DNA of 64,000 bases, from positions 256,001 through 320,000 of the forward strand of contig OZ242260.1 in NCBI GenBank assembly GCA_965207065.1, written 5' to 3'. Shown piece by piece: positions 1 through 64,000 of this stretch (position 1 is the stretch's first letter; each line of letters starts with the position of its first letter). The notes below the pieces were generated by a model, which had not been told where the DNA came from, ran no database searches, and saw only the letters and a list, made by a program, of their open reading frames with translations. This DNA comes from a bacterium. GTDB taxonomy: Bacteria; UBA8248. The translations under genes and the position numbers were made by a program.

Positions 1-1
1 C

Positions 2-1093
2 GCCTATTTCATCGCTTTCCTCGTTTTTCAGGATATTTGCGAGGACGAAACCGCACGCAATCATATCTTGAAAGCCATCCTCTACGGCGGCGTCATCTTG
101 CTGACGGTGGTATTACTCCAGAATCTGGCCTATCAGGTCATATGGAAAACCTGGGGGCCGCACCAAATCTTCCGCGCCGATTTGTTGTATTCGCAATTCC
201 CCCGGATGTTCTTTGACTCCCGGCCCGGCCCGATCGGGCATCCGAATTTTCTCGCCGCCTACCTGATCCTGTGGACCACGCTCTATCCGCTGCTCTACCG
301 CACGTTCTTACGTCCGGCGGCGGTCGCCATCCTCGCTGCGCACCTCATCGCATTGGCGTTGACGGGTAGCTATGGAGGAGTCCTGGGCTTCGCCATTTGC
401 TGCTCGGTTGTTTTTTATTTAACGAACCCAAGCCCCACGAACATGACTTCCGGCCGCATCTCCTTCACCGACAGCCGTCTCCTCCGGCTTTTCCTGGCCG
501 CTTTCCTGATCCTGTCGATTGGCACCGTCGCGGTAAATGACGAAGACTTCATGGACCTCTCGCTGCTCCCCAGAATCTATATCTATCGCGTCGGCGGAAA
601 AATGCTCGCAGACCGCCCCCTGGCGGGCCATGGAAACGGCCTCTTCCCCCAGGCGTTTCAGAAAAGCGAGAGCGCTTACATAAACCACGAGGGACTGAAA
701 GCACCGTCCTGGCGAGTGAAGGATCACGATTCAGCGAGAGCGAGCAAGCCCCTGGGCCGGAAAAAGGAGCTCTCCACTCGCAGGGATGAATATCTCCCGC
801 CGCTTTCGGCCCATTCCTCTTATCTCAAAGCCTTCGTCGAATCGGGCTTTCCGGGAGGCTTTCTGTTCCTGTGCCTGATTGCCGGAGGACTCATCGAGGT
901 GTTTCTTCACTTGAGGAAAACGGGGCGGCTTTCGATGCGCTCACCCGAAGCCTGGGGGTGGGCCGCCTGCATCGGCGTATGTTTTCAGGCTGGAGCCGAG
1001 AACATCTTCTCGTCTCCCAAAATTTCCGTTCTCTACTGGGCCATCACGGCGTACTGCCTGACGGCGAAATCCTCACGATCGAAAAGCCCCTAA
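2..1093 (+). CDS. O-antigen ligase/Wzy_C-like membrane protein (5' partial)
   Basis: Frame is open from position 2. Multi-TM protein with GHPNFLAAYL, TGSYGG, R..IYR..G..MLADRPLAGHGNG and AHSSYLKAFVESG motifs typical of the O-antigen ligase family. Confidence 0.8.
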   Translation, partial: AYFIAFLVFQDICEDETARNHILKAILYGGVILLTVVLLQNLAYQVIWKTWGPHQIFRADLLYSQFPRMFFDSRPGPIGHPNFLAAYLILWTTLYPLLYRTFLRPAAVAILAAHLIALALTGSYGGVLGFAICCSVVFYLTNPSPTNMTSGRISFTDSRLLRLFLAAFLILSIGTVAVNDEDFMDLSLLPRIYIYRVGGKMLADRPLAGHGNGLFPQAFQKSESAYINHEGLKAPSWRVKDHDSARASKPLGRKKELSTRRDEYLPPLSAHSSYLKAFVESGFPGGFLFLCLIAGGLIEVFLHLRKTGRLSMRSPEAWGWAACIGVCFQAGAENIFSSPKISVLYWAITAYCLTAKSSRSKSP

Positions 1094-2492
1094 AAGGACC
1101 TGCCAGAACTTCACGATACAGACAGCGGACGAAATGGAGCAGGATGGCGAACAGCCAGTAGGGGTAAAAATGGGCCGTGGTAGAAACGGCTAAAAACAAG
1201 GCAGCGACAGTGGAGAAGATGACGGCGAAAGGCATCACGAGGCAGAGTGAACCCTTATGCGGCGGCAATCGCATGATTCTGAAAAAATACCTCGCGCCAG
1301 TGATGAGCATGACTATTACCAGGACGAGTCCCAGCAATCCCAAATCCACGACAAAATTCATCGGCAGGCTGTGGAGCGAAACCGGTGCGCTCTTTCTCGG
1401 GTTTTCCTGAAACAAATCCGAAGTCGACCACCCCCGGATACCCGATTCATACCGGGTGATGTCGCCATAAAAGTACCCGGAGAACGTGGCCGGCGTATCT
1501 TTGGAGTACCCATACAAAAATCCCTGCCGCGGCCCGCCCCCCAGGAAGGGCCGCGCAATAAACACGTCCGCCACCCGCGCGTACTGAAAGAGCCGCTCCT
1601 TGACGCTCATCGAGAGATTCGATGCCTCAACGAACTCTCCCCGCACCCAAGTCCCCACCATCACGGAGACGCCGATGCACGCGAGGAAAACCGATACCGT
1701 GAGACAAGAAACGAAAAAAGACTTCATCTTCCCCTTCACGTCCGGGCGTCTTCTGAACTTCATGAAAAAGAGAATTAAAAGGAATGCGCCCAGGAAGAGC
1801 ATGAAAATCGGAACTCTGCGCCATGTAGAAAACACCAGTAGAATTCCGGCAAGCGACGCGAACAGATAGAACCAGCCGCCTCTTCTCCAGAAGAAATAAA
1901 AGGCGACTCCCGCCAGTATCAGCCCGAGCCTGCTGGCGACGATGTGGTGCCGGACGAACATGCCGAGAAAAAACCGTCCCTCATGATTGAGCGAATACGG
2001 ATTGGGGATGCGGAAATAATAGAAGAGAATGCTCTCGACACCCATCGCCAAGGCGACCCAGAACACACACCTGAGCGCGCCCTCGGACTCCTCTCTCCTC
2101 CACCGGTTGTTATGAACCAGATACCATACGAGCATGCCGTCGGCGTAGGGCACGGCGCCGGCCAGAATCCGGTAGAGGGGCACGGACGTCATTATGGGGT
2201 CATCCTGCATGTAGCCGAGGGAAATCCCCGCCCAGAAAATCACCCAGAACCAAACAGTGGTTACGGCGAACCAAAACGTGGGTTTTCGAGCACCGTACCG
2301 AATGACCTCTACCGCCCATGCGCCGCACAGCAACACAAAAAGGAGCACGTAGACCTTATAAGGACCCACGAATTGACCCGGGAAGTAGGGAACGCGTTCC
2401 CACGGGATGAGAAAATATACCGCATGCAGACGAATGACCGAGTTGGTGAGTTGATGAGAAGAGGGGTTTGACGCCGCGCGCTCCACGCTCAA
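1044..2492 (-). CDS. O-antigen ligase/polymerase-like membrane protein
   Basis: Many TM helices with ERL..Y......F..RPFLGGG and LHSLPMNFVVDLGLLG motifs. Overlaps the convergent gene by 50 bp. Confidence 0.7.
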   Translation of the reverse strand: MSVERAASNPSSHQLTNSVIRLHAVYFLIPWERVPYFPGQFVGPYKVYVLLFVLLCGAWAVEVIRYGARKPTFWFAVTTVWFWVIFWAGISLGYMQDDPIMTSVPLYRILAGAVPYADGMLVWYLVHNNRWRREESEGALRCVFWVALAMGVESILFYYFRIPNPYSLNHEGRFFLGMFVRHHIVASRLGLILAGVAFYFFWRRGGWFYLFASLAGILLVFSTWRRVPIFMLFLGAFLLILFFMKFRRRPDVKGKMKSFFVSCLTVSVFLACIGVSVMVGTWVRGEFVEASNLSMSVKERLFQYARVADVFIARPFLGGGPRQGFLYGYSKDTPATFSGYFYGDITRYESGIRGWSTSDLFQENPRKSAPVSLHSLPMNFVVDLGLLGLVLVIVMLITGARYFFRIMRLPPHKGSLCLVMPFAVIFSTVAALFLAVSTTAHFYPYWLFAILLHFVRCLYREVLAGPFRGFSIVRISPSGSTP

Positions 2493-2498
2493 GGAAAA

Positions 2499-3320
2499 CT
2501 ACTCCCGCGCGCCCGGCCGTCTGGAAAAATAGCCTCTCTTCACCCACATGCGCACCTTGTGCGGCAACATGCGATACGCAAACCATAGCGGCAAAAGCGC
2601 ATGATATACGAGTCCACCCCCCAGGGCGCGAATCGCTCTTCTTTGCAGCACAACACCATCGAACACATAGCGAAGCCTGGCGCCACGTTCGAAGAATTGT
2701 CTCGCATGGATTCTTTTCGCCGCCACGGGCGCCTTCAAGGAACCGAGTCTCAACCCGTTTTCATATAATCGGACGTACAGGTCCCAATCGAGTTGGCTGG
2801 CGCGGCTCTCGTCGTAGCCTCGAATCTTCTCCATCACATCTCTTCTCACAAACAACGACGTGTGAACCACGGGATTAAAAAGCATGAGTTTTTTCCTCAC
2901 GTCGTTCAGCGAAGTCCTGGCCTTTTCCAGTTCGAATCCGGGCCAATGGGGAACATCTTCGGCATAAAAAGCGTACAGGGGAGATACGACCGCGGAATAA
3001 CCGGGGAAACGCCGCATCGCCGCTTTTTGAATTTCAAATCTCCTAGGATGTGACAAATCGTCGGCGTCATGGCGGGCGATAAATTCACCTCTGCTCTCGC
3101 GCACCCCGAGGTTGAGTGCTCTTGCAAGTCCGATTCTTCCCGCCTCTATGAGGCGAATTCGGGAATCGCAAAATTGCTTGACGATGCGAATCGTATCGTC
3201 CGTGGAACCATCGTCGATAATGATGCACTCAAAATCAGGATCCGTCTGCGCGAGTATGCTCTTCACAGCGTCGACGATGTAGTCCTGTGCGTTGTAAGAC
3301 GTCATCAAAACGCTTATCAC
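2499..3320 (-). CDS. Glycosyltransferase family 2
   Basis: ISVLMTSYN, IIDDGSTD and RHDADD (DxD) motifs. Confidence 0.92.
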   Translation of the reverse strand: MISVLMTSYNAQDYIVDAVKSILAQTDPDFECIIIDDGSTDDTIRIVKQFCDSRIRLIEAGRIGLARALNLGVRESRGEFIARHDADDLSHPRRFEIQKAAMRRFPGYSAVVSPLYAFYAEDVPHWPGFELEKARTSLNDVRKKLMLFNPVVHTSLFVRRDVMEKIRGYDESRASQLDWDLYVRLYENGLRLGSLKAPVAAKRIHARQFFERGARLRYVFDGVVLQRRAIRALGGGLVYHALLPLWFAYRMLPHKVRMWVKRGYFSRRPGARE

Positions 3321-3341
3321 TTCGAATTCCTCTCTCCTGCA

Positions 3342-5267
3342 TCAAGTGTCCGCCGAGTGTCGGGCGTCCAGCATCTCCCGAAACCAAAGCTCCAAAACAG
3401 ACAGAAACCAGATAAGAGGGTAGGCGGACCTCCCTTCCAGGAAACGGGCGTACAGCCTGCGCACCTCTTTGGGCGAGAAAATCCCTCTTCGTCGAAGCGA
3501 CTCCTCACTCAGCGCGTCTTCGAGGATTTCTCGCAATTCCCCCCTCATCCAATTCGCCATCGGAAGGGCGAAGCCCTGCTTTTTTCTGCCTGAAATCCCA
3601 GCGGGAATTACGTCGCGAAGTGAAGCCTCGAGCAATCTCTTCGGGTGCCCCCATCTTCTCTCCCAGCCAGGCGGCAGGCCACAGACGAATTCCACGACAT
3701 GATGATCGACGAACGGCACCCGCACTTCCAGGGAATGAGCCATGCTCATCGTGTCGGTATCCCGCAAGGTTCTCCATCCCATATACACCTGCATTTCGAG
3801 TTCGCTCAGAACGCTCCAGGGTCTCTCGCCGACACGGACCAACGACTCGAGCATCGCCAAAATTTTTGTATCCACTTTGCGCTCGCGAAAGTAGGCCTGA
3901 AGTTGTGGGGTATACAAAGCCCTTTTCTCCTCGGGCCACAACAAAAAACGCGCCAGGGCGTACAATCCCAGCGGCGATTTCACCCATTGCAGCCGAAGAA
4001 ATTTTTCGATGCGCTCTGGAGGCATATTCGGGCTGCGTTGGAGCATCAGCGAGACAAGAGTCACGAGGGTTTTTCTCGCCTTCAAAGGCAACTTTCCCCA
4101 CGTGGTCGAAATTCGCCAACAAGGCGGTATCAGACGAAAAGAGTCGTAGCCGCCGAAAAGCTCATCCGCGCCGAGACCGGACAAAGCGACGGTAACGCCA
4201 TTTTGCTTGGCTATCTGAGATACGAGATAGGTATTGACTCCATCAAAGCTGGGCTGATCCAGGTGCCGTATAATCCGGGGAAGTTCCTCCACTAATTTCG
4301 AGCCTTTCAGCACGAATTCGGTGTGGTGCGTTGAGAAGGATTGGGCGGCCGTTCTCGCATGTCGCCTCTCGTCGTACACTTCCGGAGCGTCATCGAAACC
4401 GACCGAATAGGTTCTTACGGGTTTGTCCGACTGATGCGACATCAATCCCGCAATCGCCGAAGAATCCAGGCCGCCACTTAAAAAAACCCCCAGGGGGACA
4501 TCGCTTATCATGTGGAGTTCGACGCTTTCCTCTAGCAGACTTCGCAGACGGGGGACTATTTCCTTCTCGGCGCATCGCGTCGCTCCGGCCATCGGCATAT
4601 CCCACCATCGCTCGATGGATGCCTCCCTCTCCGTGATGTGCAACCGGTGTCCCGGCGGCAAAGCCTTTACGCCTTTCAATAGCGTGCGTGGGCCGGGAAC
4701 ATAGCCCAGAGAAAGGCTGAGGTCGAGAGAATGCAGGTCCAGTTCGGGGCGAATAACGCCGCTTCTCACCAACGCCCCCAACTCCGAGGCGAACGCCCAT
4801 CCACCCGCAATCGGCGCGTAATACAAAGGCTTGACGCCAAGCCGGTCGCGGGTCAAAAGCAAGACCCTTCGACCGGCGTCCACGATGGCGAATGCGAACA
4901 TGCCTCTCAAAAAACGGGCGCACTCATCTCCTTCTTCCTCGTAAAGGCGCAGAAGAACCTCCGTGTCGGAGCGCGATCTGAAAGCGTGGCCACCACCCGC
5001 CAGAGCTTCCCTCAACCGTCTGAAATTATAGATTTCACCGTTCAATGCGACGCAGATCCTCCCATCTTTGCTGGTCATAGGCTGTTTCGCCGCTGAACTC
5101 GGATCGATGACGCTCAGACGTCTCACACCGATGCAGGTCGTACCGAAACGCCAAAACCCCGCATCGTCGGGTCCGCGATGCGTCATCGCACCACACATCC
5201 TCGCAACCCCCTCTTCTATCGAAGATAAAGAGAGTTCGGTCGAAGTAATCCCACAGATTCCGCACAT
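3342..5267 (-). CDS. asnB: Asparagine synthase (glutamine-hydrolysing) family amidotransferase
   Basis: Start placed at MCGICG (ATG 5267, Ntn Cys2). Has HRGPDD, NGEIYN, SDTEV, RDRLGVKPLY, LSGGLDSS and SLEVRVPF motifs. Context suggests polysaccharide amidation. Confidence 0.9.
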   Translation of the reverse strand: MCGICGITSTELSLSSIEEGVARMCGAMTHRGPDDAGFWRFGTTCIGVRRLSVIDPSSAAKQPMTSKDGRICVALNGEIYNFRRLREALAGGGHAFRSRSDTEVLLRLYEEEGDECARFLRGMFAFAIVDAGRRVLLLTRDRLGVKPLYYAPIAGGWAFASELGALVRSGVIRPELDLHSLDLSLSLGYVPGPRTLLKGVKALPPGHRLHITEREASIERWWDMPMAGATRCAEKEIVPRLRSLLEESVELHMISDVPLGVFLSGGLDSSAIAGLMSHQSDKPVRTYSVGFDDAPEVYDERRHARTAAQSFSTHHTEFVLKGSKLVEELPRIIRHLDQPSFDGVNTYLVSQIAKQNGVTVALSGLGADELFGGYDSFRLIPPCWRISTTWGKLPLKARKTLVTLVSLMLQRSPNMPPERIEKFLRLQWVKSPLGLYALARFLLWPEEKRALYTPQLQAYFRERKVDTKILAMLESLVRVGERPWSVLSELEMQVYMGWRTLRDTDTMSMAHSLEVRVPFVDHHVVEFVCGLPPGWERRWGHPKRLLEASLRDVIPAGISGRKKQGFALPMANWMRGELREILEDALSEESLRRRGIFSPKEVRRLYARFLEGRSAYPLIWFLSVLELWFREMLDARHSADT

Positions 5268-5382
5268 ATTTCTCACCAAGCCATCTTTTTGCCGTTTAAT
5301 AACAACCATCTCGCCAATGTAGCGGCGAGAGACCTCGAACCCGACGAGAACCGGTGCGGCCGGGACATTTCGTTCAGCCGCT

Positions 5383-7146
5383 TTAAGACTGTAGTTCCAC
5401 AAATTTTTTATATAGGCCTTGCATCCGCATGAGAGCGGGATGGTCACCTTCCTCGACGATTCTCCCGCCCTCCAGAACCAGAATCTTGTCCGCATCCCTG
5501 ATCGTGGAAAGGCGGTGAGCGACTATCAGAATGGTCATTCGCCCCCCGAGATTCCCTGCGGCCTCCTGGATAAGACGCTCAAACCCGCTATCGAGCGAAC
5601 TCGTCGCTTCGTCCAGAACCAGTATGCGTGGAGAGCGAACCAGTGCTCTTGCGAGGGCGAGTCGCTGTTTCTGTCCCCCGGACAATTTGAACCCCCGGTT
5701 TCCGATTATCGTCCCGTATCCCTCGGGCAACCCAATGATGAATTCATGGGCATAGGCGATCTCCGCCGCCTTTTGTACCTGCGCTTCATCCACACTCAAG
5801 TTTCCATAGCGTATGTTGTTGTGAATCGTGTCGTTAAAGAGATAGGGATCCTGTTCCACCACCCCGATCCGGCTTCGCCATTCTTTTGCGGACACCTGTC
5901 TCAAATCCACGTCATCGACAAGAATGACGCCTTGCGCCGGATCGTGAAGACGCAAGAACAGATTGACGAAGGTCGTCTTCCCGCTTCCCGAGGAACCAAC
6001 GATCGCCGTCGTCGCATCCTTTTCGATCGATGCGTTTATTCCGCTCAGTGCATCGCCCTGCGCGCCCGGATAGGCGAAAGAAACGTTTTCGAACCGGACA
6101 CCCTTTCTCAGGGAACCGAAGGAGATGGTCCCTTCTGGCAACAATTCCTGACATTCACCTTCTGTGTATTCGAGAACCCTCGCCAAATGGGGGGCGAATT
6201 CGCTCACGATGAGCCAATAGTTGCCTATCAGCTTGAGCTTGGGGAGTACCTGCAAGAAGATCGCCAAAAACACCGTGAGGGTGAAAAAGGGAATATTCAG
6301 AAATTTGACAGAAACAACCAGACAGAAAACCATCATGAGGAAAATCAACGGTTCGTAGAAGAACGACGCGACGATTCTGTTGTCCATGATCCGGACCGAC
6401 ACCCGGCGATATTCGCTCGCTCGCATCGTGTAATTTTCGATGTGGTGTTCGAGGTTTCCGAACACCTTCACCGTCTTGATTCCCGAGAAAACATCGAGAA
6501 GATAGGAACTGACGTTTTCCACCCCTTGAGATTCTTTCTCTCCTTGCGCATAGGCCCTTCGAAACCAGGGGAGCAGAAAAATCCAGGAGATTGACGTAAG
6601 GCAGAGGACCAGAACACTCAGCGAAACAGAAACCATCAGATTCAGAATCAGATACAAGATACAGAAGAAAACGGCGTTCGTGATGAGCATTGCGTGTTCG
6701 AAAACGAAACCGCAATTATTCGCAGAGGTGAATTGAACGGCGAGGAGGTCACCGACTTTTTTCCGGTAGAAAAACGAGAGTGGGAGCCCCAGGAGGTTCC
6801 GGAAGATTTTTTCTCTCATGTCGCATGAGATTCTCGCGCTCAGCATCCGTGCAAAGCGCATAGAGAGCGCAACAAGAGAATATTTGACCAGCATGGCGAA
6901 CGTGAACAAAGCGACGAGATTGATTAGTGAAAACTCCAGGCCGACGACGCCGAATCCCCATTCTGTGTACGCCGTGAGGACGTGGTTCGTTTCGATGCCC
7001 TGAATCGTCTGGAATATGGGCATCAACAGACCCAGGCCGACGCTTTCAAACATCGTCGCCAAAATGAGGATGACCAGATACAAGAACAGGAAATCCTTGT
7101 ATTCCTGTGCGACGGCGAAGATATTCCTTTGCTTATCGTTCCACAT
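5383..7146 (-). CDS. ABC exporter, fused permease/ATPase (MsbA/PglK-like)
   Basis: N-terminal TMD, Walker A GSSGSGKT, signature LSGGQKQR, Walker B ILVLDEATS. Start taken at ATG 7146. Confidence 0.9.
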   Translation of the reverse strand: MWNDKQRNIFAVAQEYKDFLFLYLVILILATMFESVGLGLLMPIFQTIQGIETNHVLTAYTEWGFGVVGLEFSLINLVALFTFAMLVKYSLVALSMRFARMLSARISCDMREKIFRNLLGLPLSFFYRKKVGDLLAVQFTSANNCGFVFEHAMLITNAVFFCILYLILNLMVSVSLSVLVLCLTSISWIFLLPWFRRAYAQGEKESQGVENVSSYLLDVFSGIKTVKVFGNLEHHIENYTMRASEYRRVSVRIMDNRIVASFFYEPLIFLMMVFCLVVSVKFLNIPFFTLTVFLAIFLQVLPKLKLIGNYWLIVSEFAPHLARVLEYTEGECQELLPEGTISFGSLRKGVRFENVSFAYPGAQGDALSGINASIEKDATTAIVGSSGSGKTTFVNLFLRLHDPAQGVILVDDVDLRQVSAKEWRSRIGVVEQDPYLFNDTIHNNIRYGNLSVDEAQVQKAAEIAYAHEFIIGLPEGYGTIIGNRGFKLSGGQKQRLALARALVRSPRILVLDEATSSLDSGFERLIQEAAGNLGGRMTILIVAHRLSTIRDADKILVLEGGRIVEEGDHPALMRMQGLYKKFVELQS

Positions 7147-7346
7147 GAGGCTTCTTCTCTGAAGCCGGAAATTGCCCGAAAACAAAACGATTGCATTGGA
7201 CCGAAAACCCCGGGCGCATCGAGAAAATCACTCAATGTGCTCCAGAAGTTATGGCATGCGTTTCATCGTCACTCGTTCGCGGGCCGGGTCGATATCTCCG
7301 GAACCATTGCCTCGTGGTGGGTCTTTTCTATCTCGTGGAGTGGCGT

Positions 7347-8753
7347 TCATGAAGTTTGAACATCGGCAATATTATCAGACGGAGCCGTTTGCATCCACTC
7401 GGCCGCAATCTTCTCAGCCAACCAGAACTCATATTCGGAATCGATTCTCACGCTTTCCTCCGGAAGCATCGTGATGTGCCCTATTCTTTCTCCCAGGAAT
7501 TTCCCGGCCAGAATTGTATCCACCCGGTTCAGGTATATCGCGCCGTTATCCTTGAACAACGCTTTTCTCTCCAGACGCAGCGTTCTCTGTAGAGAGCCGT
7601 TGACGGGGGTGAGTCCGTGTTTACCGTGATGATAGTAAAACGAAAAATCCTCGGTTATGGATATCACGGAATCGACATTGAAAATCGTCATGGTGTCCAC
7701 AGCCTTGTCTATGTGTGCGCCCCCGCGAAGAGGAGTGTTGACGCAACAAACACATACGGCGTCGGGGATATAACCCCGCTCCTCCAGCGTCTTCAGAACA
7801 TGAAGTGACGTATCCTCCATCCTCACGGCCCATTTCGCCGGCGCTTGGGGCATGAGGAGTACGTCCACTCCCTTAAAACGATTCGCATAAGCCAACACGT
7901 CTTCATCGTTCGAGGAAACGACTGCCTTGTCGATGGAGCGCGCTTCCATGATTTGCTCCAGCGTCCGTTCCAGCAGCGATTTTCCCATGAACTGTCGGAA
8001 AGGATCTCCGAATGCGAATCCCCAATCCAAGAATGCGGGAACGAGAGCCAGCACTTTCGGTATGCGGGAGAGGTTCATCTCCTCCACCACTCGCCTTTTA
8101 ATTTTGCGGCGCGTCTCCAGAATCAGACCGCGGGATTTAGACAAGCTCGCTTCGTGGCGACGATAATAGAACAGGGGCACATTCACGTTGTAAGGCCGAT
8201 GTCGCTCAATGAATTTCAGCCACATGCCATAACCATCCTGGCAACTGAACTCCTCGAAATAACCGCCAATTTCCCACAGGACTTGCTTGCGGATCATGGT
8301 GCATGCGCCATGGGCCGGAAGATCCAGCAAATCAACTTCTTCTCCTATTTTCTGGCGACGGATGATTTCTGTGATCTCTCCATCCTCGTTCACTAGAAAA
8401 TAATCCGGGTACACCAGATCCACGTCGGGCTTCATGTCCAGAACTTGGGAGAGAACCAATAGGATGTTCTCATCCAGGAAATCATCCGCATCCAGCCGCA
8501 TGAAGTATTCGCCTTTAGCGATGCGCAAGGCCATGTTGTTTGTGAAATTAAGACCCCTGTTCTCTTGCTTGAGAATGCGAATCTTGGGATGCATTCTGTA
8601 GGATGCGAGAATTTGTGTGGTGTCGTCCGTCGAACCGTCGTCGATGACGATCAACTCCCAGTCGTCCATTGTTTGTTTCAACACGCTTTGGAGCGCGGCA
8701 TTGAGAAAACGCCCGTAGTTGTAGGCGGGGATATACACCGTGACCTTAGGCAT
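7347..8753 (-). CDS. GT2 glycosyltransferase fused to a C-terminal acylneuraminate cytidylyltransferase-like domain
   Basis: N-half has IPAYN, DDGSTD and RLDADD. C-half has NTPLR, VDSVISI, NGAIY and IDSEYEFWLAE, which are NeuA/CMAS-like. Confidence 0.85.
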   Translation of the reverse strand: MPKVTVYIPAYNYGRFLNAALQSVLKQTMDDWELIVIDDGSTDDTTQILASYRMHPKIRILKQENRGLNFTNNMALRIAKGEYFMRLDADDFLDENILLVLSQVLDMKPDVDLVYPDYFLVNEDGEITEIIRRQKIGEEVDLLDLPAHGACTMIRKQVLWEIGGYFEEFSCQDGYGMWLKFIERHRPYNVNVPLFYYRRHEASLSKSRGLILETRRKIKRRVVEEMNLSRIPKVLALVPAFLDWGFAFGDPFRQFMGKSLLERTLEQIMEARSIDKAVVSSNDEDVLAYANRFKGVDVLLMPQAPAKWAVRMEDTSLHVLKTLEERGYIPDAVCVCCVNTPLRGGAHIDKAVDTMTIFNVDSVISITEDFSFYYHHGKHGLTPVNGSLQRTLRLERKALFKDNGAIYLNRVDTILAGKFLGERIGHITMLPEESVRIDSEYEFWLAEKIAAEWMQTAPSDNIADVQTS

Positions 8754-8792
8754 GACGATTCAACCCGGATGCCAGGAATACTGACTCCATGA

Positions 8793-10385
8793 TCACTCCA
8801 CCATGTCCATCAAGAGAGCCTGATCCGCCTGGATGTCCGTTTTCGCTCTTTTCCCGATAAATTCATCCATCATCCAGCCGGGAAGTCCCTCAGCGGGACG
8901 TTTCATGCCCAGCATTGAGGATTCAATGGTCTCTCCGCGCCGTATATCCCGTTCTGCAACGATGCTGCGTCGCGCGCTGTTTCGCGCAGAAATTTCCGAC
9001 TCGGCGACTCCGAGCGCGCCGTCGCCCAATACGCTTTCGGCAAGACGAACGTTTTGCACCATCTTTTTCAAATCTTCCGGGTTCATCGAAAAGGAATGTC
9101 CCGAACCGCTCAGGCTTCGGTCCAACGTGTAGTGTTTTTCGATGACCCTTGCGCCCAGCGCAACGCCAAGGGCGGGTATGGCCATTTGTTCATCCGGCTC
9201 CGTATGGTCCGAGAGGCCGACGATGAGGCTGGGATATCTTTCCTTCAAAGTATGGATTCGAAGGAGGTTCGCGTCTTCGTTCTCGGCCGGATAACTCAAG
9301 GTGCAGGCCATGAGGATGAGTTGGCGATTGCCTGTAGCGAAAAAGGTGGCGATAGCCCGCTCAATCTCCTCCACCGTAGAACCGCCGGTCGAAAGAATGA
9401 CGGGCTTGCCGAAACCGGCCACGCACTTGAGCAAGCGGCTGTCGGGAAGATCGCAGGAGGCAATTTTGAAGAGCGGCGCGCCCAAATCATTCAGCATCTC
9501 GGCGCTTTCGAGGTCGAACGGCGTGGAGAACGTGATAACACCCTTCTCACGGCCATGTGTGAAAAGCGCTTCATATTCGGGCTTGCCGAAGCGATCAAGT
9601 TTCCGATAATACTCGATTTGCAGGATCCGCTTTCCCCGCCAGTAGGTCATCGCCCCTTTGCGCGTCAGCCGTTCGGCCTTGTAGGTCTGGAACTTGACCG
9701 CATCCACCCCGGCATCGGCAGCGAGATCGATCATCTCTTTGGCAAGCCCCAGGTCACACATGTGGTTGCAGGCACCTTCGGCAATCAGAAAGGCGGAATG
9801 TCCCGCGCCTATCATTTTGCCTCCGACGGTGATTTCCTTTGAATATGCACTCATCTCCTGTTCCGCCATGGCGAAGTCGAATGCAGTGTGGATGTTGATA
9901 CAATCATCTCGAACGATGGAAGATTGAAGAGGCGGATCCGCCATCAACCCTCTTAAGCTCATGATGCGAAGCGCTCCGTTCCGCTTGCCATGGCGGTCCA
10001 CAGTGCGCAAATCGTCGATCCCGTAGTCTTTGACATATCTGACGAGGGCGTCCAGATCGCTTTTTCTGTTCGGATGATCCGGCTGAATTCCGACGAGGAA
10101 AGAAATTTTCTCACGGCTCAATTTCTCTGCGACGTCCCGGTAGACTTCGAGCAAGGGCGTTTCACCACCCAGCTCTTGGCCACGTAGATGAACCATCGCG
10201 CCGTTTCGTACAGCAATTTCGGCGACCTCCTCCGTATCGGTGGAGACGACGATCTTGTCCACGCTTTTGAATCTTCGTGCGTACCGAATCGCATGCGCCA
10301 CCAAAGGTAATCCGTCGATAACCAACAAATTTTTACCCGCCAGACGACCCGAATGCCGCTTGGCCGGTATGACGGCGACGATCAC
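8793..10385 (-). CDS. Cytidylyltransferase (NeuA-like) fused to an N-acylneuraminate synthase (NeuB family) with SAF domain
   Basis: N-term IPAKRHSGRLAGKN and VVSTD. NeuB motifs IAEGACNH, VKFQTY, STPFD, KIASCD, GLSDHT and IEKHYTLD. C-term KRPAEG (SAF/AFP-like). Confidence 0.88.
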   Translation of the reverse strand: MIVAVIPAKRHSGRLAGKNLLVIDGLPLVAHAIRYARRFKSVDKIVVSTDTEEVAEIAVRNGAMVHLRGQELGGETPLLEVYRDVAEKLSREKISFLVGIQPDHPNRKSDLDALVRYVKDYGIDDLRTVDRHGKRNGALRIMSLRGLMADPPLQSSIVRDDCINIHTAFDFAMAEQEMSAYSKEITVGGKMIGAGHSAFLIAEGACNHMCDLGLAKEMIDLAADAGVDAVKFQTYKAERLTRKGAMTYWRGKRILQIEYYRKLDRFGKPEYEALFTHGREKGVITFSTPFDLESAEMLNDLGAPLFKIASCDLPDSRLLKCVAGFGKPVILSTGGSTVEEIERAIATFFATGNRQLILMACTLSYPAENEDANLLRIHTLKERYPSLIVGLSDHTEPDEQMAIPALGVALGARVIEKHYTLDRSLSGSGHSFSMNPEDLKKMVQNVRLAESVLGDGALGVAESEISARNSARRSIVAERDIRRGETIESSMLGMKRPAEGLPGWMMDEFIGKRAKTDIQADQALLMDMVE

Positions 10386-11677
10386 CTCCCCTCTCCTCTC
10401 GTATTCCCGTTTGAAATCACGGGCATGATTTGTCCCGCCTGCCGAAGCACGATGACTTTCGAATCCGGTCCTCTCGTTTCCAATGCGGCATTGATTGCCG
10501 CCTCTATCGACTCGGCCCAGCCGAATCCCATTCGCTCCGCTTCCTCGTGACCGATATGAGGAGAAACCAATATCCCATTTACTCGTTTGGAGATAATTCT
10601 GCCGATGGCGACCAGCGTATAGGCCAGGAGTTTTTCACGAAATTCACCCGCCTCGACCTTGCGGTAAAGTGTGTCGGGGTCTTTGAACCCATAGCACTCA
10701 AAATGGGGGAATTGCGGAGAGATGCCCTCCCGGCATTCCGCGGCCAGGATGATCACTCCACCATCACGGCAGACGACGTCCGCCGCGCACACGGCCTTGA
10801 TGGCTTGTCGCAGATCGATGTCGGAGGGATAGGCTTCCGCAACGACGACTTCCGCCCTGGCAGGAACCGAAGCACCGTATAGCTTCAGGCATCTTTCACA
10901 GCCCGCCGCATGCGCCGCTTCCATGTCTCCCGCAACGGCGTCAAAGATCCTTTCCTCATCCATCATGATCGTGTTGACGATGAAGCGCAGCCCGGCTCGC
11001 CGAGCGATGCGAACGAACGCTTCCCTCACCTTGTTGTCGAAAATGCCGAGAATTTCGCTCATCTCGTAATCCAGAGCTGCCCAATGGGTCGCCTCTATCG
11101 TGGCCTCGCCGCAAATACCTGGCATCACGCTTTTTGCCCCGCCGGAAAACCCCGCCGTCGCATGGGGGATGATGCTGCCGACGGATATGAGGAGATCCGC
11201 CTTCAGGATTTCCCTGTTCATCAGCACTTCGAAGCCTAACTTGCTCTTTCCCAAAGAAGTCAGCTTTGTGGGGTTTTTCCATTCGTGGTTGAGAATCTCG
11301 AATCGAGCGACCAGATCGTCACCGAACTTGCGCCTTATCTCCTCATCCATCATGGCGCGGTGTGTGCCCAAGCCAATCAGAATACGTACCGAGGAATCAG
11401 AGATGCCCGCCTCGGCGAGTTCCTCCAGGACAATGGGGACCACGCGGTGAAGCGGCGTATGGCGCGTATTGTCGTCGGTGACGATCAGCACCTTCTCCGC
11501 GCCTTTCGAAATCTCCCGGAGAGGGGGAGAGCCGATCGGGTTTCGAATCCGCTCCCTGAGAGCTTCATCGTCAAGACCTATACCTTCAGGCAGGGAGGGG
11601 CCATAGACGCCCATCAACCGCCCATCTCCGACTTCGAAGTCTCCGAACAAATCGTTCGTCAAGGATATTCTGGCCAT
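10382..11677 (-). CDS. larA: Nickel-pincer-dependent lactate racemase/alpha-hydroxyacid epimerase family protein
   Basis: DDNTR, GLGTHR, LNH, PHATAGFSGGAKSVMPG, ATH and QAIKA motifs match LarA catalytic and NPN-binding residues. Substrate unknown. Confidence 0.85.
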   Translation of the reverse strand: MARISLTNDLFGDFEVGDGRLMGVYGPSLPEGIGLDDEALRERIRNPIGSPPLREISKGAEKVLIVTDDNTRHTPLHRVVPIVLEELAEAGISDSSVRILIGLGTHRAMMDEEIRRKFGDDLVARFEILNHEWKNPTKLTSLGKSKLGFEVLMNREILKADLLISVGSIIPHATAGFSGGAKSVMPGICGEATIEATHWAALDYEMSEILGIFDNKVREAFVRIARRAGLRFIVNTIMMDEERIFDAVAGDMEAAHAAGCERCLKLYGASVPARAEVVVAEAYPSDIDLRQAIKAVCAADVVCRDGGVIILAAECREGISPQFPHFECYGFKDPDTLYRKVEAGEFREKLLAYTLVAIGRIISKRVNGILVSPHIGHEEAERMGFGWAESIEAAINAALETRGPDSKVIVLRQAGQIMPVISNGNTRGEGR

Positions 11678-13563
11678 CAGCTCGTCTCCGCCTCATCGTT
11701 TTTCCACAAATCGGAACCGGGGGATGAGAAAATATCCACCCATTCCGCACGCCAATTCTTGCTCCTCCTGTAGTAGCGATGCGTAAACTCGGCGACGGCT
11801 TCTAGCGTTTGGCCGTCCTCCCACCACGAATCGACGTCGGGCCAGATGGCGTTCAGGTGTCTCGCCGCACTCTCGCCGGAGGAATGATGAACGCTCACGC
11901 TTGAGAGTTTATTGAAGTAGGGCTTCGAATAATGTGAAATCCGCCAGGCGTTTTGATGGCCAAAGAAGAGGGTCGGAATGCCCGCCGCCATCGTGAAGGC
12001 CGCCGTCGTCCCCGGGCGATCGAGTACGCAAACCCCGCACCTCGACAGAGCGGGCGAGAGACGACTCGGCATGTATCTCACCAGTTTTCCGCGAAGGATA
12101 TTTATGTCTGGATATCGCGTTTTGATGTAGGCTTCGTCATAACGGTTGTTTCTCCTGCGCATGTACGGCCTGTACCACAAGGCGGAACGGGGCGCGTCGT
12201 CCAGGTGTTCGATAAAACTCGCCTTCTCCCGCATATAGCGCGGTATGTCTTCGGGCAGGCAGTCCGCCGCCAGCCATTTGAGATGGGCAGTGAGTTCGGA
12301 GGTGACCAGAACGATAGTTGAGCCGCGCTTCTTGTTCCGCCTCATTTTCGAAAGAAACGGAGACGCCGCCGGCAGGGCGCTTACCCGATAATCGGATTGA
12401 CGACTCCACCCCCACGATATGAACCGATCGGCTGTCTCATATTCCGTGAGATGATGCCAGGGTGCCGATTTGATGATGCCGTAGTTTCCTCCGTGCTGAT
12501 TGATGACCAGCCTGACAGGACGTTTTTCGATCAGAGCGGCTACGTAAAAATTCGACTGATCGTCATTGCCCAGATGGCCGTAGGCGATTGTGTCCGTCCA
12601 GGGCGCCGTCGCCTTTACCTTCAACAGGGCTTTTTTCTCGTTTTCAAAATAATGCTCCGTGAATACCCTCGGCATCGTCTCCGAAACGAGTGCATCCAGA
12701 ACGCTCAGGAAAACTTCGGCTTCCCCGGCGGCGATGTGTCGTATCGATTGGATTTCTCCGGCCACATCTTCCCTGGTGAGGTGCGCACTTCCCGCTTCAG
12801 GCGTCTTTTGAAACGATCCGGCAGCCTCCCTCCAACGCCTTCTGTTTCGAAACAGCATGCGTAATGATATGTAGGCGGCATCCAGCGGACTCAAACCATG
12901 CACTTTATGGAACTGCACGAAGCCTAAGTTTGAGGACAAAATGCTCGCCCAGCGATACAACTCCATTTTTCTCTGCACTTTTTTGAAAACGGTATAGTTT
13001 TCCGTTGGTTGCTTACCCGGGAGGTGGTCTGAGTAGAAATACAAATCTTCCGGGGCCGGCGCGCCCTCTCGCATTACCCAGCCCCGGGGCTGAAATACGC
13101 GGATAAACCTGCTGAAAATCAGACGGTTCAGCGGATCATCGATCATCATCTGGTTGAAATGATGCGTCGTGATGGATGATAGAGTCTCATCGCGCGGCGC
13201 GAGATATACCAGATGCGGAACTCCGCTCTTGATACGAATCCTGATGCGCAAGAATCGCTCGAATGCGCACATGACCAGATTGACCAGCCAAGGCATCAAC
13301 AATATGCGCCAGTAGCGATTCGAATAAGAACGCCCGTGCCTTTCATTTTGTCGGATGTTTAGCCCAGCAAGATAGAATTCACAAACCTTCTCCAGTCTTC
13401 TGGAGACGAAGTGAACCTCCTCGCCTCGGAGTGGAGGCTCGATTCCATACTTCTTCCACTCCCACTCGAAAAACTGAGCCTCAGGGAGCGACCAGGGACC
13501 CAGATGCTCGGCCTGTCGTTCATCCAGGACGGGATCGATTCTTGTCAGAATAAGTTGATTCAT
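11677..13563 (-). CDS. Putative polysaccharide transferase, LIC12162-like family
   Basis: HLGPW, LN....RHGRSYSNRYWRILLMPWL, NQHGGNYG, FISWGW, YRPY and W.DVDSWW motifs as I recall them for this family. Start at ATG 13563 because the longer ORF overlaps the tRNA. Confidence 0.7.
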   Translation of the reverse strand: MNQLILTRIDPVLDERQAEHLGPWSLPEAQFFEWEWKKYGIEPPLRGEEVHFVSRRLEKVCEFYLAGLNIRQNERHGRSYSNRYWRILLMPWLVNLVMCAFERFLRIRIRIKSGVPHLVYLAPRDETLSSITTHHFNQMMIDDPLNRLIFSRFIRVFQPRGWVMREGAPAPEDLYFYSDHLPGKQPTENYTVFKKVQRKMELYRWASILSSNLGFVQFHKVHGLSPLDAAYISLRMLFRNRRRWREAAGSFQKTPEAGSAHLTREDVAGEIQSIRHIAAGEAEVFLSVLDALVSETMPRVFTEHYFENEKKALLKVKATAPWTDTIAYGHLGNDDQSNFYVAALIEKRPVRLVINQHGGNYGIIKSAPWHHLTEYETADRFISWGWSRQSDYRVSALPAASPFLSKMRRNKKRGSTIVLVTSELTAHLKWLAADCLPEDIPRYMREKASFIEHLDDAPRSALWYRPYMRRRNNRYDEAYIKTRYPDINILRGKLVRYMPSRLSPALSRCGVCVLDRPGTTAAFTMAAGIPTLFFGHQNAWRISHYSKPYFNKLSSVSVHHSSGESAARHLNAIWPDVDSWWEDGQTLEAVAEFTHRYYRRSKNWRAEWVDIFSSPGSDLWKNDEAETS

Positions 13564-13707
13564 GCGTCGGGCGCTTTTCTCACGCCTCACCGCATATGCA
13601 TGAGGCGTGAATGGAGTAACGGCACTGATGGCCGTCCCCCCAAGGCGCGCGTTGTTACACCCTCGCGCCGCTCGACTTGACGGGAAAGAAATCTCGATAT
13701 TCAGGCT

Positions 13708-13785
13708 TGGCGTCCCCAAGGGGATTCGAACCCCTGTTGCCGGCGTGAAAGGCCGGTGTCCTGGGCCAGGCTAGACGATGGGGAC
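13708..13785 (-). tRNA. tRNA-Glu (anticodon TTC)
   Basis: GTCCCCATCGTCTAGCCTGGCCCAGGACACCGGCCTTTCACGCCGGCAACAGGGGTTCGAATCCCCTTGGGGACGCCA: cloverleaf, anticodon arm CCGGC-CTTTCAC-GCCGG, T-loop GTTCGAATC, encoded CCA. Confidence 0.97.
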
Positions 13786-13881
13786 AAGCAAAATCCATGA
13801 TGGCCGATAGGGATATCCCGAACCATCAAGGGGTCGATTTATACTGGTTTTCGCGCCGGAAGTCCATCCTGTTCCACTGTT

Positions 13882-14751
13882 TCAAACGCGCAAGACAACG
13901 AGTATCACCCCGCTCACGGTGAGCGTCGCTCCCGCGGGTACGCGCCATGTGATGAATTCGGCTTTCCTGAGAAAGATCACACTGAATAGCACGGTAAACA
14001 AAGGGCTGATCTGAACGAGCGGCACCACCCTGAAAACCTCGCTCAACTGCAAAGAGGAGGTGAAAAGAAAAATTCCCATTCCCGCCGCGACCCCACCCAG
14101 CAGATACGGCCAAAACGCTTGCTTCACGTCACCTGCCTCCTCTTCACGCAAGGCGTAACAGGTGTATGCGCCCACCAGGACGAGAGCGGCGGAGGCGCCT
14201 ACCATCGCGGCGGGAAGGGCGCTCGGGAAAGCAACCAAGCCCTTTTTCCAGGACATGGCTCCAAACCCCGATATGATTGCCGCAATCAGGGGCCACCGGG
14301 CGTCCCAGCGGCTCCAGCGTCCTTCCGTCTTTCCCGAAACGAGCAACACGATGCCGCCTACGACGAACAAAACACCCACCAGATGATACCAGGCCGGATC
14401 CTCACCCAGAAAAATGAGCGCGAAAAGAGCTGCGAATATAGGGGACATCCCCTTTATCGGCGCCGCTCGCGCTACGCCGATCCGGTGGATGCCGATCAGG
14501 AAAAAGATAAGGAAAAGACCCGGGTTGCACAGGCCGCCTATCATCACCCACAAATAGTGCGCGCCCATTTCCGGAAACGAGGGACTCAAGAGGAAAACCA
14601 ACGGGACGAAGAAGAGCAACTCCCCCACCAGTGTGATGGTGGCGCCCACGAAATGGTTGGCGTACTGCAAGCCTTTGCGCGCGAAGATATCCGCACAGGT
14701 GAAAGACAGCGCCGCGCTCAGAGCGAGAAAAACAAACGGCTCGATCAGCAA
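13882..14751 (-). CDS. DMT/EamA family transporter
   Basis: About 10 TM helices in two repeats, with GVARAAPI..SPIFA and LGE motifs. Confidence 0.85.
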   Translation of the reverse strand: MLIEPFVFLALSAALSFTCADIFARKGLQYANHFVGATITLVGELLFFVPLVFLLSPSFPEMGAHYLWVMIGGLCNPGLFLIFFLIGIHRIGVARAAPIKGMSPIFAALFALIFLGEDPAWYHLVGVLFVVGGIVLLVSGKTEGRWSRWDARWPLIAAIISGFGAMSWKKGLVAFPSALPAAMVGASAALVLVGAYTCYALREEEAGDVKQAFWPYLLGGVAAGMGIFLFTSSLQLSEVFRVVPLVQISPLFTVLFSVIFLRKAEFITWRVPAGATLTVSGVILVVLRV

Positions 14752-14817
14752 GTCGGAATTCTCCGAGCGAAAATTGAGGGCCTCAAAGATATCCTCCCTC
14801 GGAGGAGTCCGGAAAAT

Positions 14818-16038
14818 CTAGGCGAGGTATTTCTCGGAATTTCCCAGGAACTCGACCACAGCTTGAGCGAAGACGCTCACGCCGACTGGCATCGCGTCCT
14901 CATCCAGGTCGAACAGATCGGAATGGAGCCCGTGCACGAATCCTTTTTCCGGGTTCGATATACCCACGCGGAACATCGCGCCGGGCCGTTTCTCCGCCAT
15001 GTAGGAGAAATCCTCGGCTCCCATCGAAATCGGCATTTCCTCTACGCTCTGAGCGCCGAGAACCTGCCCACCCGCACATTCAACGAGTGCAGTGGCCGCC
15101 TCGTGGTTCACCAGAACAGGATATCCAGGCGTGATTTCCAGGTCGATCTCCACATCGAAGGCTTCCGCCACCCCGCGCGATACCGCCCGCACGCGATCGG
15201 CCACCTTCGCCCTGACCTTCGGATCGTGCGTGCGGATAGTGCCTTTTATCCTCGCATCGCGCGGCACGATGTTGAAAGCAACGCCGGACTCGAACGTCGT
15301 TATGGAGAGAACGGCGGACTCGAGAGGGCCGACGTTTCTGCTCACGATGCTTTGGAGCGCAGTCACCAGATGGCAGGCGGCCAGGAGGGCGTCTTTGGAT
15401 TTATGAGGATACGCCGCGTGCGAACTTTCGCCTCTCACGTAAATCTCGAGTCTGTCCCCCGCCGCCAGCGAAGGCCCCGAACGCGTGCCGATACAACCCG
15501 CCGGCATGTCGGGCCACACGTGCGCGGCGATGAGAAGATCCACACGCGGTTCCTCCAGAACGCCTTCTTCCACCATTCTCTTGCCGCCGGCTTTGCCCTC
15601 CTCCGCCGGCTGAAAGATAAATTTGACGTTCCCACCCAGACCATCGAGCAAGTTTTTATTCTCGGAAAGCAGGCGCGCAGCGCCCAGCAGCATGCTCACA
15701 TGGGCGTCATGACCACAGGCGTGCATCTTCCCCGGCTGGCGGCTCTTGTAGGGCACGTCGTTGGACTCGTCGATGGAGAGCGCGTCCATGTCGGCGCGAA
15801 TACCGATTGTGGGGCCGGGGCGTCCTGTTTCGAGCAGGCCGACCACCCCGGTTTCCGCTATGCCTGCGTGCACGTCGAGTCCGAAACTCTCGAGGTTCTC
15901 CACGATGAGGCGAGAAGTTTCATGCTCCTCGTAACCGAGTTCGGGATTCATATGTATGGTGCGTCTGGTCTCGGAAAGCCATGGCAGCAGGGTCTGAGAG
16001 GCATCTCTTATCGTTTGTGACCTGTCATTAGACTTCAT
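14818..16038 (-). CDS. M20 family amidohydrolase (HipO/YxeP-like)
   Basis: HMNPELGYEE, RADMDAL, MHACGHD, FQPAEE, AEDF and LHS motifs. Confidence 0.92.
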   Translation of the reverse strand: MKSNDRSQTIRDASQTLLPWLSETRRTIHMNPELGYEEHETSRLIVENLESFGLDVHAGIAETGVVGLLETGRPGPTIGIRADMDALSIDESNDVPYKSRQPGKMHACGHDAHVSMLLGAARLLSENKNLLDGLGGNVKFIFQPAEEGKAGGKRMVEEGVLEEPRVDLLIAAHVWPDMPAGCIGTRSGPSLAAGDRLEIYVRGESSHAAYPHKSKDALLAACHLVTALQSIVSRNVGPLESAVLSITTFESGVAFNIVPRDARIKGTIRTHDPKVRAKVADRVRAVSRGVAEAFDVEIDLEITPGYPVLVNHEAATALVECAGGQVLGAQSVEEMPISMGAEDFSYMAEKRPGAMFRVGISNPEKGFVHGLHSDLFDLDEDAMPVGVSVFAQAVVEFLGNSEKYLA

Positions 16039-16215
16039 GGGCTCTATTCCTCATCTCGCCCAGGCGTCCTGAACGAATCCTTACCAGTAAAGCTCGGGAG
16101 GCATTTGGAAAATGTGTTCAATCAAAGGTAGATATCATAACCAAAGGAGATAAACCATTCAGTCAGCCAGTTCTCGGCTTCTCAATGTATGGATGTGACA
16201 CCTTATTTCCAGTAC

Positions 16216-17892
16216 TCAAAAATCATCCCCCGAGAATTCAGGCCGCTCCCGTAATATCGCCTTGATGTCCTCTCGCTTGTGTTTGCGCGTGGTGGTTCTG
16301 GGCAACTCCTCCTCGGGCCAGAGGAAAAAACCGGCCACTCTCTTGTAATCCGCAAGGTGCGCGCTCAGGCGCTTGAGTTCCGTATCTGCCAGAGTCGTTC
16401 GCTCTTCGTCTTCTTGCGGCAAATCGGTTTCGGGGTCGAGCACCACGACGGCGAACACCTCCTCGCCACCGCGAGGCGTTTTCCTGCCGATGACGCATAC
16501 ATCCTGGAACCATGCACTCTCGAGAAGCTGCTCCTCTACCTCTTCGGGATAAATGTTTTTGCCCGCCTCGGAGACGATGACGTTCTTGGACCGGCCGCAT
16601 ATCGTGAGATAGCCGTCCGAGTCGATACGGCCGATGTCTCCGGTATGAAACCATCCATCCCGCAAGACCTCCGCCGTGAGATCGGGATTCTCGAAATAGC
16701 CCTGCATCACGTTTGGACCCCGTATCAGTATTTCACCCTCTCCCTCGTCCGCACCCTCTACAGGTACGAGCCTCGCTTCCACCCCCGGAATCGGCGGGCC
16801 GACGGTTCCGATTCTATTTTGCGCTCCCGGCGGAGTCGCATGGGCGACGGGAGAGGTTTCCGTCAAGCCATATCCCTGGACCACCTCGATTCCCAGGATG
16901 AGCAAATCTCGAGCGATTTTGGGGTCGAGCGCGGCCCCTCCGCTAGCGAAATAGCGCAGATTCGGACCAAGATTCTTCTTCACCTGGGAAAACAGCAGAT
17001 GACCGACGCGAATACCCATCGACAGGCATATCCTGGAAATCCCGAAAAGAGTCTTGAAGACGAGTTTTTTCGCTCCGCTCAGTGATTCCACGTTCGACAT
17101 GATCCGCTTGTGGATGAGCCGCGCAAGCGCTGGCACCATCAGGCAGATGGTAATGCCCTCGTTTTGCATGGCCTCGACGAGGAGCCGCGGGTTCAGGGAA
17201 GAAAGGTAATGCACGCGGGCGCCCGCCCCCAGCGGTATCAGGAAACCGCCCGTACTCTCGAACATGTGGTGAAGCGGCAGAACCGAGAGAAAAACGTCAC
17301 CCTCCCTGGCGAGGAATGTCTGGAGAACTGCGCGCACATTGGAAGTGATGTTCCCATGAGAGAGCATCACGCCCTTGGGTGTACCCGTCGTCCCCGATGA
17401 AAACGACACCAGCGCTAGATCGTCCAGACCGCGCTCCGCACCCGGCAGTGCATCCAGCGATACAGCGGAGTCAGGCTCTCTCTCCTCATCGATGCGCAAT
17501 ACTGCGCAGGTCGATTCGAGACCGACCGCAAGCGCTTCGGCACGTTCCTCTTCACGGGAATCCGTCACAAGGCAAACGGGCTTGGCTTTTTCCATAATGT
17601 TCGCGAGTTCACCCTCTTTCAAATTCACGTCCAGAGGCACGAGAACGCCGCCGGCGAGCAGCGCCCCGAAATATCCCACCCCCCATTCGGGTTGATTCGG
17701 CGCCAGCTGTGCGACAAAATCTCCCGGCTTCACGCCCGCATCTATCAACTCGCTCGCCAGGGCGGCTGCTTTTCCGCACAACTCCTTTCTGGTGAGCGTC
17801 ACTCGGCCGCGTCCTTCTACGTCTCCTTCCAAGGCGATCGAATCGGGAAATTTCGCAGTTGTCTCTTTCAGGAGATCGATCAAGGTATCCAT
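16216..17892 (-). CDS. AMP-binding long-chain acyl-CoA synthetase
   Basis: SSGTTGTPKGVMLSH, QGYGLTET, GWFHTGDIG and GRSKNVIV motifs. Confidence 0.88.
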   Translation of the reverse strand: MDTLIDLLKETTAKFPDSIALEGDVEGRGRVTLTRKELCGKAAALASELIDAGVKPGDFVAQLAPNQPEWGVGYFGALLAGGVLVPLDVNLKEGELANIMEKAKPVCLVTDSREEERAEALAVGLESTCAVLRIDEEREPDSAVSLDALPGAERGLDDLALVSFSSGTTGTPKGVMLSHGNITSNVRAVLQTFLAREGDVFLSVLPLHHMFESTGGFLIPLGAGARVHYLSSLNPRLLVEAMQNEGITICLMVPALARLIHKRIMSNVESLSGAKKLVFKTLFGISRICLSMGIRVGHLLFSQVKKNLGPNLRYFASGGAALDPKIARDLLILGIEVVQGYGLTETSPVAHATPPGAQNRIGTVGPPIPGVEARLVPVEGADEGEGEILIRGPNVMQGYFENPDLTAEVLRDGWFHTGDIGRIDSDGYLTICGRSKNVIVSEAGKNIYPEEVEEQLLESAWFQDVCVIGRKTPRGGEEVFAVVVLDPETDLPQEDEERTTLADTELKRLSAHLADYKRVAGFFLWPEEELPRTTTRKHKREDIKAILRERPEFSGDDF

Positions 17893-17978
17893 ATCAGTTC
17901 CTCCTGCTTCTGCCTGATCGAAAACATCCGGCAGGCAGACCGAGGGTTATCTCCACTCGACTCTATCGAGCGTTCCAG

Positions 17979-18770
17979 CTAGATCAGCCGCTTTCTGACC
18001 TGCCATGCAGCGAATTCACCCGCGAAAACCAGGGCGATGATCGCCAGCACCAGCACGCCTGATTTTTGCCACTGAAACTGCTTCACGTACAAGAACACGT
18101 AAAACCCCAAGCCCCCCGCCCCGACAAGACCCAGAATCGTGGAATCGCGCAGATTCATCTCGAAACGTATGGCCAGATGTGCAACCATCTGCGGCAATAC
18201 CTGGGGAATGAGGCCGTGTTGAATGATCTGGAGAGAAGATGCGCCCGTGCCCTGCAATGCGAGTAAGGGTTTCGGGTCGGTCGCCTCGATTTCCTCCGCC
18301 ACGAACCGCCCGAGCACGCCGACGGAGTGCACCGCCAGCGCCAATACCCCCGGAAATGGGCCGAGCCCCACGGCGGAGACGAACAACAATGCGAGCAACA
18401 GTAAGGGGATGGAACGGACGAACGCCATGAACGCCTTGATGGGCAGATGCACCCAGACCGGCGTCCAGTTCGACGCCGCGAGCACGCCCAGCGGATAGGC
18501 GAACAAAGCACCCAGAAAAGTACCCGCAATGGTGGTTTGCAGCGTTTCGACAGCCGAGGTCAGTAAAACATCCCAGACCGACCAATCCGGCGGCGTCATC
18601 CGGCCAAAGAAGTGAAACAGTTGTGGAATCCCGCGCCAGAATTGCCCGGGTGAAAACTCAGAACCCTGAAAAGACCAGAATAAGAGTGCGCTAACTGCCA
18701 GGAAGAGGCTGACCTTGCCAGCCATACGGCCAGGTAAAAGCGCTTCTGCTTGCTCTCGTTCCGTTCCCAT
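17979..18770 (-). CDS. phnE: PhnE/PtxC-family ABC permease
   Basis: PPD, VRSIP, VGLGPFPGVLAL and FEMNLRDSTILGLVGAGGLG motifs. Family call only; substrate uncertain. Confidence 0.85.
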   Translation of the reverse strand: MGTEREQAEALLPGRMAGKVSLFLAVSALLFWSFQGSEFSPGQFWRGIPQLFHFFGRMTPPDWSVWDVLLTSAVETLQTTIAGTFLGALFAYPLGVLAASNWTPVWVHLPIKAFMAFVRSIPLLLLALLFVSAVGLGPFPGVLALAVHSVGVLGRFVAEEIEATDPKPLLALQGTGASSLQIIQHGLIPQVLPQMVAHLAIRFEMNLRDSTILGLVGAGGLGFYVFLYVKQFQWQKSGVLVLAIIALVFAGEFAAWQVRKRLI

Positions 18771-19536
18771 TCACGACTCCGTTTGTTCCCATGAACTCGT
18801 AGATTTCACATATCCTATCATTCGAGAGTGAATCCGAAGAACCATCCCACATGATTTTTCCGTTTTTCATCGCCAGGATTCTATCTGCATACTTTCGCGC
18901 AATTTCGGGGAGGTGGAGACTCATCATGAGCGTGAGTTCGTAGGCGTCGCAAACCGACACGAGGAGATCCATGATGTCCTCGGACAATGCGGGGTCCAGG
19001 CTCGATACAGGTTCATCAGCGAGCAGAATTGTCGGCTCCTGCGCCAATGCCCGGGCGATGGCGACGCGCTGCTGTTCCCCGCCGGAGAGCGTGCGGGCGA
19101 AGCGGCGTTGCTTGTCATCGAGATGCACCTCCTGAATTGCCTGTGCGCAGATTTGCAAATCGCGCTGCGAGCAGATTCCCAACATGCTTTTCACTAACGA
19201 CACATAACCGAGCCTTCCGTGGTAGACGTTTTGCCAGACGGTTTCCCGGCCTATCAGGTCGAAATGCTGATGAATCATACCGATATGGCGATGATGGGTT
19301 TTCATCTTTTTGGGATCCTTGATCGGGAAAACATCCCCCATCACGACCACCTTCCCCTTCTGGCAAGGCACATAGCCCTTCAGCATCCGCATGAGGGTCG
19401 TCTTGCCGGAACCACTGTTGCCGACAATAGCCACTCTCTCCCCACGAGAGACCTCGAGTTGATCGACGGAAAGAATCGTCCGCCCCTCCATCTCCACACG
19501 CGCATTTTCGATTTGGATGACCATTTCTTTCGACAT
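18691..19536 (-). CDS. phnC: PhnC-family ABC ATPase
   Basis: [34 protein letters not shown] and SLH motifs. Confidence 0.88.
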
Positions 19537-19540
19537 TTTC

Positions 19541-20464
19541 CTATTCCTTCAAAAAACCATACTTTCGGGCCATATCGGCCACCGGCTTATATCGGTTGTG
19601 GTTGACCCTCACGTAACCATCCGTTCCGTAAAGAGCCCGTATCAAGCTACGATTCGCAGGCCGGTTCATCTTCATCATCGCCGCGATGAATTTTCGCCTG
19701 ATTTCAGGCTCCAACCCTTTGCGCACCACTACGTTGTGGCTGGGAATTCTGGCCGATTGCGCGATGGCGACAACTTGATCGCGCTGATCGGGACGAAGGA
19801 GATTGAGCGCATATTGGCTTACTCCGGCGGCGTTGACGAAACCACCAACCACTGAGTTGACCGCCTGCTGATCCCCGCCTGCGAAATAAACTCTTCGGAA
19901 AAACTTGCCCTCAGGCTTTTCCACTCCCCCGTTTACAAGACCGGCACGAACAAAAATGTCTTGAGGGTACATAAAACCCGAACTCGAAATGGGGTCGACA
20001 TAGGCGATAGTCCTACCCTTCAGATCGGAGATCTTCTTGATGCCGCTGTCCTTGCGAACGAAAATCCTCGAATAGTAGTAAGGTTTTCCGTCGTATATCT
20101 CCCCAAGAACCGCCTCGACTCCCGAATACTTGTTCGCCAGGACATAAGGTAGCGGAGACATAAAGCTCACATCGGCATTTTTCGAAATCATGGCCTCTAC
20201 GGCGGCCGAGTAATTCAAGGTGATGAAATAGCGGACCTTGCGCCCCATCTCTTTTTCCAGAAAATTCATCGCCGGTTTCACGTTGTTGATGAGTTTCTCG
20301 GGATTCTCGAGCGGAATGAACGCAACCCGAAGCTCCCTTTCGGCCGCGCGAACGGGAACCGGAGCGAACAAGAACGTGGAGAAAACGAGGAGAATCGCCA
20401 CTGGCAGAAACAACCCCGGCGCTTTTGTCGATAATACTCGGATGAAACGCATGACTCTGCTCAT
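19541..20464 (-). CDS. phnD: PhnD/PtxB-family ABC substrate-binding protein (atypical)
   Basis: Signal peptide, then NYSAAVEAM, YYYSRIFVRKDSGI..ISDLKG and DPISSSGFMYP. ATG overlaps the upstream TGA. Confidence 0.82.
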   Translation of the reverse strand: MSRVMRFIRVLSTKAPGLFLPVAILLVFSTFLFAPVPVRAAERELRVAFIPLENPEKLINNVKPAMNFLEKEMGRKVRYFITLNYSAAVEAMISKNADVSFMSPLPYVLANKYSGVEAVLGEIYDGKPYYYSRIFVRKDSGIKKISDLKGRTIAYVDPISSSGFMYPQDIFVRAGLVNGGVEKPEGKFFRRVYFAGGDQQAVNSVVGGFVNAAGVSQYALNLLRPDQRDQVVAIAQSARIPSHNVVVRKGLEPEIRRKFIAAMMKMNRPANRSLIRALYGTDGYVRVNHNRYKPVADMARKYGFLKE

Positions 20465-22419
20465 TTTAGTTTGTCCTGGTTTTTCTGATATAGCGCGTGA
20501 TATGCCGCGATTTTGTCCTCGGTCATCTTTGGGTCACCCGCGAGATGCGCCCTCAAGGCCTCATTCAGTTTCTCTTCCATCTTATTGAGAACCGGCATAT
20601 TTTCCTTGTCCTGAACATCCCATTTGTGGGCCTGCACTTCACGAATCACCGTTTTCAACAAGACGGTGATCAACTCTTTTTTCTTTCTCTGCTTCAATCG
20701 CTCATAGGTGGAGAGGAAAAATTTGAACTCCTCCAACTCCGACTCCAGCGTGTAAACTGTATTTTCAATCCCCTGGACGCCATCACCAACGGCTTCGAGG
20801 TAGGCGGTGAGGTCGTCGATGTCCTTTCGTTCCAATCCCAGTTTGAATTGCCTGTTGAACCATTCGTTCACGGCCCGCAGTGTAGGCAGGCTGCCGTCGT
20901 GGAAATACGGGGGCGTGAATTTCGATGAGAGCAGGGTGGGCGTATCCATACCGCCTACGTGAAACAGCCGGCTCGCGCCCGTGGAACCGATGTCATGCCG
21001 CTTGTGGTCCACGAAGTTCGCATTTGGAATGTGACAACTCGCGCAACTCATGCCGCCCATCATCTGGGGGAATTTCCGGTGAAAAATTTTCTCGCCACGC
21101 AACGCCGCCCGGGAAACTTTCTCGAGGTTGAGTCTCCCGCTCTTTTTGAGTTTCGGGTTCGGCAAGAACTCGAACTCGTTCATGTAGGCGATCATGCCGT
21201 CCAAGATCATCGGGTCGGGTTCAGGCCCGTTGAACTCGTTCACGATGACGTTGCGCACGAATTCCCTGAGTGAGGCGAAACGGCCGTTTCTACCGTATGG
21301 GGCAGTGAAGCGAATGCCCCGCAAGTCGGGCGTGTCCAGCGGATCATGAAGACCGTTGTTGGCGTGGCCTGCGAAGAAACTGTTCGACACGTCCATGCCG
21401 CCTTTTTCCCGGGAAAGACCGGGGATGAAAAGTTCGGGATTCGTCACGCCCTTGTTGTGGCAAGTGTTGCAACTCATCCCCAAGGTGCGCGCGGGTTCGC
21501 CGAAAATCTCTGCGCTGTCGAAAGCCATATCCCCAAAAGCGATGAGAAAGGTTTCCGCCTCGTTGACACCGCGCTCCGCCATTCCGAGAATCTGTCTCGG
21601 ACGCGGGAGTTGTTTGTTGATGTTGGAACCCGGCGGCAGGCGCCAAGGTACGTGCGCGGTTTCGGTATATGTTTCGCTCCCCTTGGGTCGGGGCAGGAGC
21701 CTGTGTTCTATTCCGGCCTGAAACTCGGAGAAATTCACATGTATATACCCGCGGATGAATGAGATGCTCTCGCGGATTTTTTCGATATTCATCGGCTTTG
21801 CGCCGATTCCCATCACTCCGGCGGCTCCCATATGGGAACTCGCTTCGAGCCAATGGATTTGCATCTTTTTCCAAGCCTTGGGATCCAGATACGGCAAAGT
21901 CCCGGCGAAAGCCTGGGAGATTCTTCGCGCTTGGCTCAGACGCTTTTTGACCTCGGCTCTGTCCGAGTCCGCCTTGATCGCGTCCAGATGCGAGATTATG
22001 AGCGAGGCGACTCCCCGCGTGGCCAGGGAAAATACCAACCGGCTCCCATTTTTTCGCGCAGCGACCAAATCCGGTTCTTTATCGCCACTCGCCACGGGCT
22101 GAGCAACGCGCTTGGCAATGGCCAACTCTTCCGGGAACTTCTTGGAGCCAGGAGAATTAACTCCATACAGCGCTTCTTCGATATGTTTCAAATCTGACCA
22201 TACCTGTGGCCAGAGCACAGGATTCAGATTCAAGATGAAACTGGCGCGACGATAGCTTTCGGCAACGGGGTGTAATTCCTCAGGAGGGACGATGTGTGCC
22301 GAAGCGGGGTAGGAACTCATCAAGAACAACCCGGTAGCCAGAAGCCACGCCGGTTTCGTCAAAAAGTTTCTCACACGCAGAGCAAGTCTCGCCCCGGGCG
22401 CTTTGATGCTGCATATCAT
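20461..22419 (-). CDS. Exported di-heme cytochrome c (cytochrome c peroxidase/MauG-like C-terminal half) with large extra domains
   Basis: Signal peptide ending ASA. Two CxxCH motifs (21457-21471, 21031-21045). DTPDLRG...APY and DTPTL....PPYFHDG motifs. Confidence 0.8.
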   Translation of the reverse strand: MICSIKAPGARLALRVRNFLTKPAWLLATGLFLMSSYPASAHIVPPEELHPVAESYRRASFILNLNPVLWPQVWSDLKHIEEALYGVNSPGSKKFPEELAIAKRVAQPVASGDKEPDLVAARKNGSRLVFSLATRGVASLIISHLDAIKADSDRAEVKKRLSQARRISQAFAGTLPYLDPKAWKKMQIHWLEASSHMGAAGVMGIGAKPMNIEKIRESISFIRGYIHVNFSEFQAGIEHRLLPRPKGSETYTETAHVPWRLPPGSNINKQLPRPRQILGMAERGVNEAETFLIAFGDMAFDSAEIFGEPARTLGMSCNTCHNKGVTNPELFIPGLSREKGGMDVSNSFFAGHANNGLHDPLDTPDLRGIRFTAPYGRNGRFASLREFVRNVIVNEFNGPEPDPMILDGMIAYMNEFEFLPNPKLKKSGRLNLEKVSRAALRGEKIFHRKFPQMMGGMSCASCHIPNANFVDHKRHDIGSTGASRLFHVGGMDTPTLLSSKFTPPYFHDGSLPTLRAVNEWFNRQFKLGLERKDIDDLTAYLEAVGDGVQGIENTVYTLESELEEFKFFLSTYERLKQRKKKELITVLLKTVIREVQAHKWDVQDKENMPVLNKMEEKLNEALRAHLAGDPKMTEDKIAAYHALYQKNQDKLK

Positions 22420-22454
22420 GATTTCGGTTCCCTATAAAAACCACCAACAAAGCA

Positions 22455-22484
22455 ATTTTATTCGGAAGACAAAAATAAAGTCAA
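22455..22484 (-). promoter_or_regulatory. Sigma70-type promoter for the cytochrome-phnDCE operon
   Basis: TTGACT-N18-TAAAAT on the minus strand in an AT-rich intergenic region, 35 nt upstream of ATG 22419. Confidence 0.6.
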
Positions 22485-22501
22485 GTTATACTGAATATAT
22501 T

Positions 22502-22517
22502 TTTAGACTTGCCTAAA
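22502..22517. promoter_or_regulatory. Palindromic operator candidate TTTAG-N6-CTAAA (DtxR/MntR/SirR-like)
   Basis: TTTAGACTTGCCTAAA lies just upstream of the -35 and resembles the TTAG-N6-CTAA core of DtxR-family boxes. Confidence 0.45.
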
Positions 22518-22615
22518 TTTTAAATTATCTACCAAAATCAGCATTAACAGGCACTTCGAGGATATTTTTGAAAATAGCGCATTAAAAAATGCGCTGTCCC
22601 AGAGATTCAAACGCA

Positions 22616-22646
22616 GAAAACCGGCCCAGATTCAGGGCCGGTTTTC
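22616..22646 (-). terminator. Rho-independent terminator after amtB-glnK
   Basis: Perfect 12-bp stem GAAAACCGGCCC/GGGCCGGTTTTC with 7-nt loop and A/T runs on both sides. Confidence 0.75.
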
Positions 22647-22758
22647 CGAAAGTCGAACGTTCGTGCCTTAGAAATCGATTTAGAGGCAAATTAAGAAGGC
22701 TATGAATCGCCCACGCCATCGCCTCGTTCAGGAAACGACTCCCTTGCGAAGCGGATTC

Positions 22759-23100
<342 letters not shown>

Positions 23101-23156
23101 TCATTCCTCTCAAGATGACAGATGGACTCATCCGGTAATGTATCCCCTCGCCTGAA

Positions 23157-24548
23157 TCAACCCAATCTCTCGCCTGCATAGGCCTCCATGCCATGCTCCG
23201 AGAGGTCGAGACCTGCCAATTCATCCTCTGCGGAAACGCGCACGCCCATCAGACCTTTCACCACATGCCAAAGGATGAAGGACAAAACGAAGGTAAAGAC
23301 ACCGACCGCGACAACTCCCACTAGTTGTTTGATGAAGAGTCCTGCGCCGCCACCGTAGAACAATCCTACAACGCCGTCGTCTATGGAAGGCGCGGCGAAC
23401 AAACCCAGCGCAAGCGTGCCGAATATCCCGCATACCAAGTGCACAGAAACAGCGCCGACCGGATCGTCAATCTTGATTTTATCGAGAAACGGAATCGCAA
23501 CACAGACGATGAAGCCAGCGATCAGACCGATAATTACTGCCCCCAGTGGAGTAACGTTAGCGCATGGCGCCGTAATGGCGACCAACCCTGCAAGCGCGCC
23601 GTTCACGCTCATGGAAAGATCGGCTTTGCCGAACATGGTGCGCGACGTGATGCTGGAAGCAACTACACCTGCGGCGGCGGCGAGGTTTGTCGTCACGGCG
23701 ATCCGCGCGATAGAGCCCGCATCGGCGGCCATGGTGCTGCCTGGGTTAAAACCGAACCATCCGAGCCACAAGATAAACCCACCCAACGTGACAAGCGGCA
23801 TGTTGTGGCCGGGCATCGCCTGCATTCGGCCGTCGGAGGTGTACTTGCCGAGCCGAGGACCCAGAACGATGATTCCGGCGAGTCCCGCCCAGCCGCCTAC
23901 GGAGTGAACCACTGTGGAACCGGCGAAATCGAGAAAACCCATACCGCCCAACCAGCCGCCACCCCAGATCCAATGGCCCTGGATAGGATAGATAATGGCT
24001 ACAAGCAAGAAGCTGAAGATCATGAACGAGGAAAACTTGATTCGCTCGGCCACACAGCCCGATACGATGGTCGCCGCCGTCGCAGCGAAAACAAGCTGGA
24101 AGAAAAACTTTGCGTATAGCGGTATTCCCGTCCAATTCAGGGATGAGAATACACCTTTGTACGCGTCACCCGTGGCCGGGCTGTTGTCAGCCCCCGAGAT
24201 GAAAAACCCGTTCGTTCCCGATATAGAGCTGCCATCTCCAAACATGAGGGCGAAACCCAATATCCAGAATGCCAGGGACGAGACGGCGACGACGCCGAAA
24301 TTCTTATAGAGAATGGCGACGGTGTTCTTGGCCCGGCAAAGCCCCGATTCGAGCATCGCAAAGCCTGCGTGCATGAAAAACACCAGAAACCCGGCCACCA
24401 TCACCCAAACAGTATCCGCCGCGACTCGTAAATCCGCCAGGCTCTTCGCCATGGCCTTGACATCCTGTGCCCAACCGCTGCCGGTAAAGGATAAAACCCC
24501 CACGGCGAAGACCAACACCGCCGCAATGTAGAGTCCCCTTCTTCTCAT
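23157..24548 (-). CDS. amtB: Ammonium transporter
   Basis: GFAMLESG, FQLVFAAT, DFAGSTVVHSVGG, WFGFNPGS and IDDPVGAVSVH motifs. GGAGG RBS precedes ATG 24548. Confidence 0.95.
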   Translation of the reverse strand: MRRRGLYIAAVLVFAVGVLSFTGSGWAQDVKAMAKSLADLRVAADTVWVMVAGFLVFFMHAGFAMLESGLCRAKNTVAILYKNFGVVAVSSLAFWILGFALMFGDGSSISGTNGFFISGADNSPATGDAYKGVFSSLNWTGIPLYAKFFFQLVFAATAATIVSGCVAERIKFSSFMIFSFLLVAIIYPIQGHWIWGGGWLGGMGFLDFAGSTVVHSVGGWAGLAGIIVLGPRLGKYTSDGRMQAMPGHNMPLVTLGGFILWLGWFGFNPGSTMAADAGSIARIAVTTNLAAAAGVVASSITSRTMFGKADLSMSVNGALAGLVAITAPCANVTPLGAVIIGLIAGFIVCVAIPFLDKIKIDDPVGAVSVHLVCGIFGTLALGLFAAPSIDDGVVGLFYGGGAGLFIKQLVGVVAVGVFTFVLSFILWHVVKGLMGVRVSAEDELAGLDLSEHGMEAYAGERLG

Positions 24549-24793
24549 GCCCCTTCCTCCGATACGTTTTAGATATTCCGAGAGTTTAGGTATACGAAGC
24601 ATCATTTACATCTTTTAGGTGAGAAGTATTTCAAAATCGTTTCGACCGTATTACCCGAACGTTAATTGCACCTTCCCGGCAACTATCCGCTTCAGTTTGA
24701 CAGGCGATATCGAGCGTGTTAGCAATTCCGCCAATTCGATTAAAAACTTCTGAACAAGCCATTTTCCGGGATCAATCCACTAAAGGAGAAACA

Positions 24794-25237
24794 ATGCCTC
24801 CGAAACGAAAACCCAAAATTCCCGCGAGCGCCCTCAAACGCGGCACGCACCTGTGGACCAAGGAATTCACCGAGCGCATCGGTCATGACATGGCTGAATG
24901 GGCGGATGAGGAATTCATGGAACTTTTCATGAACTTCTGCTACGGAGGGCTTTATGACCGTAACGTCCTGTCCCATAAAACCAGGGAGCTTTGCGCCGTG
25001 GCCGCATGTGTGATGGCCAACGCGCATCCGCAACTGCGCACCCACATTCAGGCTTCGTGGAACTGCGGAGCGACGAAACGCGAGATCATGGAGGTTATCA
25101 TTCAGATGGCCACTTACTGCGGCATGCCCTATATGCTTCAGGCGGCTCGAATTGCCGCGAATGAGGTCTTTCCCTTGCTCAAGCGCGGCGAAAAGGCCGC
25201 CGCTCCGCCGCCAGGCCTCAAGTTGGATAAAAAATAA
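24794..25237 (+). CDS. Carboxymuconolactone decarboxylase (CMD/AhpD-like) family protein
   Basis: KTRELCAVA, QLRTHI, GATKREIMEVIIQMATYCGMP motifs. AAGGAG RBS precedes ATG 24794. Confidence 0.85.
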   Translation: MPPKRKPKIPASALKRGTHLWTKEFTERIGHDMAEWADEEFMELFMNFCYGGLYDRNVLSHKTRELCAVAACVMANAHPQLRTHIQASWNCGATKREIMEVIIQMATYCGMPYMLQAARIAANEVFPLLKRGEKAAAPPPGLKLDKK

Positions 25238-25300
25238 TCCGAACCCTGCAGGCCCCGGGCGGCCAACACCCAAAACCAAATATGTGAGGAGTCTCTAATA

Positions 25301-26077
25301 ATGGCCCGTAGAATCGTAGATTTAAGCGTTCCCCTTCAAAACGCACCCATGGAGAACAACCCGGCCGCTATCCAATACATAAACCACACCGAACTCGGAC
25401 GCATGCGAGCCAAATCATACAAGTTTCCGGACACCAGTTATTTTCCCGACCACATGCACTGCGCGACCGAAAACATCACGGCCATCAGCACGCACAGCGG
25501 CACGCACCTCGATTCCCCGTACCACTACGGCCCTGAATGCGAGGGGAAACCCTCGAAAACGATCGACCTCGTCCCTCTCGAATGGTGCGTGAGCGATGGG
25601 GTGGTCCTCGATTTTCATGATGCCGAACGCGGACACAACATCACGGTGGAGGAAACGCAGCAGAAGGTGACGGCCCTCGAAGAGAAAGGCTATTCACTCA
25701 AGCCGATGGATATCGTTCTCATTCGGACCGATCACACCACGAAGTATCTCTACACCCCCGATTTTGAACAAACCCACCCCGGCATGAGCGTCGACGCTAC
25801 GGAATGGCTCGTCGATCAGGGGATCAAGGTGATGGGGATAGACGCATGGGGTTTCGACATTCCCGTCTCCAAGATGACAGAACTCAGACGCCAGGGAAAT
25901 ACGAAAGATTTCTTCGGCAGCCATTTCCTGGGACGCAAGAGAGAATACATTCATGCGGAAAAGCTCATGAATCTCGATAAAATCCCCGAATTCGGATTCA
26001 CCGTCTCGATGCTCCCAGTCAATATAGAGCGCGCAAGCGGCGCCTGGTGCCGTGCGGTGGCCATCATCGATGATTAG
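25301..26077 (+). CDS. Cyclase family metal-dependent hydrolase (kynurenine formamidase-like)
   Basis: IVDLS, HSGTHLDSPYH (HxGTHxDxPxH), DIVLIRT, GIDAWGFD and EKLMNLD motifs. Confidence 0.9.
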   Translation: MARRIVDLSVPLQNAPMENNPAAIQYINHTELGRMRAKSYKFPDTSYFPDHMHCATENITAISTHSGTHLDSPYHYGPECEGKPSKTIDLVPLEWCVSDGVVLDFHDAERGHNITVEETQQKVTALEEKGYSLKPMDIVLIRTDHTTKYLYTPDFEQTHPGMSVDATEWLVDQGIKVMGIDAWGFDIPVSKMTELRRQGNTKDFFGSHFLGRKREYIHAEKLMNLDKIPEFGFTVSMLPVNIERASGAWCRAVAIIDD

Positions 26078-26191
26078 CCTGAATTTCTCCGGGGAGGTAG
26101 AGACCGGCGCAGTGGAGTGACTTCTCGGGAAAATATGATAATATCTCCCGCATACATGACGGTAAGGCAAAGAACCTGGAGGAACAGATTA

Positions 26192-26389
26192 ATGGCTTTC
26201 TATGAGAACGCAGTGAATCAAGAAGTCGTATCGGACGGCCTCATTCGGCGTATGGCGGCCGTCAAGCCGGCCATATTGGCGATCGTTCTCGGCATATTCA
26301 TCCTCTACGGCGTGGGTTTCGCCCAACCCCAACTTTTGCATGACGCCGCCCACGATACCCGCCACGCCTTCGCCTTCCCCTGCCATTAA
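26192..26389 (+). CDS. cbtB: CbtB-domain small membrane protein (putative cobalt transporter subunit)
   Basis: 65 aa with one TM helix followed by HDAAHDTRHAFAFPCH. GGAGG RBS. Confidence 0.85.
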   Translation: MAFYENAVNQEVVSDGLIRRMAAVKPAILAIVLGIFILYGVGFAQPQLLHDAAHDTRHAFAFPCH

Positions 26390-26419
26390 TAGGCCTGGCA
26401 GCATATTGCCAGACAAGAG

Positions 26420-26453
26420 ACGGCGCCCCTTCCCGAGGCGCCGTTTTTTCTTT
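26420..26453 (+). terminator. Rho-independent terminator after cbtB
   Basis: ACGGCGCC/GGCGCCGT stem followed by TTTTTCTTT. Confidence 0.7.
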
Positions 26454-26463
26454 GAGGAACCGG

Positions 26464-26814
26464 ATGCCCACAGATAATACCGAACATAGACCTTGGGGGC
26501 ATTTCACCATACTGGCGGATGAGCCGGATCATAAGGTCAAACGTGTTGTCGTTCATCCGGGGCATCGCCTCAGTCTGCAGCGTCACATGCGCAGATTGGA
26601 GCACTGGCACGCCATATCGGGACAGGCCGTCGTCATCCGCGAAGAGGAGGAAATCACGTTTTCCGCCGGCCAGAGCATGGATATCCCGCAAGGTGCATGG
26701 CACCGGATTCAAAACGAAGAAGATTCGCCCTTCGTATTCATCGAGGTGCAGACCGGCGCCTACTTCGGCGAGGACGACGTCGAACGTCGCGAAGATGATT
26801 ACGGAAGAGTTTGA
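26464..26814 (+). CDS. Cupin protein, mannose-6-phosphate isomerase type II C-terminal-like
   Basis: RPWG, KVKRVVVHPG.RLSLQRH..R.EHW, IEVQTG.YFGEDD motifs. Confidence 0.88.
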   Translation: MPTDNTEHRPWGHFTILADEPDHKVKRVVVHPGHRLSLQRHMRRLEHWHAISGQAVVIREEEEITFSAGQSMDIPQGAWHRIQNEEDSPFVFIEVQTGAYFGEDDVERREDDYGRV

Positions 26815-26839
26815 TGAGGCATCATTTGGATAACCGGGT

Positions 26840-26873
26840 AAAAAAACACCCCCATCGGTCGCGGGGGTGTTTC
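26840..26873. terminator. Likely bidirectional terminator between convergent genes
   Basis: AAACACCCCC/GGGGGTGTTT stem with an A-run on the left. Confidence 0.7.
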
Positions 26874-26903
26874 TGAATCACATGGGGATGCAAACGTTTC
26901 AGC

Positions 26904-28103
26904 CTAGCCTTTGCGAAGCTGCTCCAATGCAGCGGCCAACCGCTCCACGCCTCGCTCGCATTCTTCCGTCGAGCAGGAATATGCGATCCTGAGGTATCCT
27001 TCGCCGCCAAATACCGCGCCGTTGACCGTGGCGATGGCGTGCTCGTTCAATAGGTAGTCCGCCACTTCGCCCGAGGTTTCCCCAAAAACCTTCACGTTCG
27101 GGAACGCGTAAAACGCGCCCGTAGGCTCCGCCAGCGTAACGCCCTCTATGGCGCGCAGGCCTTCTGATATCACACGCCGCCTTTTGTCGAATTCGCGCGT
27201 CATCGCCTCCATGGGCGCCTGATCCTCGAGTACGCCGCGCGCCGCGCCATGCTGGATGAACGTGTTGACGCACACGGTGGTGTATTGCCGGATCTTGAGC
27301 AAGTGGCGGGTAATCTCGGGGCTCGCCACCGTCCAGCCGAGACGCCAGCCGTCCATGCTGTAGAATTTCGAAAAACCGTTGATGATCACCGTGCGTTCCG
27401 CCATGCCGGGCTGTGAAAAAATGCTCGGGGCGCACGGCGCATCGCCGTAATAAATGCGCGCATATATCTCATCGCTCATCACCATGAAATTGCGCTGCAC
27501 CGCCAGTTCGGCGATTTTCGCGAGTTCGGATTCAGGGATCGTGCAGCCTGTGGGATTGCCGGGTGAAGTGAGGCAAACGAGTTTCGTCTTGGGCGTCAAG
27601 ACCGCCTCGATGTCCTCGGCGCGCAACGCGAAATCGTTCTCTTCTTTCGTCATCACCTCGACGGGCACGCCGCCCGCCAACGCCGTGCAGGATTTGTAAT
27701 GATGCCAGTTCGGCTGCGCGATGATCACCTCATCGCCGGGATTCACCAGCGCCAGCATGGAAACCATGATGCCCTCGTTCGCCCCCGCCATAACGATTAC
27801 CTGCGTATCGGGGTTCACCTCCACATCGGTGTCGACTTCCGTCCTGTGCGCAATGCCCTTCCGCAAGGCGGGTACTCCCGTGCTGGGTGCGTAGTGCACG
27901 TCACCGCGTGCGAGGGATTCTGCGGCTCCTTGCTTGATGTGCTCGGGCGTATCGAAATCCGTGCGGCCGATCTGCCAGTGGATAACGTCGCGCCCCTCGC
28001 CTTCCAGTTTCGCCACGGCGTCAAAAACCTTGCGAATGCCCGAGAAAGGAATCTCTTCCAAACGATTCGCACCCACGGCCTGGGAGTCAAAAGCAACTAC
28101 CAT
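26904..28103 (-). CDS. PLP-dependent aminotransferase class I/II
   Basis: SPGNPTG, SDEIY, NGFSKFYSMDGWRLG and GAFY motifs. Confidence 0.92.
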   Translation of the reverse strand: MVVAFDSQAVGANRLEEIPFSGIRKVFDAVAKLEGEGRDVIHWQIGRTDFDTPEHIKQGAAESLARGDVHYAPSTGVPALRKGIAHRTEVDTDVEVNPDTQVIVMAGANEGIMVSMLALVNPGDEVIIAQPNWHHYKSCTALAGGVPVEVMTKEENDFALRAEDIEAVLTPKTKLVCLTSPGNPTGCTIPESELAKIAELAVQRNFMVMSDEIYARIYYGDAPCAPSIFSQPGMAERTVIINGFSKFYSMDGWRLGWTVASPEITRHLLKIRQYTTVCVNTFIQHGAARGVLEDQAPMEAMTREFDKRRRVISEGLRAIEGVTLAEPTGAFYAFPNVKVFGETSGEVADYLLNEHAIATVNGAVFGGEGYLRIAYSCSTEECERGVERLAAALEQLRKG

Positions 28104-28384
28104 CTAAAATCTCCTTGCAAATGAAAATGTCCTTGAAAGTAATAATTACAGAGCACTTCATCCAGCGATTGAAGCCGCCCGTTATAGCCCTTGAGACTCC
28201 AAGGCGCAAGAGAGTTTCCTGCTATGGATTTTCAGGGAATCCCGGCCGATATCTACATTCTCAATTCCCATGCGAGGGTATTGAGTCATTGTGAACTGGC
28301 ACGAGGCTCAGATGACGTCGACCAGTCTGGAATTCTCATGGGCGTGGCCGTAACTTTGATGACTCAGTCGACCGACCTTCGCGC

Positions 28385-29173
28385 CTACAGCAAATCCCCT
28401 TGCAGGACGGTCACGGCCTTGCCTCCCAGAATAATGCGGTCTCCAAGGATCCTCATACGCACCACCCCGCCTCTCGTGGATGCCTGGTAAGCGTTAAGTT
28501 CTTCTTTTTTAAGGCGCTCCGCCCAGAATGGCCCCAGGCAGCAGTGGGCGGAACCCGTCACCGGGTCTTCGTTCACACCCAGCCCTGGAGCGAAAAATCG
28601 AGAGACGAAATCATATTCAGGGTCATCGGATCGCGCCGTAACGATGCAGCCGCGCATGGGAACGTTCTCGAGAACTTGAAAATCAGGAACCAGAGACCTG
28701 ATCGCCGCCTCGGAATCGGCTTCCACCAGATAATCGAACTCGCTTTTCCCCACATAGCGGGGCATAAGGCCGAGGCCCTCCACCAGGGCGTCAGGGGGCG
28801 CTGCGGGCGATTCCCGGCTTATGGGGAAATTCATTTCTATCCATTCGTCATTCTGCTCACAGGTCAAAACCCCGCTTTTCGTGTGGAAGATGACCGTCTC
28901 GTCAGAACCGAGATGTCCTCCTTCCCAGAGTACATGGGCGCTCGCAAGCGTAGCGTGTCCGCAAAGGTCCACCTCGCTCAAGGGCGTGAACCAGCGCAGG
29001 CCGTAGCCATCTTCTTGTTTCAACACGAAAGCGGTTTCAGAGAGATTCATCTCCGCCGCCACACGCTGCATCCACTCTGCGTCCACTTGCGCCGGCAGAA
29101 TGCATACAGCGGCCGGATTACCCGAAAAGGGCGTATCGGTAAACGCATCCACCTGTACGACGGGAAATGACAT
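28385..29173 (-). CDS. PhzF family isomerase
   Basis: QVDAFT..PFSGNPAAV, EMNLSETAF, EVDLCGHATLA and EDPVTGSAH motifs. Start at ATG 29173. Confidence 0.92.
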   Translation of the reverse strand: MSFPVVQVDAFTDTPFSGNPAAVCILPAQVDAEWMQRVAAEMNLSETAFVLKQEDGYGLRWFTPLSEVDLCGHATLASAHVLWEGGHLGSDETVIFHTKSGVLTCEQNDEWIEMNFPISRESPAAPPDALVEGLGLMPRYVGKSEFDYLVEADSEAAIRSLVPDFQVLENVPMRGCIVTARSDDPEYDFVSRFFAPGLGVNEDPVTGSAHCCLGPFWAERLKKEELNAYQASTRGGVVRMRILGDRIILGGKAVTVLQGDLL

Positions 29174-29198
29174 TAGAGGATCTCTAGAAAATATTGAT

Positions 29199-29669
29199 TC
29201 AGATGCGTTTGACGACATCGCCTCCGCGAATGGAACCCTCGCTTATAACTTGAGCATTCAGTCCCGAGCGATTGATGAGCGCGTCGTGCAGGCCCTCTAT
29301 CCCCAGCAAATTCTCGAAATACTTGCATGGCTCGTTCAGGCGAACGCCGCGCATCTTCACACCACCCACTTGAAATTCAGCCCCCACCAGGTGATTGAGC
29401 GGAACGCCTCGCGTCACGATGTTTCGCCTGCTCTGGCCCACGTCGAGTTTGATATCGTGGTCGCGCGCAAGCGCTTCGATGGCCTCGATTTCGATGAACG
29501 TCACTTCACGATCGGGCCCCTGCTTCTTGGAATACGTGCCCACGCCCTCGGCGTAGCGATCTCCGGCCAGGCCGGACCCTATGACAGCCTGCGCCTGGGC
29601 GACCTCCATCATGGGTTCGCCGCCCACCGAGGCGATGTGAACCGAGACTACCTCGCCCTCGAAAGTCAT
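29199..29669 (-). CDS. MOSC domain protein (putative sulfur carrier)
   Basis: GLAGDRY, REVTFIE, RRNIVTRG, EPC, RSG and GSIRGGD motifs. ATG 29669 overlaps the upstream TGA. Confidence 0.88.
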   Translation of the reverse strand: MTFEGEVVSVHIASVGGEPMMEVAQAQAVIGSGLAGDRYAEGVGTYSKKQGPDREVTFIEIEAIEALARDHDIKLDVGQSRRNIVTRGVPLNHLVGAEFQVGGVKMRGVRLNEPCKYFENLLGIEGLHDALINRSGLNAQVISEGSIRGGDVVKRI

Positions 29670-29908
29670 GCTTTTACATGCTCTTGGAGTAGATTGACCG
29701 CTTCTTCTTCCGTGGGGAAATTGCCCGAATCGAGTTTCGACCATAAAAGATCACCATCGAGCACCAGTTCGAAGGAGCCGACGCGAAAATTTCCATCCTC
29801 GTTTCCGGCGATTTCCAGGTCCGGGAAATGTTGTTTCAGATCCTGAGCCAACTGCTCATAGCGTGGCCCGTAGTTTCACTTTTCGCAGTATTCAACGTGA
29901 AGTTTCAT
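29666..29908 (-). CDS. Rdx/SelW-SelT-SelH family selenoprotein (CxxU), 80 aa
   Basis: GGGAG RBS and ATG 29908 give MKLHVEYCEK-TGA(29878-29876)-NYGPRYEQLAQDL...GSFEL..DG.LLWSKL..GNFP. The in-frame TGA sits exactly at the U of the Rdx CxxU motif. Confidence 0.88.
29845..29869 (-). other. Candidate bacterial SECIS stem-loop
   Basis: Starts 7 nt after the UGA: GGGCCA-CGCTATGAGCAGT-TGGCTC, an outer stem plus an inner GCT/AGC stem. Confidence 0.5.
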
Positions 29909-30118
29909 TCGTCTTTTCTCCCGCATGAAATATATAGTTGGCGAGCATCTGCATCATAGAAGAATTCCGGCTTGAGGAGAAGGTGGAGGGGATGAAAATC
30001 CTGAAAATTGACGATTCGGGCATCCATAACAACCATAAAACCCTTGCGCGGCTTGACTATTTGGCCCGCACGAGAGAAAAATCACCCCGATTTCCGAAGA
30101 AAACTTGAAGGAGGAGAA

Positions 30119-31522
30119 ATGGCTGGTATTACACGTGTGGGAGCATATATACCCTTTCATCGCCTGGATGGAGAGACCGTGCGGTCCGTTTGGGGAACCG
30201 GCAACCGAAGGGCTTCACGCCCGCTGGCCGGTTTCGACGAGGACCCCATCACCATGGGAGTGGAGGCGCTGATCAACGCGGCGGGCTGGGGCGATTCCGA
30301 GGTCGATTCCCTCTATTTCGCCTCAACGACCCACCCATACGCCGAAAAATCAAACGCTTCCGTTCTCGCCGCGGCGGCCGATCTGCCCGAAACACTCTTC
30401 ACCCTGGATGCGGGCGGCTCGGTGCGCGCGGGCACGTCCGCGCTCAAGGCCGCGTGTGACGCCATCGAAGCAGGTTCCTCCAAATCGGCGGCCGTGGTGG
30501 CGGCGGAGAAAAGGCCCGCGCTGCCGGGAAGTCCCGATGAATTAAGCCTTTGCGACGGCGCGGCGGCCGTGCTGCTCGGCAAGGGAGAGGACGTCGCCGC
30601 CGAGATCGAGGCGGTTTATTCATGGTCCGAGGATTTCATCGACAGGTGGCGTCTGCCCGGCGAGGGAGCCGTCTCCGCCGGTGACGCCAAGTTCATCCAG
30701 GATTACGGCTACGTGCGCCAGAGCGTCGCCACCGTCGAGGGACTGCTCCGCCAGACAGGGGCCACGAGAGAGGACATCGCGCGCGTACTCGTCTACGCCC
30801 CCGACGCCCGCACCCACGCCGCAATCGCCCGGAAACTGGGCTTTCCCGACTCGGCCTATCCCGAAAGCCCCCTCATCGCGCGCCTCGGGGATTCCGGAGC
30901 GGCCGCGCCTCTGCTCTCCCTCGTCGATGCGCTCCAGAGCGCGGAACCAGGCGAGCACATCATCGTCGCGGGTCACGGGAGCGGGGGGGAAGCCATCCTG
31001 CTGCGGGCGACGGACAAGGTCCATTCCCTGAGGACGCAGCGAGGAGTCGGCTGGTCCGTGGAGCGCGCGCGCGCCATCCCGAACTATGGACAATGGTTGA
31101 AATTCAATGGGTTATCACCCGAGGAGGAAATCAAGCCCTTCACCTCGCCCAGCATCCTGTGGAAGGAAAACCGGGCGACCATGCGCCTTATGGCCGGGGT
31201 TTGCCGCTCGTGCGGGGAGCTTCAGTATCCCCGCCAGCAGGTCTGCAACGCCTGCGGGGCGCGGGATGAGTGGGATGAGCGGAAACTGGGCCGCCGGGGC
31301 AAAATCTTCACCTTCATCCATGACTACCTGCCCCCATCGCCGGAGGGCTTCATCACCATGGCCACGGTGGAGCTAGAGGGCGGTGGACGCTTTTACGGCC
31401 AGATGACGAGCCAGGTGAAAGACGAGGTCCACATCGGAATGGAGTGCGAACTCACTTTCAGGCTTCTCCATCAGGGCGATGGGTATTATAATTACTTCTG
31501 GAAACTGCGCCCCGCCGGATAG
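30119..31522 (+). CDS. HMG-CoA synthase-like domain fused to a DUF35 (Zn-ribbon + OB-fold) domain
   Basis: GAYIP..RL, DEDPITMGVEA, DGAAA and GHGSG motifs. C-term CRSC..YP...CNAC, GKIFTF and ELTFR..H....NYFWK. AGGAG RBS precedes ATG 30119. Confidence 0.85.
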   Translation: MAGITRVGAYIPFHRLDGETVRSVWGTGNRRASRPLAGFDEDPITMGVEALINAAGWGDSEVDSLYFASTTHPYAEKSNASVLAAAADLPETLFTLDAGGSVRAGTSALKAACDAIEAGSSKSAAVVAAEKRPALPGSPDELSLCDGAAAVLLGKGEDVAAEIEAVYSWSEDFIDRWRLPGEGAVSAGDAKFIQDYGYVRQSVATVEGLLRQTGATREDIARVLVYAPDARTHAAIARKLGFPDSAYPESPLIARLGDSGAAAPLLSLVDALQSAEPGEHIIVAGHGSGGEAILLRATDKVHSLRTQRGVGWSVERARAIPNYGQWLKFNGLSPEEEIKPFTSPSILWKENRATMRLMAGVCRSCGELQYPRQQVCNACGARDEWDERKLGRRGKIFTFIHDYLPPSPEGFITMATVELEGGGRFYGQMTSQVKDEVHIGMECELTFRLLHQGDGYYNYFWKLRPAG

Positions 31523-31569
31523 GGCTTTATATTTTCCGAAGAAAGACATCTTTTTTCAAGGAGTTGGCC

Positions 31570-32766
31570 ATGAGCGGAACCATCGCCGGAAAAGTCGCCA
31601 TCATCGGCGCGGGCATCACGAAATTCGGAGAACTCTTCGAGCAAAGCTATAACGACCTCGTGGTGGAAGCCGCCTACGAGGCCTATGAGGATGCCGGCGT
31701 GAGCGGCGAGGACATCGAAGCCGCATGGCTGGGCACGTATCTGCCGCTCGGCTGGGGCTTCGACGGCACGGGCGGACCCTCGCTCGCCGAGGCGCTCAAC
31801 CTCTACCCCAAGCCCGTCTCGCGGGTCTCGAACTACTGCACGACGGGCATGGAGGCCGTCCGCATGGCGGCGATGGCCGTCGCCTCAGGGATGCACGACG
31901 TCGTACTGGCCGTCGGCGCCGAGAAGATGCGCGAGGTCCCGCCCCGGGGCAGCCTTGTCGCGCAACACGTTGAAAAACTTCATCCTATGTACTCGAAGGG
32001 CCGCACGGCGCCGGGCAGTTTCGCCGTTCTGGCAAGGCGGTATTTCGAGGAATTCGGCGCGGACAAGGAAGACCTGGCCGAGGTGGCGGTGAAGAACCAC
32101 TACCACGGGAGCCTGAACTCGCGCGCGCACTTCAGGAAGGAGATCACCAAGGAGCAGGTCCTGAAGGCCCCGCCGGTCACCGAACCGTTGGGCCTGTACG
32201 ATTGCTGCCCCACGACGGACGGCGCCGCTGCGGTCGTGCTCTGCCGGGCGGAGCTGGCCGAGAAGCGCTTCGACAAGAAAGACTACGTCTTGATCGACGG
32301 CATGGGTCTCTCGTGCGCTACGGGCTACATCACCACGGCGTTCAACCCCAGGTTCAGCTTCATCGGCTTCGAGGCCACCCAGGAAGCGGCCCGCCAGGCC
32401 TATGAACAGGCCGGCGTCACGAACCCCCGCGAGGAGATAGACCTGGCGGAAGTGCATGATTGTTTTACGATTACGGAGATTCTGAACTATGAGGACTTGG
32501 GCTTCGTCAAGAAGGGCGAGGGTCCCGATTTCGTCAAGAGCGGCGCGAGCAGACTCGGCGGCGAGCTCCCCGTGAACACCTCGGGCGGCCTCAAAAGCTG
32601 CGGCCATCCCATCGGCGCCACGGGCGCGCGCGTGGTGGCCGACTTGACGCACCAGCTCCTGGGGCGCTGCGGTGACCGCCAGGTCAAGGGCGCGAAACGA
32701 GCGCTCGGCCACACCCTGGGCGGCCCCGGCGCCGTCTCCAGCGTCTTCGTCCTGAGCAAGAATTAA
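31570..32766 (+). CDS. Thiolase family protein (SCP-x/archaeal type)
   Basis: TKFGE, VSNYCTTG, VKNH, DCCPTTDGAAA, EVHDCF and GHPIGATG motifs. Confidence 0.9.
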   Translation: MSGTIAGKVAIIGAGITKFGELFEQSYNDLVVEAAYEAYEDAGVSGEDIEAAWLGTYLPLGWGFDGTGGPSLAEALNLYPKPVSRVSNYCTTGMEAVRMAAMAVASGMHDVVLAVGAEKMREVPPRGSLVAQHVEKLHPMYSKGRTAPGSFAVLARRYFEEFGADKEDLAEVAVKNHYHGSLNSRAHFRKEITKEQVLKAPPVTEPLGLYDCCPTTDGAAAVVLCRAELAEKRFDKKDYVLIDGMGLSCATGYITTAFNPRFSFIGFEATQEAARQAYEQAGVTNPREEIDLAEVHDCFTITEILNYEDLGFVKKGEGPDFVKSGASRLGGELPVNTSGGLKSCGHPIGATGARVVADLTHQLLGRCGDRQVKGAKRALGHTLGGPGAVSSVFVLSKN

Positions 32767-32778
32767 GCATGTTCTGAC

Positions 32779-32806
32779 TCCCCCGGGCGCTCGCCCGGGG
32801 GATTTT
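32779..32806 (+). terminator. Rho-independent terminator
   Basis: TCCCCCGGGC/GCCCGGGGGA stem followed by TTTT. Confidence 0.75.
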
Positions 32807-33110
32807 CAACCCCGCAATTCCCCGCATTTACAGTTATTGCGCGAGGCGCGAACCATGGCAGACTTCCCCTGCGCCCGGATTTCGCGGCGTCATTTCCCAA
32901 GCAAATAAATTGCAGGATATTTACCGAATTACCCCGTGAATTTATCTAATTTTATCGGAATTTACGGAAATTATTATTTACATTATTCATGATCGGCGCC
33001 TAAACGGAGCGGAGACCCGGCTCCAGCGATCGGCGCCTGATTCGACACCTGAAAAACCGAAGGCCGACGGAGGGCCTTCCCATCATACCCCGCCGCCCCG
33101 AGAACACGAT

Positions 33111-33279
33111 CACCGCAAATGCGGGCAGATGCGCGAGCTGTCCCCGACCGGGGAGGTCGATACCTGGTGATGGAGGAGGAACTGCGCCGCCCCGCGACGG
33201 GAAATTCCTGCTGTATACCAACCTTTCAGGATACGCCCGCGCGCCTCGTCTCCCGCCACCGCAATTGCGGGCAAATGCG
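33111..33279 (+). repeat. Pair of 23-bp direct repeats with a palindromic core
   Basis: CACCGCAAATGCGGGCAGATGCG (33111-33133) and CACCGCAATTGCGGGCAAATGCG (33257-33279), 21/23 identical. Confidence 0.75.
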
Positions 33280-33393
33280 TACGCGGCGTCAACCGGGGCG
33301 GGAGGAAATGCGGTTTTGACCGTCATTCCGGCGGAACGATCAAGTCCGGGCGAGGAGAGGTTGTTGAAAAGTCCCTCAATGCAGGAAAACCAT

Positions 33394-33420
33394 CGTCATT
33401 CCGGCGAAAGCCGGAATCCA
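33394..33420 (+). repeat. CGTC-tagged REP-like palindrome
   Basis: CGTC-ATTCCGGC-GAAA-GCCGGAAT-CCA, with a partial copy at 33321-33333. Confidence 0.75.
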
Positions 33421-33486
33421 TTTTATGATTTTGCTTTCGTTTTCGCATTTGCTTCCGATTCGCGGGAGGTCAAACACGACCGAGGA

Positions 33487-33757
33487 GGGCCTGTTGAAAA
33501 AGCTCTTACGGATCGCGCCAAACCATTCTCCCCTTGCAGAGTCCCCGAACAACCACTCCCCCCTTGAGGGGGAGTCGAAGAGGCCGAGCGGTTTATGCGA
33601 AGGCCGATTCGGTGGGGGGTGAATCGCGTTTTATCGCCACTCCGAGTTATACCCCCCACCGAATCGCTTTCGGGCTTACGCCCTCAGCTCTTCGACTCCC
33701 CCTCAAGGGGGGAGTGAAATTCACCGCGCTCCTTTTGTGAGGTTTTTCAACAGGCCC
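33487..33757. mobile_element. MITE-like element (inner, nested)
   Basis: Perfect 15-bp TIR GGGCCTGTTGAAAAA (33487-33501) / TTTTTCAACAGGCCC (33743-33757). Flanked by GA on both sides. Confidence 0.7.
33554..33716. repeat. RIME-like composite inverted repeat
   Basis: Perfect 29-bp IR (33554-33582 / 33688-33716), each arm a self-hairpin CTCCCCC-TTGA-GGGGGAG. Perfect inner 16-bp IR (33605-33620 / 33651-33666). Confidence 0.85.
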
Positions 33758-34136
33758 GACAAGGGGGGTTGGGGGTCAAACGCGAGCGAAGAGCGAGTGT
33801 TTGCAGCTTTTTCCAGTCGAGAGGGGCGTCCCCTCTACCACCCGAAATCGGGTCTTTTTCAACAACCCCGATGAACGAGTGTTCGCCGCGCCCGAAGAAG
33901 GAGCGATTGCCGCGTTTTGAATCTAGCGAAGGCGCCGTCGGCGCAATCCGGCTGCGCTTTTGTCTCGGTGCAGGCGATTTCGGGTACGCCCGCTCAAGGC
34001 TCGAGAAGCGCCCCTGAAAAAGAAGCGTCTCCCCCAATCATGCTTCCGTTCGCAAATCCCTTGTTCTCCTGTAATCTTTTTGCGAGACCCATCTGCTGCA
34101 CGAGGACACCACACGAGGAACACGAGGAGACCCGAG

Positions 34137-34574
34137 ATGCGCTACCAGACCCGTTTCATCACATGCGGAATCATCACCTTGGCCCTTGCCCTCGCGGCCA
34201 ACGCGGCGGCGTTCGAGCAGCGCGTGCCCGCGCGGGTGACGAGAGTGCTCGACGGCGACACCGTGAAGGTCGAGGCCAGGGTTTGGCCGGGCCTCATCGC
34301 GCAGACCAATGTGCGGGTGCGCGGCGTCGACACGCCCGAGATCAGGCGGCCCAAGTGCGGCGAGTACGAGCGCCGGAGGGGCCTCGCCGCGCGCGATTTC
34401 GTGCGGGGCGTCATCGGCGAGCAGGTCTGGCTCGTCAACGTAACGCACGGCAAGTTCGGCCGCCGCGTCGTGGCGAGCGTACTGCTGGCGGACGGGCGCG
34501 ACCTCGCCACGCTGCTCCTCGCCACCGGCCACGCCCTCCCCTACCGCGGCGGACGCCGCCCGAAATGGTGTTGA
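34137..34574 (+). CDS. Secreted thermonuclease (SNase) family protein
   Basis: Signal peptide, then VTRVLDGDT, VRVRGVDTPE, GKFGR and GHALPY. GAGGAG RBS. Confidence 0.88.
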   Translation: MRYQTRFITCGIITLALALAANAAAFEQRVPARVTRVLDGDTVKVEARVWPGLIAQTNVRVRGVDTPEIRRPKCGEYERRRGLAARDFVRGVIGEQVWLVNVTHGKFGRRVVASVLLADGRDLATLLLATGHALPYRGGRRPKWC

Positions 34575-34580
34575 GGTCAA

Positions 34581-34652
34581 ACGCGAGTGATGAACGAGGG
34601 TTTGACGCGAGTGATGAACGAGGGTTTGACGCGAGTGAAGAACGAGCGTTTG
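34581..34652 (+). repeat. 3 x 24-bp tandem repeat
   Basis: ACGCGAGTGATGAACGAGGGTTTG twice, then ACGCGAGTGAAGAACGAGCGTTTG. A diverged single copy lies at 33780-33803. Confidence 0.9.
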
Positions 34653-34758
34653 CAGGTTTCCCGACTGATGAAATAGCGGTTCCGTAGGGGTGTCGAACTT
34701 CCCGAAGAGGGGGAGTGCGAGTGAGCTGGCCTTTGCCACTCTGAATCGACTGGGACAG

Positions 34759-35658
34759 CTATTTGTCTTTGAGAGGATTGTCACGCCAGACCAGTTGCTC
34801 GCCCGTGTCTGCGTCAAAAGTATGATATAGAATCGGCGGGTTGTCATCACTCGCTTTCGCCTCGTCGAGTTGCTCTTGGGTTAGCCCTTTGCAACCCCTG
34901 AAATTAGCGCCGGTAAGATTCGAATTACTCAGATCGACACTCATTAGATCTGCACCAGACATATCTACAGCTATGAGGTCAGCATCGTTCATAACCGCGC
35001 CAACCAAATTCGCACCGGATAGATTCAAGCCGGACAGATTCGCACCTACCAGAAACACCCCGGGTAGTTCCGCGTAGCGCAAATCCAGTCTGCTGTAATC
35101 CTCTTGTTGTAGTTCATCTATCTCGATTTGCGCATCGCTCCGCTGTCCAATCTCTCTCATGATTTCCTGAAGGTCAGAGCGCAATTTCTGAGGTCGCCAA
35201 TTCTCATCCACATAAGTAACTTCGTCACGTTCCAGAGGTGGGTGGCGTACAAAAGTGCAGAGAAGACGAATAATCTGTGCGTGATATTCCTCGGGATGCT
35301 CACGCGCCAGACGCGCGAAAGCATAGATTCCGCTCAGACGAACCGAAAGTGCCTCGCTGCCAAGCATCTCCGCGCCCTTCTGATAGCGCTCATTCAGTAA
35401 ACTGCCCTTCGACGTAACCACTTGCGTATGCGCCGCTTCGGCCTGACGATCGGCTACTCTGGCGCGCCATATGGCAAGCCCCAGAGCAATCGGCGCGGCA
35501 AGGAACAACCCGAGATTGCGAATCGTCGTCGAAGGTGATTCATAACCAGCTTGGGTGTTGCGCAACCAATCCCAAAACCACCAGATCACACCGCTGGAAA
35601 GCAGCGCTACGATTAGACCCGTTGCATACCATCCCGCATTTGTTCGAACATGAGTCAT
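34759..35658 (-). CDS. Membrane-anchored pentapeptide-repeat protein
   Basis: Two N-terminal TM helices, ERYQKGAEMLGS...VRLSGIYA..RLA, and A(N/D)L.. pentapeptide repeats. Start is uncertain (35658 or 35679). Confidence 0.8.
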   Translation of the reverse strand: MTHVRTNAGWYATGLIVALLSSGVIWWFWDWLRNTQAGYESPSTTIRNLGLFLAAPIALGLAIWRARVADRQAEAAHTQVVTSKGSLLNERYQKGAEMLGSEALSVRLSGIYAFARLAREHPEEYHAQIIRLLCTFVRHPPLERDEVTYVDENWRPQKLRSDLQEIMREIGQRSDAQIEIDELQQEDYSRLDLRYAELPGVFLVGANLSGLNLSGANLVGAVMNDADLIAVDMSGADLMSVDLSNSNLTGANFRGCKGLTQEQLDEAKASDDNPPILYHTFDADTGEQLVWRDNPLKDK

Positions 35659-35702
35659 GAAAGCTTGATTCCTTACCAACTCTTATAAAGAAAATCTCTA
35701 CT

Positions 35703-36200
35703 TCACATAGTTGGACGCAACTTGTTAATGGGAATCCACTCTTCATCGCCAGGTCGTTTGACTTGCCAGTATATCCAGCCATTCAGCTGGGGATGTTTCC
35801 CATCCTTAGTGATAACAACGCCGCCGGCAGCCTTGGAGGGGCTCCCAAAACGTTCGCCTTCCACCAACCATCTGCCATTTTGGATGATTCCCTTGTATCG
35901 GCGTCCCCGGTACTCCATCTGCAATTCCGTCCCGTGAGGCAAAGTTACGCCCTTCCCCCACCATGGCTGTTCCGAGTCTTCGGCCACTGACGATCGACCG
36001 CTCATATATCCCAAGTTTTCTCCCGAAAGTGCTTGATCTGTGTTCGACTGTGGCAAGTGCTGCGAAGATGTATTGTCGTCAACGATCTTCAAAAGTCGAC
36101 GCAAAACGGCGTTTGGCGAATCATCGAAGCTCAGCCTCGCTTCTTCAATCTTTTTGTGAACGGCAAAATCGATCTCTATGTTGCGTAACTTTGGCATCAT
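35703..36200 (-). CDS. Putative DNA-binding protein: SeqA-N-like ribbon-helix-helix plus RAMA/DUF4357-like domain
   Basis: N-term IEIDFAVHKKIEEARLSFDDSPNAVLRRLL. C-term F.SPSKAA...NGWIYW. AGGAGG RBS. Confidence 0.65.
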   Translation of the reverse strand: MMPKLRNIEIDFAVHKKIEEARLSFDDSPNAVLRRLLKIVDDNTSSQHLPQSNTDQALSGENLGYMSGRSSVAEDSEQPWWGKGVTLPHGTELQMEYRGRRYKGIIQNGRWLVEGERFGSPSKAAGGVVITKDGKHPQLNGWIYWQVKRPGDEEWIPINKLRPTM

Positions 36201-36243
36201 GGGTCCTCCTTTTGAATGGCACGGAACTCAACATCGGAGGAAC

Positions 36244-36271
36244 AATATATGGCATAGATAGGAGTTGTCAA
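36244..36271 (-). promoter_or_regulatory. Sigma70-type promoter for 36200-35703
   Basis: TTGACA-N16-TATATT on the minus strand, with tandem TAGTAGTA x2 (36276-36291) just upstream of the -35. Confidence 0.6.
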
Positions 36272-36459
36272 GAAATAGTAGTATAGTAGTAATATAGATA
36301 ATACAGTTTTTGAGCAAACGAGAGAAGCCCATCTGAATTTCTATATCTCGCACAGGCGAAACGACCCCATTACCAATCCGCGAACTGCGACGAACTTGGA
36401 AAGAGTCTGCCCTACAAGGACTTCTTTTCTCTGGAAATCGTGCAGGAGGTTGCTCCCCC

Positions 36460-38832
36460 CTACCCTAAAACCTCCCGACACGCCGCCTCGATATGCGCTT
36501 GTCCGATTTGTAAGGCGTCGTAGACTTCGTGCGGAAGGCCGCTCTGGCCGAACTGGTCGGTGCCCAGGCATCTTTGATCCGCGCCCAGCGCGCCGCCCAG
36601 GAACGAGAGGGCGAGCGAGTGGCCGTCCAGCACGGATACTATGGGGTTGTCGCGGTGTTCGTCTCCCACCATCATCTCGAGGCGCGAGGGGCGGCCCGCT
36701 TTTTTCGCCTGCTTGTGCTCGGCGTAAATCCTGTCCGCGCTCGTCAAGACGAACACGTTCGCGTATACCCCCTCCCCCGCCAGCGCGCGGGCGGCGGCGA
36801 GGGCCTCGGGCGTCATCACCCCGCTCACGAAGAGGTTCACCGCGTTCACGCCCGCGCGGTAGCCGGGCGCCTCTTTCGCCGAGTGAAGCAGGTAGCCGCC
36901 GCCCAGTACGTTCCCTCTCAATACCTCGCGCTTCAGGGGGTCCGTGAGCCACTCTGCGGGCAGGAGGTTCTGATCCACCTGCTTCGTGCTCAGGCGGAGA
37001 TAAAACGCCGGGCAGTCGGCATCCCCCAGAACGCGGCCGATGGCCGACAGGAGCAGCCACTCGACCTCGACGGCGAAGGTCGGCTCATAGGCTTCCAGCC
37101 CCGGCATCTCAAGCGAAATGGCCGGCGTCAGGATGCTCTGGTGCGCGCCGCCTTCCGGCGAGAGGCTCGTGCCGCTCGGCGTCGCCACCACGATGAAGCG
37201 CCCGCCGTTATAGACCGCGTAGCGGAGCGCATCCAGACAGCGGCTGATGAAGGTGTCGTACACCGTGCCGATGGGGCATACCCGCACCCCGCAAAGCTCC
37301 TTCGATACGCCGAAGGCGGCGAGCAACAACATTAAATTGTTCTCGGAAATCCCCAGTTCGATGTGCTGGCCCGCAGGCGACTCCTCCCATTTGAGGAGCC
37401 GCTGCACCTGCTGGAGTGCGAAGAAATCCGCCTTCCCCTCGGGGTGATACACGCCGCGGCGGTTGATCCAGCCGCCCAGGTTCGTGCTCACGGCCACGTC
37501 GGGCGAGGTCGTGACGATGTGCTTCGCGAGCGCATCCTCCCGCGCCAGGTTCGTCATGATGGCGCCGAACGCCTCCTGCGTGGAGGTGGTGGAGGCGAAG
37601 TTCGCGCCCACTTCCTCCGGCATGGAACCGGGGACGACCTCTTCTCTGGCGAGGGCCGCTCTCGCGTCGTATCGCGCCACCGCCGCCTCGACCGCGCGGG
37701 CCTCTGCGCTATCTCCCGCCAGGGGCGCCAGTTCCTCGCCCTCGCCCAGGCCCGCGGAATCGCGCAGTTCGGCGATTTGCGCCTCGGTCAGGAGCTGGGA
37801 GTGGTTCATCGGGTCGCCTGCGATGGGAAGCCCCCAGCCCTTGATGGTGTAGGCCAGGATCATCACGGGCTTATCCCTTACCCCGTCCGCCTCTTCGAGC
37901 GCTTCCAGGATGCACTCGATGTCGTGGCCGCCCAGGTCGGACAGGAGCGCGGGCAACTCCTCGTCCGGGTAGCGATCCAGAAGACCCGCCAGGCCCTTGT
38001 ACTCGCCCGCCTCACCGCGCATGAGGCCCTCTCTTATCTCGCCCCCGCTTCTCCCGATGAGCATCTGGTACTCGCTGTTCGACATGTCGTCGATGCGCTT
38101 TCTGAGAGATTCCCCGTTCCTTTGCGCGAAAGCGGTTTGGAGGCGCTTTCCGTACTTGAGCTCCACCACGTGCCAGCCGTGCAGTCGGAACTGGTCGCGA
38201 ATCTGCTGCGCCTTGCCGTCGGGCACGACGCGGTCGAGGCTCTGGCGGTTCAGGTCCACCACCCAGATCACATTGCCGAGATGCGCGACGTATTCCTCCG
38301 CCAGCGCCTCCCAGATGTTCCCCTCATCGAGTTCGGCGTCCCCCACCAGGGAGATGAAGCGCTGCCGCGGGCCTTCGCCGAAATGATCGTCGATGTAGGA
38401 TTGCATGAGCGCGGCGAACGAGGCGGCCACCGAGGGCAGCCCGAGCGAGCCGGTGGAGAAATCGACGGGGAATTCATCCTTCGAGCGGCTCGGATAGGCC
38501 TGGAGGCCGCCGAAGGCGCGCAGGTCGTGCAGGCGCTCCATCGGCAAATCGCCCCGCAAGGCATGGGCCGCATGCAGTACGGGCGAGGCGTGGGGCTTGA
38601 TGGCCAGTCTGTCTCCCGTCTTGAGCCAGCGGAAGAACATGGCCGTCATCAGGCTCACGATGGAGGAAGAACTCGCCTGGTGGCCGCCTATCTTGATGCT
38701 CTCCGAACCTGCGCGCAGGTTGTTCGCGTAATGAACGCTGTAGGTGGAAAGCCACAGGAGCCGCTTCTCGATGCGCCGCAGAATATCGGCTTCGTCCTGC
38801 TTGATGGCGTTCGTCTCTGGCGGGGGAGTCAC
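36460..38832 (-). CDS. ThDP-dependent AceE-like 2-oxoacid dehydrogenase E1 / transketolase-like protein
   Basis: GGHQASS, KPHASP, STGSLG, GDAELDEG..WE, NRQSLD, ELGISENN and EGGAHQS motifs. Confidence 0.85.
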   Translation of the reverse strand: MTPPPETNAIKQDEADILRRIEKRLLWLSTYSVHYANNLRAGSESIKIGGHQASSSSIVSLMTAMFFRWLKTGDRLAIKPHASPVLHAAHALRGDLPMERLHDLRAFGGLQAYPSRSKDEFPVDFSTGSLGLPSVAASFAALMQSYIDDHFGEGPRQRFISLVGDAELDEGNIWEALAEEYVAHLGNVIWVVDLNRQSLDRVVPDGKAQQIRDQFRLHGWHVVELKYGKRLQTAFAQRNGESLRKRIDDMSNSEYQMLIGRSGGEIREGLMRGEAGEYKGLAGLLDRYPDEELPALLSDLGGHDIECILEALEEADGVRDKPVMILAYTIKGWGLPIAGDPMNHSQLLTEAQIAELRDSAGLGEGEELAPLAGDSAEARAVEAAVARYDARAALAREEVVPGSMPEEVGANFASTTSTQEAFGAIMTNLAREDALAKHIVTTSPDVAVSTNLGGWINRRGVYHPEGKADFFALQQVQRLLKWEESPAGQHIELGISENNLMLLLAAFGVSKELCGVRVCPIGTVYDTFISRCLDALRYAVYNGGRFIVVATPSGTSLSPEGGAHQSILTPAISLEMPGLEAYEPTFAVEVEWLLLSAIGRVLGDADCPAFYLRLSTKQVDQNLLPAEWLTDPLKREVLRGNVLGGGYLLHSAKEAPGYRAGVNAVNLFVSGVMTPEALAAARALAGEGVYANVFVLTSADRIYAEHKQAKKAGRPSRLEMMVGDEHRDNPIVSVLDGHSLALSFLGGALGADQRCLGTDQFGQSGLPHEVYDALQIGQAHIEAACREVLG

Positions 38833-38866
38833 GCCCTTCCCTCCCTCGGGATCGCGGGGCCTGCGA

Positions 38867-39577
38867 TTACTCGCGCACCCCGGTGTGAAGCTCGGCGATG
38901 CCGCCAGTCATCGGGCGGTGGCTCACATCGCGAAAGCCCGCATCGCGCATCATCGCCGAGAGCCTCTCGGCTTCGGGAAATTCGTATACCGTGTTTGGGA
39001 GGTAATTATACGCGCTTCGGTGCGCGGAGACGAGCCGCCCCACGACCGGGAGGAGCACCCGGAAGTAAAAGGCGTACAACAGCCCGAACACTCCTTCGGG
39101 GTGCCCGAACTCCAGCACGGCGAGCCTGCCGCCCGCTCTCAGAACGCGCCCCATCTCGGCCAGGCCCGCCTCTCTATCCTCGAAATTGCGAAGGCCGAAC
39201 GCGATGATCACCCCGTCGAACGCGCCGTCCTGGAAGGGGAGGCTCAGCCCGTCTCCCTGGATGAGGGAAAGCGTAGCGCCTTTCGCCGCCGCCTTCGCCT
39301 TGCCGCGCGCGAGCATGGGGTATGCGAAATCGACGCCGAATATGCTTGCGCCGCTATCGGCCTGCCGGTAGACCTCCAGAGCCACGTCCGCCGTGCCCGT
39401 CGCCAGGTCGAGAAAGCGGGCTCCCGTATCCCCCGAACCGGCCAGAAGGCTCGCCACGGCGCGCTTGCGCCAGAGGCGGTCCACGCCGAAGCTCAGAAGT
39501 CGGTTCAGGAGGTCGTAGGTGGGCGCGATGTCCGAGAACATCGCCTGCACTTCTTTTTTCTCGATGCGGGTCGGCAC
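38867..39577 (-). CDS. ubiE: UbiE/MenG demethylmenaquinone methyltransferase
   Basis: VQAMFSDIAPTYDLLN.LLSFGVD..WR, LDLATGTAD, FGLRN and LEF motifs. GTG start at 39577. Confidence 0.9.
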   Translation of the reverse strand: MPTRIEKKEVQAMFSDIAPTYDLLNRLLSFGVDRLWRKRAVASLLAGSGDTGARFLDLATGTADVALEVYRQADSGASIFGVDFAYPMLARGKAKAAAKGATLSLIQGDGLSLPFQDGAFDGVIIAFGLRNFEDREAGLAEMGRVLRAGGRLAVLEFGHPEGVFGLLYAFYFRVLLPVVGRLVSAHRSAYNYLPNTVYEFPEAERLSAMMRDAGFRDVSHRPMTGGIAELHTGVRE

Positions 39578-39585
39578 AGCCGCGC

Positions 39586-40464
39586 TCAGCCCGCGCCGAT
39601 GAGCACGTCGGCGACCGCGCCCGTTGCGATGACCACGGACACCCAGGCGTTGAGGTTGAAGAAAGATATGTCCACGCGGCTCAGGTCGTCCGGCCGCACG
39701 ATCCAGTGCTCCCAGAACAGGAGGCACCCCGCCGCCGCGAGCGATATCCAGTAAAGCGCGCCCATACCGAACGCCAGTCCCGTCGCGTAGAAACAGGCCA
39801 TCGTCCCCAGGTGGGCGAGCGCCGATACGATGAGCGCGCCTTTAATGCCTAACAGACGCGGCAGGGAGTAAATGTCCTCCTCAACGTCGAAATCCACGTC
39901 CAGGCAGGCATAGATGAGGTCGAACCCGCCCACCCAGAGGGTGACGCCACAGAAAAGCAGAACGGCCACGGGGTCCAGATCGCCGCGCACGGCCACCCAC
40001 GCGCCCGCAGGTGCTGCGCCCAGCACAAAGCCCAGGAACAAGTGCGTCGAGGAGGTGAAGCGCTTGGAATAGCTGTAGAAGACGATGCACGCCGCCACGG
40101 CGAAGGAGAGCGCGAACGCGAGCGGATTCAGCATCCAGGCCGAGAGTAAGAAGAGCGCCAGAAAGCCCGCCAGCATCGCGAGGATGGATTTCGAGTGGAG
40201 CAGCGCCTGGAACTCGGCGCGGTCTTTCGTCCTCGGGTTTTTGGGGTCGATGTCCCTGTCGGCGAAGCGGTTGAGCGACATGGCGAAATTCCGCGCGCCC
40301 ACCGCCGCCATCACCATCCAGAACAGAACCCACGCGGAAGGGATCCCGCCGGCCGCCATCACGCCGCCCATCAGCACGAAGGGGAGGCCGAAGATGGTGT
40401 GCTCGAATTTCACCATGCGCAGGAACTGCCGGAAGCTTCTCGCCATCGACGCCTCAGCCGCCAA
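39586..40464 (-). CDS. UbiA family prenyltransferase (MqnP-like)
   Basis: VKFEHTIFGLPF, NRFADRDID.KNPRT, YSYSKRF and FDLIYACLD motifs. Confidence 0.88.
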   Translation of the reverse strand: MAAEASMARSFRQFLRMVKFEHTIFGLPFVLMGGVMAAGGIPSAWVLFWMVMAAVGARNFAMSLNRFADRDIDPKNPRTKDRAEFQALLHSKSILAMLAGFLALFLLSAWMLNPLAFALSFAVAACIVFYSYSKRFTSSTHLFLGFVLGAAPAGAWVAVRGDLDPVAVLLFCGVTLWVGGFDLIYACLDVDFDVEEDIYSLPRLLGIKGALIVSALAHLGTMACFYATGLAFGMGALYWISLAAAGCLLFWEHWIVRPDDLSRVDISFFNLNAWVSVVIATGAVADVLIGAG

Positions 40465-41917
40465 GGCCGTACTCCTCCCAGCGCCTCGTGACCCGCTCCT
40501 TAATCTCGTCCGTCATCACGATCTCGGGCGGCCATTCGCGCTCGAAACCCTCCGACGCCCATTTCCTCGTGCCGTCCACGCCCACCTTGCTGCCCACGTG
40601 GAGGCGCGGGGCGGCGTGTTCGAGCGCGTCCACGGGGCCGTCAACGAACACCATGTCGCGCCTCGGGTCGATGCTGCCGAGCACCTTCCAGGAGACCTCG
40701 CTGATGTCGTGCACGTTCACGTCCTCATCCACGATCACGATCACCTTCGCCAGCGCCATCTGCCCCATCCCCCACAGGGCGTACATCACCTTCCGCGCGT
40801 GGTAGGGATAGGCCTTGCGGATCGAGACGATCACCATGTTGTGGAACACGCCTTCGGCGGGCATGTGCACGTCCACGATTTCGGGCAACTGCATCTTCAT
40901 CAGCGGCAGGAATATGCGCCCCGTCGCCCCGCCGAGCCAGTAGTCCTCCATCGGCGGGCGGCCCACGATGGTGGTGGGGTAGATGGCCTCGCGCTTCCTC
41001 GTGATGGCCGTGACGTGAAAGACGGGGTAGTCGTCCGCCAGGGAATACCAGCCTGTGTGATCGCCGAAGGGACCCTCTTCCCTGAGTTCGCCGGGGTTCA
41101 GGTAGCCCTCCACCACGATGTCCGAATCCGCGGGCACCTCCACGTCCACCGTCCTGCACTTCACAAGCTCGGCGCTCTTTCTTCGCAGGAAACCGGCGAG
41201 GTTCAACTCGTCTATCGCGGGCGGCAGCGGCGCGCTCGCCGCGTAGACGTAGACGGGGTCGCCCCCCAATGCTATCGCCATCTCCATGCGCGCGCCCATC
41301 TTCGAGCTTTCCTGAAAGTTCTGCGCCCCGTCATGGTGTAAGTGCATGTGCATGCCGGCGGTGGTCTCGTCAAAGAACTGCACGCGGTAGAGGCCCACGT
41401 TCCGCCTGCCCGTCCGGGGGTTTCGCGAGTAGATGTGCCCGAAGGTGATGTAGCGTCCCGCATCCTCCGGCCAGCACTTGATGGCGGGAATCGAGAAGAG
41501 GTTCGGGTTCTCGGTCTCGACGATCTCCTGGCACGGGGCCACGCTCACCGTCTTGGGCGAGAAAGACGCGAGCCGCGCGAGCTTGGGCAGCATCTTCACC
41601 TTCTCGATGATGCCCTCGGGCGGTTTGATTTCCAGAAGCTCCGCCACCTCGTCCGCCACCGCGTCCATGCTCTCGACGCCGAGCGCCAGCTTCATCCGCT
41701 CCTCGGAAGCATAGGCGTTGATGAGTACGGGAACGTCGTATTCATGCCCGTCGGGAGTGACCGGCTTTTCGAACAAGAGGGCGGGGCCGCCGCTCTTCAC
41801 CGATCGGTCGGCGATCTCGGTGATTTCGAGTTCCACGTCGACCGGAACCTTGACGCGGCGCAACTCGCCCGCGCGCTCCAGGGCGTCGACGAATTCTTTA
41901 AGGGAGGCGTACGCCAT
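40454..41917 (-). CDS. ubiD: UbiD family decarboxylase (menaquinone-biosynthesis type)
   Basis: LEITEIADR, GPALLFE, RNVGLYR, EGPFGDHTG and GRPPMED motifs. Confidence 0.9.
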   Translation of the reverse strand: MAYASLKEFVDALERAGELRRVKVPVDVELEITEIADRSVKSGGPALLFEKPVTPDGHEYDVPVLINAYASEERMKLALGVESMDAVADEVAELLEIKPPEGIIEKVKMLPKLARLASFSPKTVSVAPCQEIVETENPNLFSIPAIKCWPEDAGRYITFGHIYSRNPRTGRRNVGLYRVQFFDETTAGMHMHLHHDGAQNFQESSKMGARMEMAIALGGDPVYVYAASAPLPPAIDELNLAGFLRRKSAELVKCRTVDVEVPADSDIVVEGYLNPGELREEGPFGDHTGWYSLADDYPVFHVTAITRKREAIYPTTIVGRPPMEDYWLGGATGRIFLPLMKMQLPEIVDVHMPAEGVFHNMVIVSIRKAYPYHARKVMYALWGMGQMALAKVIVIVDEDVNVHDISEVSWKVLGSIDPRRDMVFVDGPVDALEHAAPRLHVGSKVGVDGTRKWASEGFEREWPPEIVMTDEIKERVTRRWEEYGLGG

Positions 41918-41932
41918 GACTTTCGGGGGAAA

Positions 41933-42217
41933 CTACTCGATGACCTTGGGGACGCGGAAATGGCCCTTTGCGAAATCGGGCGCCATTTTTTCCATGTTCT
42001 CGATGGGGGATTCGGTGACCGCATCCTCGCGGAACACGTTCGTGATGTCGAGAACGTGCGATGTGGGCGCAACACCCTCGGTGTCTACCTCGTTCAGCTT
42101 GGCGATGTGCTCCAGTATCGCACTGAGCTGTTCGGTGAATTTCCCGATCTCATCCTCGCTCAGATTCAGCCGCGCCAGCCTGGACACGTGAATCACGTCT
42201 TCTCGCGAAATCGACAT
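41933..42217 (-). CDS. gatC: Asp/Glu-tRNA amidotransferase subunit C
   Basis: ISREDVIHVSRLARL, L.EVDTEGV.PT, FRED and FRVPKVIE motifs. GGAGG RBS. Confidence 0.93.
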   Translation of the reverse strand: MSISREDVIHVSRLARLNLSEDEIGKFTEQLSAILEHIAKLNEVDTEGVAPTSHVLDITNVFREDAVTESPIENMEKMAPDFAKGHFRVPKVIE

Positions 42218-42236
42218 CACTTCCTCCTTTGCGCCC

Positions 42237-44546
42237 TTATACAGCCGGGTTCTCTCCCCCGTCAACGCCCTCATCCGCAGGCGAGAGCGGCGCAGAGCTC
42301 AATACCAGTTTTTTCATCCCCGCCTTCTCGAACTCCACGCTCACCGTCGTGCGGTTTCCCGTCCCCTCGCGCTTGCGGATGACGCCCAGGCCGAATTTCT
42401 TGTGCTTGACGCGCGCGCCGGGCGCAAAGGGGCCGAGCGCTTCGGCGGGTACGACGGGCGCACTCTTTTTCCTGGGACGATTGCCGGTCGTGGCTTCGGA
42501 TAAAATCTCCGCATAGCGCGAGTCGGTGGAATCGCGCGGCGCCCTGAAATCGCGCGGCGCGCGCCTCCTCGTCGGGGCATGATCGCCCACCCGCTTTATG
42601 AGTTCTGGCCCCAGCCCTTTTATAAAGCGGCTCGGGTGCGACTCCCAGCTTTCTTTTTTGCCATCGGGCCGCCGCTCCTTCGCCCTAGAGAGACACAAGA
42701 ACTCCTTCGCCCGCGTGACGCCCACGTAGAGGAGCCTTCTCTCCTCATCCAGAGAAGCCGGCTCGTCCCGCGAGCGGCTGTGCGGAACCAACCCCTCCTC
42801 CATGCCGACGATACCCACCGCGGCGAACTCCAGCCCCTTCGCCGCATGAAGGGTCATCAGGGAAAGCGCGCCGCTTTCTCCGGACATTTCATCCGACTCG
42901 CCCATGAGCGCCAACTCCTCCAGAAACAATATCTTGGCCTCATCTGATTCGGGCGATACGCCTTCTTCCTCCTGAAACCGCTCTTCGAACGCACGGGCGG
43001 CGGCGACGAACTCGCTAGCACCCTCCATCGCGCGCGCGGCGGCGCGGCGGCGCTCCGGCGACGTGCTTCTCTGCGCAGCTCCCTCCATCCAGGCCCGGTA
43101 GCCCGTCCGCTCCAGCGCCTCTTCTATCAGGCGCGCGGGGCCCGCCTTCAGGGAAGCGAGCGCTTTGATCGTCTCAAGCAAGTCCCCGAGACTTTGCGCG
43201 GCGTTTCCCCGGATACGGCCCTGGGTAAGGGCGGCCTCCGCATCGGCCACCGTGACGCCCTGCGCCCCTTCTCCCGCTATCGCCTTCAGGCGTTCGGCCC
43301 CCAGCCCCCGTGGCGGGCGGTTGATGACCCGCGAGAAGGCCTCGCCATCCTCGGGCCGGATGAGCAGCCGTAAATAAGCGGCCAAGTCCTGCACTTCGGC
43401 GCGGTCGAAAAACCGCTGGCCCTTCACCACCTGGTAGGGAATCCCCTGTCTTCGGGCCGCTTGCTCCAGCGGACGCGACTGCGTGTTGATGCGGTAGAAG
43501 ACGGCGGCCTCGCCCCAGGGAATCGCACCACCCGCCCCTGCATCCATGAGGAGTTTGATGACGCCTTCCGCCTCCTCTTCGGGGTTCGCCGCCGCCAGGT
43601 AGCGGACGGCCTCCCCCGGGGGGTTCCGGGTGAAAAGGCGCTTCTCGTGGCGCGCCCCGGCTCCGCCCACAATGCGCGAGGCGACGCCGAGTATCGCCCC
43701 GCTCGAGCGGTAGTTCTCCTCCAGGCGGAACACCTGAGCGCCTGCGAATCTGCGCTCGAATTGCAGGATGTTCTCCACCTGCGCGCCCCGCCAGCCGTAG
43801 ATGCCCTGATCGTCATCCCCCACGGCGAACACGCGCCCGTGAGCGCGCGAGAGCAGGGCCACGAGTTCGTCCTGCACCGGGTTGGTGTCCTGGTATTCAT
43901 CGACGAGTATTTCCTGGAATCTCTCCTGATATTTCCTGAGAACGTCGGGATGCCGCCGGAACAGGCTTAATGGTCGCGCCAGCAGATCATCGAAATCCAC
44001 CGCGCCCGCCTCACGCAGGGCGCGTTCATAGGCGGGGGTGATTTTCCGGGCGGTGGCTTCGATGCTGAACGGAGACGATTCCGAATCATCCGCCTCCGAC
44101 AGCGAGGTCTTGCGGCGTCCTATCTGCTCCAGAACCGCTCTGGGCGCGTAGCGCTCCTCGCTGATATTCGCCGCTGCCAGGCACCGCTTTATGAGCGTGA
44201 GGCACTCCCCGCGCGAGAAAATGGTGAAGCTCGGCGACAGGCCCGCCGCTTCGGCTTCCGCCCTCAGGATTCTTGCGCAGACGGCGTGAAAGGTGCCCAC
44301 CCAGATGCCCCTCGCGCCCGTGCCCGGGGATGCGAAAAGACGCGCCCGCATCTCGCCCGCCGCCTTGTTCGTGAACGTGATGGCCAGGATACGGTCAGGT
44401 GCCATGCCCTCGTCGAGCAGGCGCAGGATGCGGTGGACGATCACCCGCGTCTTGCCCGAACCCGCGCCGGCCAGCACGAGGTTCGCGCCCGGCGGCGCCA
44501 GCACCGCCTCTTTCTGTTGGGGATTCAAGTCTTTCAGATAGTCCAC
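42237..44546 (-). CDS. pcrA: UvrD/PcrA ATP-dependent DNA helicase
   Basis: AGAGSGKT, TFTNKAA, VDEYQD, GDDDQ.IY.WRGA, LMTLHAAKGLEF and EERRLLYV motifs, plus C-terminal Tudor-like VKHKKFGLG. Confidence 0.92.
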   Translation of the reverse strand: MDYLKDLNPQQKEAVLAPPGANLVLAGAGSGKTRVIVHRILRLLDEGMAPDRILAITFTNKAAGEMRARLFASPGTGARGIWVGTFHAVCARILRAEAEAAGLSPSFTIFSRGECLTLIKRCLAAANISEERYAPRAVLEQIGRRKTSLSEADDSESSPFSIEATARKITPAYERALREAGAVDFDDLLARPLSLFRRHPDVLRKYQERFQEILVDEYQDTNPVQDELVALLSRAHGRVFAVGDDDQGIYGWRGAQVENILQFERRFAGAQVFRLEENYRSSGAILGVASRIVGGAGARHEKRLFTRNPPGEAVRYLAAANPEEEAEGVIKLLMDAGAGGAIPWGEAAVFYRINTQSRPLEQAARRQGIPYQVVKGQRFFDRAEVQDLAAYLRLLIRPEDGEAFSRVINRPPRGLGAERLKAIAGEGAQGVTVADAEAALTQGRIRGNAAQSLGDLLETIKALASLKAGPARLIEEALERTGYRAWMEGAAQRSTSPERRRAAARAMEGASEFVAAARAFEERFQEEEGVSPESDEAKILFLEELALMGESDEMSGESGALSLMTLHAAKGLEFAAVGIVGMEEGLVPHSRSRDEPASLDEERRLLYVGVTRAKEFLCLSRAKERRPDGKKESWESHPSRFIKGLGPELIKRVGDHAPTRRRAPRDFRAPRDSTDSRYAEILSEATTGNRPRKKSAPVVPAEALGPFAPGARVKHKKFGLGVIRKREGTGNRTTVSVEFEKAGMKKLVLSSAPLSPADEGVDGGENPAV

Positions 44547-44561
44547 GGATCCAATTTCGTA

Positions 44562-45338
44562 TTAAAACCTTCGTCGGCCCACACTCGGCTTGGGAGCGCG
44601 GATGAGCGTTCCTTCGGGATACACTCCCTTGGAGACGGTTACGTTCGGCGCGATCCAGGAGCCGGGCCCCAGCAATACGCCAGGTGAGGTCACCGTGTTG
44701 CAGCCGATCTCGACGTCATCGCCGATCACGGCGCCGAACTTCGTGAGGCCGGTATCGATCCGCTCTCCCGCTGCGCGAAGGACGATGTTTTTCACCGCGC
44801 CCGTTCTTTTCTCTTCTTCTGTCCTGAGCTCGAGGTTCGCGAGCTTCACACCCGCGCCCAGGTTCGCCTCGAACCCCAGAATGCTGTCCCCCACGTAGGC
44901 GAAATGCCCCGCGTGCGCGCCGTTCAGAAAGGCGCTGTTCTTGACTTCCGTCGCATGACCCACGACGGCGCCCGGCCCGATGAGGCAGCCGCCCCGGAGA
45001 TACGCGCCATGCCGCACCTCGGCGCCCGCGCTAAGCACCGTCGGCCCCTTGATGACGACGCCGGGCTCCACCCGCGCGCCCGCCTCGATGAGCAGGCCGA
45101 CCGAGGCAATTTTCAGGTTCTCTTCCGTGACGAGCAGCCCTTCGCTCACCACGAGGCCCTCCTCCACCCGAAGTGCTGCGGCTTCGCTTGCAGGCGCGTC
45201 GGCTTCATCCACCAGTTTTTGGACGAAATCCGTAAGGCGCCCGACCGCCTCCCAGGCGTGCGTCACGCTTTTGAGGAAGGCGGCGTGGGGAAACTCGCCG
45301 AGCTTTCCGAAATAGGTTTCCGGCGTCGTCGCGCTCAT
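44562..45338 (-). CDS. Stand-alone left-handed beta-helix acetyltransferase (GlmU C-domain-like)
   Basis: Hexapeptide repeats and EVKNS...AGHFAYVGDSILG..ANLGAG...AN, TGL.KFGAVIGD motifs. Confidence 0.8.
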   Translation of the reverse strand: MSATTPETYFGKLGEFPHAAFLKSVTHAWEAVGRLTDFVQKLVDEADAPASEAAALRVEEGLVVSEGLLVTEENLKIASVGLLIEAGARVEPGVVIKGPTVLSAGAEVRHGAYLRGGCLIGPGAVVGHATEVKNSAFLNGAHAGHFAYVGDSILGFEANLGAGVKLANLELRTEEEKRTGAVKNIVLRAAGERIDTGLTKFGAVIGDDVEIGCNTVTSPGVLLGPGSWIAPNVTVSKGVYPEGTLIRAPKPSVGRRRF

Positions 45339-47266
45339 TTTTTCTGCTCCAGATACCACTCGCCCAGCGGCGTGATGCTGAATGTTCCGGCTTCTTCCCG
45401 CGCCAAGCCGCCGCGCAGAACCTCTTTTCGTATGCTCGTTACGCTAACGGACGCGCCGAAGCGGGCTTCTGAGTCCAAATCCAAAAGCACATCCGCCGCA
45501 ACAGCGTCCATCTCGCGCTCGCGCAAGGCCTCCAGCAAGCACGCCTCCGCCCGCGCGCCGGGAGCGTCATGGTCCTTCATTCGCATGATAATCTCGCGCA
45601 ACACCCCATCCCCCACGGCGCAGAGCTTTTCTTCCCATTCGGCGGGACCTCGCATCACCACGCCCGTCCTGCTCTCGGTCCCTGAGTTCCTCACGTAGAC
45701 CGCGCCCAGCGGCCCGCCCGCCTCATCTTCCAGGGCCAGATACATCATGCCCGCGTCGTCCTCCAAAGGCGCAAAGCGCGGGGCGGCTATGCCCTGGAAA
45801 GCGCTCTCTGCATCCGCCATGAGTTTCTTGGCGATGGCCTCCCACCCCTCCGTCCCCGTCGCGAAGCGGCTCCGCTCCACGTGATAGGCATAATAAGACC
45901 TCTTGAATCCCCTGGGAAACGGCGCGGCGATAGTCGCATAGGCTTCTTCGGGTTTTGCGTCTTCAAAAAGGCTCCGCACTGCAGCAATTGTGTTGAGATA
46001 ACTCTTGAAACCGTCTCCCACCGCGATTCTGAGTCCCTCGCCCACCGCGTTCACGAGCAGGCCCGGCGCGATTGTATGGCCTGACTCCTCACCGCCCAGC
46101 GCGAAACGGTCCCCCCATCTCCGCGCCTCGTTCAATATCCACTTGTCCCCCACGGGAGTGAAGACGACCCGAAGCCCCGTCTCGGCCAGGGCCGCCGCCG
46201 CGCCCGAATCGCTCTCTATCGTAATGGCGGCCACGCCTCCCTCGGGCAATTCGCCCTCTCCTTTCAGGAAACGGGCTTGCAGGACGAGCGCATCGTCGCC
46301 ATCGAGGACGTGAAGCGCATCGAGAAACGGATTGTAGACGAGGGCGTAGCCCCTGTCGCCGTCGGCGTCCAGGACGCAGGCCGCCGCCATGCCGTCGCCT
46401 CTTCTCAGTTCCTCGCGCCGCTCGCGGCCCGCCTCAAAAAGCGCGCGCGCGCCAGCGTGGCCGGCGATAAATTCGGCATCCTCTCCTTCGACGATGCGCC
46501 TGCCCTCGAGCGCGACAACGCCGCCGTTCTCGTTCACGCGGCCCTCACTCAAACCGTTCACCTCACACACGCTCAGAGGGCCTGACTCCTCCAGCACCCC
46601 TGCGGCCACACCGCTCCAGGCCCCTGCCGCCGGGTCCACCACGAGGCTCCACCGGGCGAGGTCGCCCTCGCGCAGCCAGCAGTTGGGAAGCCGGGTGACG
46701 TAATCAACATAAAACGCGCGCGCCTCGGCGGCTGCTTCCACCCCGTGTCCGCTCTCGGGCGTCTGCGCCACCGCGCTCCACTCGCTCGCCCAGACGCGGT
46801 CGCTTAACGCCGCGTCCTCATCCGGCAAGGGCTTCATCGAGTCGGGGGAGAGCAGGATTTTCACGCCGTTTTGTTCCGCAGGGTTATGGGAGGCGGTGAG
46901 GATCACCGCGCCCGCCCCGCCCACGCCCGCCAGATAGGCCGCGGCCGCAGGCGTCGGCATCACCCCGAGCGAGAGAGCGTGCGCGCCCGCGCGCAGGAGG
47001 CCGTTCACGCACGCGGCGGATAATTCTCCGCCTGTGTCCCGGGGGTCCCAGGCCAGCACAACCGCAGTGGGAGAGATGAGTTGCTCGGATGCTCGCTCCA
47101 GAAGCCATTTACCGGCTTCAAAGACATAGTGCTCGATGAACCGGGGCGTCAGGACCCCGTTTTCCAGATATGCCGCGCGTGGGTCGACCCCCGCCACCAG
47201 GGGGTGCTCCTCCCCCACGGCGAGGCCGCGAACCCCGTCCGTTCCCTGAAACTTCGCGTTCGGCAT
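45335..47266 (-). CDS. glmM: Phosphohexomutase (GlmM-like) with insertions and a C-terminal extension
   Basis: GTDGVRG, TASHNP, DADGDR, VGDK, GGEESGH and RNSGTE motifs. Real start at ATG 47266, 17 nt after glmS. Confidence 0.75.
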   Translation of the reverse strand: MPNAKFQGTDGVRGLAVGEEHPLVAGVDPRAAYLENGVLTPRFIEHYVFEAGKWLLERASEQLISPTAVVLAWDPRDTGGELSAACVNGLLRAGAHALSLGVMPTPAAAAYLAGVGGAGAVILTASHNPAEQNGVKILLSPDSMKPLPDEDAALSDRVWASEWSAVAQTPESGHGVEAAAEARAFYVDYVTRLPNCWLREGDLARWSLVVDPAAGAWSGVAAGVLEESGPLSVCEVNGLSEGRVNENGGVVALEGRRIVEGEDAEFIAGHAGARALFEAGRERREELRRGDGMAAACVLDADGDRGYALVYNPFLDALHVLDGDDALVLQARFLKGEGELPEGGVAAITIESDSGAAAALAETGLRVVFTPVGDKWILNEARRWGDRFALGGEESGHTIAPGLLVNAVGEGLRIAVGDGFKSYLNTIAAVRSLFEDAKPEEAYATIAAPFPRGFKRSYYAYHVERSRFATGTEGWEAIAKKLMADAESAFQGIAAPRFAPLEDDAGMMYLALEDEAGGPLGAVYVRNSGTESRTGVVMRGPAEWEEKLCAVGDGVLREIIMRMKDHDAPGARAEACLLEALREREMDAVAADVLLDLDSEARFGASVSVTSIRKEVLRGGLAREEAGTFSITPLGEWYLEQKK

Positions 47267-47283
47267 TTTGGGAGTGCGCGTCC

Positions 47284-49107
47284 TTAGGCGACGGTGACGG
47301 ACTTCGCCAGGGCGCGCGGCCTGTCGACGTCTCGCTTCAAGGCAACCGCGAGGAAATACGCCAGCAACTGTCCCGAGACCAGGTGCAGGAAAGGCGCAAG
47401 CAGGGGGGATACCCTCGGAAGCACAATCTCCTCGCTGAACAGCCCCTCCACCACCTCGTCTCCCTCGAAGCGGTAGCCCAGCACGAAGCCGCCGCGCGCG
47501 CGGACTTCCTCCGCGCTGCTCCTGGTGAGCGCGTGCAGCTCGGCCTCTTCGGGCGTGGGCATCAGGACGATGGTGTACATGTTCTCGTCGATGAGGGAGA
47601 TGGTGCCGTGCTTGAGGAAGCCCGCGCTCATTCCCTCCGCGTGGAGGTAGGTGACTTCCTTCATCTTGAGCGCGCATTCGAGCGCCGCGGGGTAATAGAT
47701 GCCCCGGCCCAGGTAGAGCCAGTTCTTCATGTGCTGATGCGCGTGCGCCGCCGTGTGGAAATAGCCCGAGCGTTCGTTGAGCGTCTCGAGCACGAGGTCG
47801 GACAAGGTGGCGACCTCTTCCCTCAGCGCCGCGACTTCCGCCTCGCTCAGACGCCCCGCGAGCAGGCCCAGCTCCATCGAGGCGAGCAGCAACACCACCG
47901 CCTGGCTCAGGGCCGTCTTGGTGCTGATGACGCATTTTTCGGGTCCCGCGCCCTGGAGAATCGGCACGTCCACCGAGCGCACCAAGGTGGAACCCATCAC
48001 GTTCACGATGCCCGCCGTCCTCGCGCCACCCGATTTCGCATGGCGCAGGGCGCTCAGTGTGTCGTAGGTCTCTCCCGACTGGCTGATGGCGCAAAAGCCG
48101 TCCTCGGGCCCGACCTCCGCGATGTGGGCGAACTCGTCCGTGCTGACGACGGGCAGATACCGCCCCCCCAGGCGGCTGAAGAAGTACTGCCCCATCGACG
48201 CGATGTAGTAGGTCGTCCCCACGCCGCCCAGGTAGCATTGCCGCGATTCGTGAATCATCGCCGCCAGCGCCTGGATATCCTCTCTGGGTATCTGGAGGGC
48301 GGCCTGGACGGTGCTTGGCTGGTCGTAAATTTCCTTCAGCATGAAATGGGGATAACCGCCCCGGCGGGCCTTTTCCGCGTCCCACTCGATCTCGGTGACT
48401 TCCTTGTCGACGCGCTCTCTGGTGAGCAGGCTCTTGACCGCGTAGCTCTCCGGCGTGATGAGCGCGTATTCGCCGTCTTCCATGATGATCGCCCGGCGGG
48501 TGTACTCGAAGAACGCGCTGAAATCCGAACCCACGTAGTTGGCGTCGTCCCCCAGGCCGATGATGAGGGGCGATTCACGCTTCACGCAGAGAATCCGGCC
48601 CGGCGCGTCGACCGATATGACCGCCAGGGCGAAGGTGCCCTCGAGTTCGTCGATCGCCTCGACGAAGCCCTCTTCCACATCCTGGCCGTTTCGCGCGATT
48701 TTCTGCGCCACCAGATGCGCGATGACCTCGGAATCCGTCTCGGAGCGGAACGCGGCGCCCTCGCGCGAGAGCTTCTCCCTGAGTTCCTTGTAGTTCGAGA
48801 TGATGCCGTTGTGGACAACGGCCAGGCGGCTCTCGTTGTCCGCGTGGGGGTGCGCGTTCGCCTGCGTCACCCCGCCGTGCGTCGCCCAGCGCGTATGCGC
48901 GATGCCCACGAGGCCCTTCATGTCCGTGAAGCGCTCGATGGCGTTCACCGTCTCCACGGTGCCCACGTTCTTGCGGATGTCTATCGTAGAGTTTCTCTGG
49001 ACGGCCATGCCGCAGGAGTCATACCCCCGGTATTCCAGGGACGCGATGGAGCGCAGGAGCTTTTGCGAGACGTTCGCGCTCGCCGCCATGCCCGCGATGC
49101 CGCACAT
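47284..49107 (-). CDS. glmS: Glutamine-fructose-6-phosphate aminotransferase
   Basis: MCGI, EYRGYDS, HTRWATHG, SQSGET, KHG and PRALAKSVTV motifs. Confidence 0.96.
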   Translation of the reverse strand: MCGIAGMAASANVSQKLLRSIASLEYRGYDSCGMAVQRNSTIDIRKNVGTVETVNAIERFTDMKGLVGIAHTRWATHGGVTQANAHPHADNESRLAVVHNGIISNYKELREKLSREGAAFRSETDSEVIAHLVAQKIARNGQDVEEGFVEAIDELEGTFALAVISVDAPGRILCVKRESPLIIGLGDDANYVGSDFSAFFEYTRRAIIMEDGEYALITPESYAVKSLLTRERVDKEVTEIEWDAEKARRGGYPHFMLKEIYDQPSTVQAALQIPREDIQALAAMIHESRQCYLGGVGTTYYIASMGQYFFSRLGGRYLPVVSTDEFAHIAEVGPEDGFCAISQSGETYDTLSALRHAKSGGARTAGIVNVMGSTLVRSVDVPILQGAGPEKCVISTKTALSQAVVLLLASMELGLLAGRLSEAEVAALREEVATLSDLVLETLNERSGYFHTAAHAHQHMKNWLYLGRGIYYPAALECALKMKEVTYLHAEGMSAGFLKHGTISLIDENMYTIVLMPTPEEAELHALTRSSAEEVRARGGFVLGYRFEGDEVVEGLFSEEIVLPRVSPLLAPFLHLVSGQLLAYFLAVALKRDVDRPRALAKSVTVA

Positions 49108-49108
49108 G

Positions 49109-50314
49109 CTAGTTCTCTCCCCGCGGATAGGTGTAGTGATGCGGGACTACCTCGCCGGGCGGGACGACGGTTCCCGATGCCAGCGTGTTCGAGGCGCCGA
49201 CCAGCGCTCCGTCGCCCAGGAAAGACCCCACCTTGTCGAGGCCGGAATCGACCTTACCCTCCGGCATGCGCACCACGATTTTGGACTGGTCGAGATTCTG
49301 AATCAGCGTCATCGTCCCCGAACCCACCACGGCGTCCTCGCCGACGACGCTGTCGCCCACGAAGGAGAGGCGCCCCACGCGAACGCCATTGAACAGGATG
49401 CAATTCTTCAACTCAACGCCGAACCCGATGGTCGCGTTCGCGCCGATGGCCGTGTAGGGGCGCACCAGAACCCCGTTGCCCAGAAACGTGTTCTCCCCGA
49501 TGAAGCACGGCCCGAATATGGAGGCGCCCGATTCGATCACCACGTTTTTCTCGATCACCACGGGTCCGCGAAACTGTACCGCGCCCCTGAGCCGAACGCT
49601 GCCGTCCACGCGGGCCTCGCTCCAGGTGTCCATGACCATCTGGTTCCCCTTGAGCAGATCCCAGGGATGCTGGGCGTCCAGCCAGGGTTCCTCCCAGATC
49701 GAGGAGCGCAGCCCCTCGCCCGCGCACAACTCGTTGAGCGCCTCGTCCATCTCTAAGCTCTCCAGCAGATCGAACAGCCGATAGGGCATGACGAACACGC
49801 CGGCCAGAACGTAATTGCCCACCTCGCGCTCCACGGGCTTCTCCACCAGGCGCTCTATCTGCATGTCCTGGCCGAGATAGACCGTGCCGTAGTTCTGGGC
49901 GTGGGGCGTGTGGCAAATCGCCGCCACGGGCTGATGAAAAGTGCCGAACGCCTGCACGACCTGGCGGTACATGTTCTCGGACGCCAGCACGTCCGCATAA
50001 ACCAGCAGAAACGACTCATCCTCCTGGAAATGCCCTTTCGCGAGACTGATGGCGTTTCGGATTCCCGAGGGCTCCTCCTGGCGGATGTACTGAATCGTCA
50101 TTCCGTAGCGCGAACCCTGCCCGAATTCGTTGATGATCCTGTCGGCGCGGTGCCCGACGACGACGACCAGGTCGCTCACGCCGGCGGCGCGTATCTTCTT
50201 GAGCGCCGAATGCAGGAGCATCTCGCCCGCCATCGGCAGCATCGCCTTCGGCCGGGTATTCGTAAACGGATATAGACCGGCCCCGCGGCCGGCCGCCAGA
50301 ATCAACGCTCTCAC
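49109..50314 (-). CDS. Archaeal-GlmU-like sugar-phosphate nucleotidyltransferase + LbH protein (degenerate motifs)
   Basis: LILAAG.G..LYPFT.TRPKAML and EKP, then hexapeptide repeats and SGLDKVGSFLGD. Confidence 0.78.
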   Translation of the reverse strand: MRALILAAGRGAGLYPFTNTRPKAMLPMAGEMLLHSALKKIRAAGVSDLVVVVGHRADRIINEFGQGSRYGMTIQYIRQEEPSGIRNAISLAKGHFQEDESFLLVYADVLASENMYRQVVQAFGTFHQPVAAICHTPHAQNYGTVYLGQDMQIERLVEKPVEREVGNYVLAGVFVMPYRLFDLLESLEMDEALNELCAGEGLRSSIWEEPWLDAQHPWDLLKGNQMVMDTWSEARVDGSVRLRGAVQFRGPVVIEKNVVIESGASIFGPCFIGENTFLGNGVLVRPYTAIGANATIGFGVELKNCILFNGVRVGRLSFVGDSVVGEDAVVGSGTMTLIQNLDQSKIVVRMPEGKVDSGLDKVGSFLGDGALVGASNTLASGTVVPPGEVVPHHYTYPRGEN

Positions 50315-50419
50315 GAGATACCTTCCTGAAATTCGCTCAATATAGCCCCGAAACGGGCGTTTCTCTCGTTTTTCTAACTTGCGCGGGAAATTATAGCAAA
50401 TCAGACGCCTCAGCGCGCA

Positions 50420-51181
50420 TCAGGCCTTGCGTTTGCGCTCTTCATGGATTTCCTCCGCCCGGCGCAAGTCCGCTCTCGTGTTCACCCCCAAAGCCTCTTC
50501 GGGCGACGCCAATTCAAGGCCCAGGATCACGCGTCCCCCGGCGCGCGCGATGGGGAAAACGTCGGGCAGGTAGAACTCCCCCTGGTTGTTCTCGGCCCTG
50601 ATCCTCGGCAGGGCATCCCGCAGGAAAGCGGCCTCGAAGACGTAGGCGCCCGTGTTGATCTCGGTAATTTTCTTCTGCGCCTCCGTCGCGTCCGCCTCTT
50701 CCACCACGCCGATAAGCTGCGCGCCATCGCGCACCACGCGGCCATATCCCCGGGGTTCTCCGGCGGTTGCCGTAAGCATGGTGGCCGCCGCGCCCGCCTC
50801 TTCATGCAGGCGGGCCAACTGCCCCAGGGTGGCGGTTCGTATCAGGGGCGCGTCGCCGCACAGGAGATATAGATGCTTCACCTCGGCCGACAAGGCCGAC
50901 AAGCCGACCTCCGCAGCATGGCCCGTTCCGAGTTGCTCTTCCTGAAGGGCGAAAACGATATCCCCATCATCGCCCGCAAACGCCTCTTGAACGTCGCGGG
51001 CCCGGTGACCCACGACGATGACGACGGGCGCGGCGCCCGCCTCTCTCGCGCTGGTGACGACATGGCGGATCATGGGTTCTCCACCCACGGGATGCAGAAC
51101 CTTCGCCAGCGGGGATTCCATGCGCCTGCCCTGTCCGGCGGCAAGGATGACGGCGGAGAATCCATCGCCTTGATGCGCCAA
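50420..51181 (-). CDS. GlmU N-terminal uridyltransferase domain only
   Basis: ILAAGQGRRMES..KVLH, QEEQLGTGHA, GD.PLI, GYGRVVR, EINTG, NNQGEFYLPD and GVN motifs. Ends before any LbH domain. Confidence 0.85.
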   Translation of the reverse strand: MAHQGDGFSAVILAAGQGRRMESPLAKVLHPVGGEPMIRHVVTSAREAGAAPVVIVVGHRARDVQEAFAGDDGDIVFALQEEQLGTGHAAEVGLSALSAEVKHLYLLCGDAPLIRTATLGQLARLHEEAGAAATMLTATAGEPRGYGRVVRDGAQLIGVVEEADATEAQKKITEINTGAYVFEAAFLRDALPRIRAENNQGEFYLPDVFPIARAGGRVILGLELASPEEALGVNTRADLRRAEEIHEERKRKA

Positions 51182-51186
51182 AAAAA

Positions 51187-52575
51187 TTATCTCCGGCGGG
51201 AGGGGGAAGATTTGGTAAGGCCGAATTCCAGGAGTTTTCTTCGCAGCGTGTTGCGGTTCATGCCCAGCAGACGCGACGCCTGCACCTGGTTCCCGCCCGC
51301 TTCGCGGAGCACCAGTTCGAGCAGGGGTTTTTCGACGCTGCGGATGGTGTGGTCATAGAAGTCGCTGCTCTCCCCGTCGCCCAGGGCGGTGACTACCGAG
51401 GAGAGCCTGTCACGGAAAAATTTCTCGATATCGCCGTTTTTCTTCTTTTGGGGAGAGGGGCTCAAATCATCGAGTGAAATCGAGTTGCCCTCGCTCACGA
51501 GGAAGGCGCGACAAACGGCCATCTCGAGTTCGGATTCATTTCCCCACCACTCCTGTCCGGAGAACCAATCCATCGCCGCCGGCGTAATGCGCCTTCTTGA
51601 TTGTCCGACCCGGCCCGAGAATTCATCCAGAATCCCCTGGGCCACGAGCGAGATGTCCTTTTTCCTCTCGCGCAGTGGGGGAATCTTGATGAGTCGGGTC
51701 GTCTCTTTGCGATAAAGACGCTTGAGAATATTGTCCTGTATCAGCCTTTCCGGGTCGTGCGTACACCCGAATATCACCCGAAACTCCTGCGAGAGGCTTT
51801 TCTTTCGCAAAACCCTGGCCAGCGCCTTCTGGAGATCCCTGTTGATGAGTTGGGCGTCTTCGATAAAGAGCGTACCCCCCTTTTCGACGATGTCGCCCTC
51901 TTCGCCGCGATTTTCTTCCATGCGATTGATGGCTTTGTCCAGCGTCGAGGCGCGCCGCATTTTCGGCCCCCAATGCAAAAACGGGTGCCGCGCCCCAGGA
52001 TACTGGGAATGAAGCGCGCGGGCGACGAGCCTGAAATTCAACCCCTTCTCCCCCTCCAGGAGAATGGACCGATATTTCTGCCCCGCAAGCTGAATCGAAC
52101 GCCTGAGCCTCTCGGCGGCCGCGCTTGTTCCCACGAACCGCCATCCGCCGGACTCTTCCCTCGCCTCGGTGCGAAGCCACCTGAGCTCCCTGCGAAGATT
52201 TCCCTCCTCGCTCAACGTCCGGGAGAACTGGAACACTTCCTCGGGATGCACTTCGTCGACGAAAACGGCCCGCGCGCCGGAGCGGATGCTCAAGGGAGTG
52301 AATCCCTTGTCCTCGGGGCGCAGCACTGCGGCGAAGGGCTTGCCCGTATCCGCGATTCTCCGCATCGGAGCCGCCTCGGCGGGAGCCGAAGCCCCGTAAA
52401 GAATGAAATCGCACCAATTCATGCGCGCGCGCGCCTTATGCGGCGTATCGAAATATAGCGTCTCCATGCCGATATTCCGCAAGCCGCCGAGCAAACCCTC
52501 TCTTTCCGGAGTAATGTGGCCTACGAAGAGCGCCTTGGCGCGTATCGCTTCCTTGTTGATTGCATTCACCCGCAC
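51187..52575 (-). CDS. NtrC-like regulator with degenerate receiver and AAA+ domains and an intact Fis-type HTH
   Basis: IPPLRERKKDI, WWGN..EL and GNQVQASRLLGMNRNTLRRKL motifs. Walker A and GAFTGA are not recognisable. Confidence 0.8.
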   Translation of the reverse strand: MRVNAINKEAIRAKALFVGHITPEREGLLGGLRNIGMETLYFDTPHKARARMNWCDFILYGASAPAEAAPMRRIADTGKPFAAVLRPEDKGFTPLSIRSGARAVFVDEVHPEEVFQFSRTLSEEGNLRRELRWLRTEAREESGGWRFVGTSAAAERLRRSIQLAGQKYRSILLEGEKGLNFRLVARALHSQYPGARHPFLHWGPKMRRASTLDKAINRMEENRGEEGDIVEKGGTLFIEDAQLINRDLQKALARVLRKKSLSQEFRVIFGCTHDPERLIQDNILKRLYRKETTRLIKIPPLRERKKDISLVAQGILDEFSGRVGQSRRRITPAAMDWFSGQEWWGNESELEMAVCRAFLVSEGNSISLDDLSPSPQKKKNGDIEKFFRDRLSSVVTALGDGESSDFYDHTIRSVEKPLLELVLREAGGNQVQASRLLGMNRNTLRRKLLEFGLTKSSPSRRR

Positions 52576-52581
52576 AACCCC

Positions 52582-52887
52582 TCAAAACATCCGAAAAACC
52601 GGCCCGGTATCCGAAAGACCGGAAAAGACCACTTTGCCGCCGATAGACGGCTGACTTTCGTCATCATCCGCCAGGCGGGCGAGAATCCGCCCCCCCTCAT
52701 CCAATTCAACCAACACGAGAAAATAAGGCGTCGGCATCCCCTGGGCACCCATGTGAACTGATGAGAAGCTGTAAACGATTCCACGACCGGAGGCTGGTCT
52801 CTGCTCCATCTCCCCGCCGCAATGCCCGCAACGCTCCGACTTCTCGAGATATATCCGCCCGCATCCGGCGCAAAAAAACGTCTCCAT
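52582..52887 (-). CDS. DUF35 Zn-ribbon/OB-fold protein
   Basis: CAGC...CGHC, SGRGIVYSFS.VH and PY.LVLVELDEG motifs. Confidence 0.85.
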   Translation of the reverse strand: METFFCAGCGRIYLEKSERCGHCGGEMEQRPASGRGIVYSFSSVHMGAQGMPTPYFLVLVELDEGGRILARLADDDESQPSIGGKVVFSGLSDTGPVFRMF

Positions 52888-52912
52888 GCGCAATCATCCA
52901 ACCTTTCTGCGC

Positions 52913-54073
52913 TCAGCCGGTCGCTCCGAGGATGTGCACGGCGCACGTGGCGCCCGAACCCCCGAGATTGTGGGCCAGGGCCACTTCGGCGCCTGGAACC
53001 TGGCGTGCGCGCGCCTCTCCGCGCAACTGAAGCGTGAGTTCATGAATCTGAGCCACGCCCGTCGCCCCCACCGGATGGCCTTTCGCTTTCAGGCCGCCGC
53101 TGGTGTTCACCGGCATCGCGCCGCCAAGCTTCGTCATTCCCTCGAGCGCGCCGCGGCCTCCCTCGCCTTTGGCGAAAAATCCCAGGTCCTCGAGCGCGAT
53201 GATCTCGGCGACCGTGAAACAATCATGTATCTCGGCCAGGTCGACGTCTTCGCGACTCAGCCCCGCCTGGGAGAATGCCTCCTCTCCCGCTTTTTGCGTG
53301 GCGTAAAACGAGGTGATGTCGCGCTTGTCAGAGAGAGCCGGTGAATCAGAAGCCTGCGCCGACGCCAGAACCTCGACCGGCTTATCGTGGTGAGCTGAAG
53401 CCATTTCGGTGGGGCACAGCACCACGGCCGCCGCCCCGTCGCTGATGAGCGAGCAATCGAAAAGCCCGAGCGGTTCGGCTACGGGCTTGGCGTCCATGAC
53501 CTGGGGGAGCGTCACGTCCTTTTGCATGTGCGCGTTCGGGTTGAGTTTGCCGTGGGCGTGGTTTTTCACCGCCACGTGGGCGATCTCCTCGCGCGTCGTC
53601 CCGTGCTCGTACATGTGGCGTCTGGCGATGAGACCGAAAAGGGCGGGAAACGTGGAGCCGACGCTTGCCTCCACCGCCACGTCCCCGGCGGCGGCGAGGA
53701 TGGAGGCCGTCTCGTCCGTCTCGGCGGAAGTCATCTTCTCCACCCCCGCGATGAGGGCGAAATCCACCTGCCCCGAAGCCACGGCCAGCACCCCCTGGCG
53801 CATGGCGAGCCCCCCCGAGGCGCAAGCGCCCTCGAGACGGGTGCAGGGTATTGCGCCCAGCCCCGCCGCGTGCGCCACCATGGGCGCGATGTGGTTCTGT
53901 CCGACGAAGGCCTGACCGGCGAAATTCCCCAGGAAAAACGCCTCGATTCGCTCGGGCGTGAGACCTGCATCCCCTAGCGCGTCCTTACAGGCGATAGCGC
54001 CCAGTGCGACCAGGCTCTCCGCCCGCACGCCAAATGGCGTGATGCCCGCTCCGATGATCGATACGCCTCGCAC
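52913..54073 (-). CDS. Thiolase family protein (SCP-x type)
   Basis: EGACASG, VKNH, DCSLISDGAAA, EIHDCF, GHPVGATG and HNLGG motifs. Confidence 0.9.
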   Translation of the reverse strand: MRGVSIIGAGITPFGVRAESLVALGAIACKDALGDAGLTPERIEAFFLGNFAGQAFVGQNHIAPMVAHAAGLGAIPCTRLEGACASGGLAMRQGVLAVASGQVDFALIAGVEKMTSAETDETASILAAAGDVAVEASVGSTFPALFGLIARRHMYEHGTTREEIAHVAVKNHAHGKLNPNAHMQKDVTLPQVMDAKPVAEPLGLFDCSLISDGAAAVVLCPTEMASAHHDKPVEVLASAQASDSPALSDKRDITSFYATQKAGEEAFSQAGLSREDVDLAEIHDCFTVAEIIALEDLGFFAKGEGGRGALEGMTKLGGAMPVNTSGGLKAKGHPVGATGVAQIHELTLQLRGEARARQVPGAEVALAHNLGGSGATCAVHILGATG

Positions 54074-54093
54074 TTTTCACCCCCTCGCTGTAT

Positions 54094-55422
54094 TCATACG
54101 CGCGATTCGCGCATATCCACGAACCTTTTCGCCTTGAACGTCGTTCTCTCGAAAGAACCCGCGGGCAAGACCTCCACTTCGGGCGTCACCAGGAGTTCCG
54201 TCCCGAGTCTGTCTCGCAATTTATCGCTCAGGCCCGAGTTCGCCTCCCCCTCGGCGGCTTCGGCCACGACGACGCAGCGGTCCCGTCCCGTCGATTCATC
54301 CGGGTGCAGTTCCACGCGGAACTCGTTGCTGAGGCCAGAGAAACTTCGTACCACTTCTTCCACCTGAACCGGGTAGAACTTCGCCCCCTTGTAGATGACG
54401 AGGTCGTCATGACGCCCGAGTATCCCCCCGGGCGAGCGCAGGTGCGTTCTTCCGCAAGGGCTCGGGGAAGAGTCGACGCGCGCGAAATCGTTCGTCCAGT
54501 AGCGCAGCATGGGCGTTGCCTCGCGCGTGAGATGCGTGATGACGAGTATGCCCACCTCGCCTTCGGGCGTCGGCTCTCTCGTCTCGGGGTCGACCACCTC
54601 GATGACGTGGTGGTCCTCCGCCCAGATGAGGCCCGACTTCGCCGCCGATTCACTCGCAAAGGTCGGCCCGATCTCGCCGAGACCGTAATAATCATAGGCA
54701 TCGACGCCCAAGGCGGCCTCGATCCGGGAGCGCGTGGAGGGGTTCTGCGCGCCCGCCTCTCCACCGAAAGAACCGATTTTGAGTGGGATATCGCCGGGCT
54801 CCACGCCGCTTTCGCTTAGTTTCTCGCCGATGTACAGACCATAGCTCGGCGTGCTCAGGAGCACCGTCGAGCCGATAGTGGTGAGGTAGAGTATCTGCCG
54901 CTCAGTCATGGCGGCGCCGATGGGGATCACGAAGCAGCCAATCTTCTGGGTAGCGTAGTGCACGCTCATCCCGGCGACCCACAGGCCGTAGCTGAACGCG
55001 TTCTGGACGACGTCGCCCGGCCGCACCCCGAAGCTCCACATCGTTCGCGCCGTGAAATCCGCGATGTTCTCGACGTCTTGCTTGCTCCAGATCGTGCTCA
55101 CGGGGACGCCGGTCGTGCCTGTCGAGGGGTGGAGTTCGCCCCATGCCGAAGGCTCGGCGACGGTGTATCGCCCGAACGGCGGATGCGCCTTCTGCTCGTC
55201 TCTGAGTTCTTGCTTCGTGACGAAAGGAATTTTCCGCAGGTCATCGAGCGTGCGGATCGAATCGGGGCCTACGCCCGCCGCCTCTAAGCGTTCACGATAG
55301 AATTCGGATTCCTGATAGCAACGGCGGACTTGCCATTTGAGGCGTTCGAGTTGCAGGGAGGCGAGTTCATCGCGCGCCATGCGTTCGATGCGCTGATCCC
55401 AAAAATCGCCGTTTCCCACCAT
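54094..55422 (-). CDS. Phenylacetate-CoA ligase family protein (PaaK-like)
   Basis: LQLERLK, IPFVTKQELR, STGTTG, YGLGE, EDH and GRHDD motifs. Start at ATG 55422. Confidence 0.88.
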   Translation of the reverse strand: MVGNGDFWDQRIERMARDELASLQLERLKWQVRRCYQESEFYRERLEAAGVGPDSIRTLDDLRKIPFVTKQELRDEQKAHPPFGRYTVAEPSAWGELHPSTGTTGVPVSTIWSKQDVENIADFTARTMWSFGVRPGDVVQNAFSYGLWVAGMSVHYATQKIGCFVIPIGAAMTERQILYLTTIGSTVLLSTPSYGLYIGEKLSESGVEPGDIPLKIGSFGGEAGAQNPSTRSRIEAALGVDAYDYYGLGEIGPTFASESAAKSGLIWAEDHHVIEVVDPETREPTPEGEVGILVITHLTREATPMLRYWTNDFARVDSSPSPCGRTHLRSPGGILGRHDDLVIYKGAKFYPVQVEEVVRSFSGLSNEFRVELHPDESTGRDRCVVVAEAAEGEANSGLSDKLRDRLGTELLVTPEVEVLPAGSFERTTFKAKRFVDMRESRV

Positions 55423-55612
55423 GGCCGCGGAACCTTCTAGTAGAGGGAAAAGCGAACAAACCCGTCCCGCACCCCACAACAAGTATTCAATTCACTGTCG
55501 AAAATCCCGGAAAGAGATGATAGAAAAAATAGCACACCAAGAAGTGGCGCGCAAGAAAAGTATTTTCAGGCAACCCCCGAAAATCCGCTTCGAGAGGCCA
55601 ATAAATGACAAA

Positions 55613-57490
55613 TCAAAAGGTTATCGTCGTTCCAGCCGCCTGCGGGTCGTCGAGCGCGCCGAGGAAAGCCTCCATCACCCGGGCCGGGCCGGGTCGGCCC
55701 TCGAGATTCAGCATGAAGCCATCCATCAGCTCCCGCCTCATCCATCCGGCGAACACCGCCGCCACGTCCAAATCCATCGGTTCCGGCATTGGCCCCTCGA
55801 GGTTTTCGTCCAGAAATATCTCGTTTACCTTATCTTCCAGGGCGCGAACGGGCGGTTCGCCTTTCTCGAAGGATACTTCATGGGCCAGGAGCCCGTCCTT
55901 GATGAAATAACAATATCGCTCCTCGCGCGTCTGCCCGGGTTCGACGATGATGAGCCTTCTCCTCTCGACGGACGGCCCTGACAGGGAATACATCTTCACC
56001 AGGTGATGAAGACGGGAGATATAACGCCTCAGCTTGCCGGGCGAAGGGCCTTCATCTCCCCAGGCTCTCTGCAGAAGTGAAAATACGCCCTCATCCTCTT
56101 TCGGGAGACGACCCTCCAGAAGATTCTTCAACGTATCGAACAGTTCCGCATATACCGAGTCCTGCAGACGGGGCCGTTTTCTGACACCCCGGGACCCGCC
56201 GCGCTTCTTGGCGTCGCGGAACCCATCCGGCGCTTCATAGGGGAGCGGAAAGGCGGCGCAAATGGCCTCCAGCAAATCGGAGAGCTGCGCTTTTTTCCGG
56301 AACGGGCCATAGTAACTGGCGCCGTCTCGATCGAGACGGGACACAAATGCTATCCCGGGCCGGTCGCCATTGCCGGAGAGCCTCAGAAACCCCCCGCCCG
56401 CTACGGCAAGGTTCCCGTTCACGAGGCTGGATTTTCGCATCGCTCGGAAGGCCTCGACGTTCATGGCCAGTTCGCTTCGCAGGCTCTTCGACTCCACATG
56501 GCGCACGCCCTTCAGCCTGAGGGCAAACCGGCCGGCGGAACGATTCTTGGGATAGAACATATCACGCACCGTTCGCTGTATGTCGTTGGCCTTGCCCGCG
56601 AACAGGAGTCTTTCGTCCTTGTCATACAAGCGAAAAACGCCGCGATCACGAGGGAGAGATTCAATCTTCGCCGGGTCAAGCCGAACCCCCTCCGCCATCG
56701 GTGGAGGAACACCTTCTTCGGGTTGCTGAAACTCAAGCAGGGATTCGAGGCTGTCCATTCCGCGCAATCGGCACATCTGCATGAAGCGGATGAAAATCTG
56801 CGCCGTCGCCTCGGCGTCGCTCAAGGCGCGGTGTCTCCCCTCCTCCGAGTCGGGAATCCCCAGGGTCGCGCTCAACTCTCCCAGATTGAAGCGTTTTTGG
56901 CCCGGCAGAAGCCGGTTCGCCAATTCAAAAGTGCAAAGAACCTGAGGCGAGAAATCGCGCTCCAGGAACTCCCGGGCGTAATACTGAAGAAAATGGAGGT
57001 CGAAATTCGCGCAATGGGCGACGAACACGCACCCGTCGATGAAGTCCAGAAACCCGGGCAGCGCTTCCATCAACCCCGGCTTGTCCGCCACCATGGCGTC
57101 GGTAATGCCCGTCAGGCGAACGACGTTCCAGGGAATCTCCCGGCCCGGGTTGACCAGGACGTCCCGGGAATCCACCACTTCGCCGGCGCGAACCTTGACG
57201 GCGGCCAATTCCGTAATCCGGTGCTGGGGGGGACGCCCGCCCGTGGTCTCGATATCGACGACGGCGAAGGTGGTATCGGGAAGAAACGGCGTGGAGAGCA
57301 AACGAGCGGCCTCATCCGCACTGATGGGGGCGCTCTTGCCGCTCCCGGCGCTTTTCTCAAGGAGCGGCTCCAGGATATCGAGCGCTGCCGAAGCTTCCAT
57401 CTCCTTGAGGTTCAAGGCTTTGCGGAGATATTGAAATGCGGCTGAATCTTGAATCGCCACCCGTTTCTCTTGTCTCGTTTCCTGAGCCAT
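55613..57490 (-). CDS. DEDDh 3'-5' exonuclease (DnaQ-like) fused to a degenerate GIY-YIG/UvrC-N-like region
   Basis: VVDIETTG, VAHCANFD and HRALSDA, then P...GVFRLYD....LLFAGKA. Start is uncertain. Confidence 0.8.
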   Translation of the reverse strand: MAQETRQEKRVAIQDSAAFQYLRKALNLKEMEASAALDILEPLLEKSAGSGKSAPISADEAARLLSTPFLPDTTFAVVDIETTGGRPPQHRITELAAVKVRAGEVVDSRDVLVNPGREIPWNVVRLTGITDAMVADKPGLMEALPGFLDFIDGCVFVAHCANFDLHFLQYYAREFLERDFSPQVLCTFELANRLLPGQKRFNLGELSATLGIPDSEEGRHRALSDAEATAQIFIRFMQMCRLRGMDSLESLLEFQQPEEGVPPPMAEGVRLDPAKIESLPRDRGVFRLYDKDERLLFAGKANDIQRTVRDMFYPKNRSAGRFALRLKGVRHVESKSLRSELAMNVEAFRAMRKSSLVNGNLAVAGGGFLRLSGNGDRPGIAFVSRLDRDGASYYGPFRKKAQLSDLLEAICAAFPLPYEAPDGFRDAKKRGGSRGVRKRPRLQDSVYAELFDTLKNLLEGRLPKEDEGVFSLLQRAWGDEGPSPGKLRRYISRLHHLVKMYSLSGPSVERRRLIIVEPGQTREERYCYFIKDGLLAHEVSFEKGEPPVRALEDKVNEIFLDENLEGPMPEPMDLDVAAVFAGWMRRELMDGFMLNLEGRPGPARVMEAFLGALDDPQAAGTTITF

Positions 57491-57653
57491 AATCCTGCGT
57501 TCTTGTGAAGACATGGGCCGTGATTCGAACAACATGCTCCAAATGTAGCAGAAAGCGCATGAGGATCATAGCCGGTTACCCGTAAGCTCGTTCACCATGC
57601 GCGTCTGATTTGGTATAAACCAGATAACTGGTCTTTTCCTGAGGAGAGAAGCC

Positions 57654-58088
57654 TTGTTCGGAAGTATCGGTATGACGGAGTTGATTGTGATCATGGTGGT
57701 CGCCCTGGTCGTCATCGGACCCAAGCGTCTGCCGGAGTTGGCCCGCACGCTCGGAAAGGCCCTGGGCGACTTCAAGCGCGCCACGTCGGATTTTCAGAGC
57801 AGCTTCAGCATGGAAGACGACTACGATCTCGACGTGCTCGATGAGGAAGTAAAGGAAAAGGATAAAAAAGCCGGCTCCGAAGATTCGGACGAAGACAACG
57901 CCGACGAAGTAGACCACGACGAAACCGACGACGCGGCGGAGCAAACCGCCGAACCGAAACAGACCGAGGCGGACGAACCTGCTCCAGAGCCGGGCGACGC
58001 GAAGCCTGAGGCCGAGACCGCCGCCACGGAGAGCGAAGCGGCTGAGGATAAGACCGGGGCCGCGCGAGAGGACGACAAGCAGACGTGA
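57654..58088 (+). CDS. tatB: Twin-arginine translocase subunit TatB
   Basis: IGMTELIVI.VVALVVIGPKRLPELARTLGK followed by an acidic tail. Overlaps the tatC start. Confidence 0.85.
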   Translation: MFGSIGMTELIVIMVVALVVIGPKRLPELARTLGKALGDFKRATSDFQSSFSMEDDYDLDVLDEEVKEKDKKAGSEDSDEDNADEVDHDETDDAAEQTAEPKQTEADEPAPEPGDAKPEAETAATESEAAEDKTGAAREDDKQT

Positions 58089-58852
58089 GCGGCGAATCTT
58101 CCATGCCCCTCACCGGGCACCTGACGGAGTTGCGCAACAGAATACTCTACATCCTGGGCACGATTCTCGTCGTGTTTCTGGGCGCCTATTTTTTTTCTGC
58201 CGAACTGCTGAACTTCATGCAGCGTCCCATCGCCGGTCAGAAACTCGTTTTCCTCTCGCCGACGGAAGCCTTTTTCGCGCACATCAAGGTCTCCTTCTTC
58301 GGCTCGGTGTTCATCAGCCTTCCCATCATCCTGTTTCAGATTTGGCGCTTCTGCGCCCCGGGGCTGCTGCACAGGGAGAAACGCTACATCGTGCCCTTCG
58401 TGTTTTTCTCGACGCTGAGCTTCATCGTCGGCGCCCTTTTCTGTTACTTCCTGATTCTGCCTTACGGACTTGCTTTTCTGTTGAGCTTCGCCACCGAAAA
58501 CCTGACGCCCCAGATTTCGATAGGTTTTTACATCTCCTTCGCCTTCAAGCTTATCTTTACGTTCGGTCTGGTGTTCGAAGTGCCGATCGTCACCATCCTG
58601 CTTGTGCAGATCGGCGTCATCACACCCGAATTCCTCTCGAAAAACCGCGGGTACGTCTTCGTCGGCGCATTCGTCCTCTCCGCTTTGCTAACGCCGCCCG
58701 ACGTGGTGACGCAGGTATTTCTCGCAGGCCCCGTCATCGTGTTGTTCGAGATCAGCATCATCGTCTCGAAAATCATCATGAAGCGAAAGAAAAAGCGCGA
58801 GGAAGAAAGGGAGAAGGAATGGGAAGACGACGATGACGATGATTCGGATTAG
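58085..58852 (+). CDS. tatC: Twin-arginine translocase subunit TatC
   Basis: MPLTGHLTELRNR, SPTEAF, QIWRF.APGL..RE, FEVP and TPPD motifs. Confidence 0.95.
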   Translation: MSGESSMPLTGHLTELRNRILYILGTILVVFLGAYFFSAELLNFMQRPIAGQKLVFLSPTEAFFAHIKVSFFGSVFISLPIILFQIWRFCAPGLLHREKRYIVPFVFFSTLSFIVGALFCYFLILPYGLAFLLSFATENLTPQISIGFYISFAFKLIFTFGLVFEVPIVTILLVQIGVITPEFLSKNRGYVFVGAFVLSALLTPPDVVTQVFLAGPVIVLFEISIIVSKIIMKRKKKREEEREKEWEDDDDDDSD

Positions 58853-59031
58853 TCCCTTGCGGGCGCCCCGCCCATAAAGACGGATTACGTCCCCGGACGC
58901 GTATAAGGAGCCCATCTTGAATTCCCCGGACTCCCGCGCCGAGTTAGCCTCCGCCCATAGAATCAACTACTCACTGGATATGCCCAATCTACCCGAAACC
59001 TGCGCGCAACCCGAGTGAGCGCCGCCTCAAT

Positions 59032-59313
59032 ATGAAAGAAGAGACGCGGCGGATCCGCCTCATCATCCGTGGCCGGGTGCAGGGCGTCTGGTACCGGGGC
59101 AGCGCTCAGGAGGTCGCCGGTGAACTCGGCCTCACAGGATGGGTGAGAAACTTGAGCGACGGGAGCGTGGAACTGGTCGCCGAAGGTGTGAGTTCTGCGC
59201 TCGAAGCCCTCAAGGTCTGGTGCCGTGAGGGGCCGCCTTTAGCGAGAGTCCATGACATCTTTGAGGAGCAATTGACGCCTTGCGGGAAACCGGCCACGTT
59301 CGAGGTGCGCTGA
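59032..59313 (+). CDS. acyP: Acylphosphatase
   Basis: GRVQGVWYR, GWVRNL.DGSVE and GPP.ARV motifs. Confidence 0.93.
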   Translation: MKEETRRIRLIIRGRVQGVWYRGSAQEVAGELGLTGWVRNLSDGSVELVAEGVSSALEALKVWCREGPPLARVHDIFEEQLTPCGKPATFEVR

Positions 59314-59317
59314 TTCG

Positions 59318-60214
59318 CTAGATGCCTGCAAATCCCGTCCAGAAGATGAGATAAGAGGAAATGGCGTTCAGGTAGTTCGTGATCAGCAGGCCGCCCACGA
59401 GCAGAAGCATGGCGCTGCTCGCGATTTCCACCCCGCGGAAATAGCGCCGGAACGACTGATAAAACCGGAAAAAATACCCCACGCACAGGCCGCTCAGGAG
59501 AAACGGAACGCCCAGACCGGCGGAATAGCTCGCCAGGAGAATGACACCCTGCCCTGCCGTTTGCTGCGTTCCGGCGAACAGGAGAATGCTGCCCAGAATC
59601 GGGCCGACGCAGGGCGTCCAGCCCGCGGCGAAGGTGACGCCGACCAGCATGCTGCCGAGCCAGCCTGCGGGCTTGCTTTTCAGCATGATGCGGCTCTCCG
59701 AGGAGAGCACGGGCGCGAAAACGGCCACGAACACATAGAGCGCGATGGCCGAGAGCACCCCGCCCAGCGCGGGGTAGCCCATTTGCAGGCCCGCCAAGCC
59801 CGCCAGAAAAACCAGGGCGGCGAACGCGCCGCTCACGCCGGTCGGTTTTTCGGAGAAAAACCTCTGTACCCTGAATTCAAAAGCTCTATCGCCGACATAA
59901 AGACCGAACATGGTGATCATGATGCCGCCCAGCAGCCTGACGTGATCCTGATACTGAAACAATATATTTCCCACATAGGACACGCTGGCGCCCAACATGA
60001 TGAAGACGATAGAAAACCCTGCCACGAAGAACAGGGAATTCACCAGGATAACGCTTCTCACGCGGGCGGCCTCTCCGCTCTCTCTGATTTCCTCATAGGA
60101 CAAACCCGTTAAGTAGGAAAGATAACTGGGGACCAGCGGGAGGATGCACGGGGAGGCGAAACTGAGCACCCCCGCCGCGAAAGCCAGGCTCAAGGACACA
60201 TTTTCCGGGGCCAT
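59318..60214 (-). CDS. ccdA: Cytochrome c biogenesis thiol-disulfide transporter CcdA
   Basis: AGVLSFASPCILPLVP and GWTPCVGPIL Cys motifs, with an internal insertion. Confidence 0.88.
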   Translation of the reverse strand: MAPENVSLSLAFAAGVLSFASPCILPLVPSYLSYLTGLSYEEIRESGEAARVRSVILVNSLFFVAGFSIVFIMLGASVSYVGNILFQYQDHVRLLGGIMITMFGLYVGDRAFEFRVQRFFSEKPTGVSGAFAALVFLAGLAGLQMGYPALGGVLSAIALYVFVAVFAPVLSSESRIMLKSKPAGWLGSMLVGVTFAAGWTPCVGPILGSILLFAGTQQTAGQGVILLASYSAGLGVPFLLSGLCVGYFFRFYQSFRRYFRGVEIASSAMLLLVGGLLITNYLNAISSYLIFWTGFAGI

Positions 60215-60342
60215 TGTTTTTCCTTATGAAAATCGCCGGCGGCCATGCGGATGATTCGGTTGATTCTACACAAGCCCAACAGGGTATTTTATCACAACAA
60301 AACTATGGACGAGATGTATTTGCCGGGATGAGGGAAACTCGA

Positions 60343-61665
60343 TCAGTTTCCACGCACCCCGTCCCCATCGAAGGGATTGTGGATACATATCGTATCATCA
60401 CGGCTCGGCCCCGTGGATATCAGCCATACCGGCCTGTCGGTCAACTCCTCGAGACCCTTGATGTAATCCTTCGCCCTGGAGGGCAGGGCGTCAAAATCCC
60501 TCATCCCCCCGGTGGTGGACATCCAGCCGGGAAATTCCGTATATACGGGCTTGCATTGTTCCAGAATCGAGGTCTCCGCCGGGAAGATCGTGACGCGCTC
60601 GCCCTCGTATTCATAGCCCACGCAAACCCGAATCGTCTCCTGATTATCGAGCACATCGAGCTTCGTCACCGCTATCGCGTCCATCCCGGCCACCTGGATG
60701 CAGTGGCGGGCCGCCACGGCGTCGAACCACCCGCACCGCCTGGGCCTGCCCGTCGTGGCGCCGAACTCACCACCCTCCTCACGCAGCTTCCCCGCTTCCA
60801 CATCTCCCATTTCGGAGGGAAACGGGCCTTGCCCCACCCGCGTGCAATACGCTTTCATGATCCCGAACACCGTGTTCAGCCGCCTGTAGGGCAGTCCCAG
60901 CCCGCTCATCGCCCCGCCCACGCCGGTGTTGCTCGACGTCACATAGGGATACGTGCCCATATCCAGGTCGAGGAGGATTCCCTGCGCGCCCTCGAGCAGG
61001 ATTTTCTTGTTCCCGTTCAACGCGTCGTTGATCTCCGCATCCGTGTTCCGCACATGGGGGCTCAGCTTTTTCCGCACCTGGGAGCACACGTCCAGGATAT
61101 GTGCCTCATCGAGTGCCTTCGTTTCCTCCTCATTCAGGTCGATACCGCCCAGAAGCCGCTTCTTGATGGCCAGGCTGACGCGGATGCGATCCCTCAGAAT
61201 CTTCTCATCGAACAGATCCGAAATCCGCACACCCAGCCTCGCCGCCTTGTCGGAGTAGGCCGGTCCGATGCCCCGGCCCGTCGTTCCGATGCGGTTGACG
61301 CCCAGGAGCTCTTCCATGTGGGAATCGAGAACCTTGTGGTAGGGCATGATGAGGTGCGCGCGCTTGCCGAGAACGAGATTCTCCCCGATCTCGATACCCA
61401 CGGAGCGGAGGTATTCAATCTCCTCCACCAGACCCAGCGGGTCCACCACCACGCCGGAGCCGATGATGCACTTGACCCTTGCGTGCAATATCCCGGTCGG
61501 TATCAGGTGGAGAATGTATTGATTCCCCTCGACGACCACGGTATGCCCCGCGTTCGCTCCGCCCTGGTAGCGGGCCACTACGTCCGCCTGACTCGCCAGC
61601 CAGTCGATGACTTTTCCTTTACCTTCATCACCCCACTGACCACCCAGAATCGCTAAAACGCTCAT
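60343..61665 (-). CDS. purA: Adenylosuccinate synthetase
   Basis: QWGDEGKGK, GGANAGHT, GTTGRGIGP, EGAQG and TTGRPRRCGW motifs. Confidence 0.97.
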   Translation of the reverse strand: MSVLAILGGQWGDEGKGKVIDWLASQADVVARYQGGANAGHTVVVEGNQYILHLIPTGILHARVKCIIGSGVVVDPLGLVEEIEYLRSVGIEIGENLVLGKRAHLIMPYHKVLDSHMEELLGVNRIGTTGRGIGPAYSDKAARLGVRISDLFDEKILRDRIRVSLAIKKRLLGGIDLNEEETKALDEAHILDVCSQVRKKLSPHVRNTDAEINDALNGNKKILLEGAQGILLDLDMGTYPYVTSSNTGVGGAMSGLGLPYRRLNTVFGIMKAYCTRVGQGPFPSEMGDVEAGKLREEGGEFGATTGRPRRCGWFDAVAARHCIQVAGMDAIAVTKLDVLDNQETIRVCVGYEYEGERVTIFPAETSILEQCKPVYTEFPGWMSTTGGMRDFDALPSRAKDYIKGLEELTDRPVWLISTGPSRDDTICIHNPFDGDGVRGN

Positions 61666-62951
61666 CGGCTCTCATCCCTTCCGCCCATCCGGGCGAGAAT
61701 TTCCTCAATCGGGTATGCGCCCAAATCTTCCCCATCCGGCTCGAGGAGCCTGGCGCGGCCTCCCCTCTTTCCGCCGCGCTCGATGACGAGGCATTTCGAC
61801 ACGCCCGTCTCCCGCGCGTATTCCAGCGAGCCCGCGATGTCGCGGCGAATAATATCGCGCGCCACCCGCCAGCCCCGCGCCCTGAGTTTTCGGGAAAGAA
61901 CAATGCCCGAGCGCTTCTCTCGCGTGAGGTCGATGACGAGGAAATCCGTTCCGTTTCTATTCTCCGCCCCTTGCGTCACGAGTGGAAGCATCTGATTCAG
62001 ATCGACGGCGAAGCCTGTGCCGAGCGCGTCGCCGCCGTATAATCCCAGGAGCTTGTCGTAGCGGCCTCCACCGCATACGGGATATCCCGAACCTTCTACG
62101 AACCCCTCGAATATCACCCCCGTATAGTAGTCAAAATCCTTAAAATCGCACAAATCGAAGATGATGCGCTCAGAGAGGCCATACAACTCCAGTATCCGGA
62201 ATACTTTCAGCAGTTCCCGAACAGCGCCCCTGGCCGCCGGTGTTCTTGTCTTCTCCTCCACGTCTTGGAGCACTTCGACTCCGCCGAAACACTCCGGAAC
62301 CCGCTCGAGCAGTCCGGCGTCCGTCTTTTCGCGCGGCACTCCCTTGAGGAGGCTCGCCACGCCCGAGGAATCTCGGCGCCCAATCGCTTCGAGCAACTCG
62401 GCCCTTTGCGCGCCTTCCAGACCCAGGGCGTTCAGAATCCCGAGCAGGAATGCGCCATGACTCAAGGACATGCGGAAATTTTCCACCCCGTTCGCCTGCA
62501 GGCACTCCACGGCGATGGCTATCATCTCGGCGTCGGCTTCCAGAGAGACCAGGCCGATCAGCTCCACGCCCGCCTGCCAGAATTCACGCTGCAATTCCCC
62601 CGCTACGTGGGCGTAGCGAAAGACGTTCGCCGCATAGGAGAGGCGCAGAGGCCTGGGATGAGCGGCCAGAATCGTTCCGGCCGCTCTTGCGATCTGCGGC
62701 GTCATGTCCGCCCGGAGGGCCAGCAGTCCGCCGCTTTCCAGATCCACCATCCGGTAGGTCTGCGCTTCGAGAATCTCGGACCCCGCCCGGGGAACATAGA
62801 ACTCGAAGGCGGGCGTGAGGAGTTCCCGGAACCCCCACTGCTCGAATACGCCGAGCAGGCTCTCCTCCACCTCCCTCTTGTGTTTCGCTTCACCCGGCAG
62901 GAAAACGCGCGAACCACCCGGAATGGCCCGCGGGGAGGTTATCTGTCTCAT
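61662..62951 (-). CDS. hisZ: ATP phosphoribosyltransferase regulatory subunit
   Basis: HisRS-like fold: LRADMTPQIAR, EFWQAGVELIG, YYTG.IFE and GGRYD.LL. Typical position upstream of purA. Confidence 0.88.
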   Translation of the reverse strand: MRQITSPRAIPGGSRVFLPGEAKHKREVEESLLGVFEQWGFRELLTPAFEFYVPRAGSEILEAQTYRMVDLESGGLLALRADMTPQIARAAGTILAAHPRPLRLSYAANVFRYAHVAGELQREFWQAGVELIGLVSLEADAEMIAIAVECLQANGVENFRMSLSHGAFLLGILNALGLEGAQRAELLEAIGRRDSSGVASLLKGVPREKTDAGLLERVPECFGGVEVLQDVEEKTRTPAARGAVRELLKVFRILELYGLSERIIFDLCDFKDFDYYTGVIFEGFVEGSGYPVCGGGRYDKLLGLYGGDALGTGFAVDLNQMLPLVTQGAENRNGTDFLVIDLTREKRSGIVLSRKLRARGWRVARDIIRRDIAGSLEYARETGVSKCLVIERGGKRGGRARLLEPDGEDLGAYPIEEILARMGGRDESR

Positions 62952-64000
62952 GAAAAGCCCAACCTGACGAGGCAGGCGTCATAGACGTGGGGAATGGCGC
63001 GAACCTCTTCCATGACGGGTTCGGGCACCGGATCGTCGAGTATCAGGACGGCGACGGCCATGTCATGCTGCCACACGCGCCCCAGCTGCATGCCGGCGAT
63101 GTTGATGTTGTGATTCCCCAGCAGGGTGCCCATCTTTCCGATCATCCCGGGCCGGTCTTCGTTCCGGAATATGAGAAGATAGCCGCGTAACGCCACGTCG
63201 ACCGAATAGTCGTCTATCCGAACGATTCTGGGATCGTTCTTGCGGAGAAAAGTCCCCGCCACGGATCGCTCGCCCGAGTCGGTCTTCACGCGAAGCTCAA
63301 TCAGGTCCGTATAGAGGAGATTCTCCGTGCGAGTCGTCGTCCTCACATCGATGCCGCGCTCTTTCGCGAGCAGGAGGCCGTTCACCATATTCACGCGGAC
63401 GCTGGAGAGGAACCGGCCCAGCATCCCCTTGATGGCGGAGGCGGCCAGCGCCTTCATGGGTATGTCCACGGAGCCGCCATATACCACTTCGAGCGTCTGC
63501 AATCCCCCGCCCGCGAGCTGGGCCAGAAAATCTCCCAGGCGATCGGCCAGATCCAGATGGGGGCCGATTTGCTCGAGCACCTCGGGACTCAGGGAGGGCA
63601 GGTTCACCGCGTGGCCGACCACCCCTTCGGTCAGATACGCCACAACCTGTTTCGCCACGCTGATCGCCACGTTCTCCTGCGCCTCGGCGGTCGAGGCGCC
63701 CAGATGCGGCGTGCAGACGACGTCGTCTCGCCCGATGAGCGGGTCGTTCGGGTCGGGTGGCTCCTGTTGATACACGTCCACCGCCGCGCCCCCGACCTTT
63801 CCGCTGTCGAGCGCCTCGGCCAGCGCCTCCTCGTTGATGAGCCCCCCGCGCGCGCAGTTGATGATGCGAACGCCGTCTCGCATCAGGGCGATTTCCGCAG
63901 GGCCGATCAGGTTTCCCGTCTCGGTGTTCTTGGGCACATGCAGGGTGATGTAGTCGGACTTGGCCAGAAGCTCCTCGAAGTCCACCGGACTCACCCCGCG
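62948..64000 (-). CDS. serA: D-3-phosphoglycerate dehydrogenase (5' partial)
   Basis: INCARGG, EPP and TPHLGAST.EAQ motifs, plus ASB and ACT (NEDRPGMIG) domains. Confidence 0.93.
   Translation of the reverse strand, partial: RGVSPVDFEELLAKSDYITLHVPKNTETGNLIGPAEIALMRDGVRIINCARGGLINEEALAEALDSGKVGGAAVDVYQQEPPDPNDPLIGRDDVVCTPHLGASTAEAQENVAISVAKQVVAYLTEGVVGHAVNLPSLSPEVLEQIGPHLDLADRLGDFLAQLAGGGLQTLEVVYGGSVDIPMKALAASAIKGMLGRFLSSVRVNMVNGLLLAKERGIDVRTTTRTENLLYTDLIELRVKTDSGERSVAGTFLRKNDPRIVRIDDYSVDVALRGYLLIFRNEDRPGMIGKMGTLLGNHNINIAGMQLGRVWQHDMAVAVLILDDPVPEPVMEEVRAIPHVYDACLVRLGFS

Follow-up and report, generated by a model that had tools for sequence, protein, structure and literature searches.

Several described systems resemble parts of the locus reported here. 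The closest sequence relatives of its transporter, in all three parts, belong to PtxABC, PhnCDE and HtxBCDE. In EfeUOB, Fet3-Ftr1 and FtrABCD, uptake by a binding or permease partner follows conversion of the metal by a periplasmic redox enzyme, which in EfeB is a peroxidase. MauG and MbnH are exported proteins with two c-type hemes and a match to Pfam CCP_MauG, as is the enzyme of this locus; MbnH belongs to a copper acquisition locus and acts on MbnP. MauG is described as acting on its partner by long-range electron transfer (PMC6405878).

In much of the ocean manganese and iron are in short supply, and the means by which many uncultured bacteria acquire them are not known. The four-gene module analysed here, of which we found no published description, is one whose transporter parts NCBI family models would label a phosphonate ABC transporter. 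If it is instead a redox-coupled metal importer, metagenome surveys overestimate the potential for phosphonate and phosphite uptake and overlook a trace-metal route.

Organization of the module

The module occupies positions 17979-22419, on the minus strand, of the window, by which we mean the whole 64,000-nucleotide stretch of DNA that was analysed. The genes follow each other in the order di-heme gene, PhnD/PtxB-like gene, phnC and phnE, with these features:

22502..22517, minus strand: operator-like palindrome TTTAGGCAAGTCTAAA (coding strand), directly upstream of the -35 hexamer
22455..22484, minus strand: predicted sigma-70-like promoter, TTGACT-18 nt-TAAAAT (consensus scan, 10/12 matches)
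20461..22419, minus strand: di-heme protein gene (652 aa, exported, two CxxCH)
19541..20464, minus strand: PhnD/PtxB-like periplasmic binding-protein gene (307 aa)
18691..19536, minus strand: PhnC-like ABC ATPase gene (281 aa)
17979..18770, minus strand: PhnE-type ABC permease gene (263 aa)

The junctions described in a first-pass annotation of this DNA were all confirmed in the minus-strand reading frames: the binding-protein start overlaps the di-heme stop as ATGA, a 4-nt gap separates the binding-protein gene from phnC, and phnE overlaps phnC, by 80 nt when the first ATG is used and similarly in relatives. The annotation had also placed all four genes behind one promoter. A single sigma-70-like promoter was found, as a prediction only, and we assign it to the four genes because the intergenic gaps are 4 nt or less. 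It sits behind the glnK terminator; promoter and terminator are both kept in 16 close relatives, and the -35 and -10 hexamers are kept across 17 aligned upstream regions. The -35 hexamer is a good one, an observation that was counted against a phosphorus system.

Two metatranscriptome libraries of one study contain contigs that show 0-4 differences to pieces of all four genes; one of these pieces crosses the phnD/phnC junction. This is a weak sign that the four-gene set is transcribed; DNA carry-over could give the same contigs.

Conservation and co-inheritance

The module is widespread and spread across many marine and soil phyla. We compared 80 related loci drawn from GTDB species genomes with at least eight phylum labels; the labels include Nitrospinota, Planctomycetota, Verrucomicrobiota, Acidobacteriota and Sumerlaeota, as well as Hydrogenedentota, Lentisphaeria, Oligoflexia and Deltaproteobacteria. 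In 79 of the 80 the gene right after the di-heme gene encodes the binding protein; phnC is present in 76 and phnE in 75, its absences coinciding with contig ends. Within the phylum of the window, 31 of 51 genomes contain the di-heme gene and the same 31 hold an adjacent orthologue of the binding protein with at least 63% identity, while the other 20 have PhnD-like matches of no more than 38% identity, or none. Conservation of the neighbourhood, proposed in the first-pass annotation as a check on its reading, is thus found both as linkage of the di-heme homologues to phnDCE and as co-inheritance in 31 of 31 genomes. The pattern exceeds chance, with a recurrent gene order and with both CxxCH motifs (CNTCH and CASCH) invariant in 76 homologues. 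Among the genes conserved in the module, none encodes an electron donor.

The di-heme enzyme

Judging from its sequence, the 652-aa protein is an exported di-heme c-type enzyme and a distant member of the CCP/MauG superfamily. The two CxxCH motifs and the export signal noted earlier were located within it, and its parts are arranged as follows:

22297..22419, minus strand: signal peptide, residues 1-41, predicted cleavage ...PASA before HIVPPEE
21640..22296, minus strand: mature N-terminal tail H42-IVPPE-E47 and all-helical N-domain (to about residue 260), domain model pLDDT 92.7
20776..21639, minus strand: di-heme core, about residues 261-548, carrying CNTCH and CASCH
21457-21471, minus strand: heme motif CNTCH, residues 317-321
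21031-21045, minus strand: heme motif CASCH, residues 459-463
20464..20763, minus strand: C-terminal four-helix bundle, residues 553-652, with invariant E594, H598 and W600

The signal peptide call rests on the cleavage-site residues compared across 78 loci. Position -1 is Ala in 66 of these, Gly in 9, Ser in 2 and Thr in 1, position -3 is mostly Ala, Val or Ser, and the first mature residue is His in 75 and Asp in the remaining 3. Altogether 1076 homologues of the enzyme were found, called 'cytochrome c peroxidase', 'cytochrome C' or 'hypothetical protein' wherever their sources give a name; among the 120 listed, lengths range from 614 to 682 aa and identities from 49 to 98%.

The match to CCP_MauG (PF03150) reaches 47.7 bits against a gathering threshold of 25.6 and covers residues 442-516 only (profile positions 7-76 of 149), and residues 393-540 align with hydrazine synthase gamma, bacterial CCPs, MauG and BthA. 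The best NCBIfam matches, which are weak, are MbnH and MauG-like models: TIGR04039 (MbnH) gives 47.5 bits against a cut-off of 362.85 and TIGR03791 (MauG) 28.7 against 443.85. Assignment as a canonical bacterial CCP was rejected, NF040606 scoring only 19.7 bits against a cut-off of 150. The best Foldseek matches were YhjA 9qdt (E = 0.022) and BccP 3o5c (E = 0.04), none of them reaching E = 0.001, and the heme regions of the model have low confidence. W520, present in at least 90% of the sequences, aligns with the Met of the 3o5c segment '...AVNTM...', which we take to be the ligand of the electron-transfer heme. Peroxide removal is covered elsewhere in the genome, by three canonical CCP_MauG genes (141-180 bits).

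Structure prediction yielded the N- and C-terminal helical domains anticipated in the first-pass annotation, as an all-helical N-domain and a C-terminal four-helix bundle. The N-domain has no recognisable relative. The bundle superposes on cytochrome b562-type fusion bundles (VIA-align Z 13.6, rmsd 1.9 A over 97 residues), a score that helical bundles commonly give. The imelysin-like domain hinted at earlier was not confirmed, EfeO 7wgu appearing only at Foldseek rank 20 with a probability of 0.47, and the EfeO imelysin, EfeU permease and DyP families have no Pfam match within the operon. The likeness to EfeUOB, Fet3-Ftr1 and FtrABCD is one of proposed logic only, with no sequence relation to this module: the enzyme here carries two c-type hemes and is neither a DyP nor a multicopper oxidase, and the importer is an ATP-driven PhnCE-type ABC transporter, not an Ftr1/EfeU permease. 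The likeness to MauG and MbnH extends to a periplasmic partner encoded next door, in 79 of the 80 loci here, and to a complex with it, which is predicted below. However, the protein is twice as long as MauG or MbnH and has the extra N-terminal helical domain and the C-terminal bundle, and its partner is the binding protein of an ABC transporter, followed by the transporter genes, with no conserved Trp target.

The binding protein and its transporter

The binding protein matches Phosphonate-bd (PF12974) with 193.3 bits; it lies above the cut-off of the TIGR01098 subfamily (182.6 against 112.05) and below that of the PhnD equivalog TIGR03431 (178.4 against 261.1). The permease exceeds the cut-off of the PhnE equivalog TIGR01097 (266.8 against 216.7), the ATPase falls just under that of PhnC TIGR02315 (237.7 against 266.1), and in Pfam the transporter proteins of the operon match only Phosphonate-bd, ABC_tran and BPD_transp_1. 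The closest solved relatives of the binding protein are PtxB (E = 1.3e-27), HtxB, ArrX and AioX, and the oxyanion core of PtxB (Tyr55/Tyr100/Ser-Thr-Ser) is retained as Y85/Y130/S160-162, although S160-S161-S162 reads D-M-S in 13 of 77 sequences. Such family matches would suit an ordinary importer of phosphite, phosphonate or another oxyanion with which a peroxidase travels, serving either H2O2 removal or the oxidation of a reduced P or As oxyanion before uptake. The retained Tyr/Ser core is compatible with a P, As or other oxyanion ligand, and an AhpC/TSA peroxiredoxin gene lies upstream of the module in one related locus (L055:927-1610), with ORFs of the same BLAST cluster in two others (L063 and L067).

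Other residues of the cleft set it apart from PtxB. The His of the STS-H motif (S130, T131, S132 and H160 in Te_PtxB) corresponds to G197 and the capping Y208 to H243, both in 77 of 77 sequences, and the position of Asp22, residue 52, is occupied by L, Y, I, F or Q and never by D. The binding protein thus has neither the complete STS-H phosphite ligand motif, its His being Gly, nor the phosphite-selective cap formed by Tyr208 held by Asp22, where His replaces the Tyr and the Asp is absent. In turn E122, Y124, D157, D198, Q200 and R228 are added invariants relative to PtxB and, together with Y279, are found in 77 of 77 binding proteins. There is no Trp among the 23 invariant columns.

The resulting cleft contains Tyr, Tyr, His and Asp/Glu, together with Arg and a Ser site at a helix end. 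As far as sequence residues go, its Tyr, Tyr, His, Asp/Glu part can be compared with the transferrin ligand set, and FbpABC/transferrin-type proteins are likewise type II binding proteins. FbpA gave no sequence match among the solved structures listed for the binding protein, and we know of no oxidase partner of FbpA. Tyr-rich sites favour trivalent ions by general coordination chemistry, and the Arg and the helix-end Ser site could hold a synergistic anion. To our knowledge, no PhnD-family protein that binds a metal cation has been solved or published.

The absence of C-P lyase and phosphonatase genes, first noted for the window, holds genome-wide: PhnJ is absent across the whole 4.48-Mb genome (96% complete) and nothing in it reaches the cut-off for a phosphonatase. 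No such family was detected in a scan of 10 ORFs lying between 10.4 and 28.1 kb of the window, nor among the neighbours that were scanned. The view of the transporter as a 'repurposed' Phn-type system fits these data, the His and capping Tyr of PtxB being gone in a genome with neither pathway, while the suggestion of a reduced P, As or Se oxyanion as the substrate is without support. On the basis of the missing PhnJ and phosphonatase and of the altered cleft, our best explanation takes the module not to be a phosphonate/phosphite system. It further differs from PtxABC, PhnCDE and HtxBCDE in the lack of C-P lyase and phosphonatase genes in the genome, in its metal-type neighbour regulators and in its obligatory enzyme partner.

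Neighbouring regulators, channels and operators

A gene of the DtxR/MntR family adjoins the module in 27 of the 80 loci and a gene for a Phenol_MetA_deg outer-membrane barrel in 19. At least one of the two kinds of gene, regulator or outer-membrane channel, is found in 40 loci, all outside the clade of the window, and in Opitutales loci an OprB porin gene lies 3' of phnE. The window genome has only two DtxR-family genes in 4.48 Mb, and chance adjacency is therefore unlikely. PhoB- or ArsR-type genes are not recurrent among the neighbour clusters.

Twenty-nine regulators were compared at the metal-ligand positions of DtxR. The position of Met10 is D in 18, N in 8 and Q in 3, that of Cys102 is E in 26 and C in 3, and those of Glu105 and His106 are E and H, respectively, in all 29. 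The ligands of the manganese sensor MntR at these positions are given as Asp8, Glu99, Glu102 and His103 (PMC4805248). By this comparison 26 of the 29 regulators carry manganese-type ligands and the 3 with Cys at the Cys102 position are iron-like, so that manganese and iron both fit. One module-adjacent regulator has 8pvt, 5zr4 and ScaR as its closest solved relatives, ahead of IdeR and DtxR. An OprB-type domain is reported for MnoP, a high-affinity Mn2+ channel (PMC4827864). The D/N-E-E-H repressors and the OprB and other barrels found beside the module in many phyla recall MntR-controlled uptake (MntH, MntABC, MnoP), but the transporter itself is neither Nramp nor of cluster A-I (ZnuA/MntC), and a redox enzyme is included. 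The neighbours in other bacteria suggest uptake of manganese (or iron) rather than phosphorus, and of the substrates listed in the first-pass annotation, Fe and Mn are those favoured by the repressor and channel genes.

In the window and its approximately 24 closest relatives the module is flanked by amtB-glnK and an AMP-binding enzyme, with no regulator or channel gene next to it. The regulator is unlinked in the window genome, in contrast to MntR-controlled systems, and the metal link in this genome therefore rests on that unlinked regulator, which is 50% identical to a module-adjacent one, and on the putative operator. The window palindrome is kept in 16 close relatives, in some as the perfect TTTAGGCATGCCTAAA, and is the only match in the 4.48-Mb genome at three or fewer mismatches. 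Palindromes occur at or near the promoters in many loci, and distant loci have related repeats upstream of -35 or downstream of -10. The location of the window palindrome upstream of -35 is not the classic repressor position. The genome already encodes two ZnuA-family metal binding proteins elsewhere, which weighs against the metal reading, and has no Nramp.

Predicted complex of the enzyme and the binding protein

Residues 42-652 of the di-heme enzyme, with two hemes, were modelled together with residues 41-307 of the binding protein. The runs gave ipSAE values of 0.80, 0.79 and 0.79, compared with 0.00 for the best of three controls, and had at least 91% of contacts in common, with a partner pLDDT of at least 87. 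The mark used is reached by 58 of 80 solved complexes and by 2 of 110 mismatched pairs, rates that apply only roughly here because we supplied our own alignments and included a riding ligand.

The enzyme is thus predicted to dock on the binding protein. Its interface consists of residues 42-48, 184-208 (including W190) and 596-605 (including W600), with 596-597, 600 and 605 as the contributing bundle residues. The interface of the binding protein is made of cleft residues 52-54, 85, 122, 124, 157-159, 192-200, 228, 243 and 279, and the model puts the invariant mature N-terminal His tail of the enzyme inside this cleft. The tail, with its His and Glu47, would be suited as an arm for metal hand-off. 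Given the predicted docking, the target of the enzyme may be the bound cargo, or the binding protein, instead of the free substrate 'before import' of the first-pass annotation.

Interpretation and alternatives

We propose, with about even confidence, that the four genes form an uptake module for manganese (less likely iron) in which the enzyme performs a redox step on the cargo of the binding protein. Gene order, conservation, co-inheritance, the altered cleft residues and the regulator and channel neighbours are observed and the complex is modelled; which metal is carried, that a redox step takes place and in which direction, and which protein binds the operator of the window are what we infer. 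The metal would cross the outer membrane, in many other phyla by way of a dedicated channel whose gene lies within the module. The di-heme enzyme would pair up with the PtxB-like binding protein, its His42 tail entering the cleft, and the di-heme core, H2O2-fed like its CCP/MauG relatives, would perform the redox step on the bound cargo, most likely an oxidation that makes Mn(III) from Mn(II) (or Fe(III) from Fe(II)). This trivalent ion would be trapped by the Tyr, His, Asp and Glu of the cleft, while the retained Ser-rich site would hold an oxyanion, and the loaded binding protein would pass it to the PhnC/PhnE-type ABC importer. An MntR-like regulator would repress expression when the metal is plentiful.

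A more specific version is tentative and on the unlikely side: the enzyme would dock on a binding protein derived from a phosphite binder, with its N-terminal His arm in the cleft, and Mn(II) would be oxidized to Mn(III) by long-range electron transfer through the interface tryptophans, in an enzyme-loaded importer whose transported species is Mn(III) held by tyrosines and a synergistic oxyanion. It would be a bacterial counterpart of the ceruloplasmin-transferrin pair and the first Mn(III) uptake route, and its binding protein would be the first to depend on a redox enzyme in every round of loading. More generally, a heme enzyme docking with a His in the cleft would represent a new loading mode for ABC transporters and a new job for the MauG/CCP superfamily.

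The main rival is a maturation enzyme like MauG and MbnH, which would oxidize a cleft residue, for example a Tyr, a single time and so create the site that binds the metal or another ligand, after which the modified binding protein would work alone with PhnCE. The only relatives with a known protein partner do modify that partner (MauG pre-methylamine dehydrogenase, MbnH MbnP), and adjacency and co-inheritance fit this scenario equally well. In the model the cleft is turned towards the enzyme and the interface includes the invariant W190 and W600, the cleft residues Tyr85, 124, 130 and 279 and His243 are invariant, and the best NCBIfam matches, weak as they are, point to MbnH and MauG-like models. 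Those scores are, however, far under the cut-offs, the modelled interface involves the N-domain and the C-terminal bundle and not the heme core, and the invariant columns of the binding protein include no Trp, which is the residue that MauG and MbnH modify. A one-time modification would also leave the conserved N-terminal His tail in the cleft unexplained, and we consider it unlikely.

Reductive mobilisation, in which electrons would be delivered to Mn(III) or Fe(III) complexes or oxides and the divalent ion handed over via the His/Glu tail, shares its regulator, channel and complex evidence with the reading that we prefer, and the invariant Asp, Glu and His of the cleft would also suit a divalent ion. 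We nevertheless regard it as improbable, considering that the cleft is Tyr-rich, favouring trivalent ions, and that the module is without a conserved electron donor gene. The CCP/MauG relatives, moreover, are described as peroxide-driven oxidants (PMC6405878).

The ordinary oxyanion importer with a travelling peroxidase, its family scores notwithstanding, appears quite doubtful in a genome without C-P lyase or phosphonatase that encodes three canonical CCPs elsewhere, given the replacement of the PtxB His and capping Tyr in every sequence, the DtxR/MntR-type neighbour regulators in place of recurrent PhoB or ArsR, the strict co-inheritance and the predicted complex.

Results and discussion

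Conservation of a four-gene module

The di-heme protein gene lies head to tail with a binding-protein gene, phnC and phnE, all four on the minus strand.

Genes of the module (window coordinates)
20461-22419, minus strand: di-heme protein gene; 652 aa; signal peptide; CNTCH at residues 317-321 and CASCH at 459-463
19541-20464, minus strand: binding-protein gene; 307 aa; start overlaps the di-heme stop as ATGA; Phosphonate-bd match of 193 bits
18691-19536, minus strand: ATPase gene (phnC); 281 aa; 4-nt gap after the binding-protein gene; ABC_tran match
17979-18770, minus strand: permease gene (phnE); 263 aa; overlaps the ATPase gene; PhnE equivalog match of 266.8 bits against a cut-off of 216.7

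The arrangement is as the first-pass annotation had described it from the sequence, including the ORFs, the ATGA overlap, the 4-nt gap, the phnE overlap and the two heme c motifs. We found 1076 homologues of the di-heme protein, with lengths of 614-682 aa and identities of no less than 49% among the 120 listed; a scan with one genome per species gave 94 relatives, from which 80 loci were kept. A PhnD-like gene is located directly downstream of the di-heme gene in 79 of the 80 loci, with PhnC next in 76 and PhnE in 75, and four of the PhnC/PhnE misses occur where the contig breaks off inside the binding-protein gene or shortly beyond it (L029, L040, L046, L061). The sole locus without a binding-protein match, L078, has a DtxR-like gene after the di-heme gene and its contig ends ~700 nt further on. 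Within the phylum of the window the di-heme gene is present in 31 of 51 genomes, and within the genus in 22 of 22 (the window's own genome not counted). An adjacent binding-protein orthologue with 63-100% identity occurs in exactly the same 31 phylum genomes, and the other 20 contain distant PhnD-like matches (≤38%) or none. The linkage in 79/80 loci and the co-occurrence in 31/31 phylum genomes therefore speak against the case that the first-pass annotation had named as contrary to its idea of a cytochrome serving an importer, namely cytochrome homologues unlinked to phnDCE. Long ORFs in two loci (L066, L070) that might be taken for a natural fusion of the enzyme and the binding protein turn out to be false frames in GC-rich sequence, with the two genes encoded separately.

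The di-heme protein

Profile comparisons place the di-heme protein in the CCP/MauG superfamily only as a remote member. Its Pfam CCP_MauG match (47.7 bits) is confined to residues 442-516, its scores against the NCBIfam MbnH, MauG and di-heme CCP models are far under their cut-offs, and a profile of 16 di-heme homologues reaches hydrazine synthase gamma, bacterial CCPs, MauG and BthA over residues 393-540 only. The AlphaFold model (76 sequences, pLDDT 75.7) has three parts: an N-domain made up entirely of helices and modelled with confidence (about residues 50-230), a heme core that is poorly modelled, as expected for a model containing no hemes, and a C-terminal four-helix bundle (residues 553-652). 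Foldseek with the whole model returned CCPs and MauG as weak matches (best E 0.022). The C-terminal bundle resembles cytochrome b562-type bundles with Z 13.6 (rmsd 1.9 Å over 97 residues), and we draw no function from this likeness, as a Z of about 13 is generic for helical bundles.

Folded alone, the N-domain reached a pLDDT of 92.7, and no clear relative was present among the 48,161 chains compared (best Z 7.1, to generic helical bundles); the fold is not thereby shown to be new. An imelysin- or EfeO-like N-domain was a candidate that we dropped: EfeO (7wgu) appears only at rank 20 of the whole-model Foldseek search, with a probability of 0.47, and the best 50 structural matches of the N-domain alone include no imelysin. 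Three canonical CCP_MauG genes (141-180 bits) are found elsewhere in the genome, so plain peroxide removal does not need the di-heme protein. Two of these are in tandem (G000:C1:2228170-2229772, G000 being the window's own genome) and the third is at 2826645.

The binding protein and the question of phosphorus

The module does not resemble a phosphorus system. PhnJ is missing from the genome (one contig, 96% complete), which also has no phosphonatase above the cut-off; it encodes only one strong Phosphonate-bd protein, and inspection by eye revealed no Pho box at the -35 hexamer of the module promoter. The phosphite ligands of Te_PtxB, as given in PMC5700983, are Y55, Y100, S130-T131-S132, H160, the capping Y208 and D22. 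When these are placed on the binding protein via sequence alignment to 5lv1, Y55, Y100 and S130-T131-S132 are retained as Y85, Y130 and S160-S161-S162, and H160 becomes G197, the capping Y208 becomes H243 and D22 becomes L52. G196-G197-D198-x-Q200 and H243 are invariant among the 77 module-linked binding proteins, and so are N54, E90, D98, E122, Y124, D157, R228 and Y279. The oxyanion corner is preserved, and the remaining cleft has been remodelled, with side chains of Tyr, His, Asp, Glu and Arg.

A sub-clade of 13 of the 77 binding proteins (e.g. in L028, L030, L047, L055 and L063), from Planctomycetota and Verrucomicrobiota loci, has Q in place of P158, D-M in place of S160-S161, and Leu at 244. 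The binding proteins of this D-M-S sub-clade may use a different co-ligand.

A predicted complex between the enzyme and the binding protein

Enzyme residues 42-652 with two hemes were modelled together with residues 41-307 of the binding protein, each protein entering as its own alignment (numbering follows the precursors; the signal peptide of the enzyme is 1-41). The complex scored ipSAE 0.80, 0.79 and 0.79, compared to 0.00 in the highest-scoring of the three controls, and the runs had at least 91% of contacts in common with a partner pLDDT of at least 87. Of 80 solved complexes, 58 come up to this mark, as do 2 of 110 mismatched pairs; both counts hold only roughly here. The prediction supports, rather than shows, that the two proteins bind each other; no solved complex of similar build is known to us, and a memorised score is therefore improbable.

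In the model, the enzyme contributes its mature N-terminus (42-48), residues 184-208 with the invariant W190, and residues 596-605 with the invariant H598-K-W600 motif, and the binding protein contributes its cleft (52-54, 83-86, 122, 124, 157-159, 192-200, 228, 243, 279). Enzyme Glu47 is invariant. With cleavage at the predicted signal-peptidase site, the mature protein would start with His in 75 of 78 loci and with Asp in three, and position -1 of that site is occupied by A, G, S or T in every one of the 78 loci. An N-terminal His offers both an amine and an imidazole to a metal, as in 'histidine brace' sites, and by this analogy the N-terminus of the enzyme could be a site of a similar kind. 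In a comparison of the N-terminal tail with the D-M-S cleft variant (13/77), there is an apparent enrichment of Asn at position 7 of the tail; the enrichment tracks phylogeny and is for that reason not taken as evidence.

Metal-type neighbours

All ORFs of the 80 loci were clustered, representatives were checked against Pfam, and HMMs were then built for the recurrent accessory genes. There are two such genes, located immediately 5' of the di-heme gene or following phnE: a DtxR/MntR-family repressor, in some cases with a FeoA domain (27/80 loci), and a Phenol_MetA_deg outer-membrane barrel (19/80); one or both are present in 40 of the 80 loci. The HMMs found neither gene beside the module in the window or in its ~24 close relatives. 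The window's 4.48-Mb genome has just two DtxR-family genes, so that adjacency of the repressor to the module is probably far above chance.

PMC4805248 contrasts the iron-sensing DtxR set Met10/Cys102/Glu105/His106 with the manganese-sensing MntR set Asp8/Glu99/Glu102/His103. At the DtxR Met10 position, the 29 repressors have D (18), N (8) or Q (3), at the Cys102 position E (26) or C (3), and at the Glu105 and His106 positions E and H, respectively, in all 29. Among solved structures, 8pvt, 5zr4 and ScaR, three manganese-responsive regulators, are closest to one of the repressors, ahead of IdeR and DtxR. An OprB porin gene follows phnE in Opitutales loci; the manganese channel MnoP has an OprB-type domain (PMC4827864) and Anabaena OprB-domain porins influence manganese tolerance (PMC9705863). 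The neighbours of the module, as classified from sequence, point to metal, and the ligand sets of the regulators favour manganese over iron as its probable identity; three of the 29 regulators are iron-like.

An exported-looking AhpC/TSA peroxiredoxin gene (L055:927-1610) is located a few hundred bases 5' of the di-heme gene in its locus, and further members of its BLAST cluster are located ~200 bases (L063:6154-6684) and some 2.4 kb (L067:3974-4486) upstream of theirs. This neighbour may tie the module to peroxide chemistry.

A possible mechanism and its alternatives

The simplest account that uses every part of the module is a metal-uptake line. The metal would pass an outer-membrane channel, where such a gene is present, and would then be handled by the complex of enzyme and binding protein and by the ABC importer, with an MntR-like sensor repressing the whole line. 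The enzyme would oxidise the bound divalent ion to a trivalent one, which the Tyr-rich cleft would hold much more tightly, with an oxyanion at the Ser site ('oxidative trapping'). Such trapping would resemble EfeB/EfeO as well as ceruloplasmin with transferrin. The relatives of the enzyme are peroxide-driven oxidants and MauG acts at long range (PMC6405878), and both points favour oxidation of the bound divalent ion.

The alternative we consider best placed, although unlikely, is that the di-heme enzyme modifies the binding protein once, in the manner of MauG or MbnH. It is less probable still that the redox step of the enzyme runs in the reverse, reductive direction, and we give equally little weight to an importer for oxyanions that has a peroxidase or an oxyanion oxidase as its accessory enzyme. 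We rate the module, with metal uptake as the preferred reading, as related to redox-coupled metal uptake or to partner-directed di-heme enzymes.

No published description of the module was found in the literature searched, supplementary files (possibly with neighbourhood tables) being outside that search. The passages of PMC6405878 that were searched have 0 occurrences each of 'phosphonate' and 'ABC transporter', and the protein Atlas has only generic 'cytochrome c peroxidase family' names. The parts of the module are of known kinds; their combination, the altered cleft and the predicted docking of the tail in the cleft are not described in the literature searched.

Promoter, expression and flanking genes

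On the 5' side, the module is preceded by amtB and glnK, a hairpin terminator, and an AT-rich stretch with TTGACT-18-TAAAAT. Many loci have palindromes at or after the -10 hexamer of their promoter regions, of three types by eye: TTTTGAG-N-CTCAAAA, TGTAGCCTAGGCTACA and TTAAC-N5-GTTAA. The palindrome of the window, TTTAGGCA(A/T)G(T/C)CTAAA (22502-22517), is just 5' of the -35 hexamer and, like the promoter hexamers, is common to 16 close relatives. The genome has no second copy at up to 3 mismatches, and the regulon therefore cannot be read from it. Related repeats are located 5' of -35 in L012, L021, L023 and L037, and 3' of -10 in L019, L020, L022 and L024; in L020, L022 and L024 the repressor gene is first in the operon. 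The genome of the window encodes an unlinked MntR-like regulator (G000:C1, about 2,376,954-2,377,622) that shares 50% identity with its L020 counterpart and carries the diagnostic pair Asp and Glu, and we infer that it binds the window palindrome; a site 5' of -35 is not the classic repressor position.

Two metatranscriptome libraries, both from one study, contain contigs that agree with parts of each of the four genes at 0-4 differences; one such part crosses the phnD/phnC junction. These matches hint that the module is transcribed in nature, DNA carry-over being another possible source. Many operon bins are without cover in the two RNA libraries, which is no evidence of silence.

On the 3' side, an AMP-binding (acyl/aryl-CoA ligase-like) enzyme gene (16216-17892, minus strand) begins 86 nt after phnE. 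The same gene cluster is found 3' of phnE in 24 loci (within L001-L026), all Nitrospinota-like and none from other phyla, and M20 peptidase and EamA transporter genes come after it in many of the 24. Further along, a 680-aa ORF (11677-13719, minus strand) without a Pfam match at E ≤ 1e-4 is directly downstream of a LarA-like (lactate racemase family) gene (10382-11677), with a one-base overlap. The G+C content of the window steps near 30 kb from about 0.53-0.56 (1-30000) to 0.60-0.67 (30001-64000), and housekeeping families account for the matches of the ORFs scanned on either side: thiolase, E1-like enzyme, UbiD, UvrD and nucleotidyl transferase on the high-GC side and asparagine synthase on the low-GC side.
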